A stretch of DNA of 64,000 bases from Magallana gigas (GCF_963853765.1 NC_088861.1:19034001-19098000); one strand, 5' to 3'. Positions 1 through 64,000 are shown, numbered from the stretch's first letter. Notes: generated from the sequence alone by a model not told the origin. Numbers and translations: made by a program.

Positions 1-621
1 ACTGACAATCGAGGCGAAATGGGCAGAATATAAAACAGGGCAAATATTTCCCAGTATATATACATCATATACACAGTCATTACACTTTTCTTTTCATTTT
101 AATTAACAGCAAATCTTTGGGTAATACCACATCAATGCGAGTCCAATTACATGTACCGTACTAATAATCCCTAGAGCTTGCAATGAAATTTACCTTCTAA
201 ATTTTTTTAAATCAACTTACAGATAAATCCAGATTTAGAAAAGACATTTACAAACAATTACCCCATTTGCGAGTGAATCAAGAAAGTTAGGAACTATTTT
301 TTAAAAAATTCCAAGAAATCCGGATCATGGAGATAGATTTGGTTCTCCCCAAGAAAATGTTTGAATTCTTTCATCTTGTCCTTAACCCACTTATTGCCCT
401 AAACTCATAGAAAAAATTGATATCAGTACAAGTCATGAATATTGTACATATTGTCATAAAGGGAGATATAAGGCCAAGAAAGACAACTCTGGTTGACATT
501 CCTCAGTTCAATACTCAGTTATCTCCTCTTGGAGATTATTATCAATTACAGCTGTGGGTGAAGGAGGCTGCATTGCAAAGATAAAAATAGCAGCTTCTCT
601 TCTCTCTCCGTAAGAAACAAA

Positions 622-3015
622 ATGGTGAGGTAAGTATTGTCTTCTATACTTTTCTGCCCTTTGATTCTGAATGAGAAACTTAAGATCCTGAAATTTGACA
701 ATACAGAGAATTTCCCAAAAACTCACTATATGAAATATTGGCTGTTTGTTTATAAACATGTTGTTTCAAAATATTATACTACAAGAAATTAGTGTAAGTG
801 GGTCAAAAACCAGGCAAATTTTAATAGGGGATAGAGAGAGAGGGGTGAGTGAGAGAGAACAAGAGATGGAGAGACATTAAAGTGAAAAGAGTTGTTCCCC
901 TTTGACTGTGCTCATTTTCACACTTGCTTGGGAAATAGCTCCCTTAAGTCATTCCTTCAGCTTCAAATCTATTAGAGTCTTCCTTTTTCCATTGCAGACA
1001 TTGTCAAGAACCATTCCATGCTGTCTTCTGTATTCTAATATACTTAGATACTTTCAAAAAGCAGTATGTTGAATCATTTATATTTGTGGGTGCCAATTTT
1101 AATTTTTGTGGATTCTGTTGTGGGTTTTTTGCTTTTTCGTGGATATGTAATTTTGTGGATGCCTCGGTTTTCAGTTTCAGAAAGAAAGATAACTCCTTCT
1201 TAATTTGTTTTCCTTGAGGATTTAAATTTATGGGGGAGGGCTACCCACGAATACCAAGAAAATTGAACCATCGCGAATTCTAATGATTTCACAGTAAATT
1301 GCTTTATTAGAGACCAAAACATTCAAAAAAAAAAATTGGTGTATACCAAAACAATCACAGTGAAGACATCACAACACTCATCACTCTTTATCTTGCATCA
1401 GCACTTAGATCAATTATAGTCTTAATCATTTTGAATGAACTACATATGTCTAATAAAGTGTACAGGTATTTACCTCAAATATAGAATAACATATGTCACA
1501 TACTGAGACCCTTTAAAATAAAACAATTATAAACACATAATTGTACCAGTCTTTGGAAACATCCTATTTTTTACTTTATTTACTACTTAGTTCATGATGG
1601 TCTTTATGAATTCAAACAATTCTCCTTGAAATTCACTAGTCCACAAAGTATGAATTTGAAGGAAAAAAAACCTTATATGACCTTGTCATCCTACTTGAAA
1701 TGCCAATTGTTTACTTGTTTTACTCAAAATTTTTGCCAATCAACAAGCTATTTACTGTTAACTTTTTGCAACGATTGCAATTATGTTCTTTTCAATTTTG
1801 TCTCCTTGTAGCATTCTGGATTCAGTGAATAACAACAACCCACGATTCCTGAGAGTCCTGTTGGCTGTTCCACAGTCCATCAATAAACGAGAACTGGAGG
1901 CGGCCTTCCTTCAGAGCTCAAAACTAGGTCATCCGGAGTGTATCCAGTGCATTCTGGATACTGGGATAGACACTGAAATTCAGGACACCAATGGGAAAAC
2001 CCCTCTATTTATAGCTGTAGAATATGACAAGCCAGCTTTGGTGGAAATTCTTTTGGAATCCATGTGCAATGTTAATGTACGAGGTCCCGGCCAATCCACA
2101 CCAGTTCATCTGGCAGCAAAACTTTTCCACAATGAGTGTCTTCAACTTCTTGTGTCGCACAGAGCTAAGCTTAATTGCTGCGATTCCTGTGGGAATACCC
2201 CATTGATCATCGCCACGAAATACGGAAACTACGAAGGAATAAGAATTCTTTTGAAGGCGGGATGTGATGTGAATGTTCAGAATAAAGAAGGTTGTACTGC
2301 ATTACATTATGCCAGTCATAAGGCTCAAGGCGTGAACCTCCTGTTGGCCGCAGGGGCAAATCCGAACGTCAGAGATCGGGACAATATAACTCCACTAATA
2401 ATGGCTGCAAGCGAAGGATTCGACGAAGTCGTCAAGGCGCTGGTGAAAGCTAAATGTGATGTCAATGTGCAAAACAACTCTGCAAGAAAAACGGCACTTC
2501 ACATTCTTGCATGGAAAGGCCATTCTGACTGCATCAATGACCTGATTCTCGGAGGAGCAGACGTCAACATTTACGACAAGTTTCACCACACCCCTCTGTG
2601 GTGTGCAGTCAAACAAAAACGACTCGAAGTTGTGAAACTCCTCTTAAGAGCCAACGCTCTTGTGGACACATTTCAGTGCTTACCCACAATTCCCTCTGAG
2701 GCTTGCCCAGTCCGTCTGGCTTTGTCTGAGGGAATGATAAACATCATAAAGCTATTTGTTCTGACAGGATTTGACAAGGGACATTTACGTGCGCGACTGC
2801 AAGAAACAGAACTGAGAGAGAAGATCGGCAAGCATTCGGACATTGAGCAGTGGCTGCTTCATGCAGAGGGGGTGCTGACCTTGAAACAGCTCAGTCGCCA
2901 GTGGATACGGCACCACCTGGGCCTGGCTTTCTACCACCACCTCCATCTACTGCCCATACCCCCCGCCATGAGGGACTTTATTTCAATGAAGGAGCTCGAT
3001 GAAGAGCTACACTAA
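622..3015 (+). CDS. Ankyrin repeat and SOCS box-containing (ASB-like) protein, ~403 aa, 2 coding exons (622-629, 1812-3015)
   Basis: ORF 1783-3015 has ~8 ankyrin repeats (GKTPLFIA, GNTPLIIA, GCTALHYA, RKTALHILA) and a C-terminal SOCS box (LTLKQLSRQWIR...LPIPPAMRDFI). Upstream ATGGTGAG|GTAAGT (donor 630) joins in phase 2 to the acceptor ccttgtag|C at 1812, giving MVSILDS. AATAAA near 3192. Confidence 0.88.
1067..1294. mobile_element. MITE-like non-autonomous DNA transposon (TA-flanked)
   Basis: Imperfect terminal inverted repeats (TGTTGAATCATT ... AATGATTTCACAG) flanked by TA. Similar architecture to 38973-39179. Confidence 0.5.
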
Positions 3016-3450
3016 CCTATATGATAGCTATTACAGAGCTATTATTATTATTTATACAAGAGCGTTTACACTATAATTAGTTATACTGATTTCAGCAGAA
3101 ATTCAGACGCTAATGTAAATGTTTATAAAGGTTCAGTCTATAAGTTTATAAGGTTGTACTTGTTTGAAATGAATTTATATCATAGTTTGAAATAAATAAT
3201 TGATATTTTAGTATACCTGTTATTGAAAACTTAATGTATTTATTGATGATGATCTTTAAAAAGGAATTTCTAATTGAATGATGGAGGACTTGCCCAATTA
3301 CTCAGCATCACCTGAACACAATGGTAAATAGTAAAAACAAATTTTGTTGTATATTGTCACGAGAACATGGGATTAAAAAATGTTAAAATCTAATTCTAAT
3401 TTCAATATTTGTAAATATATTATCATACTTGTGGGATTTTATATTAACCA

Positions 3451-3508
<58 letters not shown>
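3451..3508. repeat. (CT)n microsatellite
   Basis: Direct dinucleotide run. Confidence 0.95.
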
Positions 3509-3512
<4 letters not shown>

Positions 3513-4648
3513 TCTTTCACCATAACTCAAAATATGAAAAGTTAAAATTCAAATTAACTAATATTTTCAACTGGACATCATAAAACTTTCACCTCATTTT
3601 TTTTTCAATATTGAGTATTTGCATTAGATTATTTTTTTTGGGGGGGGGGGGGGGGGTGTAGGGGGTGTGAATAAGTTATGGAACATCATGGCGTAGATGG
3701 TGAACGCGTAGATTGCCATGCAATCAACATCATATTCATGTACACAATGTGTATACATAAACTGTATATAATATATTAATACCTGTCAGATTGGCTGAGG
3801 CGACCGTGTATTGTGTACAGCATACGATGGAAATTGTTTATGAGGTTTCAAGTTCAACATCACTGATCCAAAAGTTTAGATCGAATTTTAAAACCGATAC
3901 TGTATAGGCCTATACAGTATGTATCAAAGGCAAATACCTGATAAAGTACTGTCTTAAAATGTTTTGTGTTGGGATGGAAAAATTTGACAGATATTCAAAT
4001 TAAAAACTAAAGAATAATAACCCATTTTAACATATTTCTCTACCTCTTTAATTAAGTCTTTTACCTTTCGAATTCTCACAGTTCACGAGTACCACGTGAT
4101 GAATTTCTTAACTCGCACAGCAGAATATTCGTTCGTTAAACGAGATACGTGTTTTGAGAATTTTGAAAGTTTCATGACTGATTCTGAAATTTTATGTAGT
4201 TAGTTTATCAACATACATCTGTAGGTTTCATATTCTTGATTGGTTCGTCTTCAAAAAATGCTTTTATATTCAATTGATATTTCAATGAAAAGTCGTCATA
4301 GTATAGATCTATAGAAATATATACATTTTTTAATTAAAGCATTTATCTATCATCCCTGTCATTGCTGAGTTGATCAAGAATCAAAGCCTGCATATACAAA
4401 TATAGATATTGGTCAACACATTATTTATGTTTTTTTAGATACTTTAATAGCATTTAAAGCAATATGAGATGTATATTTTATAATTTATTTTAATGCAAAA
4501 ACCTGCTAGTATAATAAGTCTTTTATGATAAAAAAAGATTAAAACAAATCATTAATTTTTGTAAAAAGAACGATTTCTCTTCCAAAGAATATATAGCAAA
4601 TCAATTTTTGTACAGGACGACAATAATTCATTTTTGTTCCAGGTATGG

Positions 4649-4757
4649 CACAGGGGCATCGTATCCGCTCTACACTCTATGACATACGTGTATATAAATA
4701 CACTGTGTATTCTTTAATATGTATCATAGAGTGTAGAGTGGATACGATGCCCCTGTG
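4649..4757. mobile_element. 109-bp fold-back MITE with CACAG...CTGTG termini and a 2-bp GG duplication (CACTA/EnSpm-like)
   Basis: ~33-bp arms CACAGGGGCATCGTATCC(G/A)CTCTACACTCTATGA match as inverted repeats with one mismatch. GG flanks both sides (4647-4648, 4758-4759). Confidence 0.65.
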
Positions 4758-5614
4758 GGTAAGGCTTCTCAAAGCCTTTTCCTATACAAAACTATGGATA
4801 ACAGAAATTTATAAGCCATGATATTTTTTGTCTTTAACTAGAAAATAACATTTTCGTTAAAAAAAAAATCAACATGAAAATTGCAGCTCATATCGCTTTA
4901 AGGAAAGAACAATTTGAAACATGAAACTTGTGAAGGCTTTCAGTAATGTTATATACTTTATTATATTTATATGTAGGCTATATTTCGATCCTGATCTGTC
5001 AATATTATTGTAACATACATAGATCTGTGTAAAATTGAAAAATGTAAAATTTAATTGTATTTTGGGCAGATGATCTTGGAATTAATCAGTAAAACTTGAT
5101 CTCATAACTTATCAACTTGATTCTCAAATATCAGGATGATAAAATCTATTTTAAAAGAACTTCGAAACAAACAAAAACTTTCTTGCGTTTTTAATAATCG
5201 TTTTTTTTTTTTCTTTGTTTATTTAGTTGTTGGTGTTGTCTGTTTGTAGCGTTGTGAACAAAGATATTCTCAAATCTGTCTAATCACTAGATAAAATTAA
5301 AATCTTATTAATTGATTAAGACATATCACCAGAAGCACATTTGTCACCAACTAATTATCAAACATCATAAATTAGATACGTCTTCTAAGTATTGCTATCG
5401 TTAACTGACCAAAAAGTGCCCGAGGTAATTATCTTCGACAGTTAATTGGATTAATTGTTTTAAAAAGGGTGTTAACATGTCGCGTCCTCTTACCAGCGGC
5501 AGGTAGCGGTTTCACACCTGTATACTTGCCAAAACAAATTCGTTTAATTAGGATTAATTGCACATCTGTAAAAATCATCAAATTACCCGAGAAATACTTA
5601 CCTTCCCAGCAGGG

Positions 5615-5712
5615 TATATAGCACGGGACTGGATTTGAAATTGTCATACTACTTCCCGAGTTTCTTCTTGTCAACACATGTGCAAGCCGAAGCCGATAAA
5701 ATACGTTTTTTG
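5615..5712 (+). promoter_or_regulatory. Candidate TATA/Inr core promoter and short non-coding first exon upstream of the hairpin cluster
   Basis: TATATA at 5615; TCA(+1)TAC with A at 5646, 31 nt downstream; donor TG|GTGAGT at 5713. Confidence 0.4.
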
Positions 5713-6276
5713 GTGAGTTTTCTTTTTATATATATATGTTTTTATTTATTCAAAATTCAGATAGGTGAAAATTATTATCCAAAATGACCAATCCCTCTTT
5801 ATTTTAAGTTTCTAAATTTAAATGTTTTTTTTTTATTTTTTTTTATGAATTTCATTGCATGGTTCTTTTTGGTTCGAAAGAATTCCCTTTTTATTTAAAT
5901 AACTTTAAAGTTTCTTATGTTACATTAATTTTAGATATTTTTTTTTTATTTTAAAAATAATTTCAAATTCAAAATTCAGTAAATAAATCTAATGATGACT
6001 CCCTAATAGTTGAGTGACACACGTCTGTGTATATACTATCCAAACTCTGCAATTGTCTCTCTTTACTCGGTAGCAATTAACTTCTTCAGCAATGACCTGT
6101 GAGTGAATTGGTATGTTTATTCTGCGCGGATGTCAATTCGAGTACTCGTCCCTGACAGCTAAATGATTGACACCTGTACACAATATATAACAGCTATATT
6201 GTCATTCGATATTTCAGCACAATACCCGGTTTCGTCACAGCAAGATGTGAATATATAAGTATTTTTGTGTTTTTAT

Positions 6277-9200
6277 TTTGGCACAGAATTTGTGCTACTT
6301 TGAATTGACAGGTAGCACTTATTTGTGCTAAGATTAAAGCGCAGAACTTGCATGCATTGAGAATTCTTAGTAAATGATGTCTATTTGCTTCATAGCAAAT
6401 GTTGGACCTACTTCCCTAGGACCTACTATGTGCTGGTTTTTACTGATTTTACTAGCACTATATAGTCTGTGCTGGGATAGGGGGTCAATTTTTTCAATAG
6501 TCTGAAGAATTTGAATTCTTCGATTCAGCATTTTGGGGTGTATTATGATATTTTGATGTGCAGAACCTGGAAATTCCTATGTTTTGTAACACATGGATTT
6601 TAAGAACTTAAGGATCCCTAGCACATACTGTGTGCTTATGTGTTATCGGACATTAGCACTAGCCTGTGCTGGTAATCCTAGAAAATTGTGACGACGTAGA
6701 ATAAGGACGAGTGAAGCACGACCTCGCTGTCTACAGGTAAGACTATTTTATTTTTAGTAATATGAATTGTGATTTGAGGAATATGGGACTGCCATTTCCC
6801 AGTTCTTGCTATGTGCTCATGTGCTACTTTCATAAGCACTAGCCTGTGCTGGGAAAAACCAGGTCCTGATGACAACTTGTAAGATCAACTTTTATTTCTT
6901 TGTAGTGTTGATATCAATCGTGTGTTCATCTTGAAGTATGAGGCTCAAGATTTCCCGGTACATTTTTTGTGCTCATTTGCTAAATTAATAAGCACTAGCC
7001 TGTGCTGGGAAGTTTGATCCTTTAAACGATCTGTTGATTTATATGATATTCAGTCAATACTTATTCGAGAAGTAAGGACTATGATTTCCTGGTACCTGCT
7101 GTGTGCTCATGTGCTAAATTCATAAGCACTAGCCTGTGCTGGGAAAACAGGTCCTAGCGACAACTACTAATACATGATATAAATGTTATTACTGCAACGT
7201 TTTAAATTTCCTGGTACATTTTTTGTGCTCGTGTGCTAAATTCATAAGCACTAGACTGTGCTGGGAAATTTGATCCTACATTTTGATTTTTCATGTTTTC
7301 ATAATATTTAATTAGACTGATATATATATATATATTTGACAGCTTTTATGGAGAGAATTAAGACTTTGATTCCTCGGTACCTGTTATGTGCTCATGTGTT
7401 ACATTCATAAGCACTAGCCTGTGCTGAGAAATCCGACGATATAAAAGACTATACATTTGGGACATCAGATTTTCTGATAGTTAGCATGTGCTGATATGAT
7501 AACCCCAACAGCATTATGTTTAACTCACATGACGGTTTTCTTTTTTCATTTTACACGCTGAATATGTTTTGATTTCGGTTTCCCGGTACTTCCTGTGTGC
7601 TCATGTGCTACATCTATAAGCACTAGCCTGTGCTGGGAAATCAGATCTTACTTGCGACTTATTGCTTTTATTTTACCTTTATTCCCTTTATGCATAATAT
7701 TAGAAGTTTGAGTTTTAAGGTTTCCCGGTACTTTCTGTGTGCTCATGTGCTACATCCATAAGCACTAGCCTGTGCTGGGAAATCAGATTCTTCTTTACGA
7801 CATTTACGCTTCAGTTTTCTGGGTACAGATGATATGTTAGTATTTATCACGACTATTTTGTACTTTTTAATATGTCTGAGGATTTGAGACCCTATACTTT
7901 GTGCTTCTAGACGTCTAGACGTCCGTCACTGAGTAAAGGTTTGTAACATAAGTGTCAATCTATTATAATGTACAATGGAATATTCGTAATCCAAAGGCAA
8001 ATGTTTTCTTTTACGGTTCTGTTTGCATTTATCTAACATTAATTGATTTATTTCAGTAAGTTTACAACATCTCCTTGCACTTGTTGTGTGCTGGTTATTA
8101 ATTCATCACTAGCACTAGCCTGTGCTAGGAGAGGAATTCAAGTCATCGCAAAGGATGCTTTCTTACCACTGTGACAAAAATACAACTTCTCTAGTGCTTA
8201 TAGGTTTTGGTTGCCCGGTACCTGCTGTGTGCTCATGTGCTACTTTCATAAGCACTAGCCTGTGCTGGGAAATCAGAGCCTTCTTATGATAGCTGTATTC
8301 ATATTAGTTTGTTATAGACTTTATAGGTTCGAGGTATGTGTAATTTATCGTTGGGTATCATTTTGTGCTATTTGATATGAGGATTCAGATTCCCTGGTAC
8401 CTGCTTTGTGCTTATAAGTCATTAATATGAGCACTAGCCTGTGCTGGTAAACCCCTCCTCTTCGCACTTCATCAGTCATTTTGACCGCACAAATGATGCC
8501 TTATTCATTTCTTAAAAGTTATGATTTTGGTCTCACTAGTTTGGTCTCACTAGTTTAAATGATACGTCATAATATTCCACATGATTAATGATTAAAAATA
8601 ATACTGTTACGGTCTATTTACGAAAAAATAACCGTACATCAAAGTGCATTGGCCTTCTTTCTTTTCTTTTTCTGCTTTCAACGTCCCCCTGCACTTGCTG
8701 TGTGCTGGTTTACAACTTCGCACTAGCACTAGCCTGTGCTGGGAGAGGAATCCACAAGTCATCGAATAGACGTTATCTGAAGAAACCCAGCAAAATCATG
8801 TAAATATTGTTTAAGATTTTACATGCTTGGGAAAATTGTTGGTTGAACATCGCAACCACAGGGTAAATCAAGACTTGTAATTTCCTGGTACTTGCTATGT
8901 GCTGATGTGCTACATTCATTAGCACTAGCCTGTGCTTGGAGACAAAGGTCTAAAAATCTTCATGTTTTTTGTTTCATTTGTGAGTTTTTCGGTATACTGG
9001 CAGAGTTACGCTTTATCCAACCGTATGGTAAACTGTACGATTAAAAACGTTTTCTTACAGTTTGGAGTTTTGTCGTTTCGGACGTCAAAAAAGCCCACTC
9101 TTTCTCCGATGATTAGGTTTCGGTTTCTCAGTACCTGCCACGTGCTCATGTGCTACATTCATAAGCACTAGCCTGTGCTGGGAAATCCGAGCCTATCTGA

Positions 9201-10911
9201 TACATATTCACGAAGTCTGAGGGCTCACGTTACAAACCCATTGTACAGGAAGTGAGATGGTTTCTCCAACAACTGTTAACCTTACCTTGCACTTGCTATG
9301 TGCTGGTTATCAAACTGCATTAGCACTAGCCTGTGCTTGGAAAGGAGTTGACTTTTCAACGAATCGTCACCTGATTCCTTTTTTGTCTTCACAAGTAACC
9401 CTATTCAACCTGTCAATTGTATACCTTACCTGGCACTTGCTATGTGCTGGTTTTAGTACACAGCACTAGCACTAGCCTGTGCTTGGAAAGGAGTTGACTT
9501 TTTCAACGATAATTGTCGTTTGAGTTTTTTTTTTTTTTTAGTTTTGAGAGAGTTCAATGTATGACAGTTTTTAGTTGGAATTTCGCCGTTAGATATATTA
9601 AAACAGATCCATTTTATATGAGGATTCAGGTTCCCCGATACCCGCTTTGTGCTTATAAGTCATTAACATGAGCACTAGCCTGTGCTGGGAAATCAGAGCC
9701 TTCTTACGACATTTTTCCTACATAAGTTCAAACTATCTTTCAATATATAGGTTTCAGTCTCCCAGGCCTGCATGTTAGATTCTTGTGTAAGTTTTTGAGC
9801 TGTTAATTACGAGGAATCGGGTTCCCTGGTACCTGCTTTGTGCTTATCAGTCACTAACATGAGCACTAGCCTGTGCTGGGAAATCCCTTCTCTTAGCACC
9901 ACATTCGATTTGATAAAAACAGAACTATACGTAAAATTTGTTTCTACTTATTTTTTTAATCAAGAATTTATCATGCTAACAAAGTAATTTTTACTTATTG
10001 CTTAACCACTTGACTTCAATTAATTGTTTAGCATATTTCATTGACTATTTTAAATTCGTTTCCTATTTTATTTGGTATGCTATATCGTATATCTCTAACA
10101 TTAGTTGGTTGTGTTCAGTGAGTTGACAACGCGTCCCCTTGCAAATTGCTGTGTGCTGGTTCACCACAAGCTTGTGCTGGAAGAGTAGACTCTGATACTG
10201 ACATCTTCTATGGCACTGTTTTTTCTCATATTAGAAGCCACATTATTTTTTCTATCATGTGACAACTTTGCAGTAATCAATTTTAATTCTTAAAAGGTTT
10301 TTTGGTAAAGCTTGCTTGAAGGTTTTATTGACTCAACAAAAAAATTCGGAACTGTGGTTTCCCGGTACCTGCTGTGTGCTCATGTGCTGAATTCATAAGC
10401 ACTAGCCTGTGCTGGGACAGTTTAAGTCCGATAACCAACTACAGCCTTTTGATCTGATCCTTCAGGGTTAGAAAAAGGGCTTATATTAATGTATTTTTTC
10501 TATTTGGGGATTCAGGTATAGAAAAAAATATCGTGTGCTAGAAGAGAGAACCAGAAATGGTTATTTGGTTTCCCGGTACCTGCTGTGTGCTCATTTGCTA
10601 AATTCATAAGCACTAGCGCTCATTTGCTAAATTCATAAGCACTAGCCTGTGCTGGGACATCTTGAAACCCAAAACTCGACTTCAGTATCAATACAATCTA
10701 TATCCATAGAATTTGGTACCTCGTTTTTTCCCTCCGTAACAGCTGAATGCTGTGTTATCACGCGCCATATTTACGAACCGAAAATTTACTTGTACCTAAA
10801 ACGTACCTTAATTAATCACCTGTACCTGTAACCATAGCGTACCTTACCTTGCACTCGCTGTGTGCTGGTTTGTAGTTTATAGCACTAGCACTAGCCTGTG
10901 CTTGGAAAGGA
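6277..10911 (+). ncRNA. Putative polycistronic microRNA cluster: 24 related ~60-nt hairpins of one family
   Basis: Approximate hairpin positions: 6277-6333, 6413-6477, 6612-6678, 6795-6856, 6951-7011, 7085-7146, 7207-7268, 7369-7431, 7579-7640, 7721-7782, 8070-8132, 8211-8272, 8390-8451, 8684-8748, 8881-8941, 9124-9185, 9280-9345, 9424-9491, 9631-9692, 9822-9883, 10134-10185 (deleted), 10358-10417, 10569-10657 (internal duplication), 10841-10911. Consensus TTTCCCGGTACCTGCTGTGTGCTCAT-GTGCTACATTC-ATAAGCACTAGCCTGTGCTGGGAAA folds into an imperfect stem. The 3' arm core AGCACTAGCCTGTGCT is exact in 20 copies. G:U pairs work only on the + strand. Confidence 0.75.
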
Positions 10912-36344: not shown

Positions 36345-39300
36345 AAACCGTAGAATAACAAGAGGGTCTTCCGTTGGAAACGGAAGACCCTAAAAAGAAG
36401 AATAAGAAGAATAAGAAGAAGAACTAGAGCAAAGCTCGTTGCAAAGCAACGAGTGGGTCTTCCGTTAATGTCAGAAGTAAAGCTGGAAGTTCCTGTAAGA
36501 AGCAGAGCTCTTAAACCAATAACAAGAGTAATAAAAAGAAACAATTGAAAAAAATCGAATTATTCCTGGTACGACTTAACAAAATCCGAATGATTTTAAG
36601 TACGAATTAACAAAAACCTTTTTGATTTTAAGAACGACTTAACAAAAAAAATCCGAATGTGTTAAAGTACGACTTAACAATTATTTTTGGTACGAGTTAA
36701 CTTTACGATAAACATTATGCTATTTTTTAAACCGAGGACGCGCGGAATCAAAATTTCCGGAAAAATCAATTTTTAAACCCCGATATCTCTGTAATGCATT
36801 GTCCGATTTTAAAACGGCTTTCAGTGTTAGATTCAGCTTAATAAGCTCTACAAAAAACATATTCATTTTTGATTTAATCAGAAAATTCATTTTTTCGAAA
36901 AATTTGTTTCACTTCCGGTTTCGACCGGAAGTGACAGATTTTCATTTCGAGCCTTATTACAGAGGTAAATCGACCAAATCATAACCATTGAAAATTTCAA
37001 GCCTCTATCTTAAAGCGTTTTTGAGAAAAGTCCGGGACAAAATGACTTTTTGAAATTTTTAAAAATGACGTCACGTCAAAATGGAGGTGACGTTTTCTTC
37101 AAAACTTTAACATTTTTGAGGGACGCCAACTTGCAAAAAACTCTGAAAATTTCATCAAAATCGGTTTAAAACCTTTTGAGTTATGAAGCAAAAAAGGAGT
37201 CAGAAGAAAAGAAAAAGAATAATAATAACTAGAGCAAAGCTCGTTGCAAAGCAACGAGTGGGTCTTCCGTTAATGTCAGAAGTAAAGCTGGAAGTTCCTG
37301 TCAGAAGCAGAGCTCTTAAACCAACAACAAGAGTAACGAAAATAAAAAGATGAAAAAATCGAATTATTCCTGGTACGACTTAACAAAATACGAATGATTT
37401 TAAGTACGACTTAACAAAAACATTTCCGATTTCAAGAACGACTTAACAAAAAAAATCCGAATGTGTTCAAGTACGACTTAACAATTATTTTTGGTACGAG
37501 TTAATTTTACTTTAAATATTACGCTATTTTTTAAACCAAGGAAGCGGAATCAAAATTTCCGGAAAAATCAATTTTTAAACCCCGATATCTCTGTTATGCA
37601 TCGTCCGATTTTAAAACGGCTTTCAGTGTTAGATTCAGCTTAATAAGCTCTACAAAACACATATTCGTTTTTGATTTGATCAGAAAATTCATTTTTTCGA
37701 AAAATTTGTTTCACTTCCGGTTTCGACCGGAAGTGACAAAATAATTTTTTCTGTACATTTGCCATAAGTCAATCCGCAGATTTACAATCACAGAAAATTT
37801 CAAGTCTTTATAAACAACCGTTTACGAGAAAAGTGCTGGACAAAATCACTTTTTGAAAATTTTTAAAATGATGTAACTAGAAACCGGAAGTGACTTAATG
37901 ACTAAAAATTTGAAGGCTTCAAGGGACAAGAAATTAAAATAATCCCTGAAAATTTCTAGCAAATTGGTTGAATAGTTTTTGAGATATAAAGCAAAAAAGA
38001 AGTCAGAAGGAAAAACAAGAAGAATAATAATAATAAAAAAAAACAATAGAATAACAAGAGGGTCTTCCGTTGAAAACGGAAGACCCTAATAATAAAAAGA
38101 AACAATAGAATAACAAGAGGGTCTTCCGTTGGAAACGGAAGACCCTAAAAAGAAAGTCGACAAAAACAATATGTCTCCCCTTTGAAAGGGGAGACATAAT
38201 TGGTCGTTTTTTACCACAATACATCAATTACTCAGTAACTTATTCAATTGCCTGAATTTCCCATCCAATTCGGATCCGAACCTTACCGTAAAATACTACT
38301 TGTTATAAATAATTAATTCATCTTAGTAATTCATGTTTAACTCAGTATTTGGAATGTGATATTCATCCAAAATCTATTTGCAGTAAACTAATCATGCAGT
38401 ATAATTTGTACTTATATGAAAAAAAAGTAACTGGCATTAGCTTTAAAAGAAAAATTGATAGAGGTATTGAGAAAAATTCTTTTATACAAAATCAAATCAT
38501 ACTTCAATGGGTCTTTTTCTTCCTTGATTTGCCTGACTAGATGAGTCTGAAACAAAACATTATGATAGTCTTTAAAAGCTGTATCATCCTAGTACATACA
38601 TGCATGCTGCAATGTAAACAAAACCTAAACATTCTGATTTTTTCAATATTTACCTGCTGTATCTCCTTGCCCATCTTCATAAATAGTGGTGGCCGTCCTA
38701 TAAGAATAAAGCATAAAATTTCAACAAAAAAAATAAAACCGTCACATATTCGCAAACCTCACGGCCAATATCTATTTTTCAGACATATCATTTTTCAAAT
38801 TGTAACATTGCATCAGCTGATTACAATTAAAAAATGATCTTGAATGTTAAGGATAGAGAGTAAATGAAATTCATGCTTGCCATGCCTCTCAGTTTTCATT
38901 TACATGTAGAGACTCAAATAATAACTTAAACATAAAATATAACAGCAGACAAAAATTTCATAGCTGTAATTACCATGGTTTCATCAATATTCCTTTAATA
39001 CTAATTTTCGTGGATTTTGTTGTTATGTTGATCCACGAAATTCAATGATCATTGAAATGCAATTTCTATTAACATTGTGTATTATTAGGGTCACTGGCCA
39101 TGAAGTTACGTATCCTTGAAACTGTGATTTTAACTTTATCCACGAAAATTGACACCCTTGAATATTAATGAAACCACAGTAATCATCAGCATGTATTTAG
39201 TTCACAATCATTAAAGGCCTAAATAAAGTGATTGACAGATCTGATATCCACTATTAATAGTGTATTCTATACCCGCCAACTATAGCCTGAGGCCCGGTGC

Positions 39301-41769
39301 TGTGTTTCCAGAATCGGCCATCTTTGAACACTTTGCTGCCCACTGCCTCTACGGCCTTCATGAAAGTCCGGGTAGCACTGAAACAAACCAGCAACAGTTA
39401 CCATAAAATACCTGTAGACTTACTCTTTCATAAAATGGACCAGTCTTACCAGCTAGACTTCACAGTACTGGCACCAGGGCCATAAAACTTCATCAACCTC
39501 ACTTTTGATCCAAGTCTCACTTTTATCAAAGGAATATTCAGTGTAAAAGTGAGACTAAAGCAAGAGTAAGCTTGTTTAAGCTTTGAGTCCCCAAGGATGT
39601 TTGGTAGACTAAATACTTTTAGTTTTTCCATATTCATCTGGTACCATGATTTTGATATTTATCATGTCAGATTAAAAACATTAACACTTGTTAGTCTGTG
39701 AAGGTCTATGTGTAGGCCTATACCATTACCGCCTTAGATTGATCAATTATATAACTACAGAATGTACATGTACATTCTCATACAGAAGTCTAAAGGAATG
39801 AATAGCTGACACTAAGTCTACAATCTTTAAAATCACTTAAGGTGGTATATATGGGACACTTCCATTTTGGATGCACTATTTATCGAAATCAAGTGTAAAT
39901 TCATAAATGGTTTCTTTCCCGAAATTGTCATACTACAGCATAGCGAAGTGGGTTAGAAGGCTCACTACAAAACTGTAAGTTACAAGTTTAATCCCATTAG
40001 GAATTTTAAAATTTTTTCATTCCAAACATTTTAAAAACATATTTTTTGGTTAAATAATGTAAAATTTTTAAAATTCCAAACCGGTGAAAGTATTTTAGTC
40101 ATAATGTACTTTAATCCACATTAATATTGTCAGATGTCCCATACCACCTTAATAGTAACTGACAGCATATCAGTAAAAACTTTGCTCTCACCTATTTGCC
40201 TGTGGGGTATTCATGTGTAGCCCTGTAGCGTTACCCCTCAGTGTCTTTTCCTTCTTCTCCCCAACTCCCCCTCCTACCATCCCACCTGCATCTACAAGAC
40301 AAAAATCAGTGTCTGTGGAAAATTGTCGAAAGTTATGGAAGTCTTCTGCAAAATCCAGTTCAACGAACGAGACTTCAAAAGTATTAAACATCTTGATCAT
40401 AACTATAAAACTGTAGTTTTATCTTACAACACATGAACAAGTATATATTTATGTACATCCGGTTTTTCCACCCTCTTATACTAGTTCATTTTCTATTGAT
40501 CTAAAAAAAAATTTCACTCTCTCCTGCTCATTATAACTTCCTTACCCATTTCAGGTACAAGATATTCTCCATCAAATCTGTAAAACTTTTTCTCGCCTTT
40601 CAGTGGAATATTATACACAACGTTCTTTATGAACTTCAGATTTGTGCTTTGAGTGTTCACTGGAATTTTCTCGTTGGGTTTGGCTCTCGCTATCGCATCT
40701 GATAAGGAGCTTGGCATCAAAACGACGCCATTCGATAATTTTGGACCAGCGGCGGCTTGGAGCTTTGGTGGCTCTCCTGATTCATTGTCTTTTTCCGAAG
40801 AAGTTGAAAGCGAATCCGAATCACTATATTCAACAAGGGAGGTGTTTCCCTGAGCAGGAGAAGAAGAGTTTCTCTGACCCAGATTATTCACAGTAACAAT
40901 CGCATGATTTGCTGCATGATTCACCATTCCTTTACCATTACTTAACATTTTCTGAACTGCATTAACCTGCAAAACTTGTACTGGGTCCTGAGTCCCTGCT
41001 ATGATGAGTTGTTGAGAATTGGGTCCACTGGTGATGAGTTGTTGAGAATTGGGCCCGACTAACACAGAACTGGTGGCTGTCTTATTATTCACAAGCTTTG
41101 GGTCCACAAAATAATTCCTTTTGATGGGCCTCCTTCCCCTCCTTGAGGGTCCCAATATCCTGCACTGGCTCACTCCAGTCTGGGGGGTGGGGGAACCTAC
41201 ATTGACTGCAGAGGACACTGATGCTGGTCTCCCTCGAGAGACAGTAATATTTGAATTGTCGACAATGGACGTTATCGAAGACAAAGTCTGAGGGAGGACA
41301 ATTTTCTGAGTAGAGGGCTGACTAGTAGAAAAACGGGGACTGGCAAGACGTGTATGAACCTGCGTGGCCTGGGGACCAGTCTGAATGATTCGTATAGGTC
41401 CCTGGGTCACTTGACCAGCGAGTCTTACAGTGGGGATACTGGTGGCCCCGGTCTTTGGCGAGTTGATCACAGAGGACAGCTGCTGCCCCTGCTGGCTGCT
41501 CGTGTTCTGTAAAGGGCTAGTTTGGTTCACAATAAAGTACTTAGTGCCACTGTTAGGTAACAGGACCGTCTGATGTACCGAGGTCGCAGTGCGAGGACTT
41601 CCAATCGTCGTCTGGACTTTTTGTGGACTGGTCAGGCTCAAATCACTTATTCTGGAACAGAAAAAATTAAAATTGCTCATTTGTTTTCTGCTTTCTTTTC
41701 TGATCTTGACTGAAAAAGTAATTGCTGAACTTTTGTTTGTTTTTACACAAAACACAATAAATTTCCCAG

Positions 41770-41847
<78 letters not shown>

Positions 41848-44018
41848 GAGGGGGAATAGCAGGCCTGATTACAACACATGAACAAGTATATATTTCCCTT
41901 GGAATAAAAAAAACTTACATTTGGTTGTTAGAAACATTTACACCTTGCTTCACAGGTGTAGTGGGGGCCACATGAATAACCTTCACACCGGAAGTGTCCA
42001 GGGGTTGCTGCTGCTGAACACTGACTCTATGACCGGCTGTTGTTACGGTTCCCACAGCAGCACTCTGGTTGGCTCTACTCTGAATCAGGCCTGCCAATGA
42101 AGTAGCTGCACCCGACTGCTTGGGGAAAAGAACAGTTCCAACTTTCTGTGTGGCAGCAGACAGCTGTATAGGATTTATCACTTGCTGGGTTTTAGCTCCT
42201 GTGCCTGCACCTTGCAGAACTTGGCCAATTTTCTGACCCTGTGGCTGCTGTGGATTTAAGTTTTGGCCTTGGGCTTGCAGGCTAGATCCTGCTCGACTAC
42301 TTCTGATCAATTTTAACAGATCCTCTTTCGATATTCTGGTCTGGCTGAGAATTTGATTTAAATTCCGAGGATCTGCTGCATTAGTTGATGCACTGGCAGC
42401 TCCTAACTGTGAAACTAACTGAGCAAGGACCTGTGCAGAAGAAGGGCTTTTAACAATGGTAGGTGTCTGAGCAAGAACCCGCTCTGTAGAAGGGCTGTTA
42501 ATGACTGTTGGTGCCTGTGGCGATTGTGCTGTTTGAACCGTTTGATGATTTGCAGTTGATGTTACAATAGTCTGTAAGTTAGCTCTATTAGCCAACTGCT
42601 GATAATCCCCATTGGCCAAGAGTCTTTGTAACAGGGACTTGTCTTCAGGTTTGTCAAAATTCCCAGTTATGGTGAACAAAACTTGGCCTTTTTCGTTCTG
42701 TAGTTTTATGGGTAGCTGTTGCAAACCTTGCACTTGGTTCACTGTCTCTGTAACAACAGAAGGATCACACCCATTTTCCACTATTTGAACCTCCCCTTCA
42801 TTGCTCTCCTGAGAATTCCCGTCCACTATCTCCACTGTCCCCCCACCCTCTGCCTCCACCCCAATGGCCTCCTCACAACTTGTCACTTGCCCCTCACACA
42901 CTTGTGGAGTACCTTCACTACACACTTCCTGGGGGATTTCCTCAACAGACGAATCAATCACAACAGTTTCTTCCTGCAGCTCGATATCTAATTGTTGATC
43001 TGTGTCTGAACTGGACGTTGGAATTTCTTTCTCTCCTAATGAGTCAGAGTTGGAAAATAAGCATGAATGGCTCCATCCTTTGTCTGGTGACTTCTCTTTT
43101 TCATCAAAAGCTGAAAGACAAATTCCAAAATAATATTAGTTAATCTTAATAACAAATTCTTGGGAAGCATGGACTTGACATCCATACTTCATTTTCTCAT
43201 TTTATTGAGAATCAAAAGGCTTATCTATAAACTATAAGGGTATATAAGAAAACATAGCTTCTGTAGGTATTTATAATGATAATGCTACTCCCTCAAGTTT
43301 AAAGACAATGGTTGTAACCTGAGTGATCGAGGAGTTTGATACTGACAAATGGGTTTATAAAACCTTAAAAACCTTTGTAACCATGCATTCAGAAGTTGCA
43401 AGGTCACAGAATACAACTTTGAGCCCTGGGCATCAAAGGGGGAAATCAAAACAGACCAAGTGAACAGTGTAAATTGTTGGGGAAATGCTATGTTTTTTGC
43501 CAAATATAAAAAAAATACACTTTTGCATTGTTAATGCCAAGACCTTTATCCTAACAAGAACATGAAAGGCATGCTCGCAGCTTGAAGAAAACACATGAAG
43601 AACTTTTTGGAGTCACTATTACTCGTTTCAACAATAGATATATATTCCTTTAACTCATTCAAGTACATGTACAGACAAAAATCGTGCAGTTGGCTCAACT
43701 TATTATGAGCATCTATTTCCTTTCCAACATATCCCATTTCAAATTGTCTAAAATAAGGAATTTAAAAAAGAAAAATAGACACAAAAAGCTCCCACTCGTG
43801 TTAGAGAAACCGACAATTCATCAATCTATATGAACATGATGAACATTATAACACCGCAATTGATATTCATGCAGCGATCATGTCGACAAAAATGCCTGCA
43901 TGCCATTTTTCTCGTCAACTTTTTCGACTATTACGTCCCATATGACTGCTAAATGTTATATGAAACATTAAATGTAAACTAAAACTATATAAAAAGATAT
44001 ACCATCGAAGAGTGACAT
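13926..44018 (-). CDS. SENP6: Sentrin/SUMO-specific protease, SENP6/SENP7-type (C48 peptidase), multi-exon
   Basis: Hand-spliced, phase-consistent exons from 26891-27287/27305 down: 26575-26774, 26061-26301, 25710-25889, 24978-25269, 19124-19240, 18295-18423, 17573-17665, 16482-16908, 15990-16244, 15543-15622, 14937-15005, 14513-14663, 13926-14063. Motifs: [47 protein letters not shown] (His), PCILVFDSL (Asp), [11 protein letters not shown] (Cys). 5' exons 44003-44018 (MSLFD), 41919-43110, 40546-41651 and 40192-40291 are phase-consistent. SENP6 versus SENP7 cannot be resolved; it is probably a co-orthologue. Confidence 0.85.
16068..16130 (-). repeat. 18-bp coding tandem repeat (SESQTK x ~3.5) in the SENP catalytic-domain insert
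   Basis: TTTGACTTTCACTTTTAG-type units repeated in frame. Confidence 0.85.
17146..17410. repeat. 89-bp tandem repeat, ~3 copies, next to a Helentron-like end (CTAG at 17031)
   Basis: CTTTTACACCCTACATCCCCACTCCATACACTTTGTTGTAAGGTGGAGTTGG recurs at 17147, 17236, 17325. Confidence 0.85.
18638..18953 (-). mobile_element. Kolobok-like non-autonomous element with internal tRNA-derived segment (left end clipped)
   Basis: TIR TGGTATGGGACA ... TGTCCCATACCACC|TTAA. Internal minus-strand AGCGCAGTGGGTTAG...GAGTTCGAATCCC (A/B box-like). Homologous to 39841-40148 in inverted orientation. Confidence 0.6.
19850..22666 (-). CDS. DIRS tyrosine recombinase ORF (938 aa; YR domain in the C-terminal third), overlapping pol
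   Basis: TTFRRCSDL (Arg), GHSTRA (HxxR) and FCKFYLR (Tyr) catalytic motifs; N-terminal two-thirds overlap pol in another frame. Confidence 0.92.
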   Translation of the reverse strand: MESNYSGRMGLVSNQRRVQTRISPKTYVYGGEKNFNCNCTNRCFVKRGRRIIKQKCNRNCTTTREAVRFLQYIFPCTKEMRKNETHNKFETSQPVSQETTFQNGHIEQSFECSETNGLGNINRSNRCLFTHTNFSKTPKIFKVLCTKSVLPMENAMFWSNISTKSVHQNSISSSCLSENTQYSPSSVFGRLVGSKPMQRKFNSRSRDMLESSGFTRFHNQQKEILSRPLSINCLSGSFVSVQTKNSSSISRQIDKFGTHNQNVNEGSENSQRSSAMVRNSCLLHRSNSQCSSLYETSTITPSKFLETKFIRFGEGNSYYTTSQITPTVVVKYSKHFQGQISATGRNRNDHNYRCISNRVWGSSQQSDSSRIMGQLSPEMAYQLSRDGSSIFDFETLSKTNSKQNSVDQMRQHNSSSVHKQTRGNKISSSLLPNLGSLELGNKSKYQIEGCTYSWEVECFSRSFEQGQDQTNRMDVEQRNSSDNFSNVGTSIDRHVCISSQSSNSNILYMVSSQSSLCTRCSDNSLGRDVSLCISPNVFDPQSSSTYQTIQLSGNSDSSILAKKALVHRTTSTFNSCAIETSKLPTVTSTTKHKNFPSKCRSTTVNCMASIDRGFKEKGFSKDTRTLLAASWRSGTQKDYTCKFKQFNSWCSARKIDPYSASLVQVASFLTDLYAKGLQYRTIAGYRSMLSSVLPPVGKISVGQHPYIIRLLKGVFNSRPPKVKLVPEWDLPKVLQMLQSTPFEPIAKASLKHLTFKTIFLIAITTFRRCSDLQALKLGEGWVNIQKKGVTFIRQGLAKQDRPNHYGTKIFVPAFPENKLLDPKRCLYFYLKKTDVFREKLKDSNKLFLSLLEPHQPVSSQTISKWIVQTIHMAYENQKKSNVKGHSTRALGPSWALFNGASVKSIIEAADWSKESTFCKFYLRDVDDCVPVLRCAVNK
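20680..22725 (-). CDS. DIRS pol: reverse transcriptase + RNase H + methyltransferase-like domain (681 aa)
   Basis: [29 protein letters not shown] and YLDDW (RT); TDASLTG...HINCLEMEA...RCDNTT (RNase H); DMFAS...YAYPP (MT-like). Confidence 0.93.
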   Translation of the reverse strand: MLAMFPEIPVGGRLKFFREFWNQITQDEWVLSVIKEGYKLEFLQKPMFMGVKKTSIATAQIDVLLKEVEELLSKNAIEIVPQQEKLSGFYSTFFLVPKKCGKMRPIINLRPLNRYLKKQHFKMDTLNKVLNVVKPMDWAISIDLTDAYLHIPIFLKHRKFLRFCVQNQCYQWKTLCFGPTSAPRVFTKIVSVVAAYLRTRNIRLVVYLDDWLVVNQCKENLIQDREICLNLLVSLGFIINKKKSCLDPCQSIVYLGALFLFKQKIVLPSQDRLINLVHTTKMLMKGQKTARDLLQWLGIVASCIDLIPNARLYMRPVQLHLLSFWKPSSLDLEKVIPITQHLKLHLQWWLNTANISRGKSLQLEEIGMTITTDASLTGYGGHLNNQIVQGSWDSCHQKWHINCLEMEAVFLTLKHFQRQIQNKTVLIRCDNTTVVQYINKQGGTKSPRLCYQTWDLWNWAISQNIKLKAAHIAGKLNVLADHLSRVKIRQTEWMLNKEIVQTIFQMWGHPLIDMFASVHNRQTQIFCTWYPHNQAYALDALTIPWEGMFLYAYPPMCLIPKVLQHIRQYNCQVILIAPFWPRRPWYTELLQLLIAVPLKLPNCPQLLQQPNIKIFHPNVEVLQLTAWLLSTEASKKRVFLKTLEPYLQQVGDQAPKKIILANSNNLIAGVVQGKLIPIQHL
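22748..24268 (-). CDS. DIRS ORF1, gag-like protein (506 aa)
   Basis: First long ORF after the left ITR; basic C-terminus; position matches DIRS1 ORF1. Confidence 0.8.
   Translation of the reverse strand: MEESEIAEELNSGSECQNSEPIMASRTRGARASKKSSAKKEATDKRFEALENKFNDKLDTMMNFIRESIQTLSNNVFTNADESNEAHDDSVPMCRDTGGVATRRPVLRQTNNDDSEGMRPIIPLESDVRIERTVSVPTLDDQISLAPSTREVRELLGDDEVSLSDDFERNFLLESDQNQMRIDSNNNRFQNLLNKNTDSNQTKTSLNDIFGNVSSTAEEKVGLCLDKAQEEILMKSWRSSDPEKLTAYRDEYRQCFPVHKDSSDFLQVPSLDDILEPMLRKKHGSKANKGWGKNRNLVTQPLKSIETLAYQGQIAARMGIIAIAYMQQALGTLLNSISSQDVDTVQSIKDIFCMSTKAIDQMGRTGALHHLIRRKAAAQDTGLVTLKDIHSKIISLPLTNDGVFGKKLEEKLKERKEQKDSIKDLIPEWNERNQKRKFSETTSENSGTFKRPKTSVVHNRGQTFQRSNFNRRSYDYKQRDDNSRATSAATSVDRMNSFRIPKKTSK
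25345..25519. mobile_element. Tc1/mariner-like MITE with TA target duplication
   Basis: TA|CAGTAAAACTTG ... CGAGTTTTGCTG|TA; related truncated copy at 49064-49212. Confidence 0.7.
27490..28930. repeat. ~438-bp tandem array (3 x ~146-bp subunits) rich in TGACCT/AGGTCA
   Basis: GTTACCACCCAGACAAAA-type marker at 27601, 28040, 28476, 28916. Confidence 0.85.
30805..33381 (-). mobile_element. HINE family B-related copy 2 with internal ~435-bp tandem array
   Basis: CTAGACACGATCTCGTTGCGAGCAACGAGGAGGTCTTCCGTT at 30805; GTCTTCCGTTGGAAACGGAAGAC end at ~33381; repeated GGGGCCAG(T/C)CCCTTTTTCTTGAT at ~31545, 31977, 32415, 32853. Confidence 0.65.
33389..36342 (-). mobile_element. CvA/pearl-like HINE carrying a 166-bp satellite array and a (GACG/GACA)n microsatellite
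   Basis: CAAGAGGCCCATGGGCCACATCGCTCACCTGAG end; GCTCACTTGAGCTTTCAGCTCAGGTGAGCTAAAA end; tetranucleotide microsatellite 36233-36291. Confidence 0.7.
33725..34815. repeat. 166-bp satellite-like array (~6.5 copies), resembling the oyster Cg170/HindIII satellite
   Basis: GATTAGTTTCTGAGAAG at 33738, 33912, 34235, 34401, 34567, 34733 (166-bp period in the later copies). Family name is from recall, not a search. Confidence 0.75.
36424..38148 (-). mobile_element. HINE family B copy 3, with copy 4 (37229-38089) nested inside
   Basis: Two CTAGAGCAAAGCTCGTTGC ends (36424, 37229) and two GGGTCTTCCGTT...AACGGAAGACCC ends (~38089, ~38148). Confidence 0.65.
38654..39554 (-). CDS. Probable small internal exons of the SENP gene (39450-39554, 39273-39377, 38654-38697); frame join to the next exon uncertain
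   Basis: AG/GT boundaries, a 72-nt intron between the first two, and an open phase-2 reading. The last exon exits in phase 1, but the strongest downstream acceptors (27305/27287) are phase 0. Confidence 0.4.
38973..39179. mobile_element. TA-flanked MITE
   Basis: TA|CCATGGTTTCATCAATATT ... AATATTAATGAAACCACAG|TA. Confidence 0.65.
39841..40148 (+). mobile_element. Kolobok-like non-autonomous element, TTAA target duplication, internal degenerate tRNA-like segment
   Basis: TTAA|GGTGGTATATATGGGACAC ... TGTCCCATACCACC|TTAA; internal TAGCGAAGTGGGTTAG. Confidence 0.7.
41775..41842. repeat. (AG)n microsatellite
   Basis: Direct dinucleotide run. Confidence 0.95.
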
Positions 44019-44049
44019 GGTGCTACAGGAATATATCGGTCATTTCTTT

Positions 44050-44125
44050 GGTCGTTGTAGTTCACAGACATAGACATTTTTTCTTGCAAGCAAAATGATG
44101 TGTGATGTCACATCCGGTTGCCGAG
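44050..44125 (-). promoter_or_regulatory. Probable SENP core promoter
   Basis: Minus-strand CCGGATGT (ETS-like) adjacent to TGACATCA (CRE-like), just upstream of the first coding exon (ACC ATG at 44018). Confidence 0.35.
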
Positions 44126-45749
44126 AAATAATTTTCGCAAATTTATTTGATAAATAAGCATGAATGTGTGTTACCGTATGATATTTCATTATTGCTTAAT
44201 CTATGATATTATAAAATCTACCGTTTCATATGTACTATTGAAGAAGGGGATAAAATTACGACATTTGCCGTATATTTCGCGCGCTTTAGACAAAAAAGGC
44301 GAGGATCAAAAGGCACGTTGGCAACCAATAGCATTTATAACTTCATGCAAAAAGAATAAGAAATACTGGTTTGGCTACTCTAAAATATTTCAGACGTTCG
44401 TGAAATTAGAACACCTTATTTACATTCTTCTTTATATAAGAAAATCAGACACACAAGGCCAGTGGCCGGCGGGACACTTTTTTTTTTTTAAACTTAATTT
44501 CTCTAGCTGTTTTTTTCTCTTATCAATATATAAAATTTAACAAACTCCATCCCAATACGGATATTAAAAGTATGAAGATATTTTTTGCAAATAAGTAATT
44601 TTTTATTTTCTTTGGGAGGGGGGGGGGGGGGGTTCTTGTCAAGATTTTTTTTTTGTAGATTTGCCCCCCCCCCCCCCCTTTCCAAAAAAAAATTACGTCA
44701 GATAATCATGCTAACTATAACAAACAAGTAAAAAAAAATGAATGAACTCAGCAGATAAAATATTACATACATTACTTGGAAAAACACCAATTTTTCATGT
44801 AAAAAGATGTTTGTGTTCAGAAAATTATAGTTTACGTAACAAGAGCGATTACCAAAGAAAATATATACTTATACATTTACTTTAAATTTTGTTGTTTCAC
44901 GGGGAGGTGGAAGCGGGAAATCATTTGAAGATTGATACGATATGGATTAAAAAAAAAATAATTAAAAATTGTCCAAAATAATTAAATGTCAATTTGACGC
45001 CTGATTTCGACAGAAATGTATTTAGACCCCCTTATGAAAAGAAATTGTGATTTAATGTAATTAATTTATTGTACCTCACATTTGAAGGAGCAATACTAAA
45101 CCTGATTAATAAAGATTGGCGGAAACTCATGAACATATACACTGTTGTACATGAACAGAGCATGTTGGAGTCAAACGTAAACGTACGCGATTCTCTCTGC
45201 AAGATATATACATAAATTTTGGACATATGGATGTCAGTGACTCTCACTGTCTCTCCATGCAATTGTTCAGTGGTGGTTGATGTATAATGAATAATTTTAT
45301 TGAAATTTATTTCCGACATCAAAATCAATTCCTATTCAGGTGACCTACATTGTCGCAAGCCACGGGTTTAAGATTTTGTGTCCATTCTATTTTCACAAAT
45401 TAGTTTGTGGAAATAATTTAAAAAAAAAATATTGCTGATGTTCACTGTTTACAAATAAATTGATTTATCAATAATGAAATCTGCCTTTGAGATAAATTCA
45501 TGCGTATCTGATTTTAAGGTAAAGAAATCTGTAAAATATAGCTGACCCCCTGTGAAAATTTTCACAAATTATCACTAGTTCAATCCGAAACCTAAATGAA
45601 AATTCAACCACATCCAATACACGAGGTAAATGAAATCTACAAGATATCTGTGAGCCAATGCTCACTACTGATACCACCCCTTTGATGTAAATATACAAAA
45701 TAAGCAAATCGACTCTTAGCAGGAATTTGACATCAAATTTGTCAAAAAT

Positions 45750-46033
45750 GAATCCCACCGCAAGGCATGCCTATACAGGGTGTGCTAAAATTTCAAACGT
45801 CTGCAATGAATAGTTAATAAGAAAACCCTGCGAAAATTTGGGCTTAGAATAAACAACTGAACGGAGATGTCTGATTGGTTCGCAAATGGATCTATAATGT
45901 GGCTCACCTAAACAAAGGGTGTGTTAAAATTTCAAGCATGAAGTTGCTGGGAAAATCGTGAAAGAAATTTTCTATGGACAGAGACAGACAGACACACAAT
46001 GACCCCACCCTGCCTTCGAAGCAGGGGTATAAT
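45750..46033. mobile_element. Degenerate HINE remnant
   Basis: (GACA)n tract followed by hairpin CCCTGCCTTCGAAGCAGGGG and TATAAT end. Confidence 0.45.
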
Positions 46034-60108: not shown

Positions 60109-62724
60109 AAAAAAAGAGAAGAGATTGTGTTGTGGATTTTTTTAATTTAATAACATCTTTTCCCAAAAATATTTATAATCCATCGGTCTATTAATTAGAA
60201 AATTAGAGATAGATAATTAAGTTAATACAAGGAAACAATGAAAATTTATGTATACCGGTACAAAATAAAACATATTTATAGATATATCAAATCTCTGTGG
60301 ATCACCTGTTATTATTTTTTTTGTTCATTTGATTGGAAAAAAGTGTGAACAACATGTGTTTATCTTCTCTACCACAAATCGCAAGATTTAACTTTATCCC
60401 AAGATGCTCTTATTTCTGATCTTGAAGTTTCTAGAAAGGATGTCTTCAAGATCTAAGAACTATTGATTGGGCATATTGCTGTAAATCGAGTAAAGCCAGA
60501 AGTCAGAGATGCTTGTTCATAGTGGTATTATTGTCAAGTATCAAAGCTAAGTGAACTCAGATTTAACCATGTTATAAATTGTTTATCCTTGTAGGAGGAT
60601 GATAGCTCTTCAACCGGATCAGGTAGCACAGAAGGAAGCGATTCGGAGGACGAAAAACCCAACGAAAAAGAGGCTGAGAAAAAAGACAAGCAGCAAGAAC
60701 AGCAGCAGACGACAACTGAGAGCAAGGAGATTGTTCCTGAAAAAGTGACGGATGCTAAAACAGAAGAAGACGAAGAAAAGACTGTGAAGAAGACAGGAAA
60801 AGAAGAGGAAATGAAAGTGGAAAAAGAAGAGGAAACGAAAGTGGAAAAAGAAGAGGAAACGAAGGTGGAAAAAGAAGAGAAAATGGAAGAAGAGGATATT
60901 AAGGAGAAATCAAAGAATACGGTGATTGTGAGTGAAAAAGATGACGATGTTGAAACAGACTCTGGTGAACGAGATAACAGACCGTCGTCTGCTATGTCGG
61001 AGAGGAAGGAGGAGGAGTCGTCTAAGGAGAAGGGGACGGATGATGAGGACTCGGAGCCTGATGACTACACATTGACTGAGGACCAGAAACGCGCCCTAAA
61101 GGAAATCGAGTACCTGAAGAGTGAGATGGGCTTACCAGGTATGCATGTCTCTTTCATAGGCAGGTAGAGGAATCTGAATGCTGTATATAAGCGAGTTCTT
61201 TTGTTCTATAGGGTTGAAATGATCATTTCAGAAGATTAGAAAATAGTTTGGGAAAAATAAAAGAGAGATATAAAGTTTTCTGTACACACTATTATGACAT
61301 TTGCAACACAAAAAAATATTTCTTTTTTAAATTACATTTAACAATATTACTATACATGTATTTTGATATATTTAAACGTTTGAACCTAAATTTTGATTTG
61401 TCTTATTAATTTAATTGGTTGTCTTTATATAAAATTCAAAACTGAATAAATTACAATGTACATGTATGTATGTCCAATAGAATTTTTTTTGTACACTTAA
61501 GTATACGTACATGTAGGTGATTGTATTTGGTATAAAGTCGTATAATAATGTTGACATACACTTGAATTACCATTCAAAATTAGAAACTTTTAATCAAGAA
61601 ATGGACAAACACATTCTTTTATCGCGTATACCATGTGGGGTCAAAAATTGAATGCTATCCTACCATACATACTGAATAAGATAAGTATAACTGTACAAGT
61701 ACAACCATCTAATCAATTTCCTTTGACCATTTATCAGTTCGAATAAATTAAGGTCCAGAAGTATATATAAATTCTGGAAGATAGAATATCACCAATTTCA
61801 TTTTGGAAAGCATTTAGCAGAGGCAACTTGCAAGTGTGTGAATTGTTTTGCTTGTTAAGCTTATATTTTGTTAAATTTTTCATGTCGATGTTTAAATTAT
61901 TGTATAGAGGTAGTTACCGATAAATGGATTGAATGAATGTTAATTTATCTTTTTCAGAGGAAGATCCACCTGAATATGACGTAAAAGAGCGATTAAAAAC
62001 TTTAAATGAAGAACTTGCCAATGACCCAACACCTGTAGAAAAAAGTAACTCTAAGGTTGTTTTTAAAGCTAATTTAGTGGACTTAGTGGCCCCACCCCCA
62101 GACTATCCCGACGAAGAAACGCCCCGAGAAAACTCAGAAACCCCGCAAACTCAGGAATCGGAGAACTCAAATAATAGTGAAACTGAAAAAAAGGACAACG
62201 GTAAAAAAGTTCTCATTGAGCGAGACGGAAAGTTTGAATTAGTGAGTGAAAATGATGTCCGAGCCAAAGACATGGGACTGCCTGTGTTGATTGATGAAAA
62301 TGAAAATGTAAACAATAACACAACAGACTCGAGTTCTAATAGTGGTGAATTCAATCGAAAGCCTGCCCCGCCTTCCCAACCGAGGCCTTCAACGGCCAAC
62401 GGAAATTCTCGCCGTTCTCGACCAGGTTCGTCGAAGCAGCGAGCGTCATCGGCAGGAACAGAACGCGGATTCGTCTTGGGCGATTTTAACTACAACTCAC
62501 CCTATGCAATGTCGCCCAAGGAAAAGAAGCTAGTGGAAGAACAAGCCAAGCAGAGGGAGCAGCGAGAACGCGACAAGAAGCGGCTAGAGGAGCAGGAGAA
62601 AGAATACCAGGAAAGAGAGAGTAACGACGCATTCCAGGCGTGGCTCAGGCAGAAGAGAGAGGAGGCCAGAAAACGGAAGGAGAGAGAGGAGGAGGACAAG
62701 AAAAAGAAGAATCAAAGTCCCAGG
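55937..62724 (+). CDS. CCDC181: Coiled-coil domain-containing protein 181-like, 3 coding exons seen (55937-56068, 60595-61138, 61958-62724); 3' part lies beyond the gap or window
   Basis: N-terminal DDFDKELESFI, KVLIERDGKFELV, RPSTA, and AFQAWLRQKREE coiled coil, matching recalled CCDC181 motifs. Exon phases 0/1/0 are consistent. Confidence 0.75.
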
Positions 62725-62991
62725 GTAAGGATGTGTTTGTCTGTCTGTCTTCCTGTCTGTCTATCTGTCAGTCTATATCCATCTGTCTGTCTGATGGTGT
62801 CATTCTATGTAATATTGGCATGCCCTGTGGGTTTTTCTCCTGTCTTTGACTTTAGTGTGAAATTTGTAAATGAAAGAAAAATACTAAATAATCATGCTTT
62901 ATTGCAAAGAAAGTAAAATGAAATGAATATTTTAAAAATAGAATTCCGAAATTTTAGAAGTTTTTGACAATGAACTTAATAATGGGTCCTA

Positions 62992-63127
62992 NNNNNNNNN
63001 NNNNNNNNNNNNNNNNNNNNNNNNNNNNNNNNNNNNNNNNNNNNNNNNNNNNNNNNNNNNNNNNNNNNNNNNNNNNNNNNNNNNNNNNNNNNNNNNNNNN
63101 NNNNNNNNNNNNNNNNNNNNNNNNNNN
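62992..63127. other. Assembly gap (N run)
   Basis: Run of N. Confidence 0.99.
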
Positions 63128-64000
63128 GAATTGATTTGAATTAATAATATGCATTTATACACAGTGTACCATAGGTTATTTTATTTGCAGACTTCATTCA
63201 CTATAGTTTATGACTCAGTATTTTGTTAACATAAACTTTGGAGTTATCCCTCCTTGAATATAATTTTCAACTTTGCTTATGTTGATCCAAAAAAAAAAAG
63301 GGGGGAAAATGATTTAACAATTATTTATTAAGCATATCTTACCCAATGGTGAAATGGAATTAATATACTGCATCCTAACTTATGCATAATTAAACAGGAC
63401 TTTGGATGGGATATTAATATAATTTTAAAATATTTAATTTTTTCAGTGTTGTTGTTATGATGTATAATACCTATTTATTTTAAATTATTAATAGACCATC
63501 TTGCATGTATATATAGAAGTTTTAGATTAGATCAATAGAAAACTCAGTAGGAATGCAAAGATTTTTAGAGTAATTATTCTCATAATTATGATACATGTAT
63601 TATAGAATCTAGTCACCTGAATAGAGATGAAGGACCTTGAATCCCAACTAATCGTGATGTTTAAAATCATAAAAACAGTTAATGTGTAGTCCATTTACCA
63701 GAATTTTGCCCAAATACCAGTTATCAAAAGCTCTGTTCCATTATTTTTTTCAAAATAGATTTCTAGCCTTGTTTAGGCTTGGGATGGAGGAGGGGGGATT
63801 TTGAATGCAGTTTATTTGGAATTTGAAAAATGAAAATAAAAGTCTTTTGCTTTTCTGCATTTTATATTTCATTGACAATCAATGCTTAGAATTAGTATGC
63901 CAAAATAATATAAACTTAAAAATTTATTCTGATTTGTCACATCATTTTTTTGGATGCTAAATTAGGTCATAATAAATTGATCTTCATAAATGCACAACGT

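Follow-up and report, generated by a model that had tools for sequence, protein, structure and literature searches.

Probable microRNA precursors of one family in tandem

Positions 6270-10912 on the + strand of the window, the 64,000-nucleotide stretch of Magallana gigas DNA analyzed here, very probably hold a polycistron in which 22 paralogous precursors of canonical microRNAs are intact and two further copies are damaged (Table 1). An earlier sequence-only reading had proposed a one-family polycistron of Drosha/Dicer substrates, transcribed from the + strand and yielding a 3p guide, and our analysis supports that claim. Several observations bear out the Drosha/Dicer interpretation: the hairpin stem covaries, a CNNC motif sits at a set distance from it, the 3p arm is selectively conserved, and for six hairpins small-RNA reads of both arms have been published. 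The microRNA reading is thereby supported but only partly new. The earlier suggestion that the mature family was unrecorded did not hold, as Xu et al. 2014 (PMC4138081) accepted one hairpin of the cluster, m0347, as a novel miRNA and listed five others (m0338, m0341, m0342, m0345 and m0348) as "potential".

A covariance model built from the copies and run across the 64 kb returned 22 full-length + strand matches of 53-87 bits within 6270-10912, a partial match and a weak match at the two damaged copies, and no further family match outside that interval. The original count of 24 copies was upheld: 22 hairpins are intact, one copy is broken, and in another 29 nt are duplicated internally. The 16-nt core of the 3' arm, AGCACTAGCCTGTGCT, is exact in 20 copies, as first described; with one further occurrence carrying a single mismatch, all lie on the + strand between 6655 and 10902, against a chance expectation of 0.01. 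Copy 21 has lost its loop and proximal 3' arm, and the family hairpin no longer forms. Hairpin 23 has an intact lower stem and an enlarged, branched top, and the segment 10555-10672 folds at -36.2 kcal/mol with the family lower stem. Approximately 55 nt 5' of hairpin 1, a TATATAA (6185-6191, +) followed by an Inr-like TCATTC (6211-6216, +) is a possible core promoter of the primary transcript, judging from these motifs.

Table 1. Copies of the hairpin family in the window, with model scores, fold energies and published counterparts (Table S7 of PMC4138081 where cited).
Copy	Position	Strand	Score (bits)	Fold (kcal/mol)	Remarks
Hairpin 1	6270..6339	+	56.9	-36.7	Most diverged copy; 5p UUUGGCACAGAAUUUGUGCUAC (MIR-96-type seed); 3p GUAGCACUUAUUUGUGCUAAGA
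Hairpin 2	6408..6483	+	53.0	-34.1	Diverged; 4-nt insertion in 3p arm; m0338 counterpart (scaffold392:613542, Table S7)
Hairpin 3	6610..6680	+	68.7	-32.2	3p UAGCACUAGCCUGUGCUGGUAA
Hairpin 4	6791..6860	+	73.4	-30.0	3p AAGCACUAGCCUGUGCUGGGAA
Hairpin 5	6947..7016	+	76.5	-27.2	3p as hairpin 4
Hairpin 6	7081..7150	+	85.9		3p as hairpin 4; aligned full-length with Capitella confident-8a
Hairpin 7	7203..7272	+	80.5		16-nt core altered at one position (C to A), in this copy alone
Hairpin 8	7366..7435	+	83.8		3p terminus GCUGAGAA
Hairpin 9	7575..7644	+	81.2		
Hairpin 10	7717..7786	+	84.2		
Hairpin 11	8066..8136	+	71.7		U-type; 3p UAGCACUAGCCUGUGCUAGGAG; 5p CCUUGCAC...
Hairpin 12	8207..8276	+	86.6		5p CCCGGUACCUGCUGUGUGC, identical to the published m0348_5p read
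Hairpin 13	8386..8455	+	72.8		G-type (3p GAGCAC...); m0341 counterpart (Table S7)
Hairpin 14	8680..8750	+	74.7		U-type; 3p UAGCACUAGCCUGUGCUGGGAG
Hairpin 15	8877..8946	+	77.9		Published m0342 (Table S7)
Hairpin 16	9120..9189	+	74.5		
Hairpin 17	9278..9347	+	76.1		U-type
Hairpin 18	9422..9493	+	76.8		U-type; m0345 counterpart (Table S7)
Hairpin 19	9627..9696	+	75.1		G-type
Hairpin 20	9818..9887	+	76.5		G-type; published m0347
Copy 21	10130..10188	+	16	-15.2	Degenerate; folds without the family stem
Hairpin 22	10354..10423	+	76.2		Published m0348, 3p AAGCACUAGCCUGUGCUGGGAC(A)
Hairpin 23	10567..10660	+			29-nt tandem duplication of loop and proximal 3' arm; partial model match 10582-10617
Hairpin 24	10840..10912	+	74.1		U-type; last copy

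Stem structure, strand and processing signals

The stem initially described is the consensus stem of the family. Its 22 pairs are paired in 93.4% of cells across 22 copies, compared with 28-43% when the partners are slid, and each of these copies is an imperfect hairpin of ~60 nt whose arms pair at 16 or more positions. In 80-nt segments, fold energies of the 20 intact core-bearing copies range from -22.6 to -32.8 kcal/mol. Compensatory changes occur at 8 of the 22 pairs, for the most part in the basal stem and not within the mature duplex, and the observed covariation score was reached in none of 500 shuffles. The + fold is more stable than the - fold in 18 of 20 intact core-bearing copies, and G:U pairs at the positions originally named favor + strand transcription.

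With the copies anchored on the core, flank identity is 0.27-0.30, the random level. Alignment identity is 0.74 in the 5p arm, 0.51 in the loop and 0.89 in the 3p arm, and the core reaches 0.99 on the anchored profile; the 3' arm has kept 89-99% identity while the spacers are at random level. Within these flanks, 15 of 21 copies have a CNNC motif starting 15 to 19 nt past the 3p end, compared with 2-4 of 21 at eleven control offsets, in agreement with the Microprocessor context of a CNNC ~16-18 nt after the 3p cut.

The most conserved element, the 16-nt core, contains a perfect inverted repeat of 5 bp (AGCAC N6 GTGCT), as would be seen if the array served to bind a dimeric factor at the DNA level and hairpin potential were incidental. 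This explanation is very improbable: pairing extends well past the core and includes the compensatory changes of the basal stem, conservation differs between the strands and involves G:U pairs, the CNNC lies at a distance fixed for RNA processing, and reads of processed products have been published.

Published small RNA reads and developmental timing

Xu et al. 2014 reported six hairpins of this cluster on C. gigas v1 scaffold392:613,542-617,624 (PMC4138081). These correspond to hairpins 2, 13, 15, 18, 20 and 22 of the window, in the same order and with the same mature sequences; m0347 (scaffold392:617010-617087) differs from hairpin 20 by one base, compared by eye. That study thus reported 6 of the 24 copies, five of them as candidates rejected for low reads or imperfect 2-nt overhangs. 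In its supplements, cluster reads come from both arms with near-uniform 5' ends and a modal length of 22-23 nt. In the m0348 stack, which we read from the published data rather than from fresh mapping, 191 of 200 3p reads begin AAGCAC, the 3p reads having a modal length of 22-23 nt, and 54 of 56 5p reads begin CCCGGUAC, so that reads of 20-26 nt with a homogeneous 5' end are present from both arms. For the 2-nt 3' overhang, the authors passed m0347 and flagged m0341 and m0348 as failing; placed by eye on the fold, the dominant m0348 reads leave 2-nt overhangs for a 22-mer 3p and a 23-mer 5p.

These stacks also correct the position of the guide, which had been expected to begin UAAGCAC. The dominant 3p 5' end is AAGCAC, 1 nt downstream, and the seed is therefore AGCACUA and not AAGCACU.

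The published 5p reads are unique to the cluster within the genome. The 19-mer CCCGGUACCUGCUGUGUGC of hairpin 12 has 3 sites, all within the window cluster; CCUGGUACCUGCUUUGUGCUUAU of hairpin 13 has 2, hairpins 13 and 20; and CCUGGUACUUGCUAUGUGCU has one, hairpin 15 itself. This uniqueness indicates that the window locus itself is transcribed and processed. Other loci share identical 3p reads, so 3p counts are not assignable to the window cluster.

The stage profile in PMC4138081 shows 0 reads in the egg and positive counts at the blastula, trochophore and D-larva stages. Once the umbo stage is reached, reads are essentially absent (at most 3 in umbo; m0341/m0347_5p, 2), as they are in eight adult organs. 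Expression of every published family member is confined to blastula through D-larva. The zygotic timing suggested from the sequence is therefore supported by these published counts, which place onset at zygotic genome activation after absence from the egg. An RNA-run index yielded no run containing the cluster stretch, and in four raw RNA runs from 2026, whose stage is not given, there was essentially no depth over 6373-11147.

"High dosage", which had also been proposed, is not evident from the published numbers, tens to ~200 reads per arm over 21 libraries, from a study that discarded repeat-mapping reads; in the available rows of PMC4138081, RPM of the m0214 and m0347 arms is ~110 or less. 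Such low counts, the failure of five of six hairpins by the original authors' criteria and the two decaying copies (10130-10188 and 10567-10660) would suit miRNA-like loci that are evolutionarily short-lived and neutral in function, by-products of local tandem duplication that undergo low-level cropping and dicing. We consider this improbable. Although the spacers are substitution-saturated, 20 of the 21 core-bearing copies have the 16-nt 3p core unchanged; changes in the 5p arm are often wobble-compatible or compensated; the positioned CNNC is kept in otherwise unconserved flanks; the same 3p is retained at three other loci; and an annelid has a likely homologue.

Sister loci and the chromosome 8 satellite

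The family comprises four loci with seeds AGCACUA or AGCACUU, each tandem and in one orientation. The 20-mer AGCACTAGCCTGTGCTKGGA has 376 forward sites and 1 reverse site genome-wide. By subtraction, 16 lie in the window, 8 near 20.3 Mb of chromosome 8 (C8) and ~352 in an array at C8:25.1-25.4 Mb; for this split the first 100 among the matches listed were individually placed and the others assigned by count. Counted in this way, the 20-mer sites can be assigned to three tandem loci, which lie on two chromosomes; a diverged fourth locus is on C3. The largest locus, C8:25.116-25.397 Mb, is on a different chromosome from the window cluster, spans ~280 kb and holds ~375 units of 743 bp with three hairpins each, or ~1,100 hairpins. 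Hairpin 14 of the window has a 3p identical to that of hairpin A of this unit (blastn against the 743-bp unit). A CNNC at similar offset was seen by eye behind all three hairpins of the unit. The satellite hairpins are missing from the tables of PMC4138081, from which repeat-mapping reads had been removed.

The array on chromosome 8 has a modal unit of 743 bp, 53.3% A+T and a single locus. CgiSat22 of Tunjic-Cvitanic et al. 2021 is a 743-bp monomer of 53.3% A+T that accounts for 0.04% of the genome, occupies one locus on chr8/LG4 and is annotated as similar to LTR/Gypsy (PMC8268682). We infer that the two are the same, matched on published descriptors rather than consensus sequence; PMC8268682 treats the satellite as having LTR/Gypsy similarity and does not mention miRNAs.

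That annotation of the largest locus, and a core that is an inverted repeat, would fit a mobile element or satellite of which the unit is an inverted repeat, terminal or internal, and which the small RNAs silence as siRNAs or piRNAs. This reading is very unlikely. There are just four tandem single-orientation loci, with the forward bias of the 20-mer given above; the window cluster and the satellite unit have the hairpins alone in common and not the spacers, the satellite spacer being restricted to its own array; and the reads are 22-23 nt from both arms with fixed 5' ends, not phased and not 1U-biased 26-31-mers. The sequence-only reading had named the terminus of a dispersed transposable-element family as grounds for abandoning it, and the check returned four tandem loci only. 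A dispersed element or MITE terminus, which requires scattered copies in both orientations, was rejected.

The C3 locus (41.647 Mb) is "cluster20" of the oyster, with m0314, m0316 and m0317. Its hairpin architecture, its seed (AGCACUU, of the same seed family) and its blastula-to-D-larva profile are like those of the window cluster, and the window-derived model scores its members at 25-49 bits. It differs in the 3' half of the guide (..UUAC[A/U]GAUGCUGGG..), in reads 10 to 100 times higher, and in being intronic and antisense to a host gene.

Relationship to known microRNA families

Hairpin 1 raises the question of whether the family is a highly diverged offshoot of MIR-96 (miR-96/182/183/263) in which the dominant arm switched from 5p to 3p, a matter of classification that is compatible with the microRNA cluster. 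We regard such an origin as possible but doubtful. Its 5p, UUUGGCAC..., gave the sole notable Rfam match, to mir-96 (34.4 bits, E 1.8e-4), and the 5p arms open with [C/U]CUGG[U/C]AC, resembling the MIR-96-type seed UUGGCAC. Oyster m0315, m0556 and m0558 (5p [C/U]UUGGCAC...) share the blastula-to-D-larva profile, m0315 lies within the related cluster20, and a Capitella hairpin assigned to Mir-96-P3 by its authors' homology has the 3p AAGCACUGCUUUGUGCC.... However, the resemblance is of short strings only, the score is far under the gathering score of 65, the other copies have no mir-96 match at E up to 10, and the 3p arms of canonical oyster miR-183 and miR-96b hairpins are not related to those of the family. 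The family falls outside RF00669 mir-96 as defined by 65 bits and a 5p seed of UUGGCAC or AUGGCAC; copies other than hairpin 1 have CUGGUAC, CCGGUAC or CUUGCAC.

The cluster resembles zebrafish miR-430 (Xenopus miR-427) in being a tandem one-seed cluster whose guide is the 3p strand and which is missing in the egg and has its onset at blastula, a comparison that draws in part on PMC7417628 and bioRxiv 10.1101/2021.08.09.455629. One seed family is repeated in tandem both here, in 24 copies, and in the chromosome 8 array, whose three-hairpin unit repeated hundreds of times is like the miR-430a/c/b triplet. The oyster cluster differs in its low published abundance and in sequence, which is unrelated, the seed AGCACUA/AGCACUU being the reverse complement of an AAGUGCU-type seed. 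Membership of the miR-430/miR-427/miR-302 seed family was rejected because the guide seed is AGCACUA (AGCACUU on C3) and not AAGUGCU at positions 2-8; an Rfam search at E up to 10 gave no mir-430 or mir-302 match. MIR-29 (3p UAGCACCA..., seed AGCACCA) was likewise rejected, as position 7 differs (AGCACUA) and the remaining guide is unrelated, and the Rfam search gave no mir-29 match.

A closer counterpart is found in the annelid Capitella teleta, where Khanal et al. 2022 (PMC8915122) described tandem hairpins on CAPTEscaffold_488 with 3p UAAGCAC[C/U]..., which the authors liken to miR-430; these went undetected in gravid females and were abundant between the post-zygotic and larval stages. Capitella confident-8a has in common with the oyster hairpins the first 8 nt of the 5p (CCUGGUAC) and CAUAAGCACUA...CUGG.AA. 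Aligned with hairpin 6, it is identical at 45 of 59 positions; its score against the oyster-copy profile is 12.0 bits, compared with at most 4.7 in 500 shuffles. On this similarity, the member of the Capitella early-embryo cluster is likely a homologue of the oyster family. Capitella belongs to another phylum, and the dominant 5' end there is shifted upstream by 1 nt, giving the seed AAGCACU. The oyster profile does not detect most Capitella members (UAAGCACC...), which have diverged too far. Because the likely homologue sits in an early-embryo tandem cluster of its own, the initial description of the oyster family as lineage-specific is doubtful.

This relationship is noted in neither PMC8915122 nor PMC4138081. 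In its available portions, the latter calls its novel miRNAs oyster-specific, does not describe the array and the other loci as one family, and draws no link to the maternal-to-zygotic transition. In the literature searched we found no description of the four-locus confinement, the ~280-kb three-hairpin array or the Capitella homology.

Proposed pathway and function

The published reads show that the cluster is transcribed zygotically from approximately the blastula stage. Each hairpin of ~60-70 nt would then be cropped by Microprocessor, aided by the CNNC 15-19 nt past the 3p end, and Dicer would release the 22-23-nt duplex indicated by the read stacks. The constrained strand is the 3p product, [A/U/G]AGCACUAGCCUGUGCU[G/U]GGA[A/G/C], with seed AGCACUA, which would be expected to guide Argonaute to UAGUGCU sites in mRNA. 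A role for the family in the clearance of maternal mRNA is plausible as a candidate function.

A one-stranded cluster of a single hairpin family

The window carries a tandem cluster of covarying hairpins on one strand, with a 3' arm (3p) under selective constraint and a positioned CNNC motif. A pattern search of the window for the 16-mer core of the 3p arm, AGCACTAGCCTGTGCT, returned 20 exact occurrences and one with a single mismatch, all of them + strand and within 6655-10902, against a chance expectation of 0.01 matches. A covariance model made from an alignment of 22 copies gave 22 full-length + strand matches of 53-87 bits between 6270 and 10912, together with one partial (10582-10617) and one weak match (10130-10188); nothing further was matched across the 64-kb window. 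The partial match, hairpin 23, carries a 29-nt tandem duplication of its loop and proximal 3' arm. Its lower stem still closes, and the duplication looks like replication slippage caught inside one precursor. The weak match is a copy minus its loop and part of its 3' arm. Full, partial and weak matches together make 24 copies, the number counted in the sequence-only reading.

In 80-nt windows, the folding energies of the 20 intact copies with the core range from -22.6 to -32.8 kcal/mol. A minus-strand reading of the cluster was rejected, as the model scores 15-30 bits on that strand versus 53-87 bits on the + strand and the + strand fold is the more stable in 18 of these 20 copies. The weak minus-strand matches are explained by the invariant core of each 3p arm from 6655 to 10902, AGCAC-UAGCCU-GUGCU, which forms a 5-bp inverted repeat, and by the similarity of the 5' (5p) and 3p arms.

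Selection on the RNA and a processing signal

The hairpin is selected as RNA, and its 3' arm is the constrained product. Standard pairs occupy 93.4% of the cells of the 22-pair consensus structure, and sliding the 3' partners by 1-3 columns drops pairing to 28-43%. Compensatory double changes were found in eight pairs, with a covariation score reached by 0 of 500 shuffles; most of these fall outside the mature duplex core, either at the apical pair 29:47 or among the basal stem pairs that join columns 3-6 to 73-76. G:U pairs are frequent at columns 11:68, 13:66 and 10:69, where the opposite strand would have A-C mismatches, so that the argument for + strand transcription first made from the sequence holds. 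Across the aligned copies, identity is highest for the 3p arm (0.89), followed by the 5p arm (0.74) and the loop (0.51), and it reaches 0.99 over the first ten core positions of a core-anchored profile. With the copies anchored on the core, flanks beyond ~50 nt have a mean pairwise identity of 0.26-0.31, the random level for their composition, indicating that the duplications are old. Within this otherwise unconserved sequence, 15 of 21 copies have a CNNC motif starting 15-19 nt past the end of the 3p, compared with 2-4 of 21 at eleven control offsets. In bilaterians, CNNC motifs are known to promote cropping by the Microprocessor, as reportedly shown by Auyeung et al. 2013.

Published small RNAs and timing of expression

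The window cluster itself is partly known from the literature. Xu et al. 2014 (PLoS One, PMC4138081) reported on 21 Crassostrea gigas small-RNA libraries, and their supplements tabulate hairpins from scaffold392:613,542-617,624 (+). Their m0338, m0341, m0342, m0345, m0347 and m0348 are collinear with window hairpins 2, 13, 15, 18, 20 and 22, with a few bases different, which identifies the window as DNA of C. gigas or a very close relative. Of these, m0347 was accepted among 19 novel oyster miRNAs and the others were listed as "potential", turned down for few reads or imperfect overhangs (PMC4138081).

In these tables the reads are 22-23 nt long, have fixed 5' ends and come from both arms. In the m0348 stack, AAGCAC is the start of 191 of 200 3p reads, whose modal length is 22-23 nt, and 54 of 56 5p reads begin at CCCGGUAC (PMC4138081). 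This stack defines the guide as AAGCACUAGCCUGUGCUGGGAC(A), with U- and G-initial variants in other copies, and the seed as AGCACUA. The 3p guide proposed from sequence is supported, with its 5' end shifted, as the m0348 reads start 1 nt downstream of the proposed position.

Expression in the same source is confined to blastula through D-larva. Across libraries ordered as egg, blastula, two trochophore, D-larva, umbo, two pediveliger, spat, juvenile and eight adult organs, all members have 0 egg reads, are represented between blastula and D-larva and are essentially missing later, except that two 5p rows keep 2-3 reads at umbo (PMC4138081). The 3p reads are common to several loci, and identical 3p counts are given for m0214, m0215 and m0348 (PMC4138081). 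The published 5p reads are cluster-specific: CCCGGTACCTGCTGTGTGC, CCTGGTACCTGCTTTGTGCTTAT and CCTGGTACTTGCTATGTGCT have three, two and one sites in the whole genome, all within the window cluster, indicating that the early embryo transcribes and processes RNA from the window locus itself. For the window, CCCGGUACCUGCUGUGUGC and CCUGGUACUUGCUAUGUGCU are the 5p arms that set this locus apart from the others. Published counts are low, at tens of reads; Xu et al. discarded reads mapping to annotated repeats ahead of prediction (PMC4138081), a filter that would penalise a multi-copy family in these counts.

Four raw 2026 RNA runs (three single-cell and one bulk, stage unknown) have near-zero depth over the cluster, which is uninformative rather than negative, and no run with the window stretch was found in an index of public RNA runs. 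In the same four runs, pile-ups occur at a poly-T tract (5800-5990) and a dispersed repeat alone. At the latter, all four runs contribute reads on either strand, with numerous variants and loose ends, which suggests an expressed dispersed repeat immediately downstream of the cluster and separate from it.

The family across the oyster genome

By whole-genome covariance-model search and pattern searches, the family is restricted to four loci on chromosomes C3, C8 and C9, one of them a ~280-kb array. The smaller C8 locus, a third cluster, is separated from the big C8 array by 4.8 Mb. The C3 guides are (U/A)AGCACUUA.., the window-derived model scores that locus at 25-49 bits, and its read counts are the highest of the seed family. 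The 20-mer AGCACTAGCCTGTGCTKGGA has 376 forward sites and 1 reverse site genome-wide, so the unit is not a dispersed element; together with the four loci, this disposes of the case, raised with the sequence-only reading, in which the unit is the terminus of a dispersed transposable element.

Features of the window (window positions) and family loci (chromosome positions)
Feature	Position	Strand	Description
Locus 1	C9	+	window cluster, 24 copies; the window is C9:19,034,001-19,098,000
Internal tandem duplication of hairpin 23	10589-10646		29 nt, GCTCATTTGCTAAATTCATAAGCACTAGC x2
Locus 2	C8:20,305,218-20,307,223		at least 7 hairpins, including published m0214 and m0215
Orphan fragment of 743-bp unit	C8:20,324,465-20,324,535		two hairpins; ~17 kb beyond locus 2
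Locus 3	C3:41,646,8xx-41,647,4xx	-	published "cluster20" (m0314, m0316, m0317)
Locus 4	C8, ~25,116,000 to ~25,397,000	+ (sampled blocks)	~280-kb tandem array
Ankyrin-repeat and SOCS-box ORF	1783-3015	+	intact, 410 aa; Ank_2 E 1.6e-61, SOCS_box E 1.2e-7
GC-richer stretch	6690-6742		between hairpins 3 and 4; ends ACAG/GTAAGA
Dispersed repeat	11148-11500	both (reads)	RNA pile-up
Two long ORFs	19850-24268	-	938 and 506 aa; no Pfam match at E 0.001
Run of 136 N	62992-63127		assembly gap or masked stretch

The big C8 array was sampled every other 10 kb, with unit counts taken from pattern and candidate tallies. Core-like 3' arms number 33-42 per 10 kb, all on the + strand, in every sampled block of 25,120,001-25,390,000, and zero in blocks 25,100,001-25,110,000 and 25,400,001-25,410,000. 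The array repeats a unit of 743 bp, or occasionally 702 bp, that carries three family hairpins. These fold at -38.3, -34.6 and -41.0 kcal/mol with 3p arms UAGCACUAGCCUGUGCUGGGAG, AAGCACUAGCCCGUGCUGGGAA and UAGCACUAGCCUGUGCUGAGAU, respectively, and by eye a CNNC follows each at a similar offset. Units are 97-99.9% identical, with a mean difference from the modal unit of 6/743 positions and a divergence gradient along the array. A search with the unit spacer gave 379 first-look candidates; every one that was scored falls within the array, giving an estimate of ~375 units and ~1,100 hairpins. The 743-bp unit matches the window cluster in its hairpins alone, with no shared promoter or spacer.

The C8 array of candidate microRNA-hairpin triplets matches the satellite CgiSat22, the two being equated by descriptors (monomer of 743 bp, A+T of 53.3%, abundance of 0.04% of the genome, single locus on chr8/LG4) rather than by consensus sequence. 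CgiSat22 was described by Tunjic-Cvitanic et al. 2021 without mention of microRNAs (PMC8268682). Older assemblies hold only 31-45 monomers of the satellite, and none of the satellite-specific arm sequences appears in the Xu et al. supplements (PMC4138081). MirGeneDB 2.0 has 151 C. gigas precursors (PMC7488030), far too few for the C8 array to be included.

A probable relative in the annelid Capitella teleta

Khanal et al. 2022 (PMC8915122) described a tandem miRNA cluster on CAPTEscaffold_488 of Capitella teleta, unseen in gravid females and abundant from post-zygotic to larval stages, which they termed "reminiscent" of miR-430; their summary table gives its hairpins a 3p of UAAGCAC(C/U).... 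Its member confident-8a (5p CCUGGUACUCUGACUGCUUGUG, 3p UAAGCACUAAGAGUACUGGAAG; PMC8915122) has the first eight 5p bases, CAUAAGCACUA and a CUGG.AA end in common with the oyster hairpins. In a comparison with window hairpin 6, 45 of 59 positions are identical. A profile built from the oyster copies gives confident-8a 12.0 bits, compared with at most 4.7 in 500 shuffles, a statistic that is indicative only as the comparison was chosen after a 7-mer search. The most abundant Capitella member, confident-6b, is in contrast too diverged for the oyster profile to detect. Confident-8a is probably homologous to the oyster family, given the further matching positions and a genomic and developmental setting common to both. 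Xu et al. placed the family in the "Oyster" phylostratum (PMC4138081), and neither Xu et al. (PMC4138081) nor Khanal et al. (PMC8915122) note the link.

Relationship to named families

With permissive Rfam thresholds, no family reached its gathering score across 5500-11500. The sole notable Rfam match was hairpin 1 (6270-6339) to mir-96, at 34.4 bits (E 1.8e-4), where the gathering score is 65. This hairpin has a MIR-96-type 5p (UUUGGCAC...), and its 3p (UAGCACUUAU..) has the seed AGCACUU, as in the C3 cluster, not AGCACUA. The oyster hairpins m0315, m0556 and m0558 (5p (C/U)UUGGCAC) have the same stage profile as the family, and m0315 lies inside the related cluster20. A Capitella hairpin assigned to Mir-96-P3 by its authors has the 3p AAGCACUGCUUUGUGCC... 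(PMC8915122). Judging from short strings only, MIR-96 may have given rise to the family through an arm switch. Membership in miR-430, in miR-29 and, for all copies except hairpin 1, in MIR-96 was rejected on seed and Rfam score. The mature sequence does not occur in the Rosani et al. 2020 supplements, where MirGeneDB names are used, and full-text literature searches with it found no relevant paper.

Surroundings and predicted transcript

The ankyrin-repeat and SOCS-box ORF lies 3.2 kb upstream on the same strand and is a candidate source of read-through, as opposed to an independent cluster transcript. A single, independent Pol II primary transcript is predicted, with a possible start near 6213 and a TATATAA upstream of it at 6185. 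The GC-richer stretch ends in a good match to a splice donor, and the primary transcript may be spliced. The precursors would depend on Microprocessor and Dicer for processing, and the 3p strand would be loaded into Argonaute, where it would act as the guide that represses UAGUGCU-bearing mRNAs. The two long minus-strand ORFs further downstream may be a mobile element or orphan gene.

Implications for early development

To our knowledge, the means by which spiralian embryos such as those of molluscs and annelids clear maternal mRNA are largely unknown. The microRNA solutions known elsewhere seem to be of separate origin: fish use miR-430, frogs miR-427 and flies the miR-309 cluster. We file the window cluster with early-zygotic tandem single-seed miRNA clusters. 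Its timing and architecture are compatible, by analogy, with a role in maternal mRNA clearance, which we advance tentatively. It is conceivable, at a similarly low level of confidence, that the AGCACU-seed family is a spiralian counterpart of miR-430, ancient in molluscs and annelids, borne on tandem arrays, expressed in the first zygotic wave and clearing UAGUGCU/AAGUGCU maternal mRNAs. Its oyster members would be the window cluster, the C3 and C8:20.3 Mb clusters and CgiSat22 with its ~375 three-hairpin units, and a promoter in every 743-bp unit would possibly nucleate early transcription bodies.

We found no paper on the full extent of the cluster, its selection signature, the family map, CgiSat22 as a microRNA array or the annelid relative; as far as the literature is searchable, the links to CgiSat22 as an array of hairpin triplets and to a probable annelid homologue seem not to have been made before. 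The locus offers a concrete oyster candidate: the seed of the family is defined, its reads set in at blastula in public data, its four loci are mapped, and 5p sequences specific to the cluster are available as probes. If the miR-430-counterpart reading is true, a "satellite DNA" would be a microRNA factory hidden from small-RNA studies by repeat filtering and collapsed assemblies. If the CgiSat22 and annelid links both hold, the family would be old and array-borne, and repeat masking would hide a major embryonic source of microRNA.
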